Source: a virus
Lineage: Duplodnaviria > Caudoviricetes
DNA: 64,000 nucleotides
IMG/VR virus record: IMGVR_UViG_3300021514_000002
Location: 96,001 to 160,000 of that record
Reading direction: 5' to 3' (one strand)
A program made the position numbers and the translations under genes. How positions within the stretch are numbered: position 1 is the stretch's first letter; each line of letters begins with the position of its first letter. This document shows positions 1 through 64,000 of this stretch, one piece after another. A model generated the notes under the pieces. That model saw nothing but the letters and a program-made list of their open reading frames with translations, did no database searches and was not told the DNA's origin.

Positions 1-10084: not shown

Positions 10085-10632
10085 TCATTCTTCTTCCATT
10101 AATAGTTTCAGGTTTTTTAGCGTTCTTTCTTCAAGTTGGCGAATTCGTTCCATAGAAACCCCATACTTTTCAGAAAGATCTTTTAATGTGAGGGGAATAT
10201 CTATGAATTTCCGCCAGTGATTTGCATTTTTCGTAAATTGAAAAATAGCTTACGTTGTGGTTTTGTAGTAGCAACTTTTGATATCTTCCAATTATTCACA
10301 ACATATTCATATATTTCAGCCTTAATATAATGGACGGCATATGAAGTCAATTTTCCTTTATCTGGCTCAAACCGATGAACAGCTTTCATTAAACCAACGT
10401 TACCTTCTTGGATTAAATCTTCCAATGGTAAACCATAGTTTACGTATTTTTTAGCAATATAGACGACAAATCGTAAATGCGCTAAGACCATTTTCTGTGC
10501 TGCATCTAAGTCGTCATTATATATAAGACGATTCGCAAGTTCAACTTCTTCTTCCCTTGTCAACATAGGAATTTGTCCCAATGACGCCAAATAAGAACTT
10601 AAATTTCCTGTCGTGGTTAATCCTGTATTCAT
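10085..10632 (-). pseudogene. rpoH: RpoH (sigma32)-derived gene: regions 1.2-2.4 plus RpoH box, then a region 4.2 HTH in the -1 frame; region 3/4.1 absent
   Basis: [23 protein letters not shown] and [16 protein letters not shown] precede TAG at 10203-10201. The -1 frame reads LTLKDLSEKYGVSMERIRQLEERTLKNLK, with TGA at 10087-10085. Confidence 0.8.
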
Positions 10633-11101
10633 TTAATCCTCAACTAATCGATGTTGTATTACAAATTCACTACCAAAAGAAGTGACAAATTGCAATACAT
10701 TGGGTTTTTCGACGCGAATCGCACCATATTGCACATCAAATCCACAACTAAAGTCTTCGCCTATGATTGCGAAGTATGCAGAATCGTTGCCATTGGGTTC
10801 AAGTGTTATGTCTGTAATACGTGTTGAGGTTGTTTCATCCAAATCAATTTCGGTGAGTATTCCGCCAATCCACTTGCTTTTATTATCAATAAATCCATTC
10901 CACATTGGATATGTTTTGCCGTTTATTTCTTTCATTTGTTCTACCTATTAATTTCAAAGTCAAAATATACAGTATTCTGACCTATATGTCAAGTCTAACA
11001 TGCCTTTGTGTTAGAACTCTTGACATAGCGTTTGGTTTCTGTTAGGGTAATAAAGTTAGTAAAATATATTGTAACATTATCACAACATAAGGTATAAACA
11101 A

Positions 11102-11635
11102 ATGACTAAAAAGAAAGATATTAAATGGAAATACATGAAGTTAGACGGTGCATTAAACCGTAACTATAAAGTTTCAGATCAAGGCGACATCGTTGCTTCT
11201 ACAACAATGAAACCATTAACCCAGAGCGACATGGGTAAAAAATGTGCAAAGAATGGCACAGATTACAAGAGTGTAAGTATTGTAGGCCGTAAAAATGGAG
11301 TTCGAGTTCACCGTATCGTGTGTGAAACTTTCCGTGGTGCTCCAAAGGGCGATAGAACCCAAGTTGGCCATCTTGACGAACACAAAGATAACAACGCGTT
11401 ATCTAATCTAAAATGGATTTCGCCAACAGAACGCTCCCGCGCTTATTTCGCCAACAACACCCTACCACGTTACACAACCGCTGTTGTTGTCCGTACTAAA
11501 AAGATGATCAACAAAGGTTTAACAAACGATAAAATTGCCCAAAAAACAGGCATGAGCGATTCTAACGTATCTGCGATTAAATTAGGCATCATCCATTCAG
11601 AAGTTAAACCATATACATCAAACCAGTTCGGTTAA
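11102..11635 (+). CDS. HNH endonuclease-like protein with C-terminal HTH
   Basis: VHRIVCETF...VGHLDEHKDNNALSNLKW motif. Confidence 0.75.
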   Translation: MTKKKDIKWKYMKLDGALNRNYKVSDQGDIVASTTMKPLTQSDMGKKCAKNGTDYKSVSIVGRKNGVRVHRIVCETFRGAPKGDRTQVGHLDEHKDNNALSNLKWISPTERSRAYFANNTLPRYTTAVVVRTKKMINKGLTNDKIAQKTGMSDSNVSAIKLGIIHSEVKPYTSNQFG

Positions 11636-11965
11636 TATGTTAGCATCGAAAGAAGAATACAAGGATTTGTTAGAAGAAACTAAGGACAAGGATTTGTCCG
11701 CTTTGGATGATACGGTTAAAAATACTGTTTCCAATATCATTTCCCGCGCACGAGAAAGGCGCAGCGATGGCAAGGAAATTTCCGATCCTTTATTGAATAC
11801 ATTAATTGAACAGTTGAGTAAAACAGTTAGGAATCGTAATAACCTTGAACATTTTCTTGAAAGTATCGCATGGTATGAAGAATATACTAGAAATAGGTAA
11901 TTAAAAGCTTGCATTTTACAAATATTTAGGTTACAATGGTGTATATTTGATAATTAGGATATTTT

Positions 11966-12982
11966 ATGAAACTTTTAACACACATCGGACTCATCTTACT
12001 GTTACTATGTAATGTAGCAACTGCCGAAGAATTTTCAATTGGTATTAAAGAAGCTAAACCCCTTGCTTATCAGGAAAACGGACAATGGAAAGGTATTAGT
12101 GTTGATTTAATTCAAGAACTTTCCAAAGAAATGAATTTTACTTATAAGTTCGTTTCCGTTAATAACATTACATCTTTAATAGATGCATCATCTAATGGTG
12201 CTGTTGATATGTCAATCGCTGCAATATCATTAACCCCTGAACGCGAAGAAGTTATTGATTTCTCGCACAAATACTTTACCACATCCATTGGTATCCTATC
12301 GAATGTAAATGATTCTTGGATAGACACTATATTATGGGTAATATCAAGGGTTGCATTAATTTTAATCGGATTTATTATCTCACTTTATGTAGTAGGCTAT
12401 ATCATTGATAAGGTTGATGGTAATGCCAATATTAAATCGCCACATGATGGTGCATGGTGGGCATTAGTAACTTTTACTACAACAGGGTATGGTGATGTTG
12501 TTCCGAAGACGAGCGCAGGTAAAGTCCTTGCGTCCATTTGGATGATAGCCAGTTTATTTTTATTATCAGCGTTTACAGGTTACGTGGCATCGGTTTTAAC
12601 TGTTAAAAATTTAACTGATACGCCAATGACACTTTCCACTCTATATAACGCTAACGTAGTTGCCGTTAACGGCTCTACTGGCCAACAGCGACTAAATGCT
12701 CTTGGTATTAAACACATTACGGTACCTGATCTTGAAATGGGATTAGAATTATTTAAATCTGGCAAAGTAAATGCCGTAGTACATGATGATACTATGTTAA
12801 ATTATGCAGCAAAATCAATGGATAATGTTCTAGTATCGTCTATCGCTAATAGCGAAGAAGATTATGCAATTACATTACCACCAAATTCCAAGTTGACACG
12901 CCGTGTTAATTTAGGTATACTACGCGTTCTTGCTTCCCCTACGTGGAAAGCGATTCGTTCACAATATAACGTCCTACAATAG
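11966..12982 (+). CDS. GluR0-like ligand-gated potassium channel (SBP lobe-TM-pore-TM-SBP lobe)
   Basis: Signal peptide, SBP family 3 features (GISVDL, VDMSIAAISLTPERE..IDFS..Y), WWALVTFTTTGYGD K+ filter, and a second SBP lobe. Confidence 0.85.
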   Translation: MKLLTHIGLILLLLCNVATAEEFSIGIKEAKPLAYQENGQWKGISVDLIQELSKEMNFTYKFVSVNNITSLIDASSNGAVDMSIAAISLTPEREEVIDFSHKYFTTSIGILSNVNDSWIDTILWVISRVALILIGFIISLYVVGYIIDKVDGNANIKSPHDGAWWALVTFTTTGYGDVVPKTSAGKVLASIWMIASLFLLSAFTGYVASVLTVKNLTDTPMTLSTLYNANVVAVNGSTGQQRLNALGIKHITVPDLEMGLELFKSGKVNAVVHDDTMLNYAAKSMDNVLVSSIANSEEDYAITLPPNSKLTRRVNLGILRVLASPTWKAIRSQYNVLQ

Positions 12983-12992
12983 GAGATACACA

Positions 12993-14672
12993 ATGTTTAA
13001 GAAATTAATCACTACGTTTTTAACAGCGGCCATTGTAATTGGCTTTACTATGCCAATTATGGTTACCGACGCAGGCGCGAAAGGCTTTAGAAGTAGTAGC
13101 AGCTTTTCACGTTCAAGTTTTCGGTCATCAAGTTCCGCAAAAAGTTCTAGAAAGATGTTTTCATCATATAGATCAAAATCAAACAATTCATCAAAGAAAC
13201 GCTTTTCTACATCAAAAGCAAAATCAACTTCTTCTTCAAATAAGAAGTATGCCACCAATAAGCGCGTTTCCAGTAATAAATTTACAGGAAATAAACAGAC
13301 TTCTGGTTATAAAAAAGTAGGGGCTGGAAAACAAACCCGCCGAGCTAAATCAGCCTTACGATCACAACGTGCCAAGTTTAAGAAGCCTTCTTATAGTTCA
13401 ACAGGTAAAATATCATCTGCCAAATATAAGCAATCTTATGGTAACCGTGCGTCATATCGTCGCGCTTCAAGCTATGATCGTAGCACCTATCATACCCGCC
13501 GTAACCAATATTATGGAGGTTATAGTGCACCTAGATACGCGTATTATGGTTCACCGTCGTATGGTATGTGGGATACAATTTTCTTGTACAGTATGTTAAG
13601 TAGCATGAACAATAATAGTAACGCTTCACAATTCGCATATAATCATCAAAACGATGCTGACTATCGTCAATGGCGTCGTGAAGCTAATAAACAAGCGCAA
13701 GAAAATGCTGAACTTCGTGCACAACTTGCACAAATGGATGCAGGTGCTTCTAAATATAAAGGTAACCCAATCAATGCAGATTTCATCCCTACTGGGGTTG
13801 ATGCCGATGTTGCTATGTCGCAAGAAGTACTTGCTTCACAGAAACCAAACTTACGTGTTTGTGTAGGTAGTAAGAATGGTACATACTTCCGTGTAACGGC
13901 AGGCGTATTAATGCAGGGCATTAATTCTGTTAATATTATTCCTGTTATAACCACAGGTACTGGTGAAATTCTTGATAACGTTGCATCTGGTAAGTGTGAT
14001 GCGGGTTTTGTGCAAGCTGATGGTTACTGGAACTATGTTGAAACAAACCAAGTCACTTCATTACCATTTGAACGCGTTAGTTCACCTTATAAAGAAGCGG
14101 TTCATTTAATTTGTAACGCAAAAGGTCCAACTGCAATTAGCAAACTTTCTTCAAAGAATAAAGTTTGGTTCCCTGCTAAGTCAGGTGCTGCTGAAACATG
14201 GAAGAACTTCATTGGTGAAGACTCTGACTATGGAAAGATCCAAACTGTGTTAACAAACAAGTCTATGACTGTTGGTTCATATGAAGAAGCTATCATGAAA
14301 GTTGGCAATGATAAAAATTCTTGTGCAATGTATGTTGGTGCACCAGGCGCTTCTAAATTAGTACGTAATATCGATGCAGCGGCAAAGAAATCAAATCTCG
14401 TATTGATTGATATTAACGACAATGACCTAAATGATACTACCGATCCATCAGGTTCATCAGTTTATAAATTTGGTGACATTGATGCGTATAAGCAATTGAA
14501 CCGTCAAGCAAGTTGTTATGGTTGGTGTTCAGGTGATATCCAAAGTCTTTATGTTAATGCTGATTTCATTGTATCCAATAAGTGGAAGAAAGTTAACAGT
14601 ACTACATATCCATCATTAGCAGTTGACCTAATGGGTATGCAACCTGAAATTGAAACTGCAATTCGTTATTAA
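12993..14672 (+). CDS. Exported protein: Ser/Arg/Lys/Tyr-rich low-complexity region fused to a TAXI-type solute-binding domain
   Basis: SD AGGAG then MFKKLITT at 12993. C-terminal half has GSKNGTY, GTGEIL..VASGKCDAGFVQAD and YKEAVHLI. Confidence 0.65.
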   Translation: MFKKLITTFLTAAIVIGFTMPIMVTDAGAKGFRSSSSFSRSSFRSSSSAKSSRKMFSSYRSKSNNSSKKRFSTSKAKSTSSSNKKYATNKRVSSNKFTGNKQTSGYKKVGAGKQTRRAKSALRSQRAKFKKPSYSSTGKISSAKYKQSYGNRASYRRASSYDRSTYHTRRNQYYGGYSAPRYAYYGSPSYGMWDTIFLYSMLSSMNNNSNASQFAYNHQNDADYRQWRREANKQAQENAELRAQLAQMDAGASKYKGNPINADFIPTGVDADVAMSQEVLASQKPNLRVCVGSKNGTYFRVTAGVLMQGINSVNIIPVITTGTGEILDNVASGKCDAGFVQADGYWNYVETNQVTSLPFERVSSPYKEAVHLICNAKGPTAISKLSSKNKVWFPAKSGAAETWKNFIGEDSDYGKIQTVLTNKSMTVGSYEEAIMKVGNDKNSCAMYVGAPGASKLVRNIDAAAKKSNLVLIDINDNDLNDTTDPSGSSVYKFGDIDAYKQLNRQASCYGWCSGDIQSLYVNADFIVSNKWKKVNSTTYPSLAVDLMGMQPEIETAIRY

Positions 14673-14681
14673 GGAAATATA

Positions 14682-15350
14682 ATGTTATCATATTTGAAAA
14701 AGAAACTCGGCATGGAAAAGGAAGTTCCTGCCGCCGAACGGTTTTATTCACCACTAAGGATTGGTTTGCATAGTACTATTGATATGTCTACTGTTGATTG
14801 GTTAATGGCGCAAGAAGGATTGAACAAATCCATGAAGCTTCCCGTACCAACATTTACAATTCTTGCAATCGGTGAATCAGATGTTGATGGTGATACAATA
14901 TACAACATCTACATGATCGATCAAGCCGATGAAGAGTTTATATTACAATTATTTTGTGTAACAAAATCTGGTACAATGAATGTTGTTGAAGCCACTTTGT
15001 TTAAACAAGTTGTAAATATAGTTCCATTGACTGAAAGTGATTGGTCTGAAAACATGGATGCAATTGGATTCAATACTATCGAATTGGATGACAATACATA
15101 CAATAGATTGTGGTCAGAAGATTATGATGGTAAAATTGATTTAATTGACTTTAATGAGAAAGTTGTTGAATCTGATAAGATAACAAGTTATACTAACCAC
15201 TACATGCTGTACAGCAGAAAGTTCATTGGTATTACTGGTACAGAAGAAACAGAAATGCTGCTCGCTGGTGTTGAAGAAACAGACGAAACAGCTGAAATCA
15301 CGATGATGTTGGGACTACCTGTTCCATTGTCAAATATTAATATACAATAA
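14682..15350 (+). CDS. DUF2491 (YjfK)-like protein
   Basis: Acidic 222-aa protein with ..Y.RLW.. and MLY.R motifs and a terminal I..MLG..V; adjacent to a PspA-like gene. Confidence 0.55.
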   Translation: MLSYLKKKLGMEKEVPAAERFYSPLRIGLHSTIDMSTVDWLMAQEGLNKSMKLPVPTFTILAIGESDVDGDTIYNIYMIDQADEEFILQLFCVTKSGTMNVVEATLFKQVVNIVPLTESDWSENMDAIGFNTIELDDNTYNRLWSEDYDGKIDLIDFNEKVVESDKITSYTNHYMLYSRKFIGITGTEETEMLLAGVEETDETAEITMMLGLPVPLSNINIQ

Positions 15351-15362
15351 AGGATACAAATT

Positions 15363-16118
15363 ATGTTAGGTAAATTTTTTAAACATTACGGTAAAAGTAA
15401 GATCCAACAGGGAATCCAATCATTAAATGATGCTATTGTATCATTTGATCCAGAAGGCGCTACAAGCGCAGCCATTGCTGAAATGGAAGAAAATTTTGAT
15501 TCTATTAATAAAGAATTTTCTAAAGCTAAACAAGAATGGGCACGTGAACAGAAAGAAGCAGATGAAATTGAAAAGCTTCGTGACCAACGCATGGCTGCAG
15601 CAGAACATATTTCTGGTCAATTAGAAGCCAGTCCAGACAATGCACAATTAGATGCTGCATTGACGCAATTGCTTGATTCGCTGGAAGAAATGGCCGACGA
15701 TATTACGCGCGAAGTTGAAGAAGCTGTTGACGCTAAAGAAGTTATGGATGAACTGGATTTAACTGTTAAGATGTATGCTGATAAGTTGAAGTCTGCACGT
15801 TCTGATATGAAGAAAGCAGCTAATTCAATGAAGAAAGCTCAACGTCAAGAAGAACGCGCTGAAGAAAAAGCCGCGCGTGCTGCACAACAAGCAGGTATTA
15901 CAAGTTCTGCTAATGGTTTATCATCCGCACTTGAATCTATGAACCGTCAAGCACAAGAAGCACAAGCCAATGCCGATGCCGCAAAACGCAAGGCTCAACT
16001 TTTAGGTAAGTCAGAAGTTGAAGAAAACGATGCTATTGCCGCAGCCATGGCCGCTGTTTCAGGCGAAGCACCAAAGCCAACGTCTGCAAAAGATCGTCTT
16101 GCTGCGCTTCGTAAGTAA
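15363..16118 (+). CDS. PspA/IM30-like coiled-coil protein
   Basis: Long Ala/Glu/Gln-rich heptad helix, 251 aa, terminal DRLAALRK. Confidence 0.6.
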   Translation: MLGKFFKHYGKSKIQQGIQSLNDAIVSFDPEGATSAAIAEMEENFDSINKEFSKAKQEWAREQKEADEIEKLRDQRMAAAEHISGQLEASPDNAQLDAALTQLLDSLEEMADDITREVEEAVDAKEVMDELDLTVKMYADKLKSARSDMKKAANSMKKAQRQEERAEEKAARAAQQAGITSSANGLSSALESMNRQAQEAQANADAAKRKAQLLGKSEVEENDAIAAAMAAVSGEAPKPTSAKDRLAALRK

Positions 16119-16130
16119 GTAAAAACTGAT

Positions 16131-16160
16131 AAAAGGGAGGCACTATGCCTCCCTTTTTAT
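16131..16160 (+). terminator. Rho-independent terminator ending the channel-PspA unit
   Basis: aaaagggaggca-cta-tgcctccctttttat. Confidence 0.85.
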
Positions 16161-16174
16161 TTCGAGGAAATAGA

Positions 16175-16465
16175 ATGGAACACTTTAATAAATTATCACC
16201 CAGTGAAGCAGAACGTCTTGCTATATTGCTTGAAGAAATGGGCGAAGCACAACAGGCCATTGGAAAGATATTACGCCATGGTTATGAAAGCACACATCCT
16301 GATGGTGGCGAAACCAATCGTGAAATGCTTGAAAGAGAATTAGGCGATGTTCACTACGCCGTTGTTAATCTTTATGTATGTAATGACATAAACGAAGTCG
16401 CTGTGCATGAAGCAGCTCGGGAAAAATCTGAAAACATAACGAAATATTTACATCACAATGAATAA
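16175..16465 (+). CDS. MazG-like nucleotide pyrophosphohydrolase
   Basis: LLEEMGEAQQAIGK...LERELGDV (EExxE...ExxD). SD GAGG upstream of ATG 16175. Confidence 0.7.
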   Translation: MEHFNKLSPSEAERLAILLEEMGEAQQAIGKILRHGYESTHPDGGETNREMLERELGDVHYAVVNLYVCNDINEVAVHEAAREKSENITKYLHHNE

Positions 16466-19036
16466 AATTACAACCACTATCAAAGCTGCCTTCGCTAAAT
16501 ATTTTTATCCAATTACAGCTACGGTAAATTGGTTCAAAAGATTAAATTATATCGTTAATCATTACGATCAAGACAAGATTGAAATGATAGGTAAATTAGA
16601 ATATGCTGAATCAAACGCCGCTGAAGCAGTACAATTAATTAAAGAACGTACTAATATTCATGCTGATGTTGATGTTAAGTTAAATACTCCAACACAAGTT
16701 ATTGCCATTGGTCGTTACAGGAATCATGACTATATTCAGGTATTTTCTATACATGCTAATGACTTTAGTGAATTAGTACTTCGGCTAAAAAGCATGGAAA
16801 AATATGGCAATCTTCAACGCATTGATTCGCCTATTGAATTACGTGGTGTTTTTGAACGGGATGTTAGTTGGTAAATTATAACTTACTTGTTAATTTATCA
16901 ATAGTTGCTTGTTGTTCTTCAATCTTTCCTTCTTGCTGCAATAGAACGCTATTGACTTCAACTAATAATTTAATCGTCGGCGTATTAAGCTCTGAACTAA
17001 GCCCCATTATATGATTAGTTATTCTTTCTGAAATTTTATTAAGACTCATAAAGTTTAGAAACCTCATAACACCATTGACACTGACAAACTTCACCATCAT
17101 TATCATAATAAGCGCCTGATTTATCACCACATTGTGGACAGTTAGCAACGTCAAGTAAAGTTTTAGCTTCGTTAAGTTGTTCTGTTTGTTGCAGTAATGC
17201 TTTCTTTACTTCTTCATAGAAACCAACGTCTGCAAACTTACGTGTTGCCGTCGCGTATTCAATAAACGCATCCAAACCATTTAATACTTTATTCATTGTA
17301 TATTCTCCATAAATTTTATTCTTCTAAAGCCCATAGTAATCTGATTATTTCAACGGCTGCTTTACTTCTAGCGGTTGATTTACTAGGACACCCGCAATCG
17401 CATGGTTCCCATAAGAATTCATCCTTATTATCTTGTACAATTTCTACAATAGCTTTATGTATTTTAAGCTCTTGTTTAAGTTTAATATTTTCTAGTTCAA
17501 GATCTGATGGTTCAAAGTAATCATCAAATGTTGGAATTTTTGGCCATTTCTGTTTATCATTTTCCATATTATAACACATCCCAGAAAGTAATCCACCAAG
17601 CTGTTCGTTGGCTTCCTTTCTTAAAATGTATTAATCCATCTTTATAATACATTTGCATTGGTGGTTCAAATGGCCGTTTACTGTTTGCTATTTTTACAGC
17701 AACAACAACTTTATTAATTAAGGTTAATATTACCATCAAAGACATGAAAATTGCAAATATTGCAATAACATTTTCACCATTTAATATTTTATCCATTATA
17801 TATCTCCCATGCTGCAGTAATAATCGCATCTTCTCTGGAGATTTTTGATATTACACATCCTGATACATTATCCAAGACATTAGCTTTATAATTAACGACC
17901 CATGTATTGTCCATAGGGAGTTCATTCTGTTCAATTTCAATATATTTAAATAAATCAAATAACTTTAATAATTGATCATTGTTTGTATAGGGATCTGGCA
18001 TTGATTCAAGGCAATAAGTGTAATGACCAAAAACTCTTGGTTCATTTGTCTCAACAAATACATCTATATCGCATACACATTCTCTTAGATACACAGGCCA
18101 AAGAATCGTGCGTTTATCTTCTTTCTGCCATGGATCAATTACTATTTGCCCAGATTCAAAATCTGGCGAACATAATGCAGTACCAAGTATTTGTAATCCT
18201 TGTGCTGTATAAATTGTTTTAAGTTTATCTATTTGCATATTGTTATCTAATAGTTTAATTTTTCCGCAAGAGTTTTAGCATATTCAATTTGTTGTTCAAT
18301 GTCTTCAAAGTCACCATTAACGTAAAGACGGACATCGTGCGTGAAGTCTTCTGATCCAATAAAAACTTCACCGCGCTCAGAACCAACTTCCCATTCTTTT
18401 GTTTCATTTCTTTTCTTATTCATTTTTAACCCTTGCTATTTTCTCAAACATTTCTAGGCCACAATTTTGGCACAGGTCAACTTCAACTGTATTCATATCA
18501 CCCCATACTGAACTGTAACCACCTGTAAAGTCTATATGAATAAACTCTTGTATATTCATAATATCATCATATACTTTTTTACATTTATCACATTCGATGG
18601 AAGTTATTTGTTTATATGTAGTTGGAACATCTTTAGTGTGTATCATAATGTTTAATTCCCCTCTTCCATATCTAACATTATTCTAATGTAAATATATACA
18701 ATTACTACTACCCCTGTTGGCACTATAGATATAAGTACAAGTGACACCGGCATCTCATTCCACATATGAAGAACTACCCCATCGGCTCTACTAAAGTATA
18801 ATAGTGTTGTTAAAAATACACCAAGACATAATATGATAAGGATATCAACGCGTTTCATCTTCAATCCTGAAGTTTGCACGACCATTTTCTACAATATCAT
18901 CGACGAAATCTAAACACATGTCAATTTCTTCTGGTGTGGCATCATATAAATCATCTGAATATCTAATCACCTCACGATCAATATATCCTTTATCAACATA
19001 ATGTAGTGCTATCTTTTTTAATTCTGCTTCGGTCAT
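16458..19036. other. Run of small hypothetical phage ORFs (16458..16874 on +, remainder on -)
   Basis: Packed or overlapping ORFs 17039..17296, 17316..17579, 17569..17829, 17789..18238, 18416..18646, 18652..18885 and 18845..19036. Confidence 0.55.
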
Positions 19037-19056
19037 AATTATTATTCCTAAAAAGA

Positions 19057-19144
19057 TGACAAGATGTCGGTGGCTTGGTGGTAATCCTGCAAGTACAAGC
19101 CCGTTAATGCTTCCATCTTGTGCTAGGATGCCAACATCTTGTCA
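19057..19144 (-). ncRNA. 88-nt long hairpin RNA candidate directly downstream of tRNA-like RNA A
   Basis: Terminal 11-bp stem TGACAAGATGT/ACATCTTGTCA with inner ATCCT/AGGAT and CAAG/CTTG stems. Confidence 0.5.
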
Positions 19145-19148
19145 AAAC

Positions 19149-19272
19149 TGGCGGACGGGTAGGACGTTACCCCTACTGCTCTCTTTCTACTGAATCCGAT
19201 TCCCCGCTTAAGTTCAGGGTTCGCGCGATGGACTTGCCCTCGCTGCATGTCTAACTTTCCACACTGCCGTCC
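19149..19272 (-). ncRNA. tRNA-like RNA A (124 nt, CCA end)
   Basis: GGACGG...GTAGG-loop-CCTAC-CCGTCC-G-CCA with a D-arm-like GTGTGGAAAGTTAGACAT; has its own sigma70 promoter. Confidence 0.65.
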
Positions 19273-19286
19273 ATAAAATATTTTAT

Positions 19287-19357
19287 ATCTTACCATACTA
19301 TTAACTACCGTGTCAACTACAATAGTTCTTGACAATTAGGTTATGATTTGATATAGT
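19287..19357. promoter_or_regulatory. Divergent sigma70 promoter pair
   Basis: Minus strand TTGACA-18-TAAGAT (19316..19287); plus strand TTGACA-17-TATAGT (19329..19357) carrying the ATTAGGTTA box. Confidence 0.75.
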
Positions 19358-19407
19358 AAGGCTGTGAAATAAACATTGAATTAAAACGTAAAGGTCTTAA
19401 ACAACAT

Positions 19408-19762
19408 ATGCATATTAACACTATACTAACAGATAGAACTAATCTTAACAATTATTTGTTCATATCTTTAATCGTGATGAATATTTTTGATTTTATTACA
19501 ACCTATATAGGTATTATGTATTTTGGTGCAAGAGAAGTGAATCTTGTTATGGCTACAGCCATTGAACTAGTCGGCACAGTATGGGCAATCTTTGGGGGTG
19601 AAGGCATTGGTTTTTGGATATATCTATTATCATTATTACCATACAGTCAAAGGAAAGACGTTATGGGTAACTCCAAGAACAACGTGGTTCCTTGTTGGAT
19701 TTAATATAATGTTTTTAGGTGTGGTTATCAATAACCTTGTTCGTATTTCGATGAAAATGTAA
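19408..19762 (+). pseudogene. DUF5658-like membrane protein split by a frameshift at a G5 run
   Basis: NIFDFITTY..GAREVN motif. Removing one G at 19594-19598 restores ..FGVKALVFG...VVINNLVRISMKM*. Confidence 0.55.
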
Positions 19763-19771
19763 GGAAATAAA

Positions 19772-21900
19772 ATGGATAACGGAAAATATATTGTATTAAA
19801 CAGTAATAACATCATCATCTTTGATGCTACTTTGTCGCATAAAGAAGTTGCGGCAGGTTTTACTAATAGTGAAGTTACATCTGCAGGTTTCATTGTGACT
19901 GATGTTGACAGCGATGGCGAAGTGCGTGTTCAATGTTTCGGTAAAAGTGTTACGTTAGGTGGGATACCTTCTGATCCAGAAAACGATACCAGCCTTGCTA
20001 AGTATGCAATTGGTCGGTATTAATACAATCCTTCGCTAAATAATTCGGTGTCACTACCATTACGATCAGCATTAAAAGGTTGGCCCGATTCTTTAACAAC
20101 TTGAAGGGCTTCTTCCCTTGTCAAAAACTCACCAAATTGATTAATGAATTCTTGTTCCCAACGTTCATTTTTTCTTAATGGTTTGAATTCTTCATCCATG
20201 TGTTGAATTTGGTTGCGCATAACACTATCAAAATGTCTTGCACCGCAAAGAATCACGTCATTAAAACGATTCGCAGCACATACAACAATTTGTTGTGGTT
20301 TTATAAGCCCATTATCTGTCCAGTAATCACCCATTAAATTTGTTTCATCGTTTTAGTTGACCATGCCTGTGCTAAAGCATTTACCTCATTTCCTAAAATC
20401 CATTGACCTGTTTCCACAAAAAACCAAGTACTGAAAAGTAAGGTTTTGCGTATTTCTACGGTTCGTTTCTTTTTCCACCAGAATATACCAGTTTCAATGT
20501 CGATTGTAGCATGGAATACTTCATTACCAACATTATTCTTTGTAATGGCTGTTAATTCAAAATTACTAATTTTCATACTGCTTCCCTACTACCAAGTTAA
20601 TGTGCTAATCCAAATCTTAGCATCTTGGCCTGTGATTTCCTTAAATGTTTCTTTTAATCTATCAATTTCCCCTTGATTCCATTGAAATGGATTGGGCTTG
20701 TCTGTGCCACTAGTAGCATAGAAAAAACCTATAACAGCAAGTGGATCGTTACGACCTTCGTGATAAGGTGCACACATTTGTAATTCTTCATCTTCAACCA
20801 ATTCGTCTACGTCTACGTTTTTAAAATCCATACGATGCAATCCTACCATGATGGCAGCTTGGTAATCAACTTTCATTATTTAATTCCTGTACTTTGTTTT
20901 AGTAATTCGTATGCCAATGTTTCCAATGCAGTCCATTCTTCCATTCCAACCTCAACTAATAATCCTTTAAGTTCAAGATCATTAATGGCTTGCCTGATTA
21001 AGGTTGGATCAAAGACACCAGATAGTTCTGATGGTGTTTCACTTTTTAACACTGTTCGCATTTGTTTTGTTATTTCGGCCATGCTTATTTTCCTTAACCC
21101 TGTTGATACCCGGTGATACTATAAGTAGGCAATATCCAATAATTCCATTCAAATGCTTCGTATTTACCTTTACGGTCGCGACGCCGGAACCAAACAGTTG
21201 CAGTTTCATCGGGTTCCATTGTTGGAAATATTACTTTAATGCCACCTGCGCGCAGTTCTAATACTTCTGCTTCTTCACCGCGACACAATTTACCATCTTG
21301 GAATACCCAGATTATATCACCTTTCTTCATGTTATTACCTATTAAGTTAATAAGTCAATGGATATTTCATCCGCGACTTCTGGTACGTGTTGCTCTTCTT
21401 CAAATTCAATTTGTGAAGTATTACATGCACCTGTTGATTCCAAGAAACGTTTGATGGTATAATCGTCCCCGCGAAAGCGGACACGATTGCCCACTGTTAC
21501 TATTTTACCTGTACTATCATAATGCATTGTATTATCCTTATGTTTCTTTGAAAGTGTAGCTTAACACAACTTAAATCATAAATCAACCCTTGACTTTGCA
21601 ACCTAATTTTATTATAGTGTGTACCTTAAATAAAAAAGAGGAAATAACATGGGATTTTGGAAATCATTAGGATATTCAATATCACTAATTATAGGTTTAC
21701 TATTAGTGGTATTTGACTATTTTTTAGTAACGCCAATGAAGGCAAGCACGGCGGTGCTACAACTTGAAGATTCAGCCGCCTTATATGCTATTGGTGAAAA
21801 GGCTGCTACGTCAAATGTAAGTACTGTCATCTTTGTGGTTGGCTTACTATTGATTACAGGAAGTGTATATAAACTATTAACAGGAAAAATCAAAAAATGA
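19772..21900. other. Run of small hypothetical phage ORFs
   Basis: 19772..20023(+), 20020..20334, 20334..20576, 20589..20876, 20876..21082, 21094..21330, 21342..21527(-), and 21649..21900(+, two TM segments). Confidence 0.6.
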
Positions 21901-22916
21901 AAACATCAACAAAACTATTATCAATGCTGGTACCAATCGCCCTATTAACAGGTTGTCTTGGACCAGCAGAACTTCCAGTTACGGAAGAGATTAAACCAAA
22001 CGAAACGGCTTTCGTGATACCCTTAGAAGGTGCGTCAAAGTCTGGCCAAGGTAAATTTGATTCAGTAGATTTCTTACAAGAAAAGAAAGTTGCTGCCAAA
22101 CGCATCTATATTCCACTTAAAAAGATTTCCACTGGTAGAATGTGGTGGAGTTATAGATGGATTCCAACAGTACGTGTTATTAAAGTTGACCGCGCCCCTG
22201 TTACTTTAGTATGGGAAGACGATAACGCGATTAAAGTAGAATCAAGAGATTCTATTGGTTTTGGTGTAGGTCTAAATATTACCGCCATGGTTAAAGAATC
22301 TGATACTGCCAAATTCTTATATTACTATCCGTCAGGTGATCTTGATATCGTTCTTGCTAATATTGTTCGTTCTAAATCTACCGAATTATTAGGTAATAAG
22401 TTCGCTAAATATGACCTTGAAGGTGGTGAGATTACAGATCCTGAAACAGGCAAAAAAGTACTTGTTGAAGGTGCACGTCAAAAGAAAGGTGAAGTTGTCT
22501 CCGAAACTAAGGTAGCGTTAATTGAATACTTTGTTGAAACTGGTGTTACTATTTCTACTTTTGGTTTAGTTGGTGGACTGTCTTATGAAGATAATGAAAT
22601 TCAGATAGCAATTAATAAAAACTTCAAGTCTGAATTGGATATTAAGAACAAGGCGAATATTCGTCTGGGACAGGAAGAAACTAATGCCAATTTGATTGCT
22701 ATTGCCACCGCTGAAAAAGAGGCGGCTAACCAGTTTAAACTTGCCGCAGAGGCGCGTACTAAACAGGTTCGTTTAGAAATTGAACGTATGGCAGCAGAAG
22801 CTGATCTTGCTCGCGCTAAACGATGGGATGGTAAGCTACCAGATGATATGTTGATGTTACCAGCAGGCGCAGATCCTGGATTCATATTGAATTTGAAAGG
22901 CAAACCTGCCAAGTAA
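21897..22916 (+). CDS. SPFH/band-7-like lipoprotein
   Basis: LLTGC lipobox, central SPFH-like domain, Ala/Glu coiled coil, and RWDGKLP tail. Confidence 0.7.
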   Translation: MKTSTKLLSMLVPIALLTGCLGPAELPVTEEIKPNETAFVIPLEGASKSGQGKFDSVDFLQEKKVAAKRIYIPLKKISTGRMWWSYRWIPTVRVIKVDRAPVTLVWEDDNAIKVESRDSIGFGVGLNITAMVKESDTAKFLYYYPSGDLDIVLANIVRSKSTELLGNKFAKYDLEGGEITDPETGKKVLVEGARQKKGEVVSETKVALIEYFVETGVTISTFGLVGGLSYEDNEIQIAINKNFKSELDIKNKANIRLGQEETNANLIAIATAEKEAANQFKLAAEARTKQVRLEIERMAAEADLARAKRWDGKLPDDMLMLPAGADPGFILNLKGKPAK

Positions 22917-22936
22917 TCTTATCCTTAATAACCATA

Positions 22937-22968
22937 AAAAAAGGGTGCCTTTAAAGGCACCCTTTTTT
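22937..22968. terminator. Bidirectional rho-independent terminator
   Basis: aaaaaagggtgcctttaaaggcaccctttttt, a perfect inverted repeat. Confidence 0.85.
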
Positions 22969-23029
22969 ATTGCTTGACAATTAGGTTACAATTTGTTATA
23001 GTGTATACATCTTAACAAATGAGGTAAAA

Positions 23030-25057
23030 ATGATGCAATTAACTATTATCGGATACCGTCCTAATAACAACGAATATGCTTGTGGTTGTCATGTAGGATC
23101 TTCTGACTCAGATTTTCAAATCAATTACCCAAAAAGTAAAGTTTCTGCAATTAAAGATCTTGCAAATATTTTATTTGATGACATGTGCGGTGACTGTGAT
23201 GATGCGCCATATGAAATTACTATTTTAATTGATGGCATCGAACCTTCTAACAAAGAACAAATGGATATTGTTGAAAATGTTATGGAACAAGCTAAAATTC
23301 GTGCAAATGAATTATTTACCGAACATCAACGAAAAAATGATGAATATAACCGACGCATTAAGGAAGAAGAAGCTAAGAAACAGCGCGAACGGGATCTTAA
23401 ACAGTTAGCTGAACTTAAAGCTAAATTAGAGGTTGAATAATGGGCAAAATTAAATCCACTGAACATACAACAAAACGAATCATAGCCATGGTAGAATCTG
23501 GGGAGTATGATCCTGCTGTCATTCAACATATGATCGATTCTATTATAGTGAATCGGGATCAGCGCATTCAACAATTGAAAAAGAAAATACAACCAAAAGA
23601 ATTTAATATGTCCATAAAGATTGTCACTGGAGCATTGCGAGCATGTATTAATGATCATGGTCCAATTTCATCAAAGTGGATTGGTTCCGCAGCTAAGCGA
23701 ATTTATGGCAATTGTCAGCAAGCTGTCAATGAATCCATTCCCGTGGTAAGAATAGATAACCCTGCGGTTAGTGTTGTCTACGATCAGACTACTACCCATA
23801 AATTGACAGTGGCACGAGATGGTAATATCAGGATTAAAATAGCTAAAGGGTCTTCTGATGCGGTAGGTGATTATATTATTGACGCATTAAAAAAGGTAGC
23901 AGAAAAAGCCCTTGAGTTAGACATGGGTACGTTACGTGGTAGTGTTGATAAGAGCGATTTACATAATAAAATCACTCTTTACACTAATTCAAAAAAAGAA
24001 TATGTTACGTTCACTTATTAAATCCTTGACTTTGTAACCTAATTCGGGCATAATATACACATCTTAACGATAAAGGAAAAGACAATGTTTGATGAAAAAG
24101 AAGAGAAACATGAAAGCTTTGGTATGATGGGATTTTCCCGTGTTCAATGTTCTGGTGATGGTCAGGTTCTACATGGTTCTGATTTGAAACATAACACCAT
24201 AATCCGCATGACTCTTTCCCATGGTACAAAGAAACGTGGTCTGTCACATGACTGGTATCATGCAGAAGACACAATCGTAGAAGTTGAAATGTCACAGAAT
24301 CAATTTTCTGAAATGATTACTTCTATGAACATGGGTTCTGGTATTCCTGTGACCTTGAACTATACAGAAAAGGATGGTCGTTTAGAATCCCCTGAATTTG
24401 TTTCTGTTGTAGAAATCCATGAAAATGAATTTAAACAACAGACCAAAGATACTGTCAAGGATATGGAAGACTTGCTTACTGCCATGAAAGATCTCTTATC
24501 AGGTTCTGGTACTGTCAAGAAAGCAGACCGTGAAACCATGATTAATCAGGCAGAAAAAGTTGTCCGTGAAATCGGTTCTAACATGCCTTATATGGAAAAA
24601 TGTTTCGCTGAATCCATGGACAAAGTTGTTACTGATGCCAAGGGTAATATCGAAGCATTCTATCAACATCGTGTTATTGCCGCAGGACTTGAAGCCTTAG
24701 AAAATGGCAATGAACCTAAGTTAATCGAAAAAAACTAACATGTATAGTATATTATCTTATATCGCCATCTTCATAGTAATAACGATAGGTATATTACTAC
24801 GTCGCAGGAAAACCCGCGTGCGCAAAATTATAGTTGCATCTTTCAATGAAATACTATATAATAGATCTAGCGTAAAATTGTTTCTTCAAGGTAAACTCAA
24901 ACAACCCGATGGAAATATCACATTGGATGAGTTCTATGAACAATGTAAGAAGAATAATATTGAAGAATATATGCCAATGGATAACGAAAACAAGAAATAT
25001 GTTAATAGTATACTATATCAACATCTTACTGGAAAGATGTTAATTAAAAAAGAATAA
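23030..25057 (+). other. Four hypothetical CDSs (23030..23440, 23440..24021, 24085..24738, 24740..25057)
   Basis: Long co-directional ORFs; sigma70 promoters at 22974-23002 and 24026-24054. Confidence 0.65.
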
Positions 25058-25084
25058 TCTAAAAAATAATAATTAATAATTTAA

Positions 25085-26722
<1,638 letters not shown>

Positions 26723-27572
26723 CACAGGTATAAACGGGAATAGACAATGGACACGATGACAACAAATGCAGCCAAGATTTTATTGGCAGCAAATTACAAA
26801 GGTGCGGAATACTTAGGTATGGATGGTTATATGAACCCGTGCATCTACGTAGGCCGCGAGCCAATTGTCATTGAAGCTTTATACGATACTGCCGAAGGCA
26901 ACGAACAGGCTGATGTTATTGAAAATTGGTTAAAAACTAACTGTTATCAACTATGGTCAGATATGATGCCAGACAGCGGTACTCGTATTGAATGGCTTAA
27001 ACTTTGTTTGGAACAGTTAAAATTTACAGTGCATGATTAATTATGAATAACGTTAACGCCCAAAACTACTGCGATGATCCACCTGATATCGAAGCTTGGT
27101 TTGATAAAGGCATAGAACAAGGTGCAACGCACATGTTTGTGGTGTGTGAAAACGTAAACATTAGTCCTGTTTATACAATACCCCCTAACGACATTAGTCC
27201 TGTCTATGTAATACCCCCTACCGATTTTCATCGTATTGAACAACTATGTTGTATTGCTGGACATATTATGAATCTATATGACCTTTCACGACCATTTAAA
27301 GAACAGAAAGGAAATTATGAATAGTATTGAAGATTGTTTAAATTGTTTGGTTGAGACTTTTAGTGAATGCCACGATGTCAGGTGTGTTCCCAGTGTACTT
27401 ATAGGTGGTGGGTTTGTATATCGTGTAACTGTTACTAATTTGCCCAACGCAAATGTTTATTCTTGTAGAGATACGTCATATTTAAAAGCGTTCATTGGTG
27501 TCATTGGTAAAATTAAATTAGATGTAGACATGTCCACATGTCGGACTTCAAAAGATGTTTAAATAAATTTAC

Positions 27573-27711
27573 GGACGGAGAAGCGGGGTAAATGCGGACA
27601 TGGAAACTAAGCTGACTTGGAATACCCGCCATAATTGTGCATGTCGCGGCCATTTGAGCGTACAATCTTAGGCAAGGTTAGCGATTGGGTTCGAATCCCA
27701 CCCGTCCACCA
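27573..27711 (+). ncRNA. tRNA-like RNA B (139 nt, CCA end)
   Basis: GGACGG...TGGG-TTCGAAT-CCCA-C-CCGTCC-A-CCA with a canonical T-loop. No canonical anticodon arm recognised. Confidence 0.7.
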
Positions 27712-28231
27712 TTTTAAATAGAGTGATGTATATGAATACAGATCAAACCATAATATTAGCAATCTTCTTATCATTTGTTCTTTTTGCAGGCAATCCTGAT
27801 TTAATGGACGTGTTTATACAATGGATAATAAAAAATCATGATTAAACGAATCATTCCTGAACACGATCTTTTGGCATTAGAAAATGCAAGGGTTAAATTA
27901 TATAAATTGTTTCCTGATTTGGATCCTGCTACTATTATAGAATTACATAGCATAACTGCCCCAATGTGGAAAGTTGCCAACAAGAAATATCCTATAGTAA
28001 CGGATAGTGATTCTTCTGATAATGAAGAAAAAATTCGTACTTATGAAGCGTTTTTGCATAAATTGCAGATGTTTGTCCAAGTGACACTGGATAAGAAATC
28101 GGTTAGCAAATTAATATCAAATGCTTGTGATTGGAGTTATGCTCATCGTGTAGGCAATGGTCAATATTCAGACAGAGAACAACAAGCTATTATTGACAAA
28201 GTATTTAAGAAATTAACCGATACTTAACCAT

Positions 28232-28387
28232 ATGCCCATAACCAATCAAACTGCAGTAATTCAAGCACTTGCTAATATAAGATTAGAATCCCTTATAGTA
28301 TCAGACGATATATTAAGATTGATTGAAAAGGGGATGACTGATGCCGTTATTGATACTACATATATTTTAAATTATCTGCGCAGTTAA
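28232..28387 (+). CDS. Small protein resembling VbhA/FicA-type antitoxins
   Basis: Manual translation MPITNQTAVIQALANIRLESLIVSDDILRLIEKG...IDTTYILNYLRS (51 aa); below the ORF-track cut-off. Confidence 0.4.
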   Translation: MPITNQTAVIQALANIRLESLIVSDDILRLIEKGMTDAVIDTTYILNYLRS

Positions 28388-28670
28388 TGGGCGATTATGT
28401 ATAAATAATCAATAACAATGAGGAATTGATTATGAAAGTATCTGATATCTTAAAAGAAGCTGTTATTGATATTACTCCAGAGCTTAAACAACGACAAGAT
28501 GACCGCGAAGAACAGGCACGCGCTAAACGTTCTAAAGACCGTCTGGCCAAGCAGCAAGCCCGTAGAAAGGACAAAAAAGATCCAGATGAATTGGGTACGA
28601 AACGCCGTTCTAAACTAAGTCAGGTAGACCAGTTAAGGGATATTGCCAGACAACTTCGTAACCAAAATAC

Positions 28671-31600
28671 TTAATCTACCACCATCATTGCATCTTCAAA
28701 ACTGTCCGTTTTGTCTTCTGGAAGCATAATATATTCTATTGATAATTGTTGTTTGCCAGTGCCGCAACTAAAATCCACAAAGGTCGCTGAACAGATAAAG
28801 CAGCTCTTATCATTAATAATATTACTAAGATGCTGTTTCATTTTTGTTTGATTTTCGGCAGTTGCATCGTTTGAATTTTTATTCGCCATTCTTCAAGCCC
28901 TTGATTTTATCAGATAAATCCTTTGAATATAGGTATACCCACTCGCTTTCATTTAATGGATGATTTGTCATTGCAATCCAATCGTCTTGCATCACTACCA
29001 GAACTGCTTCAATTGCCGCGTTCCATGCTTCGGGGGTTGTGGAGTTTGGCGCGCCACTGTATTTTGATTTCCACCATTCTTTAAATTTTAGTTCACTTTG
29101 GTCATCCAGTGGCTTGTCTATTAATATTTCTATCATCTTTCTTTTCCATTCTGTTTTTAATGGGCGTTCGTTTTCAAGGATATCATTACAAAAATTAGAT
29201 AATAAAACAAAACATTCACTTTGTTGTTCTGGTGGTTTGTATGTTGCATTTGTAATATGCCAATCAATATCATCCTGCCAATGTTCTGGAATAACTTCTT
29301 TAATTTGTCGTGCTACTTCTGCTGCATGTCTCATATTTTATTCTCACTTATTTTATTGCGATAGTGTTATGAAAGTTTATAACAACGATTTTCATTATTC
29401 GTCTTTCAATTCTGGGTTTTCATATATATTGCCAATAATTTCAAAATCAAAGTCAGGTATTAAACCACACCCAAAATTTATAAAGTTGAATATTGGAATA
29501 CCTTGTGGTTGTATTGCACTTCTATCTTGTGCTATACTAACATCAACATTTCTATAAACACACCACGATCCGTTAAAATTTCCCATTCTAACTTCACCCG
29601 TCCATGTTTCTGGAATTTCTTTATTATGTGATTTATTGAGCACTGTAATAATATCACCTGCATAGATTGGTGTCTCAACCTTGGTTTCTAATCCAGTGCA
29701 CAACATTAAAATAAATTCATCGCTTTCGCGCATGACATTATTAGCATAATCAAGAACATCAATACGACCATTTAAGTTAAGTTTATAACCATCCGCAAGT
29801 TGATAAATCATCATATTAAAACGTTTATCCCATGCCCTACATTTAATATTCATTTTTTAATCTTCTATTACTTGAATACATCTAATTTGACCTGGTGGTA
29901 TCCATACTCTACCATCGGAACCATTGGTAAATTTAAGACCAAAATTCACCCAAAATCCATCTTTTAAATCCTCAAAATTATCAGCAGTATAATCATCAAT
30001 AGGCAAAATATTAGGGTTAATAGACGCTTTGTAATGCTTGCTCATTCTTCTTTCTCCATTAAATCATAAGGGCAACCGTTTTGCATACAAACATTTTTGT
30101 CCTTTAAAGACCTATCACCACAATGGGCACATCTAACCCCCTCCACTTTATTTAAAGCCCATGTCGCATCTTCATAAGGTTCTTCTTTTTCGTGGTGTGT
30201 ATCTTGTTCGGGATATTCGCTCATGTTTTACTCTTTATTGGGACATCATAGGTGTGTGGATATAAATAATTTCGATTTTCGGGAGGATATCCTGTGGTCA
30301 TATGGATAGAATTATCTGTAACATTCTTATCTCTTTTTTGTAAGGCGTTAATTTCACACTCGTATCTTCTTAGCCGAACTTCCGCATAATTAATCAATGT
30401 TAATAAATCGGTTTCATCATCAAATTCCGTTAAGGTTTTTATTAAACGAAGCTTTGCCGCATTTAAGTTTGGCAATAATATTTCACTAACATTACTCACC
30501 GTTTTATATGTCTCAATAAGACTATCCCGTTTTTTGATTTCGTTTAATAAAATAGAAATCAATGATGTTTCTTGGTTCCAATCAGCTACGTCTATGCTTT
30601 CTAGATATTTCGCAGCTTCATCTATTACGCTCATATATCACCTTTTCTTGTAGATCTTCAATAGTCGCGTCGGAAAACCCAGTTTCCCACCCTTTACCAA
30701 AAATAAAAAATTTACGTTCAACCTGAAGCACTAATACCGGCGTTTTACAAAATCTATTTTCGATTCTATATTGCGTCTTACCTGTTAATATAGATTTCAT
30801 CCTATTGGTTTCCCAAAAAACGGCTGTTCCTCAATTTGATGAACAATACGATCATGTTTAACTTTAGCATCAAACACATGACCGCAACAATTACCAATAG
30901 TTCTCTCGCCTATGCCGTAATACGGTGTTTTTGCTTCTTTCCCACATTCGTCACAATAGACTCTGGTTACTGGTTCTGGTTGTGTTACTCGCATATATCA
31001 CCTTCGTTTGATATTTTCTTAAATTTCGTTGTTACGTTTTTTCTACTTCCTGAATAGTAATAACTCGACTGTCATATACATACTTTTCCACTGATTCGCC
31101 GTCTTGTAATGTTGTTACTTCTGTATCGGCATTGTCTTCGGTAATTACAATCTTTACCTCGTTGTTGTTGGCACAACAGGCGTCAATCGTTACACTGGTT
31201 GTCATCTTCTGATTCCTTTAAAGGTTGGTTAATATTTAGAATGATACTTCTGTTCGTTTTGTTTCCCATGTCACCATGTCACCATCTGTTTTAGAGATGG
31301 TACCATTGTCTGATTCATTATTGATTAATGATCCAACTTCTTCAATTAAGGCAGGGGTACAGGACAAGTCCAGAACTTCAATTGTAATGGTTACTACTGT
31401 TTTTGTGGCTTTCATACTATTCTCACGTATTAGGTTTATTAATTAAACAGGTTAACATAACGCCCCTGATTTGTCAATATTACTGCCGAGAGTTTTTCGG
31501 TTTACGTGGATGCTTTCGTCGAATTCCATGATAAATATCCACGCAGATACGCAGGCCAGCCAAGCCAACCAATAACATGATAATATAAGGCCACTTATCG

Positions 31601-34600
31601 ACCATACTTTTCTTCAATTGCGTTTTTTACTGCATCACGAAGTGTATTGCCTTCGCCTTCTATATAATAATTTCCAGTTGGATCATCTGTCATTAATATG
31701 TAGACAATGCATGTTTTTTCTTCTTTATCGCGTTCAACTTCCATATTAAAATGGTCAAATACTTCCAATAAAGTATCGGCATTGTCTAATGTGAAGTCTG
31801 TGTATACCCAGTTACCACCATTAGGTCTAGTTCCAATTTGAAATACGCCATCTTTCCAATGGTAGATCATATATCCCATGTCTTCTGCAAGATATTTAAG
31901 ATATCTATCGTTCATAATTGATTGGCCAATAGCGCAGTATCTTCTTCTTTGGATTCAAGACCAAGGGATTCGCTTTCACCATAACAATTTCCCGCTGCAT
32001 CAACAAAGCCTGCAGATATCGGCGTTCTTAAAACCCGAGTCCAGTTCCCGTAAGTCTGGTTTTTCATACCTTCAAGAGATTCCGCCATAACATCATGATT
32101 TACGGAATTTGGAAAGGTGAAAATCTCAAACTCATTGTCTTCGTTGATCATACATATATATTTCATTCATCCTCCCGGATTTTGTTTATCTTTAGTAACA
32201 GTTTTCTTAAATGTTGTCGGTCGTCTTCTGTTATATAATCAGATACCCGCTTCATGCGAGCAGACTTAAATCCACACGATGGACAACATTCTTTAGTATC
32301 CTTATCAGGTGGGTAATGTGTATCATACTCATGTGTACAATTATCACAAATCATCGTTGCAGGATACCCATAATTATAATTTGTAGCCATGGTTATGCTT
32401 CCTCCGTCGCCTTATGCCAAAGTCTATTCCATAGATATTGATCATCCTTGCCTTCTTCGGTTATACATTTTCCATCTTTAACCATCGACACGAAAAGAAA
32501 CTTCTCACCGTTAACGTGGTAATGATTCATCCCACATATTGCCCATTCATTTAATGGAGAGTTTTGCCATGGCATTACTTTATTCATTTCTATGTAAATT
32601 ATCCATCAATTCTTTCTTTATAATATCCCGCCTATCTTGATTACATAATCTGTGGAATTTATCAAGGTCGTAACCGCTTAATATACCATCATCGTCGATT
32701 AATTCTTTAAGTTTAGTTGCTTTGTTAGGACAAGATATGTTCAATAAGTCAGCAGCAAACTTGTATCCCGAGGCGTCTGTTTCACGCGCGTCAGGCGGGG
32801 GCATTGTTATTGTGACAATGACCGATATTCCAACCATAATGAACAGTAATATTATTTTAGTTACAGTATTCATTTTTATGTCTTAACTTTTAATGTCAAT
32901 TGTCTTTTTGGAATAGACATATAAGTAGGATTTTTATTAGTGCCAAAATTAACACGCACTAAACCAGCTTTAGTTATCTTTTGAACAACCCCAGTATGTG
33001 AAATATTGGTTAGTGGGGAATAGACAACTTCCCTGCCCTTTATAAACTCTTCGTCTAAGGCATTAATTGCCGTAAATAATTGGTTTCTGCCAACACGGGT
33101 ATAGCCGTTGGGCACACTCGGGTCTTCGTGCATATCCTTGAAATTCGCAGCTTTTTTAATCACAGCTGCCTGGTTTGCCATCGTATCAAGCAATTTGATT
33201 ATTCCCTGTTCAATACTATCAGCAGCAGGACATTTTATATTTTGTAAGCGCATTAGGGTTTTGAATTCAAACAGTAATGTCTGTGTTTTCTTGGTCATTT
33301 TTTTCTCCGTATATTTGTTGTCTGGTTAGTCGATTATTCTGACCATCTTTCGGCAAGTAAATCTGTACCAAATTTGGAAATTTTTTGCCTAATGTGATGA
33401 CCATTACCAAATATACGCTTCTCGCCATTTGGAGTCTTCGTATATTCGAGTTGTTCAATTAATCTGGAGGCTGCGTATAATGCGTTGCTTAATTCAACCT
33501 TTGCAGTTTCTAGATCCATTTGTTCAAGTTCTGCCCTTGTATAATTTACCATTACCATTCTCCATTAATCCACTTGCAGTTAATCGCCATCTATATGTCT
33601 GTCTCTTAACGCCTCAAAACATTTCTTTAGTATTCTATTTGTAACGGGCAGATATGCGTCGTTAGTTAAAACATCGCGTAATCCTTCTTTTGTATTTTTA
33701 GCGAAGATATAACCATCAGTGATAGCAACTAAAAACCATCTTTCATCGTTATCCTTGTCAGATCCTGCAATATATCCAATTTGAGCAACAGTCGTAGCAA
33801 TATAATCAATAGTATGGTGTGGTTTTTCATTATTAATGAAAGTCACATAACGACCAGCTTTCACATCACTCGTACCCCAAGTAATTTTCATTTCTCACTT
33901 CCTTTCTTATGTAATTTAATCCACATATCTTTAGGATGTAGCCTTTCCCAGACAGGCATTGGCAATCTATCACCCACCACCCTGCATAATAAGCTGTCTA
34001 ATTCCATATGACGATCCCCATCGTAGAATGGGGCAAATCTAATCAGATAAGCCCCATTGTCTTTAGGTAATCCAATATTTTCCACTGTTCTTTGCATAAT
34101 CATTAGGTTAACATATTATACACTCTTTGTCAATTATGATAAATAGAATCACTAGACAATTGGAATTTAATCATGACGCAAAGATTTAAAGAATATCTTA
34201 TAGAAATACTAGACAAGGGCATCCATTTAGATGACGTTAAAGATGACGAAATTGATGATCTTGACCATAAGGCACCTAATCCACCTAAAGGTATTGAAGA
34301 TACAGCCGAACGTTTTATGCATCTACAGAACAAGGTGCTTGCCATGATTCCACAAGATGAGTTTCCTGAAAATAGCGAAGAAATGATGGCTCTTAACCGA
34401 TTAATATATGATAATATCTTAGAAATTCGCACAGATATTCCTAGAAATGTTATCACCCGTTGGAAACAAATGGCACCTACCCGCAAAGCGCGCGAATTAG
34501 AAAATCCTTACAATTATACTTAAAAGCCACCCATTTGTTGCTTCTTTGATTTAAAGAAACTAATACGTTTCTTTTTAATAGGGAAGCAACTCATGTCTTT

Positions 34601-36875
34601 CTTAATAGGTATTAGTTTCTTAATAAACATTATATTGTTTGCGTATGCCCTTCTGAATATCCTGAATCGGGATGCTTTCCATCATACCATTCTGTGGTTC
34701 TACCATCCCGCTTATGTTCATATAATGAACATTTCTCACACTTATGTTCTAATGGGAGCATAAAGAAACTATGTGCGGTTATTTTCCATTTGTGCCAACC
34801 TAACTTACATAAAATATTCATTTTTTTATTTCTCTTTTTCTTGAGGCCGTAATGATAGTTGTTCCATTTCAGTTAAATCACCGTCACAATCTTCATTATT
34901 AAATTGTTCTTTTGCTTCCTTTTCAGCATCTTCTTTTTCCCATCCATTAACGATTAATTTCAAGGCAAAATCTTCTTCATTCATCATCCGTTACTTCCAT
35001 TTTCTTAATATACCATTCATGGTTCATTATCCTATCGTTAATTAATATGCCCGGTTGTAACCTAATTATATCAGGGTGTCAAGGTCTTAATATTAATCAA
35101 TACAGGGTTTAATCTTATAGTTATACGATGCCCTTTATCTGGACGCGTTCCATCCGAATTCATTTGACCTAATAACCACTCTTTTCCACAGTCTTTACAA
35201 ACTATGACATTGCATATTCGTTTATTACTGGGGATATGTTCACCTTCAATATATTCAGGATATTTTTTGGTCATACATCGTCCCCTTAAAACCTTCCATA
35301 TTTTTTAAATCTTTTATGTAGGTCATATTTTAATTTCATCAGGGCAAACTGAAGTCCTGCGTAAACAATTAATCCTGCTATACATAACCAATGAATCAAT
35401 GGTATAATTACTTCCATTATAATGCCTCATTTAAATTGACTTCTACGCCATCAATTAATTTCTTAATATCATCAACTTCTTCCTGTGTGAATGGTTTACA
35501 CACTTTAAGCAATTCATCAAAACTTAAATTAACAATTTTCTCAAATTCTTCAAGTTTATAAAAAAATTCAATGGTGTCATTTATTGCAGTTATCCTCTCA
35601 TCGTATTCGTCAACACACATTTGATGAAATTTAGCATCACCAATACGTGGGTTTTCATCCCTGTATTTTTGATGACAATCGCGCCACTGTACATGTGTTT
35701 CGCGCGAATATTCAAGATTAGGCAATAATGCTTTTAATTTCACAATAAAATATTTAGGTTCATTCATTATATCAGTTTTCCAAAAATTCAACATAAGGGG
35801 CGAAACTAGCAACGTAATTCCCTATAGGTTTATTCCCATCTTCGTTACATTCTTTACATACAGTCATAGAAACAGGTTGACCCATACAACCACATTCCCT
35901 GCCATCACAACACCCTTGTAATATGTAATGCTCATCATCACAATAACTACAGATTGGTTTATTCATCCTTATACATTAGTCTTTACCCTTTACTATGTCA
36001 CTAGATAAATCAGCTGCCCATCTTTCAATATCTTCGGGCGGCTTAACTTTGGCAACTTCCTTGGCTAACTCTATCATACTATCGGATAATGCAAAAGCGC
36101 CGCTGGCCTCATCTATCTCTTTTTTTGTAAAACCAAGCGGCTCAAGAACGTCATAAATTGTTGGTAATTGATCTGTGTCTTCATCATAAAAATCCTGTGT
36201 AACATTCTCCCAATAAGGGTCATCACGATCAGTCATTCTCATGATAAGCTTTAAAGATTGTTCTCTAGTAATATTAATTTTTTTCATATCTGCTTATTAT
36301 CCATCTAGTTTCCATTTTACAATTCCCTTCTGCACTAATTGACATATTAAATTTGAATTGTAGATTAGGGTCAATTCTTGCCCGTAAACATAATTCTTTT
36401 GCTTCTTCATTTATCACATGAACGATCATATCTTGTTCTGCTTCGGTCGGAATCCTATCATGTAACTTTAAAGATAATGATTCGTCCATAAAATTCGCAA
36501 TTTTTGTTTCTATTAATTGAAGTTCAACAATTGAAAACATAATCACACCACTTGCTCTCTTTTGGCTTCACTGGTCTGTAATTATTCACTGTCATCCCCA
36601 TTTTCTAATAAATGCTCAATGAGCTTGTCCTTGGCTTCTATTTCTTCCTGTAATTTTTTAATCTTGAAAGGTGCATTTGCTATAAATTCAGCAACGGCTT
36701 CCCTTTCATCTTCTGGAACATCATCATGAATAATGGCGATGTAATGGGCACCCCAATTACAGATACGTCCAACAGAGCATTCGTCAATACAATCGCCATC
36801 AGGATCTTTATAAGTACATGATGATTGCCAACCTGATAAAATATCATCAATTGAAATATGTATTAAATCACTCAT
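28671..36875 (-). other. Long run of small hypothetical minus-strand ORFs (accessory region); isolated + strand genes at 28426..28674 and 34173..34523
   Basis: Dozens of 60-150 aa ORFs with ATGA-type overlaps and AGGAG-like SDs. Confidence 0.6.
29395..29853 (-). CDS. YopX-family phage protein
   Basis: KCRAWDK...LMLCTGL...IYAGDII...EIIGNIYENPEL. Confidence 0.85.
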   Translation of the reverse strand: MNIKCRAWDKRFNMMIYQLADGYKLNLNGRIDVLDYANNVMRESDEFILMLCTGLETKVETPIYAGDIITVLNKSHNKEIPETWTGEVRMGNFNGSWCVYRNVDVSIAQDRSAIQPQGIPIFNFINFGCGLIPDFDFEIIGNIYENPELKDE

Positions 36876-37103
36876 AAACCACCTTTGTTATGTTCTATTA
36901 CTTATTAATTGTGACGCCATTTTTAATTGTTCTTGGCATTTACAACAAGATAAATAAGCATCACTGCGACATTCAACAACGCCTGCGCCGGTTATTCTAA
37001 TACCTTCTTTTTGAGGACATTTCTTTTTAGGATCTTTATCGCAATTCGTATTCATAATCGTTTCCTTATCTAAAACTACTCATCCTAATTTCCCCATTGT
37101 AAC

Positions 37104-37664
37104 CTAATTCTGTTTTGAATTATAATTAGGATCACGAATATTTCGTTTTAATGCTTCAGTAGCTTCTTCAGGCGTGTTGCCCTGACCATAAAATGATCTG
37201 TTGTCTGAAATCCGTTTTCCCCAACATCCCCAATAGTCCTCTTCCATGGCTTGACAACCTTCATCCCCTTGAACGTGATATGGTGTATCAAAAATATAGT
37301 CATCTAAATTTACAGGGTCATTCCTGTCATTATTAATATACGTTATGTTCTTATGAAGTTCTGTGGCAATTTTAATTTCATCTGCGACACCCGTCGATTC
37401 TTTCCATCCGTCAAGGCACAATACATAGACTTCCTTTGCACTAGCAATCATCGTTCTACAATGATTCCGCCAAAATGCATAATTCGTTGGTAAGGTATGG
37501 TTTTTAGTAAGATGATGCATAGCAACGATTGTTGAATATGCAATTTTTCCTTCTAATGTTAAATTAACAAGGAAGGTTTCTGCTTTTTCTACCCGTTCCT
37601 GTACAACAACAGGATTATCATGGGTATATGGACTTATTACAAATACATCATACATTGGAATCAA
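37104..37664 (-). CDS. DUF1937 (nucleoside deoxyribosyltransferase-like) protein with C-terminal extension
   Basis: ISPYTH, VYVLCLDGWKESTGVADEI motifs. Confidence 0.7.
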   Translation of the reverse strand: MIPMYDVFVISPYTHDNPVVVQERVEKAETFLVNLTLEGKIAYSTIVAMHHLTKNHTLPTNYAFWRNHCRTMIASAKEVYVLCLDGWKESTGVADEIKIATELHKNITYINNDRNDPVNLDDYIFDTPYHVQGDEGCQAMEEDYWGCWGKRISDNRSFYGQGNTPEEATEALKRNIRDPNYNSKQN

Positions 37665-38492
37665 TCACCTCTTGGTATTGTTGCCACCAGTGCTTCTACC
37701 GCACTTACGATATCGTTTACTTCAAAATCACGTCTAGTATCACCTAAGATATATCTAATTCGGTGGATGGCTTCTTCCCATCTGTCTTTGCGAACAACCT
37801 CACCGTCGCCACGAAATTCATAATCCGCAGGGTCTTTGCCTTGAAACTCCCGTTTCCTAAAATCATTTTCTGTAACTTCACGTTTATCAGTTGATTTCAT
37901 TTAATTTTCCTATATTGCATCAATGTCAGTGATATCAGTTTTTTCACTGTCAAAGTTTTCACTAACATATTTTACATCCATAAATGAACACGGATACACA
38001 TGCATAGTAATAGTGTTATGTTTAGTTTCGCCATGCTTTTTAGCGTATTCAACCGCTTGCTTTAATTCTTTTAATGTTATATTAAATCTTTCTGGTTTAT
38101 TCATTTTAACTACCTTGCTTGTCTTCTAAAGCATATTCCATAGCATCTTCAAATGCACATCCCGAATCATTATATTTCAATATATAATCAATTCTATACT
38201 TGTCATAGGAAGTTATAAGGAATAGTTCACGGAGTTCTTCTTTTGTAACCTTATACAATAGACCATCCAGCACAAGGTATTCTTCACAGAATCCTTGTAA
38301 CAGCTTTTCTGTATAATCTCTGTATCCAGATAGCTTATGCCCTAACTTCGGTTTAATAGAAATCAAGACACTCTGACACAATTCTTCCAGCGTTTGACCA
38401 TTATGTTCAAAAGGAATAAGTTCTAAAGTTCCCCGTACAAAAGCAGTTGCCATCAGTTATCTCCAAATTTATTAATAATACAACAATTGTAA

Positions 38493-38579
38493 CCTAATTC
38501 ACTATTATGTCTTTTACATGAGGAACATTCACCACAATGTCCTTTCTTACCAGATTCACGGTAATAAATTAGATTCATT
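38493..38579 (-). repeat. Diverged duplicate of the 3' end of the QueC-like gene (39271..39357)
   Basis: gaacattcaccaca...tttcttaccagattcac.gtaataaattag.ttcatt occurs twice, 778 bp apart. Confidence 0.85.
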
Positions 38580-39260
38580 GCGTCTTCCTTGTTTCGCGTC
38601 TTATGTTAATTTTCCATTCGTTAGAATTTAACTCTGTAACGCTAGGTCTATAATTATTACCTGTTTCATCAGCTATAGTATTATGCAATAAATGGATATA
38701 CTGGTGTGGTTTCCAATAAGATAGTGTAACTTCTTTTTTATCAAAAACTAGTGTTAACGCTTCATCAAATTTCATTATCGTTCTTCTTTGGTTTAGGGGT
38801 GTTATAATAAAGCTTCTTATTACAATGAATACAGTGTGTAAAATTTACAACACCAAAAAATTCAGAATCGTACTTCTTATCGCTTTCGTGCCAACCAATA
38901 AAACATAGTATTTTCGTAGGTAGTTTCATCTTAATATTATAACCTAATCCTAATAAGTTGTCAAGTCTTGCCTAACTCATCACGGTTCGTCCTTATTGAA
39001 ATATTCAAACGCAGCATTACATACAGCTTCGTTGATTGTTTCTTCTTCTTCATACATTATTTGCATTAAAGCACCCCAATCATCCCAAGTTAAACTTTCT
39101 TTCAGCTTCTCCATTATCTCAACCATTTGGTCGTTGTTTGTTAATGGGTAGTATCTGCTGCCACCAAACGTTGGCGAACCTAAATATAATATTCCGTCCG
39201 TAGTGATATAGTTAGGGAAAAGTTCCATCCCTTCTGCAATCACTTTTAACTGTTCTGGTT

Positions 39261-39857
39261 TCATTCTATGCCTAACTCATTATCGTGCCTTTTGCACGAT
39301 GAACATTCACCACAGTTTCCTTTCTTACCAGATTCACAGTAATAAATTAGGTTCATTATTTGCTCATAGTATATAAAATCTTTCAAATCGTTAATTAAAT
39401 CTACCTTAGTTTTCCATTCGTATGGAAATACCAATGGCACAGTGTCACCATCACATACTAGATTATTCATCGCATCGTAAACAGCATGGATTTCGGTCTT
39501 GTAGTGCCATGCAGCATCGTATTTAATAAAGGCAATATTGACGCCACAATGAGTATTAATATTGGCGATATAAGCCACTGCAGTAATCCAAAGGGCAGGT
39601 TGAACATACATCGTTTTAGTTACCGAAATAGTATTGTATCCAAAACTATGTTCATTAACAATTTTCCCTTTAAGGTTAGCATCGTTAATAATACATCTTA
39701 ATTTTCTAATGGCGGTTTTTTCATGTCTTTGTTGATTTTCATTATTTTTCAAATCAACATACATAATGTCAATATCGCCTTGGGTTAACAATTCAATAAC
39801 CAGACAGGTACTATCCGTTCCACCTGACCATAATACTAATGGACGTTTATCACACAT
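39261..39857 (-). CDS. QueC-like PP-loop ATPase (7-cyano-7-deazaguanine synthase-like)
   Basis: LWSGGTDS PP-loop and C-terminal C-x7-CGECSSC zinc motif. Confidence 0.7.
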   Translation of the reverse strand: MCDKRPLVLWSGGTDSTCLVIELLTQGDIDIMYVDLKNNENQQRHEKTAIRKLRCIINDANLKGKIVNEHSFGYNTISVTKTMYVQPALWITAVAYIANINTHCGVNIAFIKYDAAWHYKTEIHAVYDAMNNLVCDGDTVPLVFPYEWKTKVDLINDLKDFIYYEQIMNLIYYCESGKKGNCGECSSCKRHDNELGIE

Positions 39858-40702
39858 TAATTACCTCCAATAGGTAATAATTACATCCCAAAATGTAGAA
39901 TAGTTCTTTTTGTTCCAATGGAATGTTCATACAATAGCCATCGCGTCATCAAAATTGTTTGAACCCATATTAACCATATCAAATTGTGCTGCAACAAATT
40001 CTATTGCAAATTTAGTGGCAAACGTACAATCATAACCCATTGGGTTATCATCAGGTTTAAGTGATATGACTTTTGATTCACCTATTGACCATATCCGAAC
40101 CCTATATTCTTTTCCTTTAGTAAATCGCCTATTACCAAATTGTTCATTAAAATGGTCATATTTTGCTATAAGAATATCACCCGTTTTAAGGTTTTCTACT
40201 TCTGCTCTTAACATATTATCCTTTTACTTTTTGTACAAACATTTGCTTAACTTCAGTTAAGTGTTTAATCCAAACATCAACAGACTCTTCATTTAAAAAT
40301 GTGATATTCAACACCTCAATATTGGTTGGCATTTCACCGCCTTCGACGGGCAACCCAACTTCGCCCTTACCATTATTACCAACTGATAGACAGGGAACAT
40401 CGCCAAGCAATCCCGAGTGGACTGCAAATTTTCCTTCACCACATTCAATTCTTAAACTTTCCACGGTGTTTTCAGGCTTATAGCGTACGCTCATATATGA
40501 TAATTCTTCACATGCTTCTTCAACACTTTCGTACATATCCCAATCAAAGTCTTCCCATCCTGTAAATGTATAAACCTGTAATTCTTCACCATATCTTAAA
40601 CTTCTCATTCCAATTTCCCATTGCGCTTGTTAATTAAATATTAATTGTAATCTAATTCTTTTAATGTGTCAAGGACTAAACATCGTAGACAATTACACGG
40701 CT

Positions 40703-42079
40703 TTATATTAATTTTACAATTTTTGATTCTATTTTTTCTACGCATTGTTTTAAAACATATTCAGGATCGCCTATATTATCCATTATAATAGCTTGTAATG
40801 TTGCAGGTGCCATATGTTTATTAAATTCTATAAACGATGGTATTACAAAATCAGGATAAAAATTATCAAAAAATCCCTTAAAACAATCATGTGTTAAATA
40901 TCCAATTTCAACACTTATATTGAACCTACCTCTGCGTGTCAGTGCAGAATCTAACTGGTTTATGTGATTTGTAGTCGCAATCAATATTCGACCATCAGAT
41001 GCCATTATACCATCTATTACATTTAATAATCCAGATAATGATAACATTGAAAATTCCTCGCTATTTTGTTCATCATTGCTATCTCTACTTTTAGTTACTG
41101 AATACGTATCAATATCTTCTATTAATAATAAAGAATTTCTAGGTAAAAGAGCGAGAGCTTCTTCTAATGTGTCATCCCTTATACCAGATAAACTTAAAAT
41201 GTACAGGGGTTTTTCAAATTTATCGCATAACGCTCTAACTAAAGACGTTTTCCCCGTACCAGGCATACCATATAAAATTACCCCTGTGCGGTAGGGAATC
41301 CCATGTTTCATATACCATTCCCGACTATTTAAAAACGTATCTATATGTTCGACTATTTCATTTTTCGTTTCTTTTGGTAAAATAACTGAACTGAATTTTC
41401 GTCGAGGTTGTCTAGCGTAAGATTTCCAATAACCATCTTTGTTGCCATTCCATTTGTATATTTGGGTCAAGTCCTTATCTACTTTTTTAGGGGTAATTTC
41501 AATAAGTAGTTGATGAAACTTTATTTGGGATCTTCCAAATGTAGTTAAATATATAGATTCTTTAACTTCTTTCGTATTATTGGCGTCTTTTAGTTCCCTG
41601 ACAAATCTAAATGGTTTCCCATCAAACATGAAATAATGAGTACCATATCCAGATGATATATCTAATCCACGGTCAGATGTATCACCATACCAAGAATAAA
41701 TTTGATTTTTTGCTACAAGAGTTCTGGATTTTGAACTTCGGCCAGTAGTATGGTACCAACGTAAAAAATTATCATAGACATCATCTACGTTGTTTAATGT
41801 CAATGTTACTGTCGTTTGTTTTACTACCATTTCCCAAATTGATTTTGGAATTCCCCGTGCAAAAAATGAAGCTGACCCTAATGCCCAAAGACTTATTGCG
41901 CCTGCGACCATAGGATTTTGTTTATTTAACCATACAAACAACGAACTTCCAATTAATTTAATATTGTCAAAACTCGTATAAGTGTAATATATTAATAAAC
42001 ATATCATACTTAATAACAATACAATGATTACGTTTATACGCGAAAATAACTTAATTTCATTTGTCTGCATTTTTAACAC
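40703..42079 (-). CDS. BCS1-like membrane-anchored AAA+ ATPase
   Basis: N-terminal TM segments, GMPGTGKTS Walker A, LLIEDID Walker B, LLNVIDG and LDSALTRRGRF. Confidence 0.85.
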   Translation of the reverse strand: MLKMQTNEIKLFSRINVIIVLLLSMICLLIYYTYTSFDNIKLIGSSLFVWLNKQNPMVAGAISLWALGSASFFARGIPKSIWEMVVKQTTVTLTLNNVDDVYDNFLRWYHTTGRSSKSRTLVAKNQIYSWYGDTSDRGLDISSGYGTHYFMFDGKPFRFVRELKDANNTKEVKESIYLTTFGRSQIKFHQLLIEITPKKVDKDLTQIYKWNGNKDGYWKSYARQPRRKFSSVILPKETKNEIVEHIDTFLNSREWYMKHGIPYRTGVILYGMPGTGKTSLVRALCDKFEKPLYILSLSGIRDDTLEEALALLPRNSLLLIEDIDTYSVTKSRDSNDEQNSEEFSMLSLSGLLNVIDGIMASDGRILIATTNHINQLDSALTRRGRFNISVEIGYLTHDCFKGFFDNFYPDFVIPSFIEFNKHMAPATLQAIIMDNIGDPEYVLKQCVEKIESKIVKLI

Positions 42080-42891
42080 TGTACTTTCCTAAAATCGTTT
42101 TCTGTAGCTGCGGTTATTAGTCATTTTAATGATTTGAATCCTATAAACCCGCCAAGGAGGAGACCAACAATAGCACCATAATTACCAAAAATGGAAACGA
42201 AAAGAATCCCACCACCCATGGCTGTTGCTATTGTTGTATTATGTGATAATTTTGCAAAGAATGACATGTTTTTAACACGCTTCGCCTGTCTTAGCAGTCC
42301 AACTCCGTGCCAATGTTTCCACCTCTACGTTTGGTGTAAATTTGCCCGTTTCTACAAAAATCCAAAAACCTGCGTATGGCTTCTGAACTTCTAGGCGGTT
42401 TGTCTTTTTCCACCATAACATCCCTGTTTCTACATCTACCAAAGCATGATAGATATAATTTAAATAAGAGTTGCCCGTTGTTTTCGTTAATTCAAAATTT
42501 GTAATTTTCATTGTATCCCCCTTTTATGCGTTAAGTGTAAGTTAATTCAGGGATAATGTCAAGACTTTAACCTAAAACCGCTTCAGGTTTCTAGACAATA
42601 CCACTGGCCTCGGCTTCAAGCAATACCAATATTCCCTTAGCCGTAATTGTAGGATGTGTCATGAATGCCTGTAGCCGTTCACTGCCTATATCAATCAGGT
42701 CGAGGCTGGCCAATGAAAAAAGCTCGTCAAAGCTACAATCTGCTTTTTTGCAAATGTCCGCACCTTCCATGTCAGGCGTATCCCGTATCACACGAAGGGC
42801 AATAAATTGTTCATATCCAAGATTCATTATAACCCCTTTAAATTTAGAATTTGTAAAACAGCGAATATAATAACCTAATTGATATAAGATG

Positions 42892-43395
42892 TCAAGGCAA
42901 AACTTCATTTGACATTCCGCGAAAACGCTCTAATAAAAATAATAAAGAAGCCAACCCAAACAAAAAGTGCGCATGTCTTACTTTTGAATTCGCTTCTTTA
43001 ATTTCGCGTTCTTTGATACTACGTTGTTCTTTTAATTGTTTCCATTTTGCATAACGTTCTGGATTAGATGTTACCCACTTAAATTGATTATGTGATATTG
43101 TTGCGCGTTTACTATTGCAACCATTACATGCACAAGCTATATTAGACTTATGAAGCGTGCCACCTTGCGATCTCGGTAATAAGTGTTCTATGGTAGCAGT
43201 ACGGTGAAATACTTTATGAAATATTTTACGATCAGTCTCAAACCACAAATTCATTTCTCTTTCACACCAATAACATTTACCATCTTGTTTTTCGTATAGG
43301 TTTTTAAGTCGGCGCATATTACTCGACATCTTGAACGTTTTCTTACCAAGTTCAATCTGTAACATGAAATCACGTTGAAATGTAATACCACACAT
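42892..43395 (-). CDS. HNH endonuclease
   Basis: CYWC...TIEHLLPRSQGG...NIACACNGCN. Start probably near MLQIELG or MSSN. Confidence 0.8.
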   Translation of the reverse strand: MCGITFQRDFMLQIELGKKTFKMSSNMRRLKNLYEKQDGKCYWCEREMNLWFETDRKIFHKVFHRTATIEHLLPRSQGGTLHKSNIACACNGCNSKRATISHNQFKWVTSNPERYAKWKQLKEQRSIKEREIKEANSKVRHAHFLFGLASLLFLLERFRGMSNEVLP

Positions 43396-43424
43396 AAACT
43401 GTACCCCTTTATTAACTTGAATAC

Positions 43425-43453
43425 ATTATACGTAATTGTAACCTAATTGTCAA
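43425..43453 (-). promoter_or_regulatory. Consensus sigma70 promoter for the HNH gene
   Basis: TTGACA-attaggttacaattacg-TATAAT. Confidence 0.8.
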
Positions 43454-43512
43454 ATAATATTTCACAGTAAGTGTCATAATAAATTCAAAATATAACCAAT
43501 ATTTTCTTTTTG

Positions 43513-44022
43513 TTTGCCTTCTGCCTATACGGCAGTGAACAACTTTGAAGCTATCAAGCTTTTAAGTATTAACTTCTAAGCTGCCTATACGGCAGTGAAC
43601 CTAATAATGTAGCAGTAATTGTTTTGTCGTTCCTTCTAAGCTGCCTATACGGCAGTGAACATGACACAACAGCGAATACACTCGTCTATGTTTCTTCTAA
43701 GCTGCCTATACGGCAGTGAACTGATAGCCGCATACCTAGTGGGTTTTTTGAAAGCTTCTAAGCTGCCTATACGGCAGTGAACATACCATTGGATAGTGGA
43801 ACGGAAAGAGGCACCTTCTAAGCTGCCTATACGGCAGTGAACCTTCCCATACTTCCAACACTTTTAGTTTCGCACTTCTAAGCTGCCTATACGGCAGTGA
43901 ACGATAGAACCTATTCCAGTTATTCCAGTTAATCCTTCTAAGCTGCCTATACGGCAGTGAACATTAGTTACCCATAGGTCTTCTGCACTTGACGCTTCTA
44001 AGCTGCCTATACGGCAGTGAAC
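43513..44022 (-). CRISPR. Type I-F CRISPR array: 8 identical 28-nt repeats plus 1 degenerate trailer repeat; 8 unique spacers (32-33 nt)
   Basis: Repeat GTTCACTGCCGTATAGGCAGCTTAGAAG at 43573, 43633, 43694, 43755, 43815, 43875, 43935 and 43995. Degenerate copy at 43513-43540. Confidence 0.98.
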
Positions 44023-44155
44023 AGGGTGAATTTTACTAAAAACTTAACCAAAACAAACGGTTATAGCGTTTTATACTATTTGACCAATAAAAATCATGTG
44101 ATTCATAACGTATTGATAATGTTAACATTTTATAAATAAAATATTTCATTGGTCA
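44023..44155 (-). promoter_or_regulatory. CRISPR leader with IHF sites and inverted repeats
   Basis: Perfect WATCAANNNNTTR at 44106-44118, near match at 44051-44063, and a 12-bp inverted repeat (44081-44092/44144-44155). Confidence 0.7.
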
Positions 44156-44704
44156 AAACCAAGGTATAGTGGCATTTTTACTTAAACCAAAGCAATCAAA
44201 TTGTCCGACAGTTTGAACTTTTGTTAATTCTCCAAAAGTCAAATATCTGCGATGTTTATGTTTATTAGAATTACTTACTAATTCCATATATGGTTCATCA
44301 AGCCCATGGTTAAACATTTTATTTTTATACAATTTTATATCAGCAGTGGATATTGAGTTTCTTTTAATTAACCGTCGTAATTTAGCTTCAGTCATATTAG
44401 ATTGCTTACGAGAAATTATTCTATAAAGGCCGTTATCTGGTACTTTACGTATAATACCAATTAAACAATATTGCGCCAAATTGCCCAACCATTTAGTATT
44501 TTGGAAGTTTGTTAGTTCGTTTTCATTACCATGAATTCTTAACGTTTTCCCAAGTACTATATTATAATCAGGGAAACTAACGCCAATATTAGATGATTTT
44601 AACGAAAACAATCTCCAATGAAATTTAGTATAAACTTCATTAAGTAATACATTTTGACGAAATTTCTTATTAGGTTGTATTAATATATCGATATAATGTT
44701 TCAT
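44153..44704 (-). CDS. cas6f: Cas6f (Csy4) crRNA-processing endoribonuclease
   Basis: YIDI...IGVSFPDY...LRIHG, RRLIKR, and terminal FDCFGLSK.ATIPWF. The canonical catalytic His position reads FHWRL. Confidence 0.93.
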   Translation of the reverse strand: MKHYIDILIQPNKKFRQNVLLNEVYTKFHWRLFSLKSSNIGVSFPDYNIVLGKTLRIHGNENELTNFQNTKWLGNLAQYCLIGIIRKVPDNGLYRIISRKQSNMTEAKLRRLIKRNSISTADIKLYKNKMFNHGLDEPYMELVSNSNKHKHRRYLTFGELTKVQTVGQFDCFGLSKNATIPWF

Positions 44705-45720
44705 TAGTTTCTCCTTGGACGAGTATCAATATTAGAGACATAAGCCAAGCCTTTTTTACCCAAAGGGAAACTTGACACGCCAGCATTTTCAATCATAGTT
44801 TTTATTTCTGTTGCGTCTTCACGATTAATATCTATATAAATTTCAAGTGTTCCACTGGCTTTGGTTAGCATTGAAACTACTTCACCTTCACCTTTTATTC
44901 TTTCTTTTCGGATATACGGATTACCATATATTTTCTTTTTTTCCCCCGTGGTAAAACGATCCATAAAATCTTTTTTTGTAAAAAGACGTTTAGATATACC
45001 AGATATAACGCCTGTTTTGGTAATAGCGGTAGATATATCAAATGATTCGGAAAGTCTATTTAATTGCAAATAAATGGCAGAACAATATACATTTTCAATA
45101 ACAATTTCGCCTTTATTATTAACATAATTAGTGTCATTAAATTGTGTATCTAAATATTGTATGACTTTTTTTGCCTTACCTTGAACTATAATAGATTTAA
45201 TCTTTCTTAATTCATCAAACTTTTCACAAATTACAATCGGATCAAGTTTAATTAATTTGTCTACTTTGGTATCATCTAAAATGAAAGAATATAATTCATC
45301 AGTATCTAATGCTAATACCCCCCATAATTCTTGTGAATAATCTGATTGAAAAATAACGTCATCGGTCTTAATCATCCCTGTAAAAGAATTTTGATCAGTA
45401 CTGCCTGAAATATTTCGAATATAAGTCATTTCATTAGTTAATTCTGGATTATCCATAAATGTAACTAACTTTTCAATGTCTCGGAAATAATAATCACTTG
45501 TGCTACGGGAATGGTATAACTTTCTTTGATCACCAATAAGACGATTAATTACCCCCATCACAGTATTCAGTGTGATTTCCCGACGAATAAAATTCTTCGA
45601 GGTCTTTAAATTGGTCATTGAAGCAATAAATTTACGCCCCTTTTTAGGTAATGCCACATTATTGTCGCCATCCAGAAACGAATTTCTCCACGATGAATCA
45701 TAATTAATTAATATTTTCAT
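44704..45720 (-). CDS. cas5fv: Cas5fv (type I-F2 Cas5)
   Basis: [42 protein letters not shown] and [10 protein letters not shown] resemble Shewanella-type Cas5fv as recalled; length 338 aa. Confidence 0.9.
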
Positions 45721-45729
45721 ATAAACACC

Positions 45730-46677
45730 CTATTTGGCGTAGAAATAAGATGCAAATTCAGATTCAGGCATCTCCGAGATTTCAGCTTCATTGCGCTTAA
45801 TACGCATCATTTTATTACTATCATTGTAATCAATTAAAATTTCATCAACATACATATATGATTTTGCTTGACGGATAGATAGTTCACTGATCATTTGTAA
45901 AGTGTATTCAATTAACGCTTTTATTGCATCATTATTTAATAAAATACCTACTTCACCCTCTTCAAATATTGTACCTTCACGCACATAGTTCTCATGAAAG
46001 ATAGCCATTGAATTTAATTCAGGATTAAGTGATTTAATATAATTTTGAATAGTTTTCGCAATTGTTTCACCTTCACCCTCTTTGATGGTCATGCTTGCCC
46101 TGCCAAATTTATTATCAAGTGAGATGAATTGTAATTGTTCGATACTAATGGAACCGTAAGAGAGATATTTAGTATCACCAAACGTAGTCTTTGAAAAGAA
46201 CGAAGAGCTATCACGCTCACCAGCTTGTGTCATTTGTTCAAAATTTCCATTGCCTAATTGGTCTACAAAATCTTCCATTAATAACGGGCTGGTTCGTTTA
46301 CGTTGACTAGAGGGTACAACGTAACCACGAATTAATCCTGTCATAGAGGCAAGTACTTCTAATAAGTTATTTTTCGCGGCGTAATGCAAGTCAAATGCTT
46401 GATCACGAAATAAATGATGTCTAACACAGTTTTGACTAATATATAAAGGATTTTCTTTGAAATCAATATCGGTAGCTTCCTTTTTATATTTGTAACCTGT
46501 TTCATCTTTGATCTTTCCTGTTAAATTAGAATAACCACGCAATTTTGGCATTGTATGATTGTTAAAGGTTTTCCCATCATTACCTGTTAAGGTTGTTGGT
46601 CCATTCCAATTAACAACACCGTGTCCTAACGCCGTAATCTTAAAATCAACACTTTTGATGCCTGTTACTTTTTTCAT
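45730..46677 (-). CDS. cas7fv: Cas7fv (type I-F2 backbone)
   Basis: [38 protein letters not shown], and terminal YFYAK; 315 aa. Confidence 0.92.
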
Positions 46678-46681
46678 TTTT

Positions 46682-49267
46682 TCACCCTATTAATATATTT
46701 GAAATTGAACCAATCGGCTGCTTGTCACAAATTGCATAATAAATAGCTGATTGATGTGCTTTTTGTTCGCCACCAATGGCGTTCAAATCTTCTTTTGTGT
46801 AACTTAGATAAATTGGTGTATCTGGATTTCGTGCAGCATTTAATAATATATCTTCATTATACGTTTTTTTCGTTTTTTTGATATTATGATGTTTAGTTAA
46901 CATATATGATAACAGATTATTCTCAGCATTACCATACCCTTTTATTAACCCAACACTTGCTGTTAATCCTATTGTAGTTTGGGTATGATCAGTGTCTTCT
47001 GTATAAGCATACTCATTTGGAAATTCATATTTTTTCGAATTTACTACGCGGCAAATTGCCATTTGTACAAATCTGTTATCACCACGTAAAGAATTATTTT
47101 TAATTTTACTCGTCTGCTTGTTTAATGAAACTTTTTTATGAGGGTAAAATAATGGATCTATTATATTTTGGTTTATAAGTGTTGCACTGTCTTTTAACAT
47201 TAATAATAATTCTTCTTTAATTTCGTTTAAAGATATTTCGTCCTTATAGAATTTTTTATATAACGCATAAAGATAATTAATATCAACAACATTACTGTTA
47301 ACATTGGAACATAAAAAATTATACCATGCTTTAGTGCTTTTTAATAAATTCTGCGTTCTTAAAAACCAACCGGTTTGTCCATTATCTATATTTTCAGGTA
47401 CTACCGTAAGGTATTCATTGATTGTGTTATTTTTACCAAAACGATCTAAACGACCTAACCGCTGTAACCAATTCTCTGCGGTTGTTAATTCTGTTATCAT
47501 GTTATCGCAGCTAATGTTTAATGAGGATTGAATGATAGGTCCACTACGCATTATATCGAATTCACTATTACCACCTTCCTTGAAATTATCCATAATCGTA
47601 TTAAATAATGAAAGTTTATCAGCTTTTTTGAATTTAGAATGAAACAATATACCATTTTCTTGATGCATATTTTTAATAAAACCGAGTTGTGCAGTAATTG
47701 CGGTATTACTAATCACAAACGTATTCTTTTTGAATATTTTTTGTGTTAATAATGAATTATTCACATCATCAATTTTAAAATTTACACGATATTTAGATTT
47801 GTTAAAGCTTTTAATATCAAATATATCACTTGAATCAATTTTTAAGACTTTATTCACAAAATAGTAATTGGGTGTAGCAGATACCAATAATGTATTTGCC
47901 TTATCTCCTTGTAACTTTTTGTTTTCAATTAGTTCTGCAAACAACAAATTAAAGGCTGGCATTGTAATTAATTCATGATATTCATCGAAAATGACATGTG
48001 AATTCATTAAAGTTATTAATGCAGTTATATCAGAATGTGTGGTAATTGTGTTTATCGCGTGATCTATCGTAGTAATAACAATATCCCCTGTGAACATATT
48101 ATGTTCTGCGGTTTCCTGCTCAATGCCATTAGTTTTTGTATTTTTGTACTCACCTGTATAAATTTCTATTCGACTGTTTTTTAAATAATCCAATTGTGAC
48201 AGATCGTGATATAGTCCAAGACACACGTTTACCCGAGGAGCTATCCATATAATTTTCTTAACATTACTGTTGAATGCCCATTCTAGGGCAATTTTAGTTT
48301 TACCACAACCCGCTGGCCCTTCAAGAACTGCAATATCGTTAACATCTTGACATTGTTTTGCCACTACCGCTTGTGCTTTGTTTTGTTGACTATCTGGGTA
48401 TAATATAGTAAAGCCTTCAAGACATTGCGCTATTTCAGTTTGAAGCGTACTATTATTATCCAAATGTTTATTGGTTAAAAAGTTTAAACTTTTATCGTTT
48501 ATACGTGTTGTCAATTCACAAGCTGAAAGTGTTGACACAATTCTATCAGCAGTTATAATAGCAGCCCTGATGATATTTTTATCAGCGTTTTCTTTAATTT
48601 CCCTAGTATAATCATCAATAATATCATTGTTTTCCGAATATTCTTTATAAAGGAGATTTTGTTTTTTTAAAGCGTATACAGCATCCTCAGTTATATCCGT
48701 TACTCGTTTCGGTAATTTGATAACATTATTAGAATAAGTTAAGAGTGAAGAATTTACACTTTCCAATATTTGACTGGCTTCTTTTAGAAATAATTCCATA
48801 TTCATATCAGCATTAAAAGAATTATTGACTTTATTGTAAATTTCAGCTTGATTTTTGTAATTATTCTTTCTTATAGGTTTACTGTGATGCCAGTAAATAC
48901 CATGTGTCGCATAATCAAATTGTTTTGGATTTAATCTTTTATCATTTCGATCATTTAGTAAATTAAATAGAAATAGTGAAATTTCGTTGTGTCTTGGATG
49001 CTTTTCAAAAGAAAATTTGCCCCTGTTGATATGTACCCCATCATTAACATCCACTGCTTTTGAACGAGAGTTTAACCAGTTTTGAAATGCAGGATCTAAT
49101 TTACCGATGTCGTGGAAGCAACCCGCCACCAATGTAGCATATGCTAATTTACTATTATTAGTAAGTTTATTAACAATATCATATCCAATCCACCCAACAG
49201 CAAATAAATGATCGGCAAGTAAATGTTGTTTATCATTAGCATAATATGATATTAAATTATTGGTCAC
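46682..49267 (-). CDS. cas3: Cas3 HD nuclease-SF2 helicase without N-terminal Cas2 domain
   Basis: HLLADH at about residue 15, [21 protein letters not shown] and QRLGRLDR motifs. Confidence 0.92.
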
Positions 49268-49303
49268 TATTCTGAGTATCCTACTTCTGTTTAAGTTGAC
49301 AAT

Positions 49304-49332
49304 ATTATAACCTAATTCTAATAAGTTGTCAA
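49304..49332 (-). promoter_or_regulatory. Consensus sigma70 promoter of the cas operon, containing the AATTAGGTTA box
   Basis: TTGACA-acttattagaattaggt-TATAAT, 36 nt upstream of the cas3 start. Confidence 0.85.
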
Positions 49333-49601
49333 GCCATGACTAATTCATTTTCAACTTGTTTTAATTTCTGATGATTATCAATGCGCATTAGGTTCTTTTC
49401 AGACTGTACATATACACCGCTTTCAGAATACCTTCCACCATACCTATACAATGTAAGTTGAAGAACATCTACCTCCCACAAATCAACAGCTATTAAATCG
49501 TCTAATCCACCTAAAAAATTACCCACTGTCACACACTTACCAATATTTTCAGGGCGTCCACTATTAATCACTAAGGCCAATCAACCTTTTTCTATTTTCA
49601 T
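49329..49601 (-). pseudogene. Small phage gene interrupted by an in-frame TGA at codon 7
   Basis: SD AAGGAAG then MKIEKG*LALVINSGRPENIGKCVTV. Confidence 0.5.
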
Positions 49602-50666
49602 TTTAACTTCCTTTATAAACAATACACAATAATATCATATATTACCTATTAAGGTCAAGGATTAAAGAATAGCCATAGCATAGCCGTACCTGTCAATTCC
49701 CAACATTTCACTTGACAATTAGGTTATAATGTTATATGATTACTACATACCAACTTTTAAGGATTAAATAATGCCAGCTTATAATATATCTAAAACGTTA
49801 GAACTTGTTGCTTATTATGACGCTGATTACGGTTCGCCCACTATTCGGGAATTGTTTACCGCAAGTTTGTGTTCAGGTATTAAACCTTTCATGTTAGATA
49901 AGAATACTCCTGCCTTTGATTATAATGAATTACTTGAAACTTTCTGGATTCATATGGTTTATCCAGTATCAGATTCATCATTACAAATTCATATTAGTTC
50001 TATACTGGACAGTCTGTTCTATGCCCATTATATTAGTGGGAGTCAAGATCAAGACGGTAATCTGGATATTGATAGTTGTGATCTTCTTGAAGTAGGTGAA
50101 GTAGTAGCAGAATTACTTATTGAATTTTGTGCATGTAATGAACCTTATGTAGTACAATCTACAGATCATCATCAGTGGTTCAACCATTAACCACATGATG
50201 AATAAGGGTATTATATAACATGGTTAAACGTAACTCTGTATTTAATATAGAAGTACCACATTTAGCGATGCTTTTATTTGAATTGTATGAATATGATAAA
50301 GTTGATATTGATGCTTTTGCTAATGACGTAAAGAAACATATATTGCCAAAAAATGACAAGACTAACATTAATGATATTGTACATAGAATTAGAAATAAAT
50401 CACATGTAGATAAAATAGATTTACCAAAAGGATATTATGTAAGATCTGATGGACAATTAAATACTTTTTGGTTGGATAAATCATACACGTATATGCAATA
50501 CGAAACTAGTAGATGGGGGTATAGTTGGACGCGAAAACAAATACTACAAATAAACAATTTCGTTAAAAATAATGGATGGCAGATAATTACAGTCATACTC
50601 ATTATTATAGGTATTATTCGCAAATAACCTAATTCTTATAAGATGTCAAGCCTTAAAGACTTCAAT

Positions 50667-51410
50667 TCAAATTTCGTAACTATCATATAGTTGGGTATGT
50701 AAATCCTCCAACATAGAAACCATACAATCTAATCGGATATCAGACTTTGATGTTTCACGCAAGGTCTTGACATCCAGTAGGATTTCAGCACTCAGCACCC
50801 GCTTGTTCTTTAATGTAGTCACTTTAAAGAATGTGCTAACCAAGCCACTATCCCTAACATATTCATTATGCTTCAAAAAATCAGCCGCTGATTTTTTGTC
50901 TGTAAAATTGACAATAAACCGCTTCCCGCTTCCCTCTACATAATTACAGACATCATCACACATAATTTCGTTTAAGTAATATAGGTTAGCATAGTTCTCA
51001 CGATGGATATCATTCAAGGCTTTTTCCACTGTAATATAGGGGGGTATGTTAATAGGAGTTCTTGTATTTTTAGCAACAACGTTCTTTGGTTTAAACTTAT
51101 ATAAGAAGGGGAAATGTCCTATGATTCCCAATAATTCCGTCTGGCGAATAATTAAGTCTTTGGCAACTTTGAATATGGCTATGTCAAACCATTCAGTATG
51201 GCCATCGCCTTTATATATCCTTGTATTGTATTCTTTGAAATGTAGATGGCAGAAGTTTTCTACAGCTGTCGCGTTTTCGCATTCAAACATATAGGTTTTA
51301 TCATAGTTAATTTCCCCAACTACGGTGACTAGTCTTGATCTAGGGTTATTAGAAAACCCAATCTTGAAAGCGGTTTTTTCAACATTAGGGGCAAAGTATA
51401 GGTATGACAT
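50667..51410 (-). CDS. GIY-YIG-like (T5orf172/MUG113) domain protein
   Basis: YLYF..FKIGFSNNPRSRL..VE..CH..F..Y...GHTEWF. Confidence 0.75.
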   Translation of the reverse strand: MSYLYFAPNVEKTAFKIGFSNNPRSRLVTVVGEINYDKTYMFECENATAVENFCHLHFKEYNTRIYKGDGHTEWFDIAIFKVAKDLIIRQTELLGIIGHFPFLYKFKPKNVVAKNTRTPINIPPYITVEKALNDIHRENYANLYYLNEIMCDDVCNYVEGSGKRFIVNFTDKKSAADFLKHNEYVRDSGLVSTFFKVTTLKNKRVLSAEILLDVKTLRETSKSDIRLDCMVSMLEDLHTQLYDSYEI

Positions 51411-51681
51411 ATCCTTAGTATATCATGAAGCCTTAAAGACTTCAAGTTTGACAATCACAATATTCCCATGGCATAGTCGTACCTGTCTTTCGTACTGTCA
51501 AAGACTTCCATCTCCAAGGCATGGGTCAATTCCCGACTACTCTTTCTGTCTGTCAATACATAGACCGTTCCATTTGTGCCCACCCGTACAGGATACGTCT
51601 GTCCCTTAGTAAACAATACTCTTCCACTTCCCAGACTGTAGTAGTCACATACAGCTTTTACCCTGTCACCTGTCTTGTATT

Positions 51682-52437
51682 TCATACAATAAACACCTCT
51701 AATACACTTCCCAGTTCAAACAGTATTTCATTAACATTAGGAAATAGCCATGTATTTTCCGCCTGTTTATTACCATAATGATTTAACATGTCAAATACAT
51801 GACCTGAGAAATCTGGATACCAATGGAAGATTTTAACAACATCTATCTGTTTATCCCTTAGTTCTTTCATAAGGGTACTAACACCTTGCTTGTGTATCAT
51901 TATGGAAAGAAGGTTAGGGGATTGTACGCTGGTCTTATACAGTATCAACAGTGGGTCAATATTACGATTGGCTTCAATACGATGTTTAATATCTTTGCCT
52001 AAGAAGTTCTTCCAGCCCCCATTGACATAGAAAGAAGGGTAACGTCGGGCAGGATTTTTAGGGATTCCTTTAGGGATTAGACCATCGTCAAAGGCTTCTT
52101 TATACTGATCAACGTTTTTAAATTGCATCGTTTGTATTAGATTTACCGCCTCCCAATATTTCATAAGATCTTTTTCACGTACAGCTTTAGGACTATCTGC
52201 ATCGTAAACATTGTCAGTTTCAAGGAATGTTTTCCAGTCTATCCATTCAGGATATACCCTTTCTGGTCGTGTGGGAATACCCCCAGGTTTATAGTCACGT
52301 ACCCATGCACGATACTGGCGAAAGGTTTTAATCCCTGCCATATTAGTTAAGTCTTTACACATATGATAAGGTATCCACCTCCAGTCCATGGGTTTACTCT
52401 TTAGGACTATCTTAGGGATGGTTGTTTTCTTACCCAT
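51682..52437 (-). CDS. Protein with two 'integrase repeat'-like units
   Basis: GIPTRPERVYPEWIDWKTFL and GIPKNPARRYPSF...GWKNFLG repeats. Confidence 0.55.
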   Translation of the reverse strand: MGKKTTIPKIVLKSKPMDWRWIPYHMCKDLTNMAGIKTFRQYRAWVRDYKPGGIPTRPERVYPEWIDWKTFLETDNVYDADSPKAVREKDLMKYWEAVNLIQTMQFKNVDQYKEAFDDGLIPKGIPKNPARRYPSFYVNGGWKNFLGKDIKHRIEANRNIDPLLILYKTSVQSPNLLSIMIHKQGVSTLMKELRDKQIDVVKIFHWYPDFSGHVFDMLNHYGNKQAENTWLFPNVNEILFELGSVLEVFIV

Positions 52438-53140
52438 TATCAGGATTCCATGTATTACCTTTTTGAAGGTTTTCAGAAGCGGTTATAATTTGTAGGTTAT
52501 ATTCAACATGAAGTCCACAGACATTCACACCTTGTAATGGAACAATATGGTCAACGTGAAATATTTCATTACCACCAGCGATTCTGGTACAAATATTTAA
52601 ATCTTGACAATCTTCATAAATGTCATGGATTATTTTTATATTTGACCATATTGGTCTGGCTTGTATTCTCCATGCTCTACGAGAAGCACAGTATGCATTA
52701 TTTTGTGCTTTATTATTTTGTCTATATAATCGTTGTTGTTTATTAAGATGGTTTTTGTTGTGTTTTTTGTATTTTCCACTACACAATTTTATCTTATCAC
52801 GATTACATATATTATATTCTTTATTGTATTCGGATATTTTTTCGTAATTCTGTTCAACATATTTTTTATGTTGTTTGTTCACTTCCTTCTTGTTATTCTG
52901 ATACCATTCTTTTTGTTGCATCATTAAATATTCTTTATTCTTATTTCTATATCCTTTATTGTATTGTGCTATTTTTTTCTTATTATTTGCCTTATATTGT
53001 TTATCATATGTTTTACTACATCCCGCACAACAACCATTAATCACTCTTCTTTCAGTAATATGTCCTTGGGGACATTCTTTTCCTGTAAAGTACCAAATTA
53101 AACCTGTTTCTTTTGCTTCTTTTCTTGTTATCACTTTCAT
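52430..53140 (-). CDS. HNH-family protein, paralogue of 63481..63987
   Basis: RKEAK..GL..YFTGK.C..GH N-terminus and HVDHIVPLQG.NVCGLH..YNLQ C-terminus. Confidence 0.8.
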   Translation of the reverse strand: MKVITRKEAKETGLIWYFTGKECPQGHITERRVINGCCAGCSKTYDKQYKANNKKKIAQYNKGYRNKNKEYLMMQQKEWYQNNKKEVNKQHKKYVEQNYEKISEYNKEYNICNRDKIKLCSGKYKKHNKNHLNKQQRLYRQNNKAQNNAYCASRRAWRIQARPIWSNIKIIHDIYEDCQDLNICTRIAGGNEIFHVDHIVPLQGVNVCGLHVEYNLQIITASENLQKGNTWNPDNG

Positions 53141-53240
53141 AACAATATTTATAGTAAAAACAACAACATGTACCTTTTGAAGTTCAAAAGTGTGTGCAAG
53201 AATTATTATTGTGGGAAATTATGGTAAACTATGGGACGAT

Positions 53241-53370
53241 TGTGTGATGATAATGTGACGATGATGTGATGATTACTCTATTATCATAAGGTTTTACTTA
53301 TGACGATGATGTGATGATCGTGTGATGATTATGTGACGATTGTGTGATTTTGTGGATAAATTGTGGATAA
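53241..53370. repeat. Origin-like region 1: 11-bp TGTGAYNAT arrays and two tandem DnaA boxes
   Basis: TGTGGATAA at 53351-53359 and 53362-53370, within about 500 bp of non-coding DNA. Confidence 0.6.
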
Positions 53371-53655
53371 CTATTGTCCACTCTTAGACACTGTTTAATA
53401 ATAGTTGGGTATAGCTGCCCATGTAAGCGTCAAAGTCTTCATTTGACAGTTTTTCACAGTGGGAAACCATTTTCACCATTTTTAAAACTTCAATGATTTC
53501 AATAGGTTAACTAACTTTGTACCCGTTCGCGACTCACTTTTTAAAACTGTGGAAATCGTATAAAATCGTGTAACTATTGACAATGGTTAAAAATGGTGTT
53601 ACACTGTAAAGGACTGTGTCCGAAGGACGCAGGTGCGCTTCGCGTGACTGTCTCT

Positions 53656-55143
53656 TTAAAAATATATTTTTGTATCTTTAGGTTTCTTCACTGCGATTGT
53701 ATTATCTAATACGCCATTGATATATGTCATCCCAGTCATTGTGGTTGATGTCGACATCAAAGCTTCGGTGCCTAAACGTTTATCCGTGAAATCTTTATTA
53801 ATAAAATCCTTTATCTTTTCATCAGGGGAATGGTGCCGTGTCGCCCTGACTAATTCTTTACCTAATGTTAAGGTACGTTTCAACAGATTGACATTGCTAC
53901 ATTCAGAATAGAACAATGCTTTGGATTCCTGAATATATTCAACGCATGTCATAACTTCTGCAGTTAAGGTTACCTGCTTCTCTGCCCATTCATCTGCTTT
54001 CCATTCATGGGCGTGTGACGTTTGTGTGATGACTAATAATACTATTACTATTACGAATAAACATTTCATGATTGTCTCCAATATTGTATGCATGATATTT
54101 AAATTATTTATTCACACGATATCGCTGTTAAGGCGAATCCTCCACGTGCCGCATACCCTAGATAACATTGGCTGTCAAAATCAAATTTGATATAAATGGG
54201 TTGGACGCCCCATCTAGTAAGTGTAGCCCGTGTTGAAATGATTTCCGTTATGTCGGCACCCTGTGGAACATTCCGTAATGCCTGTTTGTAATGTGGTGAT
54301 AGTAGGATTTCTGGTTTATCAGCTGCATGAGCCTGATTAATAACATTTGATGTTGCCATTAATATGGCTAACCATAAGGCGAAAAGTATTTTCATTAGGG
54401 ATTTCCTTTAGTTGGGCAGTTAATATTAGCGGATGTTCCTTGTTTATGAAAGCGGCTTTGAAGGAAACATTGTCCCCTGAATTTAAATATTATATAGGCT
54501 AAGCTGGGGTTTTTAGTTGGTACCCATTCAATGATTGTAGCACCCTGTGGCAATACTTGTTCGGTATATCTATCAACCACTTCTTTCTGACTTTTAGGCA
54601 TGTCACTTTGTGCCATTAGACTGACAAGTAAAATGCCGAAGAGTATTATTAAAACAATATGTAATAATTTCATAAAATCTCCTATGAGTTAGTAAGCACT
54701 GGATGTTCACAGTTTTCAAGTGCCCAGTCTGTCCAATACTTTAACCACTGGATACGTGCCCAAGCGCCGCCTAGTTCTGTGTCAAAAATATCAGCATCTG
54801 GGTCCAGAGTTTTGGCTTGCATTTTTAAGCGATTGTAAGCAGTGTCAATGGCTTCCTTGAATTCCTTATTAATAGGGAACGCACCAGGATGCCCACCACG
54901 GATGTTACCAGAAGAGCCGTCCTCAACCATATAATACATTGCGTGCAAGATCTTAGCATACTTACAGAATTCGTACCAGCTGGTATATGATGGCCAACGT
55001 TCATTTGTATAGTCCGTAGGTTCCCCAAATGCGGGAGCATCGTCCATACGAACACCTGCTGCAGTAATGCGACAATATGCTTCTAAGCCGTCTTCTACAT
55101 ATGATTCAATATTAGCTTCGCCAATCGTTAATGTGTAACCCAT
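53656..55143 (-). other. Four hypothetical CDSs, three with signal peptides
   Basis: 53656.., 54108..54395, 54395..54673 and 54682..55143. Confidence 0.6.
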
Positions 55144-55230
55144 TTAATTCTCCAGTGTTAATAAGCATTTATTATATAACAATAGGTTACGATTGTCAAT
55201 GGTGATTTACATTAGTAGAAGATTTTTCTA

Positions 55231-55737
55231 TTATAATTTACATGGAACACCATTACAAGTATCAACACCTTCCGCATCACATTGGACAAATTCACTCGTG
55301 TGGCCAGCGTTTGCATTATACATATACAAAAGATGATGCACGAATTCATGTCGTAGCGTTTCCCTGTCCGAATGACAATTGCGAGGGATAAGGTCAGTAT
55401 CAGTATTGATAAAGATTGTGTCAGGCTGCGTCGTGATGCCGCTGGCCATGAAAACTCCCCAGCCACCAAACTGGCCATTGTAGTCTTCCTTAAAACTAAT
55501 GTACTTAATTGTTGGACCAGTACCAGATAGGCTTAAACAAGATTCTACACTTTTGTAAACGCTTTCCATTTCACCAAATGTGATAAAAGCTTCGCTTGTT
55601 GGCGTTAGTGTCAACCCTGTACTACCAACCATGCCATTTGTATAATTGTGTTTGGTATCGCAACCAGGATATTCGGGTTCTTCACAGCCAATAAGTAACA
55701 TAATAGGTAATAATAACAATAGCGATAAATGCTTCAT
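55231..55737 (-). CDS. Lipoprotein with HExxH metallopeptidase-like motif
   Basis: LLIGC lipobox and TLRHEFVHH. Confidence 0.6.
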   Translation of the reverse strand: MKHLSLLLLLPIMLLIGCEEPEYPGCDTKHNYTNGMVGSTGLTLTPTSEAFITFGEMESVYKSVESCLSLSGTGPTIKYISFKEDYNGQFGGWGVFMASGITTQPDTIFINTDTDLIPRNCHSDRETLRHEFVHHLLYMYNANAGHTSEFVQCDAEGVDTCNGVPCKL

Positions 55738-55838
55738 ACTTTACTCCCGTTGTAATATTTGGATTTAAAAATGTATGTTAATAAGCATTTATTATATAAC
55801 AATAGGTTACAAAAGTCAAGAATGTTATGGCAGACACA

Positions 55839-55866
55839 AAAAAGCCGCTTAAAGAAGCGGCTTTTT
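55839..55866 (-). terminator. Rho-independent terminator after the beta-barrel gene
   Basis: aaaaagccgctt-aaag-aagcggcttttt. Confidence 0.85.
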
Positions 55867-55887
55867 AATATTAAAATATTCTTTATA

Positions 55888-56391
55888 TTAGAAAGAGTAT
55901 TTTGCACCAAGGTTTACAGTGTCAAGATCGAAATCTGAAACACCAACAGTAACTTCGCGGCGTGTATATCCAACAGTAACATCAAGATTATCTGTAACAC
56001 CAAGAGCTAAACCTGCACCATATGCAAGACCAGTATCATATATTGCCCCGCCGCAACAAGCGAACTTATTGCGTGCATAACCAACACGGCCAGTTACTTT
56101 AAGAGGCATACTAGCAATAGTAGCAACGGTAGGATCAACTACAGCCCATACAGCAGCAGACTGTGCAGTAACACCGTCTTCTTTACCAATATAGTCATAA
56201 GTTACTTCTGCAGCAAGCCAAGAAGTGACATCATAACCAACACCAACACCACCACCGTTAACGCTACCGCTTTCGTTGTTGATATGGGTATTAGCAACAT
56301 TACCTGTTACATAAAAGTCAGACGCCGAAGCAGTACTAACCATACTAACCATTGCGATTACTGTTAAGACGATTCCAAAAATTTTCTTCAT
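55888..56391 (-). CDS. Outer-membrane beta-barrel protein (8-stranded OmpA/Ail-like)
   Basis: Signal peptide, alternating GVGVGYD/LAAEVTYD/VTVGY strands, and C-terminal GAKYSF. Confidence 0.8.
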   Translation of the reverse strand: MKKIFGIVLTVIAMVSMVSTASASDFYVTGNVANTHINNESGSVNGGGVGVGYDVTSWLAAEVTYDYIGKEDGVTAQSAAVWAVVDPTVATIASMPLKVTGRVGYARNKFACCGGAIYDTGLAYGAGLALGVTDNLDVTVGYTRREVTVGVSDFDLDTVNLGAKYSF

Positions 56392-56494
56392 TTGTTATTC
56401 TCCATTGATTTAAAAGTTTTATTTATCACCACAATAACGTATATTGTAATGTGATTATGTATACTACACGAATAATCTTGGGTTGTCAAGGGGG

Positions 56495-57091
56495 ATGTGA
56501 TAATAATGTGACGATTGTGTGATGATATAGGGGTGTGATGATTATGTGATCATTGTGTGATCATTGTGTGATTGGGATAACTGCATTATCGGACGATAAC
56601 GGGAGCATGTTATCATCCTGCAGGTTGCTGTTCTAATCATAGAACCCCTAGTAACTATGTTATTCAATAGGGACAGTGTTACACAGTTGTCAACAGTTGT
56701 CAACAGTTGTCAACAGTTGTCAACAGTTGTCAACAGTGGAAGACAGTTTTTAATGGTGACCATTATAATGAGCATAACACCCCCTTGTGCCTATTATAAT
56801 AGTCATTATGGTCTACGTGTGAACCATAAGACATCCTTATGTACCGTGTGTAGACCATTTGAAACTGTGGAGAACTGTGGAGAACTGTCTTCCACTGTCT
56901 TCCACTGTTACCATAATAATGGTATATTAGTCAGTTATTGTATTAGAATACTATAATAATGGTATATTAGAATATTACCATATACTGATATATGCACCCA
57001 GGGTTGACGTGCCCCCATTATAGTATAACACATATAGAAAGCTTGTCAAGTCTTTTTTTCATCTTTTTGCCTGTGGATAACCTGTGGATAA
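56495..57091. repeat. Origin-like region 2: 11-bp arrays, 10-bp tandem repeats, inverted ACAGT units and two tandem DnaA boxes
   Basis: (ACAGTTGTCA)x5.5 at 56683-56737; TGTGGATAA at 57072-57080 and 57083-57091. Confidence 0.6.
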
Positions 57092-57592
57092 CTTATCGAC
57101 CGCCCAGGGTGGGCGTACTATTATTATAACAAATTAGGTTACAAAAGTCAAGCTTTATTTCATTTATTTCTAAAGTATTCTGAAATGTTTTGGGGGAGTT
57201 TATTTAATAGGTATGTAAGCGATACGATCATGAACAATGCATATGTAGTCCCAGACAGTATTGCCCAGCCTATGCTATCTGGTAATAGGTGGATTAATAC
57301 TTCTACTACAACGAAGTACACATGGCATCAGGTATCTGCCCAATGTATCTGTATTGAATTACTTTGACCAAAGCCTTCGTAGCCGTCTTCTATACACGCT
57401 TGGATATCAGCGGGGGTATAGTCTTCAAAGTTAGATAGTCGGTCTGACATCGCATCTATGAAAGCCCGTTCAGCAAGTACTACGTCATCGCGTGTAAACC
57501 TTTGAAGGCTTTCAACCATCTCACCTATAATTACTATTACGTATACATAATTACTCATAATTCTACTCCCATACCTCGAAGGCGATCTTTAG

Positions 57593-58078
57593 TTAAATAT
57601 GTTTCCAATTATTCCTATTAACGACCATTTTAATAGCACTTCTACTAACACTATATTCTGTCCCTAGTTCTTCTTGTGTATAATTTCCAGTTGAATATTT
57701 TTCACGTATTTCAAGTACTTCGTATTCATTTAATATTCTTTGTGGGTTTATTTCCCCTTTGTTACTTCCACCCATTGCACGACCTTTGTTTACTTTGTCA
57801 TTGACATTGTCAGCATGGGTGCCAAGCCATAAATGCTCTGGATTAATACAACATGGATTATCGCAAGAGTGGCATACAATTAACCCATTAGGTATTTTAG
57901 ATTCATTATAAAGTTCATAAGCAATCCGATGTACTCGTGTTGTCTTATTATTTAAACTCATGATCGCGTAACCAGCCTCGTTTTTATAGGCTTGCCATTC
58001 CCAACACCCAGTATCTTGAACTGTAATAATATTTTTTTCAAGTCTTTCTTGTAATGACCATTCTCTGTTATATACCAA
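57593..58078 (-). CDS. HNH homing endonuclease
   Basis: CWEWQ..RVHRIAY..VCHSCDNPCCINPEHLWLGTHADN. Confidence 0.88.
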   Translation of the reverse strand: MVYNREWSLQERLEKNIITVQDTGCWEWQAYKNEAGYAIMSLNNKTTRVHRIAYELYNESKIPNGLIVCHSCDNPCCINPEHLWLGTHADNVNDKVNKGRAMGGSNKGEINPQRILNEYEVLEIREKYSTGNYTQEELGTEYSVSRSAIKMVVNRNNWKHI

Positions 58079-58150
58079 TGTTGTTTCCTTATAAAAGTGG
58101 GGACATTATTACATGCCCCCAGTATCATGTCAAGAACTTTTGTAACCTAA

Positions 58151-58888
58151 TTATTCAGTGAAGTCTACCATTTCATAAGTTTCAATAAACTCATTGATGT
58201 TTGCTTCCATGTAGTTACAGATGCGATCTGTTATTAATTCATCACCGTGACTACTTTTACGAATTTCATCAATGACAGCAACAATAGCATCGTGGGACAT
58301 TGTTTCATCTTCGTCACTGGGTTCTAGATCTGCAAGAAAGCAGTCATAGCTTGGCAAGCCATCCAATGAATAAGTTGTTACCAGACCAACAGCTGAATAA
58401 CCATTGTCACCAATGTCATTGCCGAAGCGTGAGCCTTCTGGTAGCTTTCTTTGTCCGAATCCACTGTATACTTCGAGGGTGTTTTTATCAAGGTCTACAA
58501 CGTACGCCCATTCGCAGAATAGTCCATCTGTCGCAAATTCAATTTGATCGGCAAGTTGAACAGGTTCAGTAGCGTCTTGAATAAATTCCAAAATAGCACC
58601 ACCCATATCACGAGAAAGTTGCGGATGTACTTTATTGAATTTTTTAGAAACCTCCATGGTTACCATGTCACTATCGTCAGCACCAAACTCTTTCCATAAT
58701 GCCTTCTGTTCCTCGGTTGTAATGAAGAATGATTGTTTCAAGTTTTCAATAAACTTTTCTTTGTCCATTCTTTTCAAGAATTCTAAAATGATTTTGCCTT
58801 GACCAGACGGATAGCCGTCCCATTGGCCGTACTGTGCTACACGGTATTCGCCATTCAGCATGACGCATGTTAAATTACGTGTCCCCAT
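58151..58888 (-). CDS. Conserved hypothetical phage protein
   Basis: MGTRNLT..VAQYGQWDGYPSGQG..FCEWAYVVDLD motif set. Confidence 0.7.
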   Translation of the reverse strand: MGTRNLTCVMLNGEYRVAQYGQWDGYPSGQGKIILEFLKRMDKEKFIENLKQSFFITTEEQKALWKEFGADDSDMVTMEVSKKFNKVHPQLSRDMGGAILEFIQDATEPVQLADQIEFATDGLFCEWAYVVDLDKNTLEVYSGFGQRKLPEGSRFGNDIGDNGYSAVGLVTTYSLDGLPSYDCFLADLEPSDEDETMSHDAIVAVIDEIRKSSHGDELITDRICNYMEANINEFIETYEMVDFTE

Positions 58889-58959
58889 AATTCTTACCTT
58901 TAAGTTTGTTTAAGTATAAAGAATTGTACCCCAATTAAGGGGTACAGTCAAGCAATAGA

Positions 58960-59514
58960 TTAACGAAGCCAGTATTCAACGCCATCAAAATCAACGCTGG
59001 TATAATCCATTTGGATGTCACTTGCAACGCCTTCCCAATCGATATTGTTTTCAATATAACTGGGAATGTCTTGTGGTAAGTCGCCTATGTCTTGAATTAA
59101 ATCTTTGGCGTATTCTTCAAAGTAGGAATCACGGATCAATGCCGTACCATATTCCCAATCAGGGGCATAACCTTCAGCATCTTCTGCTAATGATTTAATA
59201 GGTTCCAGTTCTTCATTGGCTTCTGCAATGTCGTTTTCAATCGTAGTGATATTATCTTCAAGTTCTTGAATTTCAGAACGAAGTGAATCAACCGCGTTTT
59301 CAATTTCAGCAATTTCATCAGCGTCGTCTTCATCGTCAAGTTCCTGCGACTTATCTTCGAGCTCATCAATCTCAGCTTCTTTGTCTTCAATTTCAATACG
59401 ATGGTCGTTGGTGTCTTCTTCCCAACCACTAATATCTGATTCAAGTTCATCAATACGTGCAATGACATCGCGCGAATCAATGATGTCTTCTGAATTGTCT
59501 ACTTCGTTTGCCAT
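58960..59514 (-). CDS. Very acidic coiled-coil protein, candidate DNA mimic
   Basis: About 64 D/E versus about 10 K/R in 184 aa; C-terminal YIENNIDWEGVA. Confidence 0.6.
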   Translation of the reverse strand: MANEVDNSEDIIDSRDVIARIDELESDISGWEEDTNDHRIEIEDKEAEIDELEDKSQELDDEDDADEIAEIENAVDSLRSEIQELEDNITTIENDIAEANEELEPIKSLAEDAEGYAPDWEYGTALIRDSYFEEYAKDLIQDIGDLPQDIPSYIENNIDWEGVASDIQMDYTSVDFDGVEYWLR

Positions 59515-59579
59515 GATATTATTTCCTATATTTGTTAACGATAAGTAATTATAACCCATCCTTGGGTAACTGTCAAATA

Positions 59580-60296
59580 TTAATTCTTAGAAAACTTAAT
59601 AAATTCATCAATATTTTCTTTAGCAAAGAGTATGATTTCGTTAATAATAGTGTCGGGGGTATCTAACTTATCCTTAGCGCAATCAATCATATCAATAACA
59701 TCTTGACGTTCTTCGTCTTCATCTTCGTCAAAGTTATAGCCCATTATATCTTCGGCGAATCGTTTCCATTGTTCATCATCGTTGCTTAACATGTTTTCAA
59801 CTTCACCATTTGCAATGATGATGTTACCAGAGAAGTAACCACCTTCTTCAACTACGTCAATTTCAAATTCCAAAGTTGGATATAGTTCTGCCAACTTTTC
59901 AAAAATTGGATCGGGTGTTGACCATGCAGTTTGGAAAGCAAAACAATTTTCACAATGATCAGCAGGGCTATAATCATAAGCACCCCACTTAGTACCTTGA
60001 TTAGTAACTTTCCAATCATACCAGTTATCGTGACCATAGGATTCGATCAAGCGTTTAGACTTCTTTTCCCATGCTTTATATTCTACACTGTCAGGTGAAG
60101 CTTCTTTACCATCTACCCGTGGTGGGCTGTTGGGCGCGCGCGTGCCAGCCAGCTCTGCAGGGAATGGAATAATTGTATCGAATTCAAAACAGTCCTTACC
60201 ATTTTCGCCTTTGGCGGTAACGTGATTATCGAAAAACTTTTTAACTTCTGCATCTGTGCCATTGACAGACATAATATGGTAGACATGATTTGGCAT
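59580..60296 (-). CDS. DUF1281/YubB-like ferredoxin-fold protein
   Basis: MPNH..WYDW..GTKWG..FQTAWSTP..LYPTLEF. Confidence 0.7.
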   Translation of the reverse strand: MPNHVYHIMSVNGTDAEVKKFFDNHVTAKGENGKDCFEFDTIIPFPAELAGTRAPNSPPRVDGKEASPDSVEYKAWEKKSKRLIESYGHDNWYDWKVTNQGTKWGAYDYSPADHCENCFAFQTAWSTPDPIFEKLAELYPTLEFEIDVVEEGGYFSGNIIIANGEVENMLSNDDEQWKRFAEDIMGYNFDEDEDEERQDVIDMIDCAKDKLDTPDTIINEIILFAKENIDEFIKFSKN

Positions 60297-60365
60297 AATT
60301 TTTACCTTTAAATTTGGTTGTGATGATTATGTGATTGTAACCTAATTGTGATAGGTTGTCAATAA

Positions 60366-63300
60366 CTAATATTCAGCAGGTGTTACGTCCATTGGACGAT
60401 CAGTCAATTTACGAGCCTTACTATAAATGTCACGGATAGATACACTCTCGCGCTCGCCCTTACTGTTAATAGCTTCGGCAAAACCAATAATGTAACGCAA
60501 TTTTTCTGCCCCTGATTCCATAAAGATCGCAACCTCGCCATCTATTAAATGTTCAGATACTATTAACGGTAAATCTATTTCAGTTTCATTGTCATCTTCT
60601 TCATCATATGAATATGTAGGCCATCCAGCACCATCAGCATCATTGCCGAGAATAACAAAACCATCATCGTTATTTTGTTCAACCTCAATGCCGGGAATTT
60701 CTAACATTGCCGCTAAAAATGCTTCATCGTCTTTTACTTTGAAATAATTTGTTCTGCAATTTGCATGATAATTTGCCATGATATTTTCCTTGTGATGGTT
60801 ATGTGATTAGATAGATTCTACCATATCATTAATGATAGTATCAATTTGTTCAGTTGTCAAACCTTTAACAGGTACGCATCGTTCGTAAGATACTTCTAAG
60901 CCCTTGTCGCGACCATATTCAAAGTCAAGGTTAGTACCAGCAAGGAATAAGATTTCGTCTCCACCTGATTCGTTACGGCCATTATCAGCAGAATAATACA
61001 TTGCCCGTAACTGATAAAAGAACGTACCGCCTTCGGTTAAATAATCGCTTTCTGTTTCACTTAACTCTTCGGCTAACTCACCCAGATCCATATCATATAA
61101 TGAATGATAATTAATGACATTAGGATTTGGATTCTTAATTTGTTCAATCAAGTAATAAAAACCAAGGCTTTCTGAATTTTTCTCACAAAAAGCTTCGAGG
61201 GCATCTTGTAAAGACTGTTCAATTACTTTATCGAGTTGGTTAGATACTTTTTCATTAGCTGACATATTACCAGAGCTAAATCCAGTATGTAAGTCTGTAG
61301 GTACGGTTAGATCAAAGCCACCGTTTGTAAATGGAATAAACCCATCATATCCTTTATGGTTAATGGGTTGTACTTGTGTATCAATACAACCACCATAATT
61401 TTCTGGTAGGTCATCCATCGCATCTTGAAACTTTGTTTCAATGTGTGATGATAATGTGACGGGTACATTCATGAGTTGCATATCTAATTACCTTTATTTG
61501 TTGACGTTAGAGCTATTATTACATAACCCTATATCTTTGTCAATAACTTAATTAAACATTTCAATTTGTTGTGGTGATTCTGTGATGTCATACTTTATAG
61601 CGGACTTAATTTCACTAATCATATGATCAGCATTGTATCCAAAATAGCCCCAGCAAGAATCGATGTCTTTTTCTTCACCAGCATCATCTTTAACGATACT
61701 AAAACCGTAAACTTCGCCAGTAAGATACTGGTCATATGTTTCAACTTCACCAGTAAGATGCGTTGCAACCTTTTTGCGCCATTTTAAAGAAACACGCTGA
61801 AGGCTATATTCTTTACGAATATCTTCATGAGATATATAGATATACCCTACGCGGCCAGAATCCCAGCCACATGAAAACCCGCCTGTGTTCATTGTGATAC
61901 CTGAATGATCATATAGGTACAATGGCAATACTACATATTTCTTATGTACAATTTCCCAACATTTATCGATTTGTTTATCGGTTAAATATTCATAACATTC
62001 TTCATCATACAATCCAGACAATTCATGTACCATTGCAATTGGGGTTTCAAAATCATGTTTGTCGCCAAGATTATAACGGTTATGAAAACAGACCATAGTG
62101 CCAAGGTTATCCCACTCACGCGGGCTTTCTGACATATCATCATGTTCGATCTTGATAGTATAATCCCCGAATTCAGTAGTTTCCATATAAGGAATGTGTA
62201 ATGCTTCGAGATTTAATGTATCGTGGTTCATGGTAATTACCTTTTGTTTGTTGACGTTAGGGCTATTATTACATAGCCCTGTTTGTTTGTCAATAACTAA
62301 TCGTGTTGTTTATCAATTTCATTTTGTAATTGATTAAGTAAACCAATTGTAGTAACTAAGCGATCAATAGCATCACTTGTATCTTTGCGACGTGCATGTA
62401 ACATAGTTTGTATTTCAATATCATCCTTTTCTGATAACATACGCACTTCATCGGCAGTAGTAACAACATCCTCTAATACTGTATCGTCTTGAAAATCGCA
62501 CTGCATTTCTAATGCGCGCATTAATGAGTTCACTTGTGATTGTGTGGTAAGAGCGAGCGTAATAGTTTTCATAGTCTTTACCTTTTGTTTATTGACAGTG
62601 GGCACATTATTACATAGCGGCATATCCTTGTCAACAATTAATTTGTATATTAGTATATCTGAATATTCTAATATACCTGCCCATATTTGCCAGTTCTATG
62701 TAGACTTTTCGCCTTCGGCTTTCCTTAGCTTCTGTAAACATTATAGCCCATCCTTGGGCTACTGTCAACAACTATTTCGTATAAGTTTCCATAATTATTT
62801 CAATACATTCTTTCTGCATACGTGGTGTTAATACATATTCCAATATCATAGCACTATCGATGATAGCGTCATACAGCGCACCTTCTGTTCGTGTTGGATC
62901 ATAGTCCCCAGCGTCAGCCATTTTCATTATATGTTCTGCCACTTCGTCTACAACACCTTCTGCACCAACTACATAACCATCGACACTGTTTATTTCCACA
63001 AATTGACATTTATCAATATGCCAACCATCAAGGTTATACATGATATGGTTTATCAGTTCATCATCCCGAAGAACGGTAGTACTTACATCCCATGCAGGAT
63101 AGTTCATAGGGGTATGTGCAATTTGTAGATACTTTCCGTTCTGTCCAATTTCTGCAAACAATACTACGCTTCCTTCTTCACTACTAAAGGCATTGTTGCC
63201 ACGTTCTGTAATATCTAAGTTCATAATGTTTCTCCAATATTATTGTAAGTATTTCTTTGCGTGATATGTTGCCATGCGTGCCTTGTTACGTACTGCACGC

Positions 63301-63422
63301 TCTTGTTCTCGTACACTTTCAGAAGAAGGTGCGTAAGTTAATTTGAATACCCATCGCGGGGATAAGAAAGCAATCCACGCGTTAAGTAAATGTAATGGTA
63401 AGTAATAGAATATTTTAATCAT
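60366..63422 (-). other. Series of single-gene cassettes encoding hypothetical proteins, each with its own sigma70 promoter
   Basis: ORFs 60366..60779, 60807..61481, 61548..62231, 62297.., 62772..63224 and 63240..63422. Confidence 0.65.
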
Positions 63423-63480
63423 AAGTAATTGTAACCCAATGTGTTAGGGTTGTCAACAATTAATATGGATAAATATTATT

Positions 63481-63987
63481 ATGGATATTATAACAAGAAA
63501 AGAAGCGAAGAAATTAGGATTAAAATACTATTTCACTGGAAAACCATGTAAGTATGGACATATTGCTATTAGGCTGACCACTAACTGGGATTGTTTGGAA
63601 TGTAATAAAAAATATAAAAAGAATTATTACTATAAAAATAAAGAAAGTATTATTTCTTATAATATTGCATATAATAAGAAATTGTGGGAGGAATGCCCAC
63701 AAATAAAAAGAAGTTATGATAAAAAATACCGCGAACAGAATCCAGAAAAGCGTATAAAGTATTTACGTAAGCAGAAGAGTGCAATACCCCAATGGCACGA
63801 AACTGATCTTGTAAAACAATTATATCTTAAACGTGACCAATTATCTAAACTGTGGAATATTTCTTTACATGTAGATCACGTAGTACCACTACAAGGCAAG
63901 AATGTTTGTGGTCTTCATTGTTGGGATAACCTACAGTTATTAGAAGCAAGCCTCAATATATCTAAACATAATAAATTTAAAGAATAA
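63481..63987 (+). CDS. HNH-family protein, paralogue of 52430..53140
   Basis: RKEAKKLGLKYYFTGKPC..GH and HVDHVVPLQGKNVCGLH..NLQ. Confidence 0.8.
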   Translation: MDIITRKEAKKLGLKYYFTGKPCKYGHIAIRLTTNWDCLECNKKYKKNYYYKNKESIISYNIAYNKKLWEECPQIKRSYDKKYREQNPEKRIKYLRKQKSAIPQWHETDLVKQLYLKRDQLSKLWNISLHVDHVVPLQGKNVCGLHCWDNLQLLEASLNISKHNKFKE

Positions 63988-64000
63988 AAAACACCAGCCG

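Follow-up and report, generated by a model that had tools for sequence, protein, structure and literature searches.

The locus described here carries an RpoH (sigma32)-like sigma factor gene whose coding information is divided between two reading frames, in the 363-kb genome of a phage from a deep-sea vent. The window, i.e. the whole stretch of 64,000 nt that was analyzed, corresponds to bases 96001-160000 of a virus record of 363,531 bp that is rated complete. The whole stretch was present in one sequencing run only, a hydrothermal-vent metagenome, and megablast of window 9000-12000 gave no match among GenBank phages. The features of the locus are listed in Table 1.

Table 1. Features at the disrupted sigma factor gene (window coordinates)
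Feature	Position	Strand	Description
Downstream ORF, 84 aa	9834..10088	-	Synteny anchor; its ATG and the original sigma stop overlap as ATGA
-1-frame remnant of the original 3' end	10085..10213	-	Last region 4.1 residues, region 4.2 helix-turn-helix, original TGA
Deletion junction, 9-10-nt microhomology (G)CGGAAATTC	10205..10214	-	Flanking homologies overlap here
Truncated sigma ORF, 143 aa	10201..10632	-	Regions 1.2 and 2.1-2.4, RpoH box, first 8 residues past the box
Upstream ORF, 100 aa	10633..10935	-	Synteny anchor; equal length and position beside the intact gene on the 122-kb contig of a relative

Organization of the locus

The ATG of the truncated sigma ORF directly follows the TAA of the preceding 100-aa ORF, and a GAGGA Shine-Dalgarno sequence is located upstream of it. 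Its product matches Pfam Sigma70_r1_2 at residues 11-35 (3e-8) and Sigma70_r2 at residues 48-115 (3e-19). An RpoH box, Q(R/K)(K/R)LFFNLR, lies just after region 2.4 at residues 126-135, where it is aligned with the same motif in Salmonella RpoH. The ORF stops 8 codons past this box (..MQITGGNS*), as had been stated in the original prediction, which was made from the letters of this DNA.

The open stretch of the -1 frame, 10249 to 10085, gives a Pfam Sigma70_r4 match of 2e-8 restricted to the second half of the domain (profile positions 20-49 of 50), and the remnant matches TIGR02392 at profile positions 230-269 of 270. The remnant ends in a TGA (10087-10085) that overlaps the ATG (10088-10086) of the next ORF, and it lacks a separate start codon upstream of the helix-turn-helix. 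Both the RpoH-like region 4.2 helix-turn-helix and the overlapping TGA had been predicted, and the arithmetic by which one extra base would give a 182-aa protein also holds (548 + 1 = 549 nt). Region 3 together with a complete region 4 (4.1 + 4.2) was not found in one reading frame in the window; region 4.2 stands in the -1 frame.

No second sigma32-like gene was found in the 363-kb genome. Outside the window (G000:C1:58643-58768, locus L008), a 121-aa open frame matched Sigma70_r2 weakly (17 bits, E 1.5e-3), and this frame may encode a divergent second sigma-like phage protein, e.g. a late-gene sigma.

Intact relatives and synteny

A first homologue search, at lengths near 143 aa, returned only fragments of bacterial RpoH, and the 143-aa ORF is 60-66% identical to gammaproteobacterial RpoH. 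Restriction of the search to longer proteins revealed intact phage relatives. These are P0121 (276 aa, 93% identity to the 143-aa ORF), P0122 (276 aa, 89%), P0124 (284 aa, 67%), and P0125 (278 aa, 65%). P0121 and P0122 cover 100% of the 143-aa ORF, and each of the four covers 99-100% of it and then runs through regions 3-4. A comparison of homologues in related phages had been proposed along with the original prediction, and all four proved to be uninterrupted, at 276-284 aa. In the alignment, the 143-aa ORF represents residues 1-143 of an intact 276-aa phage RpoH-like sigma, and the remnant represents residues 235-276 of P0121. Against NF005143, the NCBIfam model of the sigma-32 subfamily, P0121 scores 329.2 bits and passes the cut-off of 241.

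In a quick tree, which is provisional and contains long branches, the four intact phage proteins group together in a clade separate from 116 bacterial RpoH sequences (SH-aLRT 100). Searches of IMG/VR with the 143-aa ORF yielded no relative, and searches of JGI metagenome contigs yielded just one, at 34% identity. When the alignment of the four intact proteins was used to search IMG/VR, only generic sigma-70-family genes were retrieved (28-48% identity).

On the 122-kb contig that encodes P0122, the gene order is 100-aa ORF, 276-aa sigma, 84-aa ORF (with a 4-nt overlap), and 198-aa Dam methylase. On the other side, this contig carries HNH, 338-aa K+ channel, and DUF2491 genes, the same as the window. 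The neighboring genes are equal in length between contig and window, and the sigma gene alone differs. P0124, encoded on a 17-kb contig, lies in the same gene neighborhood. The window locus (10085-10632) and its relatives at L005:185-1015 and L006:6001-6855 thereby outline a very large marine/vent phage lineage, in which an RpoH-like sigma slot is fixed beside an HNH, K+ channel, and DUF2491/PspA-like cassette.

A 283-nt deletion between short repeats

DNA alignment of the window with L005, the 1028-nt contig encoding P0121, gave two colinear blocks separated by one clean gap of 283 nt. Counted from its ATG through its TGA, the gene has 831 nt in L005 and 548 nt in the window. The missing 283 nt comprise P0121 codons 144-234 plus 1 nt. 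As 283 is not a multiple of three (283 = 3x94+1), the remnant lies in the -1 frame, and translation in the zero frame runs into a TAG one codon past the repeat described below. The end of the zero frame (..TGGNS) aligns with ..STIGNS-TEEE in the relative, and this tail is, judged by that alignment, genuine coding sequence and not a frameshift read-out.

Ungapped homology on the 5' side reaches window position 10205, and on the 3' side it begins at 10214, so that the two sides overlap by (G)CGGAAATTC. In L005, CGGAAATTC occupies gene bases 420-428, right after the RpoH box, and CGGAAATTT occupies gene bases 703-711 in region 4.1, 283 nt from the first copy. The window keeps a single repeat copy, CGGAAATTC, at 10213-10205; the other copy and the interval are gone. 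Two copies in the intact form, one copy in the derived form, and a lost interval are what a deletion between short direct repeats leaves behind, and all three were found here.

Measured against Salmonella RpoH, the ORF comprises residues 1-149 and the remnant residues 243-284, with residues 150-242 lost, i.e. region 3 and most of region 4.1. The predicted absence of about 100 aa from region 3/4.1 is thus a real loss, now refined to a deletion of 283 nt relative to intact relatives. It also accounts for the scores of the window ORF: with residues about 150-242 missing and the C-terminus in another frame, the ORF falls below the NF005143 family cut-off (210.5 bits under 241, over profile positions 11-143 of 285). 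With TIGR02392, it reaches 198.6 bits, the cut-off being 323.1.

Taken together, the locus at 10085-10632 is very probably an allele that a recent deletion has made from a full-length RpoH (sigma32)-like sigma gene encoded by the phage. The form of the junction suggests that replication slippage or microhomology-mediated recombination between the two 9-10-nt repeat copies removed the 283 nt. With these 283 nt, the gene lost the coding sequence of region 3 and of most of region 4.1 (sigma32 residues about 150-242), and the frame change is a by-product that left the region 4.2 helix-turn-helix stranded in the -1 frame.

Selection and age of the deletion

The part of the gene upstream of the junction is 94.2% identical to L005 at the nucleotide level, with dN/dS of 0.13-0.17 and dS of 0.17-0.18. 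For the remnant, nucleotide identity to L005 is 92.2%, dN/dS is 0.25, and dS is 0.21, with 5 synonymous and 5 non-synonymous differences. The neighboring upstream ORF is more divergent (82% nucleotide identity, dN/dS 0.30, dS 0.50). No stop codon was found in the remnant frame. The dN/dS of 0.25 and the absence of an in-frame stop indicate purifying selection on the remnant for nearly all of the divergence time, and thus a recent deletion. In the protein alignment, inspected by eye, the window lineage carries no more private substitutions than P0122.

According to the original prediction, a simple pseudogene would be recognized by full-length RpoH in relatives and by relaxed selection on this copy. 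Relatives do carry a full-length RpoH-like gene. As for relaxed selection, the remnant gave the dN/dS and the 5 vs 5 differences stated above, and on these few differences from one sample the deletion is, as far as substitution patterns tell, too recent for a signal of relaxed selection.

Alternative explanations

The split gene could have been produced by sequencing, amplification, or assembly, either as a false deletion or as a 1-nt homopolymer error, the gene being intact in the real phage. The junction is indeed known from one sample only, its 24-mer is absent from other IMG/VR contigs, and the two assemblies that contain it derive from the same reads. The deletion receives independent support from a marine sediment metagenome (X2) and a marine metagenome (X3), in which contigs from relatives of about 90% identity depart from the window at this place. 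A 604-nt X3 contig follows the window from 10551 to 10225, after which its next 277 nt are different, and a 190-nt X2 contig does so from 10251 to 10205, with 143 nt of different sequence beyond. From the other side, an X3 contig matches the region 4.2 part up to 10214, and by our own reading its onward letters encode SDRDHDIVLS in the 4.2 frame, which is region-4.1-like (P0121 has ADRDRDIVLS there). In the probable source run (X1), an independent Logan contig of 22.4 kb (depth 17.8) agrees with the window at every base of 9800-10950, showing 0 differences and 0 gaps, and no contig or loose end of X1 diverges at 10205-10225. The gap is 283 nt and not 1 nt, and a repeat of 9-10 nt should be too short to collapse in k-mer assemblers with k of 21 or more. 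An artefact is therefore very unlikely, and the proposal of a homopolymer error in the A5 run is refuted by a repeat-bounded deletion of 283 nt that was reproduced in an independent assembly. The source-run comparison concerns contigs and not raw reads, and the sample may hold a minority full-length allele.

The two remaining possibilities give the split gene a function. By one of them, a programmed -1 ribosomal frameshift or transcriptional slippage in the overlap 10249-10201 would yield a 182-aa mini-sigma of the form sigma2-linker-sigma4.2. In favor of this reading, no stop codon interrupts the -1 frame within the overlap, the frame closes at the original stop that is coupled to the next gene, and the overlap contains an A5 run and a T5 run. 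Yet when the overlap was read codon by codon in the zero frame (..CTA TTT TTC AAT TTA CGA AAA ATG CAA ATC ACT GGC GGA AAT TCA TAG), no X XXY YYZ heptamer was found, and it holds half-sites only, in CGA AAA ATG (A AAA ATG) and CTA TTT TTC (A TTT TTC). The fold of 10232-10140 (93 nt) has -17.5 kcal/mol and z = -1.1, and 29/200 shuffles fold as well, pseudoknots being outside this test. Runs of A5 and T5 are too short for efficient transcriptional slippage, and the A5 run does not occur in L005 (CGG AAA), the sole relative whose DNA was compared. The two-frame layout is not conserved, as P0121, P0122, P0124, and P0125 are encoded by single uninterrupted ORFs; it is fully explained by the 283-nt deletion; and the 182-aa product would still be without region 3 and half of the sigma4 domain. 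We regard recoding, for which neither the missing heptamer, the z of -1.1, nor the one-ORF relatives offer any support, as having almost no chance of being correct.

By the other possibility, the 143-aa fragment was selected as a decoy or dominant-negative, acting on core RNA polymerase or on DnaK/DnaJ/FtsH control of host sigma32 and so retuning the heat-shock response. Such a variant, if real, would manipulate the host heat-shock response differently from relatives with an intact sigma. The ORF retains its Shine-Dalgarno sequence, its start, intact regions 1.2-2.4, and the RpoH box, and there is no excess of amino-acid changes in the window lineage vs P0121/P0122. Region 2 is the main core-binding module of sigma factors, and T4 gp55 is a precedent for a sigma2-only protein that is able to function. 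Against this, the form arises by an out-of-frame microhomology deletion seen in a single sample, and the full gene is kept in at least four relatives, one of them at 93% identity. The region 4.2 remnant is almost intact, which points to a very recent event with no time for a test by selection. Beyond the retained features, nothing favors the proposed decoy, and with the allele known from one sample only we consider it improbable. The evidence, namely intact full-length relatives and a 283-nt deletion, favors the decayed gene that the original prediction had listed among its options.

Comparison with known systems

The window gene shares regions 1.2 and 2, the RpoH box, and the C-terminal helix-turn-helix with bacterial RpoH/sigma32 (NF005143; TIGR02392 rpoH_proteo), e.g. 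RpoH of Salmonella enterica (L089:683-1534). It differs in being phage-encoded, in the deletion of residues about 150-242, and in its out-of-frame C-terminus. Even the intact phage relatives score just under the strict proteobacterial equivalog cut-off of TIGR02392 (312.5 bits for P0121, below 323.1) and form a clade of their own. The closest counterparts are the intact RpoH-like sigmas of uncultured marine/vent phages, which are the same gene and, for P0122 and P0124, stand in the same slot with the same neighbors. Among cultured phages, the giant Salicola phage SCTP-2 encodes a full-length 282-aa RpoH homologue, gp39 (‘RNAP sigma-32 factor-like protein’), that is 42% identical. The gp39 gene, like those of P0121, P0122, P0124, and P0125 (276-284 aa), is uninterrupted, whereas 283 nt are absent from the window copy, which is frameshifted. 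A literature search on phage-encoded RpoH found nothing directly relevant.

Phage T4 gp55, a minimal sigma with a region-2-like domain only, resembles the 143-aa product in that both are sigma2-only proteins from large phages. The likeness is one of design, at the level of the sigma-70 superfamily. T4 gp55 acts together with gp33 and the sliding clamp, whereas there is no hint of similar partners for the window fragment, whose form is an accident of deletion and not a conserved architecture. Deletions at microhomologies or short repeats are known to make pseudogenes in phages and bacteria, with the same one-copy junction, lost interval, and length that is not a multiple of three. Nothing is unusual about the present case by this comparison, in which the mechanism is read from the junction.

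A 143-aa RpoH fragment of equal length (P0066) was considered as a candidate relative and rejected: it belongs to an enterobacterial rpoH with an in-frame stop and is unrelated, the shared length being a coincidence. That gene (L090:1556-2413, on a contig of JGI metagenome 3300005316) lies downstream of ftsX and has a single in-frame stop at codon 144. Gene calling therefore split it into ORFs of 143 aa and 139 aa, and the product of the first represents 62 member sequences. This may be a nonsense (amber-type) allele, from either a laboratory or a natural strain.

Functional consequences

Without region 3/4, the product would make no -35 recognition or beta-flap contact, and for this reason we infer that sigma function has been lost in the window phage. 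The 143-aa sigma2 fragment, if made, would be at best a by-product. As the truncated ORF keeps its RBS and start, a stable fragment of sigma2 and RpoH box may still be produced and may have some activity; it could bind core polymerase via region 2, although nothing points to selection for such binding. On the window allele, ribosomes translating the sigma ORF terminate 112 nt before the 84-aa ORF. The lost stop-start coupling may have a polar effect, by which expression of the 84-aa ORF and of the Dam gene behind it would be altered.

In the relatives, the intact protein would guide the RNA polymerase of the host to promoters of the heat-shock type. A search of the 363-kb genome for the strict sigma32 promoter pattern TTGAAA-N12-16-CCCCAT gave 0 matches, the pattern being very strict and the test correspondingly weak. 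Because this consensus is absent from the phage genome, host chaperone genes would be the most likely targets. If active, the intact sigma of the relatives is likely to act on promoters of the host, or else its specificity has shifted.

The type of event and the gene family are both already known, and the locus is a textbook case of a gene-inactivating deletion in an accessory phage gene. Positions 10085-10632 should accordingly be annotated as a disrupted rpoH-like gene, and not as a mini-sigma or a recoding site. Loss of this accessory sigma gene appears to be tolerated by the phage, and the natural deletion allele suggests that the gene can be dispensed with, at least for a short time. Should these phages be brought into culture, the allele would provide a natural ‘knock-out’ genotype for comparison. 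The more interesting object is the conserved full-length RpoH clade of giant marine/vent phages: a fast-evolving, full-length sigma32 homologue kept in a fixed slot of very large phage genomes suggests control of the host chaperone regulon.

What the first reader, a model, noticed from the sequence alone, without database searches (positions are those of the whole stretch)
11966..16160. Phage-borne envelope/ion module: ligand-gated K+ channel, TAXI fusion, DUF2491-like and PspA-like genes
Seen: four tightly packed co-directional genes (9-12 nt gaps) follow a promoter (TTGCAT-17-TACAAT, about 11909-11937) and end at one terminator. Known: PspA/IM30 (ESCRT-III relatives) protects the inner membrane, and bacterial yjfJ-yjfK-type loci link PspA with DUF2491 and sometimes ion channels. 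Inference: a complete membrane-stress/K+ homeostasis unit that could keep infected cells polarised and counter membrane-disrupting abortive defences or superinfection. I know of no characterised phage system with this composition.
Basis: partly seen in the sequence, partly recalled or inferred. Interest (0 to 1): 0.75.

Follow-up and report, generated by a model that had tools for sequence, protein, structure and literature searches.

The report
Jumbo-phage potassium-channel and PspA-like cassette
A 363-kb hydrothermal-vent phage carries a four-gene unit (an amino-acid-gated potassium channel, a secreted sensor-like binding protein, a YjfK-like protein and a distant relative of the membrane-repair protein PspA) that is also an operon in some bacteria; it probably protects the infected cell's inner membrane and ion balance, but no function has been tested.

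Summary
Four co-directional genes (11966-16118, gaps of 10, 9 and 12 nt, each with a Shine-Dalgarno site) lie between a sigma70-like promoter and a strong terminator.

- **g1:** a GluR0-type K+ channel with a TTGYGD filter and a periplasmic amino-acid-binding clamshell.
- **g2:** a secreted protein with a +40-charged Ser/Lys/Arg-rich linker, a conserved module of no known family, and an orphan TAXI binding domain.
- **g3:** DUF2491 (YjfK-like).
- **g4:** misses Pfam PspA_IM30. Its predicted helix layout, Foldseek ranking and a profile-profile match (94%, E 1e-7, controls far lower) support a divergent PspA/IM30 relative.

The four genes stay together in five other large phage contigs (42-61% g2 identity, different flanks). 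The g2-g3-g4 trio is an operon in Gammaproteobacteria and Desulfomonilaceae, often with a GluR0-type channel placed last. Trees suggest that phages and bacteria recruited the channel separately. One bacterium fuses the g2 module, a membrane helix and DUF2491.

Function is inferred only. I read it as a new variant of the known PspA/DUF2491/K+-channel operon theme, now also reported in general terms for huge phages. The scan had noted this same stretch before, but not on other DNA.

The parts
11909..11937 (+). sigma70-like promoter TTGCAT-17-TACAAT upstream of g1
   Evidence: Read directly. It matches 8 of 12 consensus positions, below the threshold of the scan. A comparable pair is kept at the same place in related phage contigs L003 and L057.
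11966..12982 (+). g1: GluR0-type ligand-gated K+ channel. Layout: signal peptide 1-25, S1 lobe, M1 117-150, pore helix with TTGYGD filter, M2 184-213, S2 lobe; no later membrane segment.
   Evidence: Pfam SBP_bac_3 8.9e-23, Ion_trans_2 1e-13, Lig_chan-Glu_bd and Lig_chan. PDB sequence hits to the Nostoc GluR0 core 2pyy (2.4e-16) and Synechocystis Slr1257; the Arg of 'ISLTPEREEVIDFS' and the Asp of 'AVVHDD' align to the 2pyy motifs. Hydropathy.
12993..14672 (+). g2: secreted fusion protein. Layout: signal peptide with an A-x-A site (about 1-29), Ser/Lys/Arg/Tyr-rich basic linker 30-190, conserved module 190-280 of no known family, TAXI-type solute-binding domain 285-559.
   Evidence: 87 homologue clusters, some with PF16868. 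Profile hit to TAXI structures 1us4/8u79 at about 6e-5. In the AF2 model, 285-559 is confident; the top seven Foldseek hits are TAXI proteins (6.6e-12 to 6.6e-10). Linker composition: 23 K, 18 R, 1 D, 0 E, 43 S, pI 11.2. Four invariant Cys lie in the TAXI part.
14682..15350 (+). g3: DUF2491 (YjfK-like) cytoplasmic protein with no hydrophobic segment
   Evidence: PF10679 3.8e-19, 69.1 bits, profile positions 8-209 of 210. 24% identity to E. coli YjfK over the full length, E 2e-10. Conserved Y140, R142, W144, E159, R179, E191. Hydropathy.
15363..16118 (+). g4: divergent PspA/IM30-like coiled-coil protein. Layout: N-terminal helix 2-28, near-invariant D29-P30, long hairpin 30-89 and 94-180, then a low-confidence C-terminal part.
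   Evidence: The family has 395 representatives. None of 77 members hits PF04012. AF2 model pLDDT 80. Eight of the top ten Foldseek PDB hits, including ranks 1-8, are Vipp1/PspA (E 6e-3 to 0.18). hhalign against a PspA+YjfJ alignment: 94%, E 1.1e-7, 218 collinear columns, against scores of 33 or less for reversed or block-shuffled controls. The nearest atlas clusters are auto-named PspA/IM30.
16133..16162 (+). intrinsic terminator (10-bp GC-rich hairpin plus U run), palindromic and so possibly bidirectional
   Evidence: -20.8 kcal/mol, z -4.9. The next gene (MazG-like) really starts at 16175, after the hairpin.

Best explanation
The region is a self-contained, horizontally mobile inner-membrane module that a lineage of T4-like jumbo phages shares with bacteria.

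**Shown.**
- g1 has every sequence hallmark of a GluR0-type K+ channel whose amino-acid-binding clamshell faces the periplasm.
- g2 carries a signal peptide, a polycationic linker, a conserved module of unknown family and an orphan TAXI binding domain.
- g3 is DUF2491.
- g4 is a remote PspA/IM30 relative.
- g2, g3 and g4 form a conserved operon core, and GluR0-type channels have joined it in phages and in bacteria.

**Inferred mechanism.**
1. The cassette is probably transcribed from its own sigma70-like promoter.
2. g2 is exported. Its basic linker and aromatic-rich module hold it at the outer face of the inner membrane, and its TAXI domain reads a small carboxylate or amino acid.
3. DUF2491 works with the g2 module from the cytoplasmic side. 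One bacterium joins the two through a single membrane helix.
4. The PspA-like protein binds stressed or leaky membrane through its N-terminal helix and polymerises there, as PspA and Vipp1 do.
5. The channel opens on periplasmic ligand binding and pulls the membrane potential towards the K+ equilibrium potential. This limits both collapse and K+ loss.

The net effect would be to keep the host membrane energised and sealed through a long jumbo-phage infection, against damage from phage entry, superinfection, pore-forming defence effectors or early holin action.
For: **Identity of the parts:** (g1; g2; g3; g4).

**Linkage in phages.**
- The same four genes in the same order occur in phage-like contigs L003, L005, L055, L056 and L057. 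g2 identity is 42-61%, and the flanking genes differ (T4 Rnl1 in L055; NAD-dependent DNA ligase beside the cassette in L056).

**Linkage in bacteria.**
- The order g2-g3-g4-channel is found in ten MAG loci annotated Pseudomonadales, Azotimanducaceae, Azophilus or Gammaproteobacteria.
- The trio alone is found in Thiosymbion and Desulfomonilaceae. Flanks are unrelated housekeeping genes.
- In a search seeded only with the g4 profile, DUF2491 is adjacent in 6 of 9 loci, and a g2-like gene in 5.

**Fusion.** L070:5922-7508 encodes signal peptide, g2 module, one membrane helix followed by RKRSS, and DUF2491, all in one frame. DUF350 and a g4-like gene follow.

**Channel recruitment.** Phage channels and operon-linked bacterial channels are separate clades among stand-alone GluR0-like channels. 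The AU test rejects joining them (p 0.003). The gene order also differs.

**Orphan TAXI domain.** No TRAP membrane subunit (PF06808) is found in the phage.

**From papers.**
- PspA is an ESCRT-III-like protein that contributes to membrane integrity and remodelling (background text of the preprint).
- GluR0 conducts K+ and buffers cell volume after KCl shock (PMC13099474).
- Phage landing compromises membrane integrity and membrane potential (10.1101/2023.06.05.543643).
- yjfJ-type pspA operons hold DUF2491 and a K+ channel (PMC11237479).
Against: - There are no expression data and no phenotype of any kind.
- g4 fails the Pfam PspA_IM30 model. A long helical hairpin is a common fold: in the VIA-align search, YscO scores Z 11 against Vipp1 at 9.1 and PspA at 8.6.
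- hhalign against PspA-only or YjfJ-only subsets scores much lower.
- Sec export of a linker with net charge +40 directly after the signal peptide is unusual, so g2's topology is inferred, not shown.
- The ligands of g1 and g2 are unknown.
- The phage lacks the YjfI-like chaperone, DUF350, DUF1190 and ATP-grasp partners of the described yjfJ operons, so analogy with them is limited.
- The channel could equally depolarise the cell.
Confidence: 0.5

Rival explanations
1. The cassette is a superinfection or lysis-timing sensor. Periplasmic g2 detects material from secondary phages, such as DNA or internal proteins mis-delivered to the periplasm, through its polycationic linker or TAXI pocket. The channel and the PspA-like protein then change the membrane potential to block further genome entry or to delay holin triggering, in the manner of T4 lysis inhibition.
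For: - The host phage lineage is T4-like: its relatives carry T4 Rnl1 and T4_Y16D domains.
- g2 has a signal peptide and a +40 linker that would bind polyanions.
- Phage landing lowers membrane potential and impedes the entry of co-infecting phages (10.1101/2023.06.05.543643).
- Holin triggering depends on membrane potential (established knowledge).
Against: - The same trio or quartet sits in bacterial chromosomes between housekeeping genes. There, a lysis-timing role makes no sense without a phage.
- No holin, antiholin or RI-like gene was identified next to the cassette.
- Nucleic-acid binding by g2 is pure inference.
Confidence: 0.2
2. The cassette is an ordinary auxiliary metabolic or osmotic module. 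The channel supplies K+ (with glutamate as counter-ion) for a large replication programme. The TAXI protein scavenges a carboxylate by docking on a host TRAP transporter. DUF2491 and the coiled-coil protein are accessory.
For: - GluR0 supports K+ uptake in a K+-uptake-deficient E. coli and acts in the response to KCl shock (PMC13099474).
- Among solved structures, the closest matches to the g2 domain include the glutamate-binding TAXI transport proteins VcGluP and T. thermophilus 1us4.
- Huge phages carry many transport genes.
Against: - No TRAP membrane subunit is in the phage.
- No TRAP membrane gene was seen among the neighbours called on the phage contigs or scanned in two bacterial loci.
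- The TAXI domain is fused to a long non-transport N-terminal region that can instead be fused to DUF2491.
- The constant partners are DUF2491 and a PspA-like protein, which are not transport components.
Confidence: 0.15
3. The trio is primarily a bacterial anti-phage or abortive-infection module. It would sense envelope breach and then change ion flux. Jumbo phages would have captured it to fight competing phages or to act as a decoy for the host copy.
For: - In Candidatus Thiosymbion the trio lies in a variable region with SEFIR/TIR, a nucleotidyltransferase pair and DarT-Macro (DarTG-like) genes.
- The Thiosymbion copy nests inside the phage clade, which shows recent mobility.
- The family is rare and patchy: 8 of 401 sampled Pseudomonadota genomes.
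Against: - None of the four proteins gives a meaningful PADLOC hit; only coiled-coil noise appears.
- In two loci scanned in full, a Candidatus Azotimanducaceae MAG (L013) and a Desulfomonilaceae MAG (L019), the operon is flanked by housekeeping genes, not defence genes.
Confidence: 0.1

Closest known systems
yjfJ-type pspA operons of Proteobacteria (E. coli yjfIJKLMC; 'third group' of Ravi et al. 2024, PMC11237479)
   Same: - A PspA-family protein is encoded next to DUF2491 (YjfK), together with a K+ channel, in one operon.
- Some g4-family genes also sit beside DUF350/YjfL.
   Different: - There is no YjfI (CesT/Tir-like) partner, no ATP-grasp YjfC and no DUF1190. DUF350 is absent from the phage.
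- The channel senses a ligand outside the cell (GluR0 type) rather than inside.
- A g2 protein (basic linker, new module, TAXI domain) is present that those operons are not reported to have.
- The PspA-like protein is too divergent for PF04012.
PspA / Vipp1 (IM30), bacterial ESCRT-III-like membrane-remodelling proteins
   Same: - The predicted order of helices is the same: N-terminal helix, then a long alpha1/alpha2-3 hairpin, then shorter C-terminal helices.
- A D-P motif lies at the alpha0/alpha1 junction and aligns with PspA's E-D-P.
- The full-length profile-profile alignment is collinear.
   Different: - No Pfam hit for g4 or for any of the 76 relatives scanned with it.
- Bona fide PspA genes lie elsewhere in three of the four operon-carrying bacterial genomes searched; the fourth gave only sub-threshold hits.
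- The C-terminal third is poorly modelled.
- Oligomerisation and lipid binding are untested.
GluR0 (Synechocystis Slr1257; Nostoc punctiforme GluR0)
   Same: - The layout is S1 lobe, M1, pore loop, M2, S2 lobe, with no further membrane segment.
- It has a K+ selectivity filter.
- The conserved Arg and Asp of the alpha-amino-acid site are kept.
   Different: - It is encoded by a phage and sits in an operon with a PspA-like module.
- Sequence identity to solved cores is low.
- The ligand is unknown.
- The phage clade is distinct from the bacterial operon-linked clade.
TAXI-family TRAP solute-binding proteins (VcGluP 8s4j/9ibo; T. thermophilus 1us4/8u79)
   Same: The C-terminal 275 residues of g2 adopt the TAXI fold, and these proteins are the top seven Foldseek hits. 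The profile also hits them by sequence.
   Different: - The domain is fused behind a 280-residue non-transport region.
- No TRAP membrane partner is found in the phage.
- Four invariant cysteines are present.
- Identity is only 13-17%, so ligand specificity cannot be transferred.
PspA-centred membrane modules of huge phages (Yuan and Chen, bioRxiv 10.64898/2026.10.24.761521)
   Same: Huge phages encode PspA next to membrane and transport genes. [quoted passage not shown]
   Different: - The main modules in that survey are Ca2+-ATPase/TerD/VWA and SPFH, mostly in gut phages.
- Its text mentions no K+ channel, TAXI domain or DUF2491.
- I could not tell whether the divergent g4 family was counted there.

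Membership tests
PspA/IM30 (PF04012) | Match to the Pfam PspA_IM30 model at or above its gathering score | tested here: not met
   - No hit at E up to 10 for g4.
- None of 77 family members hits it at E 0.01.
- A genome search with PF04012 finds other genes, not the g4 homologues.
PspA/IM30 (PF04012) | Helix order alpha0 to alpha5, with a long alpha1/alpha2-3 hairpin | tested here: met
   - The AF2 model has helices 2-28, 30-89 and 94-180, then short helices.
- Foldseek ranks Vipp1/PspA first (ranks 1-8), aligned over 200-247 columns.
- The hairpin alone is a common fold.
PspA/IM30 (PF04012) | Detectable sequence homology to PspA/YjfJ profiles | tested here: inconclusive
   - hhalign gives 94% probability, E 1.1e-7 and 218 columns, against control scores of 33 or less.
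- Subsets and single sequences are not significant.
- The PDB profile search reaches only E 0.13-0.22 for Vipp1/PspA.
PspA/IM30 (PF04012) | Membrane binding and assembly into rings or rods | not testable with these tools
   This needs purified protein, liposomes and electron microscopy.
GluR0-type prokaryotic glutamate-receptor K+ channel | A periplasmic-binding-protein fold split by a two-helix pore domain, with no third membrane segment | tested here: met
   - SBP_bac_3 spans residues 25-334, with Ion_trans_2 at 137-212.
- Hydrophobic segments lie only at 1-25, 117-150 and 184-213.
GluR0-type prokaryotic glutamate-receptor K+ channel | K+ selectivity filter T-x-G-Y-G-D | tested here: met
   The sequence reads TFTTTGYGD.
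GluR0-type prokaryotic glutamate-receptor K+ channel | Conserved Arg (alpha-carboxylate) and Asp (alpha-amino) of the ligand site | tested here: met
   'TPEREEVIDFS' and 'AVVHDD' align with the corresponding motifs of the Nostoc GluR0 core 2pyy. The roles of these residues come from established knowledge of the family.
GluR0-type prokaryotic glutamate-receptor K+ channel | Glutamate-gated K+ conductance | not testable with these tools
   This needs electrophysiology or K+-uptake complementation.
TAXI family TRAP solute-binding protein (PF16868) | TAXI fold and sequence family | tested here: met
   - Homologues carry PF16868.
- The profile hits 1us4/8u79 at about 6e-5.
- The top seven Foldseek hits are TAXI proteins, E 6.6e-12 to 6.6e-10.
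- The phage protein alone gives no Pfam hit.
TAXI family TRAP solute-binding protein (PF16868) | A cognate TRAP membrane component (DctQM type) encoded alongside | tested here: not met
   - PF06808 is not found in the 363-kb phage.
- No such gene appears among the neighbours called on the phage and Thiosymbion contigs.
- None is among the ORFs scanned around two bacterial loci.
DUF2491 (YjfK family, PF10679) | Full-length match above the gathering score | tested here: met
   - 69.1 bits against a cut-off of 25, covering profile positions 8-209 of 210.
- BLASTP to E. coli YjfK gives E 2e-10 over the full length.
yjfJ-type pspA operon (Ravi et al. 2024, third group) | CesT/Tir-like YjfI and PspA dyad, with ATP-grasp ligase, DUF350 and DUF1190 | tested here: not met
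   - The phage operon has four ORFs only, and all are assigned.
- DUF350 is absent from the phage genome.
- g2 shows no similarity to YjfM/DUF1190.
- YjfI and YjfC were not sought in the phage genome by profile.

The most novel reading that the evidence does not exclude
The cassette is a two-sided leak detector and repair unit. K+ and glutamate are the main cytoplasmic ions. When the inner membrane is breached, they escape into the periplasm.

1. The two periplasmic clamshells read the escaped solute. These are the GluR0 ligand-binding core and the orphan TAXI domain; solved glutamate-binding proteins are among the closest structural matches of the TAXI domain.
2. The channel then clamps the membrane potential at the K+ equilibrium potential.
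3. The g2 module signals across the membrane to DUF2491, which loads the PspA-like polymer onto the lesion.

Separate recruitment of GluR0-type channels to the same trio in phages and in bacteria would then reflect selection for this coupling. Jumbo phages would use the unit to survive pore-forming abortive-infection effectors or superinfection.
Probability: 0.15. Interest if true: 0.85.

Novelty: new variant of a known kind. Interest (0 to 1): 0.6.

Why it matters
**What would be new if the inferred function holds.**
- It would be the first phage-borne unit to combine a ligand-gated K+ channel with an ESCRT-III-like membrane-repair protein.
- It would show that large phages manage the electrical and mechanical state of the host membrane, not only its metabolism.
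- It would give a compact, transferable four-gene system in which to study three uncharacterised pieces that also occur in bacteria: DUF2491, the g2 N-terminal module and a PF04012-invisible branch of PspA-like proteins.
- It would suggest a physiological job for prokaryotic glutamate-receptor channels beyond osmotic shock.

**Testable leads found here.**
- The apparent double recruitment of GluR0-type channels to the trio.
- The natural fusion of the g2 module, a membrane helix and DUF2491.

**If the function proves ordinary.** If the cassette only supplies K+ or helps osmotic adaptation, it is one more auxiliary gene set of jumbo phages.

Tried and rejected
- **Deposited phages.** Megablast of the region against deposited phages found no match. 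tblastn of g1 and g2 gave only partial, distant hits: pore loops in Listeria phage fragments, and TAXI-like genes in rhizobial and EBPR phages.
- **IMG/VR.** The scan with the g2 profile found no further relative.
- **Genome scan with the g4 alignment.** I used g2 instead.
- **Family libraries.** NCBIfam and PHROGs gave no functional name for g2, g3 or g4. PADLOC gave only coiled-coil noise for g4.
- **hhalign against single sequences.** The g4 family against E. coli PspA or YjfJ alone was not significant, although the short aligned pieces fell at the D-P motif and the C-terminal motif.
- **VIA-align wide search with the g4 model.** Many helical hairpins scored alike, so it does not discriminate.
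- **g2 family against E. coli YjfM (DUF1190).** No similarity. The atlas search with g2 residues 110-280 gave no lead.
- **Complex prediction of g4 with g3.** No verdict: score 0.00, controls not run. This is evidence neither for nor against binding.
- **Sequencing runs.** No RNA holder is listed. The DNA holders are hydrothermal-vent metagenomes (two studies), with small shares in marine metagenomes. I did not lay reads.
- **Short contigs of distant g4 relatives.** Mostly uninformative.
- **The neighbouring sigma-factor gene.** I considered it as part of the unit and rejected that. It is on the other strand and is not adjacent in L055 or L056.

Full report
**Setting.** The window is bases 96001-160000 of a 363,531-bp IMG/VR virus record that CheckV rates complete. 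G+C content is about 35%. DNA runs holding the stretch are hydrothermal-vent metagenomes from two studies. Related contigs carry T4-type genes such as RNA ligase 1 and T4_Y16D. This fits earlier scan notes that call it a T4-like jumbo phage.

**The observation.** Four + strand ORFs fill 11966-16118.
- g1 is 11966-12982, g2 is 12993-14672, g3 is 14682-15350 and g4 is 15363-16118.
- g2's true start is the ATG after AGGAG, not the upstream TTG at 12930.
- The gaps are 10, 9 and 12 nt, and each downstream gene has a Shine-Dalgarno site.
- The promoter TTGCAT-17-TACAAT is exactly at 11909-11937. By itself it is weak evidence: it matches 8 of 12 positions, and promoter-like sites in the region are at chance level. 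However, related phages L003 and L057 keep a sigma70-like pair at the same position.
- After g4 comes a 10-bp GC-rich hairpin with a U run (-20.8 kcal/mol, z -4.9).
- The next gene, MazG-like, starts at 16175 behind the hairpin.

**g1.**
- Pfam finds an SBP_bac_3 fold interrupted by an Ion_trans_2 pore, together with both glutamate-receptor families.
- PDB sequence hits include the GluR0 cores of Nostoc (2pyy) and Synechocystis (Slr1257), and animal iGluRs.
- The filter reads TTGYGD.
- Hydrophobic segments are a signal peptide, M1 and M2 only.
- The Arg of the 'ER' motif and the Asp of 'HDD' align with the matching motifs of 2pyy.

I read this as a GluR0-type K+ channel with a periplasmic amino-acid-binding clamshell. 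The ligand is unknown. GluR0 of Synechocystis conducts K+ and buffers cell volume after KCl shock (PMC13099474).

**g2.** Alone it matches nothing in Pfam. It has 87 homologue clusters, some carrying PF16868, the TAXI family.
- *TAXI domain.* A family profile hits the TAXI structures 1us4 and 8u79. In the AF2 model, residues 285-559 are confident, and the top seven Foldseek matches are TAXI proteins.
- *N-terminal 280 residues.* There is a signal peptide ending in a conserved A-x-A site. Next comes a 161-residue linker with 41 Lys+Arg, 1 Asp, 0 Glu and 43 Ser (pI 11.2). Then follows a strongly conserved aromatic-rich module plus a short coiled coil. No known family matched this part.
- *Orphan status.* The phage has no TRAP membrane subunit, so the TAXI domain looks like a sensor rather than a transport component.

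**g3.** It is a full-length DUF2491 (69 bits). It shares 24% identity with E. coli YjfK and has no hydrophobic segment.

**g4.**

*Against simple membership:*
- No PF04012 hit for g4 or for any of the 76 relatives scanned with it.
- A PF04012 search of four operon-carrying bacterial genomes does not pick up the g4 homologues; it finds ordinary pspA genes elsewhere in three of them.

*For remote kinship:*
- The AF2 model (pLDDT 80) has an N-terminal helix, a near-invariant D-P, and a long hairpin at 30-89 and 94-180.
- Foldseek ranks Vipp1/PspA first to eighth, with full-length alignments.
- hhalign against a 21-sequence PspA+YjfJ alignment that I built from genomes gives 94%, E 1.1e-7 and 218 collinear columns. 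The D-P falls on PspA's E-D-P. Reversed or block-shuffled controls score 33 or less, against 56.8 for the real alignment.
- Language-model neighbours are auto-named PspA/IM30.

*Caveats:* a helical hairpin is a common fold, and sub-profiles score low.

I call g4 a divergent PspA/IM30-like protein, not a Pfam member.

**Linkage.**
- The four genes occur in the same order in five other phage-like contigs of 55-301 kb. g2 identity is 42-61%, and the flanks differ.
- In bacteria, ten gammaproteobacterial MAG loci have the order g2-g3-g4-channel.
- Thiosymbion and Desulfomonilaceae have the trio alone. Flanks are housekeeping genes.
- A search seeded only with the g4 profile found the family in 8 of 401 Pseudomonadota genomes. 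DUF2491 was adjacent in 6 of 9 loci, and a g2-like gene in 5.
- In locus L070, one 528-residue frame joins a signal peptide, the g2 module, a membrane helix followed by RKRSS, and DUF2491. DUF350 and a g4-like gene follow. This fusion argues two things. The g2 module and DUF2491 work together, and they sit on opposite sides of the membrane.

**History.**
- A concatenated g2/g3/g4 tree puts the phages with Thiosymbion (100/100). This clade is sister to the channel-bearing MAG clade (100/99).
- Thiosymbion nests beside phage L056. The AU test rejects phage monophyly (p 0.023; I chose the group after seeing the g4 tree).
- In a channel tree with 27 stand-alone GluR0-like genes, phage channels and operon-linked channels are separate clades. 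Joining them is rejected (AU p 0.003).
- Together with the different gene order, this suggests two recruitments of a GluR0-type channel to the same trio. Two caveats apply: the phage sequences have odd composition, and the tree search was the quick kind.

**Mechanism.** None of it is shown. My best reading is an inner-membrane guard, as follows.
- The periplasmic parts are the two clamshells and the basic, aromatic-rich g2 region at the membrane surface.
- The cytoplasmic parts are DUF2491 and the PspA-like polymer.
- The K+ channel would hold the membrane potential near the K+ equilibrium value when the membrane is stressed.

Phage landing itself damages membrane integrity and potential, and PspA-type proteins contribute to membrane integrity and remodelling. 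The rivals are a superinfection or lysis-timing sensor, a plain K+/solute supply module, and a captured defence module. The Thiosymbion copy lies among TIR and DarTG-like genes, but PADLOC finds nothing.

**Comparison and novelty.**
- Ravi et al. 2024 describe yjfJ-type pspA operons with DUF2491, DUF350, DUF1190, an ATP-grasp ligase and a K+ channel with intracellular sensing. The present unit shares the PspA/DUF2491/K+-channel theme. It lacks the other partners, uses an outward-sensing channel and adds g2.
- A preprint of October 2026 reports PspA modules in huge phages. One listed neighbour class, a two-transmembrane substrate-binding protein, may overlap g1. Its text names no K+ channel, TAXI or DUF2491.
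- I found no paper on GluR0-type channels in phages and none characterising DUF2491/YjfK.
- I therefore rate this a new variant of a known kind, of moderate to good interest.

Noticed in passing
L070:5922-7508 (bacterial genome G056, contig C14): A natural fusion in one 528-residue frame: signal peptide, the g2 N-terminal module, one membrane helix and DUF2491. DUF350 (7531-7956) and a g4-like gene (7934-8770) follow. It links the unknown g2 module to DUF2491 across the membrane.
   Followed up: partly
L002:8001-11254 (Candidatus Thiosymbion oneisti): The trio, without a channel, nests inside the phage clade next to L056. It lies in a variable region with SEFIR/TIR, a nucleotidyltransferase pair, NUDIX and DarT-Macro genes. 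This suggests phage-to-bacterium transfer or a phage remnant.
   Followed up: partly
window 10201-10632 (- strand): The sigma-factor gene upstream has only regions 1.2 and 2 (143 aa). Related phages L003 and L005 encode proteins of 285-287 aa with regions 2 and 4. The gene is therefore truncated or split here.
   Followed up: partly
window 16145-16465: The mechanical ORF of the MazG-like gene begins inside the terminator hairpin. The likely start is the ATG at 16175, behind a GAGGA site.
   Followed up: yes
window 11102-11635: An HNH_3 endonuclease gene sits directly upstream of the cassette here and in L003, L005 and L057, but not in L055 or L056. It may be a homing element that travels with, or marks, this insertion site.
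   Followed up: no
L079-L105 (sampled Pseudomonadota genomes): Full-length GluR0-type channels occur in roughly 28 of 401 sampled Pseudomonadota genomes. In the two sampled genomes that carry both (G106, G174), the channel lies on a different contig from the g4-family gene.
   Followed up: partly

Follow-up and report, generated by a model that had tools for sequence, protein, structure and literature searches.

A probable interference-only type I-F2 CRISPR-Cas module in a T4-like jumbo phage from hydrothermal vents

In the type I-F2 (I-Fv) CRISPR-Cas system of Shewanella putrefaciens, the Cas5fv residues involved in PAM recognition have been named as Q113, N205 and K253 (PMC12956352). According to the same source, an engineered Cas2-truncated Cas3f2 has been solved bound to Cascade (PDB 9G44), the truncated protein docks and forms the complex without its Cas2 domain, and the Q507A substitution in Cas3 is tolerated in vivo (PMC12956352). 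Type I-Fv is already in use as a compact genome-reduction tool (PMC12714560). Among viruses, huge phages that carry CRISPR-Cas without adaptation genes have been published (Al-Shayeb et al. 2020, PMC7162821; reviewed in PMC11656645).

The record IMGVR_UViG_3300021514_000002, 363,531 bp long, belongs to a T4-like jumbo phage from hydrothermal vents. We have analyzed a stretch of 64,000 nucleotides from it (the window), in which a CRISPR-Cas locus occupies positions 43513-49332 on the minus strand, a placement that we could confirm exactly. Reading along the minus strand the order is promoter, cas3, cas7fv, cas5fv, cas6f, leader and array. Every one of these elements, including the eight unique spacers, lies where the first-pass annotation had put it, and its description of a phage-encoded, interference-only type I-F2 module holds. 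The features of the locus and its surroundings are as follows.

49329..49580, minus strand: 83-aa ORF upstream of cas3, a phage gene of unassigned role (weak match to phrog_2529)
49304..49332, minus strand: cas operon promoter, TTGACA-N17-TATAAT
46682..49267, minus strand: cas3, 861 aa, GTG start; HD nuclease, SF2 helicase and C-terminal domain (Cas3_HD, DEAD, Cas3-like_C_2)
45730..46677, minus strand: cas7fv, 315 aa, Cascade backbone subunit (NF040577 equivalog, E 8.5e-143)
44704..45720, minus strand: cas5fv, 338 aa, subunit for PAM reading and 5' handle capping (PF20158, E 1.1e-61)
44153..44704, minus strand: cas6f, 183 aa, pre-crRNA endoribonuclease (PF09618, E 1.7e-49; TIGR02563)
44023..44152, minus strand: AT-rich leader of 130 nt between cas6f and the array
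43513..44022, minus strand: CRISPR array, nine repeats of 28 nt and eight unique spacers of 32-33 nt, repeat period 60-61 nt
42892..43395, minus strand: flanking HNH homing-type endonuclease gene, context outside the CRISPR-Cas system

The locus is, in our view, probably a working type I-F2 module of the interference-only kind that resides in the phage. Cas7fv scores 475 bits against the NF040577 model (cut-off 200), shares 68-82% identity with 80 Cas7fv proteins from bacteria, and has all 130 of the invariant columns of alignment A1. Cas5fv contains the inserted alpha-helical PAM-reading domain (PF20158, 208 bits with a cut-off of 25) and matches chain F of PDB 5O6U with E 1.9e-123; its residues Q110, N202 and K250 are the conserved equivalents of the three S. 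putrefaciens PAM residues. Cas6f matches chain B of the same structure (E 1.6e-47), with H28 occupying the position of the catalytic histidine of Csy4. The gaps between cas3 and cas7fv and between cas7fv and cas5fv are just 4 and 9 nt, and cas5fv and cas6f overlap by 1 nt, so that the four genes form one tight operon. Cas8f/Csy1 (PF09611) was not found anywhere in the 363,531-bp record, and with gaps of 9 nt or less within the operon both the large (Cas8f) and the small (Cas11) subunits are absent, as is characteristic of I-F2. The presence of Cas6f, a 28-nt hairpin repeat of I-F type and spacers of about 32 nt is equally in accord with this subtype.

Cas3 differs from its usual form. I-F2 systems generally encode a Cas2-Cas3 fusion (Cas2-3f2), whereas the phage protein lacks the Cas2 part. 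Its closest homologue, a Cas2-3 protein of 980 aa with 59% identity, adjoins Cas1 in a bacterial chromosome, and residue 10 of the phage Cas3 aligns with residue 111 of that protein. At least 70 bacterial Cas2-3 homologues have an N-terminal extension of about 101-103 residues relative to the phage Cas3. The phage protein thus begins some 100 residues later than bacterial Cas2-3f2, the Cas2 domain being cleanly missing; the first-pass reading that Cas3 starts with its HD domain is upheld by this alignment and by the absence of PF21384. What is left is well preserved. There are profile matches to TIGR01587 (E 1.8e-31) and TIGR01596 (E 9e-16), and residues 8-856 align end to end with chain A of PDB 9G44. 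The nuclease and helicase motifs had been called intact, and indeed the HD (H52 D53), Walker A (G320-T324) and DExH (D428-H431) motifs are all kept. Across the columns that are at least 95% conserved among 75 bacterial homologues, the phage Cas3 retains 160 of 173 (92%). Among the 12 near-invariant positions at which it is substituted is H403, the equivalent of Shewanella Q507.

The promoter matches the sigma-70 consensus at 12 of 12 positions, and cas3 begins with its start codon about 37 nt downstream. Perfect sites of this type number 27 in the genome, with about one expected from base composition, and for about 45 nt the cas3 promoter is almost the same as the site at window position 38964. 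It is therefore of the phage's own sigma-70 type, as had been proposed. The flanking HNH endonuclease gene has its own perfect consensus promoter (43453-43425), and another lies antisense within cas3 (48532-48559, plus strand). A weaker promoter-like site, TTGACC-N18-TAAAAT, is found at the start of the leader (44156-44127). The GTG start of cas3 has a Shine-Dalgarno-like AGGA 11 nt upstream, which is rather far.

The array is the only one in the 363.5-kb record. Eight of its nine repeats are identical, with the leader-distal terminal repeat degenerate, and the repeat folds into a 5-bp hairpin of the Cas6f type. Such regularity cannot be a product of chance.

From these components a mechanism may be proposed. 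Host sigma-70 RNA polymerase would transcribe cas3-cas7fv-cas5fv-cas6f from the perfect consensus promoter that is widespread in the phage, and the transcript probably continues through the leader and array; the promoter type by itself would suggest that expression is early. By homology, Cas6f is expected to cleave the repeats at the base of the hairpin, giving crRNAs with an 8-nt CUUAGAAG 5' handle. Each crRNA would then assemble with one Cas5fv, six Cas7fv and Cas6f into a minimal Cascade free of Cas8, as in S. putrefaciens, an assembly predicted because the proteins are 50-80% identical to those of solved structures. Cas5fv would read a GG PAM through the conserved glutamine and lysine, allowing the R-loop to form, whereupon Cas3 would dock straight onto the Cas5-Cas7 interface and degrade the non-target strand. 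The phage Cas3 would be the natural counterpart of the Cas3f2 whose Cas2 domain was removed by engineering. The module probably derives from a complete bacterial I-F2 locus after loss of cas1 and the Cas2 domain, given that its closest Cas3 homologue is a Cas2-3 encoded beside Cas1 on the chromosome of a bacterium.

Cas1 is found beside cas2-3 in 72 of 80 bacterial loci. In the phage, profile searches of the 363,531-bp record detected no Cas1 (PF01867), Cas2 (PF09827) or I-F Cas2 domain (PF21384), and tblastn with bacterial I-F2 Cas1 and the Cas2 domain gave no match in the record. The 83-aa ORF upstream of cas3 was considered as a possible Cas2 and rejected; it has no Pfam or NCBIfam match, and the record is devoid of any Cas2 signal. 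The absence of cas1 noted at first pass for the window therefore extends to the entire record, and adaptation genes split off to another part of the genome, which would have undone that interpretation, were looked for across the record and neither cas1 nor cas2 was found. The phage itself is unable to add spacers.

Its memory might nevertheless be written in trans: given a repeat and a leader suited to host I-F systems, the array of a working module could receive spacers from the Cas1 and Cas2-3 integrase of an I-F host during infection. We regard this as unlikely, though with several observations in its favor. The exact 28-nt phage repeat is present in 14 metagenome contigs, including the complete I-F2 loci L093 and L096 with Cas1 and Cas2-3. 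Of the junction-anchored positions conserved across 72 bacterial I-F-type leaders, the phage leader has several (GGT, TG.T and a T-run), but its identity to any bacterial leader is at most 55% over 80 nt. Both vent runs that contain the phage also yield contigs with other 32-nt spacers between identical repeats, at a depth of about 3 compared with 12-24. These contigs end in repeats only and so cannot be tied to the phage; their source could be a bacterium whose repeat is identical. In the bacterial loci L081 and L082 a complete I-F1 locus encloses an I-F2 module without Cas2. Acquisition of this kind has been proposed for giant phages (PMC7162821); for plasmid type IV-A3 it is reported in 10.1101/2023.06.23.546257. 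If CRISPR memory were outsourced in this way, the extra spacers of the two vent metagenomes would be variants of the phage array, and the Cas3 of the phage, with the Cas2 domain cleanly removed, would be released from dimerization as well. In I-F systems, loss of the Cas2 domain would free Cas3 from control by Cas1.

The locus could instead be a frozen relic, captured once and, with its adaptation genes lost, now neutral or decaying cargo that has no useful targets. The degenerate terminal repeat, the failure to find a close phage relative with the locus and the lack of spacer matches in the collections searched are in keeping with this, although unmatched spacers are the rule in environmental arrays. 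Decay is hard to reconcile with four intact and tightly spaced ORFs, with the retention of near-invariant positions in Cas3, with eight identical repeats, or with a perfect phage-type promoter in place of the Cas2-coding end. Moreover, pieces of cas3 recovered from a second vent study (X2), dated seven years earlier, show no differences. We consider a relic improbable.

None of the eight spacers matches the phage's own genome, none has a protospacer in any of the collections searched, whose coverage of vent mobile elements is uncertain, and none matches in roughly 800 bacterial genomes (a weak search). As a result the GG PAM is a predicted one, and the biological role one that we infer. The first-pass annotation had seen in the locus a weapon against rival phages, satellites or host genes; with matches for none of the eight spacers, that remains at the level of inference. 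Most likely the spacers would point at competing mobile elements or at defense islands of the vent host. A role in host takeover or counter-defense, in which the system cuts the host chromosome or a defense island, or host crRNAs with the same repeat are sequestered by Cas6f and Cascade, seems to us very improbable. The repeat belongs to a common I-F family, making cross-talk with host I-F systems conceivable, and giant-phage spacers that target host genes are reported in PMC7162821; set against this, the weak search of bacterial genomes was empty, and the HD nuclease, being intact, speaks against a role purely as decoy.

The carrier is a genuine phage genome. The same record encodes a T4 Gp23 capsid protein (E 7.8e-97) and a T4 portal protein (E 2.7e-92), and on both flanks the cas locus is bordered by phage-type genes and homing endonucleases. 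Independent Logan contigs from run X1 bridge the junctions, linking the phage flank with the array (40500-43660) and the array with the cas genes and the opposite flank (43935-52500). At 0.20-0.26, the GC3 of the cas genes is in line with the background value of the phage, 0.265 +/- 0.04. A bacterial CRISPR locus misjoined to a phage contig, or host contamination, might be suggested by the metagenomic source of the assembly and by a GC content of 0.30 in the cas region against a genome mean of 0.36, but I-F2 cas genes are AT-rich in bacteria everywhere, their GC3 here lies inside the phage range, the cas3 promoter is a near-copy of another phage promoter, and with both junctions bridged and phage genes immediately on either side this explanation is already largely ruled out and can be put aside as exceedingly improbable.

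Most of the claim to novelty fails, since CRISPR-Cas without adaptation genes is published for giant phages and I-F2 loci lacking both Cas2 and Cas1 occur in bacteria too. The new part is Cas7fv on a phage: a search of 50,697 GenBank phages and a conserved-motif scan of the rest of IMG/VR detected no other such gene, although both may omit records very close to that of the window. The first-pass suggestion that a Cas2-less Cas3 with I-F2 Cascade would make an attractive compact editing tool was overstated. Its value as a tool is small, because bacterial I-Fv already serves for genome reduction (PMC12714560) and a Cas3f2 truncated of Cas2 was engineered earlier (PMC12956352). The interest of the locus is that here the smallest known type I system is carried by a jumbo phage of lytic type. 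In it nature has set up an experiment that asks if Cas3f2 can work when the Cas2 domain is missing, and it is a small, testable case for asking how phages whose arrays lack adaptation genes come by their spacers.

The I-F2 system of S. putrefaciens CN-32 (PDB 5O6U, 5O7H and 9G44; PMC4937334, PMC12956352) has the same effector genes in the same order as the phage. Neither has Cas8 or Cas11, both have a repeat of I-F type (28 nt in the phage) and 32-nt spacers, and they share the Cas5fv PAM residues and Cas3 catalytic motifs, with strong matches of the phage proteins to the solved chains. They differ in that the phage has no cas1 and is naturally without the Cas2 domain, where the Shewanella truncation was made by hand, and in the lytic-type jumbo phage carrier, the phage consensus promoter and the short array of eight spacers. 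Alike in Cas3 architecture are the interference-only bacterial I-F2 loci L006, L083 and L086 and the modules of L081 and L082, in which a Cas2-less cas3 of 848-887 aa is followed by cas7fv, cas5fv and cas6f. In L006, L083 and L086 there is no cas1 within the 7-10 kb of sequence upstream of cas3. These loci differ from that of the phage in their chromosomal context, amid NRPS-like genes, ribosomal proteins and enolase. In the tree, L006 is sister to the Cas2-bearing L003 with a support of 1.0, while the phage groups with L057; the losses of Cas2 in the phage and in the bacterial loci are independent.

Vibrio phage ICP1 (PMC10161043; Seed et al. 2013, cited there) likewise encodes a system of the I-F family, with Cas6f, a Cas3-type HD nuclease-helicase and a compact Cascade. 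Unlike the jumbo phage, which has neither Cas8f nor an adaptation module, ICP1 carries Csy1-4 (including Cas8f), Cas1 and a Cas2/3 fusion and can therefore adapt, and its target is the PLE satellite (PMC10161043). The systems of huge phages, as set out in the excerpts of PMC7162821, are similar in being carried by jumbo phages, in their compact arrays (a published median of six repeats), in lacking Cas1, Cas2 or Cas4 beside an effector nuclease with conserved catalytic residues, and in being directed, presumably, against competing elements or the host. The subtypes named in those excerpts are a variant of I-C, II and V, with no mention there of I-F. In contrast to these, the jumbo phage studied here carries a canonical I-F2 system, with a Cas7fv up to 82% identical to bacterial proteins.

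The first-pass annotation had placed a phage-borne, interference-only type I-F2 CRISPR-Cas locus at 43513-49332, and this is borne out in full, with operon, leader, array and promoter all present. On the minus strand, cas3, cas7fv, cas5fv and cas6f form a tight operon, with spacings of 4 nt and then 9 nt, and a 1-nt overlap between cas5fv and cas6f. The elements of the locus, and the homing-type endonuclease genes that flank it, are as follows.

42892-43395: HNH endonuclease gene, homing-type
43513-44022, minus strand: CRISPR array of nine 28-nt repeats and eight different spacers of 32-33 nt
Between cas6f and the array, minus strand: AT-rich leader of 130 nt
44153-44704, minus strand: cas6f (Csy4); PF09618, E = 1.7e-49
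44704-45720, minus strand: cas5fv; helical-domain family PF20158, E = 1.1e-61
45730-46677, minus strand: cas7fv; equivalog NF040577, E = 8.5e-143
46682-49267, minus strand: cas3, 861 aa, GTG start; HD, DEAD and C-terminal domains; TIGR01587 and TIGR01596 above cut-offs
49332-49304, minus strand: cas operon promoter, TTGACA-N17-TATAAT, 12 of 12 consensus positions
50667-51410: T5orf172 (GIY-YIG-like) gene, homing-type
52430-53140: EndoVII/HNH gene, homing-type

On these profile matches the four cas genes can be assigned to their families without ambiguity.

Cas3 had been described as starting directly at the HD domain without Cas2, and as having intact nuclease and helicase motifs. Alignment to the bacterial homologues confirms both points. 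The N-terminus of the phage protein lies ~101-103 residues downstream of the start of these homologues, and residue 10 is aligned to residue 111 of P0001, a 980-aa bacterial Cas2-3 that adjoins Cas1 in a bacterial chromosomal context. P0001 is the closest homologue (59% identical, compared with 39-49% for the 80 genome loci). This alignment indicates that the Cas2 domain has been cleanly removed, with a phage promoter now in its former place. The phage Cas3 retains 160 of the 173 columns that are ≥95% conserved in 75 bacterial homologues, including those of HD, Walker A and DExH. The HD residues kept are H52 D53, H79, H93 and H127 H128, and the helicase motifs kept are Walker A (G320-T324), DExH (D428-H431), SAT (S463-T465) and motif VI (Q602-R606). 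There are 12 substitutions at near-invariant columns, one of which is H403, aligned to Q507 of the Shewanella counterpart, whose Q507A mutant is active in vivo.

Residues 8-856 of the phage Cas3 match chain A of PDB 9G44, a Shewanella putrefaciens I-F2 structure (E = 8e-215). According to PMC12956352, this chain is a Cas2-3f2 from which Cas2 was removed on purpose; it is unable to dimerise, and was caught in its docked state on the I-F2 Cascade R-loop. On this alignment, the phage encodes a natural counterpart of that construct.

The absence of cas1, originally claimed for the window, extends to the full 363,531-bp IMG/VR record. The window covers bases 96001-160000 of this record, which is marked linear and rated complete by CheckV. 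Profiles for Cas1 (PF01867), Cas2 (PF09827), the I-F Cas2 domain (PF21384) and Csy1/Cas8f (PF09611) gave no match anywhere in the record, and tblastn with Cas1 and the Cas2 domain from one bacterial I-F2 locus was likewise negative. Cas7fv was used to retrieve 80 bacterial I-F2 loci; of these, 72 have Cas1 and 75 a Cas2 domain, and their Cas3 proteins are mostly of 965-990 aa with PF21384 as the N-terminus. The core reading of an interference-only system is correct, with effector genes on the phage and adaptation genes not found in the record. As a candidate for a separate Cas2, the 83-aa ORF upstream of cas3 was ruled out, having no Pfam or NCBIfam match, with no Cas2 signal in the record; it is a phage gene without assigned function.

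The array is the only one in the record. Eight repeats are identical, and the degenerate one is leader-distal. The repeat is a member of the common I-F repeat family and folds into a 5-bp Cas6f hairpin; the phage Cas6f retains a histidine at the catalytic position. No terminator-like site was seen between cas6f and the array, and there is a weaker promoter-like site at the start of the leader. In the leaders of I-F-type (mostly I-F2) arrays of the bacterial loci and contigs fetched for comparison (L002-L100), common motifs lie at a fixed distance upstream of the first repeat: GGT at ~60 nt, TTGTTGTAACT at ~30 nt and a T-run at ~15 nt. The motifs probably act as signals for integration host factor and the integrase.

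Spacer gain in trans is possible for the phage array, if unproven. The exact phage repeat occurs in 14 metagenome contigs that include complete I-F2 loci with Cas1 and Cas2-3, and the phage leader retains some of the junction-anchored positions common to bacterial leaders. Moreover, in two hydrothermal vent sequencing runs, X1 (probably the source sample) and X2, there are contigs of lower depth in which repeats identical to those of the phage enclose further 32-nt spacers, one in X1 (depth ~3) and two or more in X2. No link between these contigs and the phage can be made, and the extra spacers could stem either from variation of the phage's array or from an array of a co-resident bacterium that has an identical repeat. 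Three of them matched neither the phage nor any fetched locus. The 258 spacers of the 14 same-repeat metagenome arrays show no targeting of the phage, the best match being 25/32 and of low complexity.

Cas7fv is extremely conserved, at 68-82% identity to bacterial proteins (n = 80), and Cas5fv matches the Shewanella structure with E = 1.9e-123. Q113 and K253, named as the PAM readers of Shewanella Cas5fv in the available text of PMC12956352, are conserved as Q110 and K250, and N205 as N202. Conservation of the PAM-reading residues predicts a GG PAM for the phage system.

With the array masked, the phage genome itself contained no match to the eight spacers (blastn-short). Searched against 50,697 phage records, the whole array gave a single match of 25 nt, to a Salmonella phage (E = 0.5) and attributable to chance, and against 72,556 plasmids repeat-derived matches only. 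Spacers 1-4 had no match in IMG/VR (patterns with every sixth base free), nor had spacer 1 in JGI metagenomes. The ~800 bacterial genomes searched were from three vent-relevant orders (99 Thiomicrospirales, 401 Campylobacterales-order and 301 Methylococcales-order) and gave repeat-derived matches only, in a weak test where two candidates were scored per genome. A 29/33 match of spacer 3 in bacterial locus L101 was ruled out, as it is gapped, extends into the repeat and lies within an ordinary bacterial gene. By analogy, it is plausible that the system is aimed as a weapon at rivals, satellites or host islands, but as no spacer target was found in the collections searched, this role is unsupported.

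The promoter had been read as the phage's own boxed sigma-70 type. The genome contains 27 perfect sigma-70 sites (16-18 nt spacers) where ~1 is expected from base composition, and the cas3 promoter is a near-copy over ~45 nt of the site at 38964; both observations support that reading. Several of the 27 have extended flanks in common. From the promoter type only, we infer that the cas operon might be expressed early; no RNA data set is listed among the sequencing runs that contain the phage sequence. A perfect TTGACA-N16-TATAAT also lies within cas3 on the plus (antisense) strand at 48532-48559, directed at the cas3 start. It could regulate cas3 in antisense or be a chance occurrence (~1 expected per genome).

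Contamination or a chimera as the origin of the locus is very unlikely. The record also carries genes for a major capsid protein of T4 type (Gp23, E = 7.8e-97) and for a T4 portal (E = 2.7e-92), and other phage-family genes in the window include an NAD-dependent ligase and GroEL. The three homing-type endonuclease genes around the locus suggest a plastic phage region rich in mobile genes. Independent Logan contigs from X1 bridge the locus, one (40500-43660) in which the phage flank is continuous with the array, and another (43935-52500) that runs from the array through the four cas genes into the other flank. X2, from a second vent study (2018), provides pieces of cas3 and both flanks with zero differences, its contigs having gaps in cover over parts of the cas region. 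Lastly, GC3 of the cas genes (0.20-0.26) is inside the phage range (0.265 ± 0.04).

One X2 contig (depth 9.8) has an apparent joint of 43513 to 49145 with 25 other letters between. This would correspond to a variant without the array and most cas genes, but the joint is unreliable and is not relied on, since one side rests on 20 letters only. Elsewhere in the window there is a full-length GroEL (25097-26722; phrog_5725, E = 5e-186), a minus-strand BCS1-like AAA ATPase of 458 aa (40703-42079; PF08740 BCS1_N and AAA domain; phrog_7485, E = 5e-110), and the NAD-dependent DNA ligase (3919-5970), whose best cultured matches, at ~40% identity, are in Atu_ph07, XacN1 and Phosso-type jumbo phages.

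The Cas3 tree places the phage beside Thiomicrorhabdus heinhorstiae (L057), with local support of 0.99. The pairing carries little weight, because the two branches are long and, by identity, L057 is not the nearest homologue. A Cas2-less Cas3f2 is no phage speciality: 22 of the best 120 Cas3 homologues are without PF21384, and in the tree the losses of the Cas2 domain are independent. Where read, the contexts of such genes vary. Two bacterial loci (L081 and L082) have a Cas2-less I-F2 module nested within a complete I-F1 locus. The order (L081:5235-19455, and L082) is I-F1 cas1 and cas2-3, the I-F2 module (cas3, cas7fv split into 104 + 210 aa, cas5fv, cas6f) and I-F1 csy1-4, i.e. two I-F effector sets on one adaptation module. 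The I-F2 locus L085 has a split cas2 gene; at L085:7803-15236 the order is cas1, a PIN/MazE toxin-antitoxin pair, a free-standing cas2 of 110 aa and a cas3 without the Cas2 domain. L084 has an odd Cas1 / Cas3 / Cas2-3 arrangement. At three chromosomal interference-only loci cas1 was not found upstream of cas3 in the fetched ~7.4 kb (L006) or 10 kb (L083, L086).

Using tblastn, Cas7fv matched four plasmids and none of the 50,697 GenBank phage records. In IMG/VR, a motif scan based on a Cas7fv alignment was negative, single-protein scans with Cas7fv and the flanking AAA ATPase found no relative of the phage, with or without the locus, and the exact repeat had no match. PHROGs contains no Cas7fv family, and for Cas3 it yields just a weak match, of PhoH-type P-loop kind. 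We found no description of a phage-borne canonical I-F2 system in the searchable literature. The novelty and tool value attached to the system by the first-pass annotation were overrated. Cas2-less Cas3f2 occurs in bacteria, and adaptation-less systems of huge phages are published. In the searchable literature, phage CRISPR is represented by the I-F1-like system of ICP1 (PMC10161043), and by many systems without adaptation genes in huge phages (PMC7162821).

What the first reader, a model, noticed from the sequence alone, without database searches (positions are those of the whole stretch)
44023..44155. Leader keeps an IR-IHF-IR adaptation architecture although the locus has no Cas1/Cas2
Seen: a perfect IHF consensus (44106-44118) lies between 12-bp inverted repeats TGACCAAT(A/G)AAA, and a second near-IHF site lies 28 nt from repeat 1. 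Repeats are identical except the trailer copy. Known: I-F integration requires IHF-bent leaders whose inverted repeats contact Cas1-Cas2/3. Inference: the array is still extended in trans by a host I-F adaptation complex.
Basis: partly seen in the sequence, partly recalled or inferred. Interest (0 to 1): 0.6.

Follow-up and report, generated by a model that had tools for sequence, protein, structure and literature searches.

The report
Intact spacer-uptake leader, Cas1-less phage CRISPR
A 363-kb deep-sea phage carries a CRISPR weapon without the enzymes that add new targets, yet the DNA in front of its CRISPR array keeps every docking signal those enzymes need, at exactly the usual distances, so a host cell's enzymes could load it, though this has not been shown.

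Summary
The window lies in a 363.5-kb virus record. On the minus strand it carries a type I-F2 (I-Fv) module: cas3 without a Cas2 domain, then cas7fv, cas5fv, cas6f, a leader and 8 spacers. I found no Cas1, Cas2 or HU/IHF gene anywhere in the record.

The 135-bp leader has a perfect IHF site at -96..-84 between 14-nt inverted repeats at -135 and -70. A second IHF site with one mismatch lies at -41..-29.

A lone IHF match is not above chance. The arrangement is. In 47 bacterial I-F2 leaders from loci that nearly always carry cas1 and a Cas2 domain, the same motifs sit at the same positions. A matrix built from those leaders ranks the phage leader first of 726,764 positions in the phage genome. 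An E. coli I-F1 leader has the repeat arms at the same two positions.

So this is a genuine I-F integration-type leader with no visible decay.

The inference that a host Cas1-Cas2/3 still extends the array remains untested. I found no related phage, no array variant, no spacer target and no host. Complete I-F2 loci with the identical repeat do exist in metagenomes, so a compatible integrase exists in nature.

Verdict: a new member of a known kind, a Cas1-less CRISPR on a mobile element with a host-compatible leader. Interest is moderate.

The parts
43513..44022 (-). CRISPR array: 8 identical 28-nt I-F-type repeats, 8 spacers (six of 32 nt, two of 33 nt) and a degenerate trailer repeat at 43513-43540
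   Evidence: Rfam CRISPR-DR4, 45.6 bits for each full repeat
43995..44022 (-). Repeat 1, the expected integration target. It begins with 5'-GT at the junction with the leader (44022|44023)
   Evidence: The GT requirement is from bioRxiv 10.1101/2023.05.26.542337
44023..44157 (-). Leader. Position -n from repeat 1 equals window 44022+n
44051..44063 (+). Proximal IHF-like site (-41..-29), one mismatch, on the strand opposite to the array. It sits at the same place as the conserved bacterial proximal motif
   Evidence: (23 of 24 bacterial sites with at most 2 mismatches start at -41)
44079..44092 (.). Proximal arm of the inverted repeat (-70..-57)
   Evidence: (I18)
44106..44118 (-). Distal IHF site (-96..-84), a perfect consensus. 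Its inferred bend centre near -97 coincides with the symmetry centre of the inverted repeat (-96.5)
   Evidence: The bend-centre offset is taken from my memory of the IHF-H' co-crystal DNA
44144..44157 (.). Distal arm of the inverted repeat (-135..-122). It overlaps the cas6f stop codon (44153-44155) and contains a -35-like hexamer
44153..44704 (-). cas6f (183 aa)
   Evidence: PF09618, E 1.7e-49
44704..45720 (-). cas5fv (338 aa)
   Evidence: PF20158, E 1.1e-61; closest relatives about 70% identical
45730..46677 (-). cas7fv (315 aa)
   Evidence: 64-81% identity over the full length to the gene between cas3 and cas5fv in bacterial I-F2 loci. No Pfam hit
46682..49267 (-). cas3 (861 aa) with HD nuclease and helicase domains and no Cas2 domain
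   Evidence: Bacterial homologues are about 975 aa and start with PF21384 (Cas3_I-F_Cas2)

Best explanation
The stretch 44023-44157 is a genuine type I-F leader of the I-F2 branch. It carries the full set of signals that direct spacer integration: the distal inverted-repeat arm, the distal IHF site, the proximal arm, the proximal IHF site, and a first repeat that starts with GT. All are at the canonical distances.

Proposed mechanism. Host IHF bends the leader at about -97, so that the two arms stand side by side. It bends the leader again at about -29, which loops repeat 1 back. A Cas1-Cas2/3 integrase supplied by a type I-F system of the infected cell then docks. [quoted passage not shown] The phage's own Cas6f, Cas7fv, Cas5fv and Cas3 then use that spacer.

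Shown here: the motifs, their phasing, their homology to leaders of bacterial loci with cas1, the absence of adaptation genes in the phage, and the existence of complete I-F2 systems that use the identical repeat.

Inferred, not shown: IHF binding, docking of a host integrase, and any actual spacer gain on the phage.
For: Motifs and coordinates.

Same positions in bacterial leaders. The distal site starts at -97..-95 in 35 of 47 leaders with at most one mismatch, and at -96 in the phage. The proximal site starts at -41 in 23 of the 24 leaders with at most two mismatches, and at -41 in the phage.

The matrix score is the best in the whole phage genome. It lies inside the bacterial leave-one-out range, with 11 of 47 leaders scoring lower.

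Motif quality is at or above the bacterial norm. The distal site is perfect, as in only 17 of 47 leaders. The proximal site has one mismatch, matched or beaten by only 2 of 47. The inverted-repeat score of 11 is exceeded by 4 of 57 leaders.

The rest of the leader has diverged, and the Cas7fv+Cas5fv tree puts the phage on a terminal branch of 0.31, twice the median. Neutral DNA would not have kept these motifs over that distance.

An E. coli I-F1 leader has its arms at -132 and -70 and the same two inferred bend centres.

The architecture and the role of Cas2 on the arms are published.

No cas1, cas2 or HU/IHF gene in 363 kb.

The identical 28-nt repeat is used by complete I-F2 loci that have cas1 and a Cas2-Cas3 fusion, L095 and L098.

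Precedents: type IV-A3 arrays loaded by host I-E Cas1-Cas2, and huge phages that lack adaptation genes and were proposed to use host Cas proteins (PMC7162821).
Against: There is no direct sign of spacer gain. No second copy of the array exists to compare.

No spacer target was found. So the spacers may have come in with the captured array.

The host is unknown, and none of 2,464 spacers from the fetched bacterial and metagenome arrays hits the phage.

The phage only partly keeps the conserved box at about -118..-107 of the bacterial leaders, and it lacks the 3' half of the proximal motif.

Covariation between the two arms across leaders is not significant: 57.8% of cells paired against 56.6% in shuffles.

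The phage was described as T4-like only in earlier unchecked notes of this scan. If it is lytic, the time for host enzymes to act on a genome copy that is then packaged is short.
Confidence: 0.42

Rival explanations
1. Leftover of a recent capture. The phage took a cas3-to-array block from a bacterial I-F2 locus, or lost cas1 and the Cas2 domain soon after. The leader came along intact. It no longer receives spacers, and the motifs have not had time to decay.
For: The leader is plainly homologous to bacterial leaders. No variant array and no target could be found. Composition cannot date the capture: the phage cas7fv+cas5fv genes have GC3 0.24, the 12 lowest and 5 highest bacterial loci that I inspected span GC3 0.18-0.45 (overall GC 30-42%), and the phage's own long ORFs average 0.27. 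The array is short, at 8 spacers. Huge-phage arrays are typically compact, with a median of six repeats.
Against: No close donor exists among about 2,100 Cas5fv relatives. The best is 70% identical, and every 90% cluster of the phage Cas proteins has one member. The phage sits on a long terminal branch. Across about 37 specified motif positions I count at most one or two departures, and the motifs are better than in most loci with cas1. If the motifs are unselected, the loss must be very recent relative to that branch.
Confidence: 0.35
2. The motifs are kept for transcription, not integration. The distal arm supplies a -35 box, and IHF shapes or gates a promoter for the pre-crRNA.
For: A sigma-70-like match on the array strand uses the distal arm as its -35 hexamer, with an 18-nt spacer and a -10-like hexamer; it scores 10 of 12. 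The bacterial alignment consensus shows a -10-like hexamer just before repeat 1, and the proximal IHF motif could overlap a -35 (my reading of the alignment).
Against: Promoter-like matches in this AT-rich stretch are at the chance level: 5 found against 4.2 expected. A promoter does not explain the proximal arm, the symmetry about the IHF bend centre, or the exact match to the geometry of the integration complex. The array can also be read through from the cas operon, because no terminator follows cas6f. This role can coexist with the integration role.
Confidence: 0.12
3. Decoy. The leader soaks up host Cas1-Cas2/3 and IHF during infection, so that the host acquires fewer spacers against the phage.
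For: Only that the motifs are unusually close to the ideal and that the phage gains nothing from them in cis.
Against: There is one copy per genome (no second high-scoring site), and nothing else points this way. This is pure conjecture.
Confidence: 0.03
4. Chance resemblance in AT-rich non-coding DNA.
For: The IHF consensus alone is at chance frequency in the window.
Against: Position-specific agreement with independent bacterial leaders; top matrix score in the genome; no shuffle reaches the inverted repeat.
Confidence: 0.01

Closest known systems
Type I-F leader as seen in the Pseudomonas aeruginosa Cas1-Cas2/3-IHF integration complex (Santiago-Frangos et al., bioRxiv 10.1101/2023.05.26.542337)
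   Same: Five elements in the same order: repeat starting with GT, proximal IHF site, proximal inverted-repeat arm, distal IHF site, distal arm, within about 135-150 bp. The arms flank the distal IHF site.
   Different: No Cas1 or Cas2 is encoded in cis. The arms are longer than the published motif (14 nt against about 10 bp). I did not have the P. aeruginosa leader sequence, so exact spacings were compared with E. coli I-F1 and bacterial I-F2 leaders instead.
Leaders of bacterial type I-F2 (I-Fv) loci, the family of the Shewanella putrefaciens CN-32 system
   Same: Same gene order (cas7fv, cas5fv, cas6f, leader, array). The distal arm overlaps the cas6f stop. IHF sites have the same strand and position (-96 and -41). 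Arms are at about -135 and -70.
   Different: Bacterial loci have cas1 and a Cas2-Cas3 fusion: 65 and 71 of 80 loci, and most of the rest are cut contigs. The phage has neither. The phage only partly keeps the conserved box at about -118..-107 and lacks the 3' half of the proximal motif. Its repeat ends in G where most end in A.
Escherichia coli type I-F1 leader (strain Rb-50, locus L103)
   Same: Arms start at -132 and -70, both with the same ACC...GGT core. IHF sites lie between the arms and near -29.
   Different: Both IHF sites are on the opposite strand. They mirror the phage sites about the same inferred bend centres. The bacterial I-F2 matrix does not score this leader.
Plasmid type IV-A3 arrays loaded in trans by host I-E Cas1-Cas2 (Benz et al., 10.1101/2023.06.23.546257)
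   Same: A CRISPR system on a mobile element without adaptation genes, whose leader and repeat resemble those of a chromosomal system that has them.
   Different: There the loading was shown by experiment and the co-resident host system is known. Here the carrier is a phage, the system is a DNA-degrading I-F2, and neither host nor loading is known.
Huge-phage CRISPR-Cas systems without Cas1, Cas2 and Cas4 (Al-Shayeb et al. 2020, PMC7162821)
   Same: A phage over 200 kb with a compact array, interference genes and no acquisition genes. The proposal that host Cas proteins are used.
   Different: That paper does not mention I-F systems in its main text (0 occurrences of 'I-F'). The passages I retrieved rest the argument on repeat similarity to hosts; I did not search that paper for a leader analysis.
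Vibrio phage ICP1 type I-F system
   Same: A phage-borne I-F-family system with its own array.
   Different: ICP1 carries a complete adaptation module and acquires spacers itself (PMC11656645). It has no DNA match to this locus in the phage collection.

Membership tests
Type I-F integration-type CRISPR leader | Lies directly upstream of repeat 1 of an I-F-type array, on the transcribed strand | tested here: met
Type I-F integration-type CRISPR leader | Two IHF sites, one distal and one proximal to the repeat | tested here: met
   Distal site perfect at -96..-84. Proximal site with one mismatch at -41..-29
Type I-F integration-type CRISPR leader | Two inverted-repeat arms of about 10 bp flanking the distal IHF site | tested here: met
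   14-nt arms, 13 of 14 complementary, at -135 and -70. No shuffle of 500 reaches this
Type I-F integration-type CRISPR leader | Motif spacing (phasing) as in leaders of loci that have Cas1 | tested here: met
   Same start positions as 47 bacterial I-F2 leaders. Best matrix score in the genome. Same arm positions as E. coli I-F1
Type I-F integration-type CRISPR leader | First repeat begins with 5'-GT | tested here: met
.
Type I-F integration-type CRISPR leader | Supports IHF-dependent integration by Cas1-Cas2/3 | not testable with these tools
   Needs a biochemical or in vivo assay
Type I-F2 (I-Fv) CRISPR-Cas system | Cas5fv, Cas7fv and Cas6f present, with no large subunit | tested here: met
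   PF20158 and PF09618. Cas7fv is 64-81% identical to its counterparts in bacterial loci. The four genes abut or overlap, leaving no room for a large-subunit gene
Type I-F2 (I-Fv) CRISPR-Cas system | Cas1 and a Cas2-Cas3 fusion encoded in the locus | tested here: not met
   No PF01867 or PF09827 hit, and no tblastn hit at E below 0.1 with seven bacterial Cas1 and Cas2-domain queries, in 363 kb. Cas3 starts after the Cas2 domain
Mobile-element CRISPR arrays loaded in trans by a host adaptation module | Carrier lacks adaptation genes | tested here: met
Mobile-element CRISPR arrays loaded in trans by a host adaptation module | Leader and repeat match those of a co-resident host system that has Cas1 | tested here: inconclusive
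   They match bacterial I-F2 systems in general, and the repeat is identical to that of complete loci L095 and L098. The host is unknown
Mobile-element CRISPR arrays loaded in trans by a host adaptation module | Spacer content differs at the leader end among related carriers | not testable with these tools
   No related carrier was found.

The most novel reading that the evidence does not exclude
A lytic giant phage uses its host's type I-F Cas1-Cas2/3 and IHF to write new spacers into its own array. Its leader is held by selection at near-ideal motif quality (perfect distal IHF site, unusually long arms), so that it competes well with the host's own leaders for the integrase. This would be the first case of trans-loading of a phage-borne, DNA-degrading type I system.
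Probability: 0.4. Interest if true: 0.65.

Novelty: new member of a known kind. Interest (0 to 1): 0.45.

Why it matters
Most CRISPR systems on huge phages lack acquisition genes, and how their arrays are filled is an open question that so far rests mainly on repeat similarity to hosts. Here the leader gives a sharper, testable handle. All signals known to direct I-F integration are present and correctly phased next to an array whose carrier has no integrase. A short DNA fragment (44017-44167) can be put straight into established Cas1-Cas2/3 plus IHF integration assays. A positive result would extend trans-loading, shown so far for plasmid type IV-A3, to phages and to a nuclease-active type I system. 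It would also mean that the host's own immune memory machinery can arm a phage. A negative result would show that intact leaders can persist as leftovers, which matters for reading such motifs in other orphan arrays.

Tried and rejected
(1) Relatives of the phage locus, to compare arrays. I used the Cas5fv protein and a 24-sequence alignment in viral contigs. I used the neighbouring AAA ATPase and HNH genes in viral contigs. I searched the exact repeat in viral contigs and in metagenomes. The metagenome scan gave 14 contigs, none with this leader or these spacers. The cas6f, cas5fv and cas7fv proteins each form a 90% cluster of one member, and the cas3 sequence is not in the collection at all. 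Nothing was usable.

(2) The only near relative seen is P0124, a protein at least 90% identical to the HNH protein next to the trailer, on a 3.7-kb contig.

(3) Spacer targets. I searched the phage's own genome, the GenBank phage collection, and viral contigs with spacers 1 and 2, allowing every sixth base to vary. No target was found.

(4) Host link. 2,464 spacers from the fetched bacterial and metagenome arrays were compared with the phage. Only 17-19-nt chance matches appeared.

(5) Covariation of the two arms across 47 leaders is not significant. I therefore dropped my first impression of compensatory changes.

(6) Dating the capture by base composition is uninformative, because I-F2 cas genes are AT-rich everywhere.

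(7) A natural experiment with bacterial loci that lack Cas1. Only L030 lacks cas1 and the Cas2 domain, and its contig shows no array within 600 nt. L060 looks interrupted between the Cas2 part and cas3 by a 414-aa ORF on the opposite strand, which I did not identify.

(8) A T4-type late-promoter motif inside the leader is not enriched in the genome: 25+31 copies against about 37+43 expected. Rejected.

(9) An RNA hairpin formed by the arms in a read-through transcript gives z = -1.7, which is unconvincing.

(10) A phage-encoded HU or IHF: none found.

Full report
CONTEXT. The window is bases 96001-160000 of a 363,531-base virus record that CheckV rates complete. Earlier notes of this scan call it a T4-like phage from a deep-sea vent; I did not check that. 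The minus strand carries four tightly packed genes. cas3 (46682-49267, 861 aa) has HD and helicase domains. A 315-aa gene (45730-46677) is 64-81% identical to the Cas7fv gene of bacterial loci. cas5fv (44704-45720) matches PF20158, and cas6f (44153-44704) matches PF09618. This is a type I-F2 (I-Fv) interference module.

Downstream lie the leader and an array of eight identical 28-nt repeats, eight spacers (six of 32 nt, two of 33 nt) and a degenerate trailer repeat. The whole record has no Cas1 (PF01867) and no Cas2 (PF09827). It gives no tblastn hit below E = 0.1 to seven bacterial I-F2 Cas1 proteins or Cas2 domains, and it has no HU/IHF gene. Bacterial homologues of the cas3 gene are about 975 aa. 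They begin with the I-F Cas2 domain (PF21384) and follow a 315-340-aa Cas1. The phage protein starts just after that domain.

THE OBSERVATION. I number the leader from repeat 1, so that position -n equals window 44022+n. There is a perfect IHF consensus at -96..-84 (44106-44118, array strand). Inverted-repeat arms of 14 nt with one mismatch sit at -135..-122 and -70..-57. A one-mismatch IHF site lies at -41..-29 on the other strand, 28 nt from repeat 1.

IS IT MORE THAN CHANCE? A single IHF match is not: the consensus occurs 8 times in the window against 9.85 expected. The test that matters uses independent leaders. A scan of one genome per prokaryote species with a Cas5fv alignment gave 80 bacterial I-F2 loci. 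Of these, 57 had an array with enough upstream sequence to extract a leader. After setting aside ten leaders (seven of a distinct Campylobacterota type and three other outliers), 47 remain. In those 47, the distal site starts at -97..-95 in 35 (17 perfect, 18 with one mismatch). The proximal site starts at -41 in 23 of the 24 leaders that have at most two mismatches there. The phage has these sites at -96 and -41.

In random 5-nt position windows of the phage genome, the chance is 3.6e-4 for a perfect site and 7e-3 for a site with at most one mismatch. A position matrix built from 44 non-redundant bacterial leaders, anchored on the repeat without gaps, scores the phage leader 36 bits. That is the highest of 726,764 positions on both strands of the genome; the next is 6.8 bits, and z = 6.8. 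In leave-one-out scoring, 11 of 47 bacterial leaders score below the phage. None of 500 shuffles of the leader gives an inverted repeat as good in the two position windows, and only 4 of 57 bacterial leaders have a better one. The leader is therefore homologous to bacterial I-F2 leaders and in phase with them.

COMPARISON WITH THE STUDIED I-F LEADER. The cryo-EM study of the P. aeruginosa integration complex describes two IHF sites and two inverted repeats in about 150 bp. IHF at the distal site makes a U-turn that presents the two arms as parallel pillars to the Cas2 dimer. The proximal bend loops repeat 1 into a Cas1 active site. The repeat needs little more than a 5'-GT (bioRxiv 10.1101/2023.05.26.542337). 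The order of elements in the phage is the same.

I fetched an E. coli I-F1 locus. Its leader has arms starting at -132 and -70 with the same ACC...GGT core. It has a perfect IHF site at -109..-97 and a one-mismatch site at -29..-17, both on the opposite strands to the phage sites. In the IHF-H' co-crystal DNA the bend centre lies about one base 5' of the consensus; I take this from memory. On that basis the bend centres come out at about -96/-97 and -28/-30 in both leaders, and the first equals the symmetry centre of the arms (-96.5). The phage leader thus fits the geometry of both I-F1 and I-F2 leaders.

WHAT THE DATA SAY ABOUT USE. Three points favour present use or selection. First, the motifs show no decay. 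They are as good as or better than in loci with cas1, while the rest of the leader has diverged. Second, the phage Cas7fv+Cas5fv lie on a terminal branch of 0.31 substitutions per site, twice the median, with no close relative. The best Cas5fv relative of about 2,100 is 70% identical. The cas6f, cas5fv and cas7fv proteins each form a 90% cluster of one member. Third, complete I-F2 loci with cas1 and a Cas2-Cas3 fusion use a repeat identical in all 28 positions (L095 and L098). So integrases that work on this repeat exist.

I could not date the loss, because I-F2 genes are AT-rich in all hosts. I found no second copy of the array, no protospacer and no host. Covariation between the arms across leaders is not significant. 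The arms therefore rest on a conserved ACC...GGT core plus A/T flanks, and the extra length in the phage is unexplained.

RIVALS. A recent capture with an unused leader is the main rival (0.35). A purely transcriptional role is weak. The best promoter-like match does use the distal arm as a -35 box, but such matches are at the chance level here, and a promoter does not explain the proximal arm or the symmetry. A decoy role is conjecture. Chance is excluded.

NOVELTY. Two things are already published: that huge phages mostly lack acquisition genes and may use host Cas proteins (PMC7162821), and that an array on a mobile element can be loaded in trans when its leader and repeat match a host system (10.1101/2023.06.23.546257; review PMC11656645). 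New here is a phage-borne, nuclease-active I-F2 module whose leader keeps the complete I-F integration architecture. I found no other I-F2 locus in the viral contig collection. I rate it a new member of a known kind, of moderate interest, with a clear bench test.

CAVEATS. The record is a metagenome assembly. The locus is embedded among same-strand genes, and only a few neighbours were examined: an HNH endonuclease and a BCS1-like AAA ATPase. GC runs at 30-32% across the cas genes and 33-37% in the flanks. A chimeric join cannot be formally excluded without read data. In my 80 loci only L030 clearly lacks both cas1 and the Cas2 domain. L060 has them, but the Cas2 part and cas3 are separated by a 414-aa ORF on the opposite strand that I did not identify.

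Noticed in passing
L016, L019-L023, L034 (leaders, about 150 nt before the first repeat): I-F2 leaders of Campylobacterota keep the two arms (an ACCTTTA...TAAAGGT type) at the usual positions. They have no IHF consensus at either site (3-5 mismatches). A short GC-rich palindrome sits between the arms instead. From general knowledge this phylum has HU but no IHF, so another bending device may replace IHF there.
   Followed up: partly
window 43425-43453, minus strand: A 12-of-12 sigma-70 consensus promoter with a 17-nt spacer lies right after the array trailer, facing the HNH gene (42892-43395).
   Followed up: no
L103 (E. coli Rb-50) 11290-11460 compared with window 44023-44157: I-F1 and I-F2 leaders have both IHF sites on opposite strands but the same inferred bend centres and the same arm positions. 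The IR-IHF-IR unit appears to work in either orientation.
   Followed up: partly
alignment A2, columns about 33-44 (positions about -118..-107 of bacterial leaders): There is a strongly conserved box between the distal arm and the distal IHF site in bacterial I-F2 leaders. It is not among the five published motifs. The phage keeps only the A-rich part. It may be the A-tract of the IHF site or a -10 element.
   Followed up: no
alignment A2, columns about 84-100: In many bacterial leaders the proximal arm is followed 7-8 nt later by a third copy of the arm core in inverse orientation, which makes a local palindrome. The phage lacks it.
   Followed up: no
L030 3069-5627 and L060 2438-7988: L030 (Thiomargarita) has a Cas3 without a Cas2 domain directly after an enolase gene, with no cas1. 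It is the only bacterial counterpart of the phage arrangement among the 80 loci. In L060 a 414-aa ORF on the opposite strand lies between the Cas2 part and cas3, probably an insertion; I did not identify it.
   Followed up: partly
window 42892-43395 (protein P0123) and P0124: The HNH endonuclease next to the trailer has one relative at 90% identity or more, on a 3.7-kb Logan/ENA contig. This is the only trace of a near relative of this genome region.
   Followed up: no
window 44144-44157: The distal arm contains the cas6f stop codon, and the last three codons (Pro-Trp-Phe) are shared with many bacterial loci. Part of the arm is therefore also under coding constraint. Leaders that do not abut cas6f still have the arm.
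   Followed up: partly
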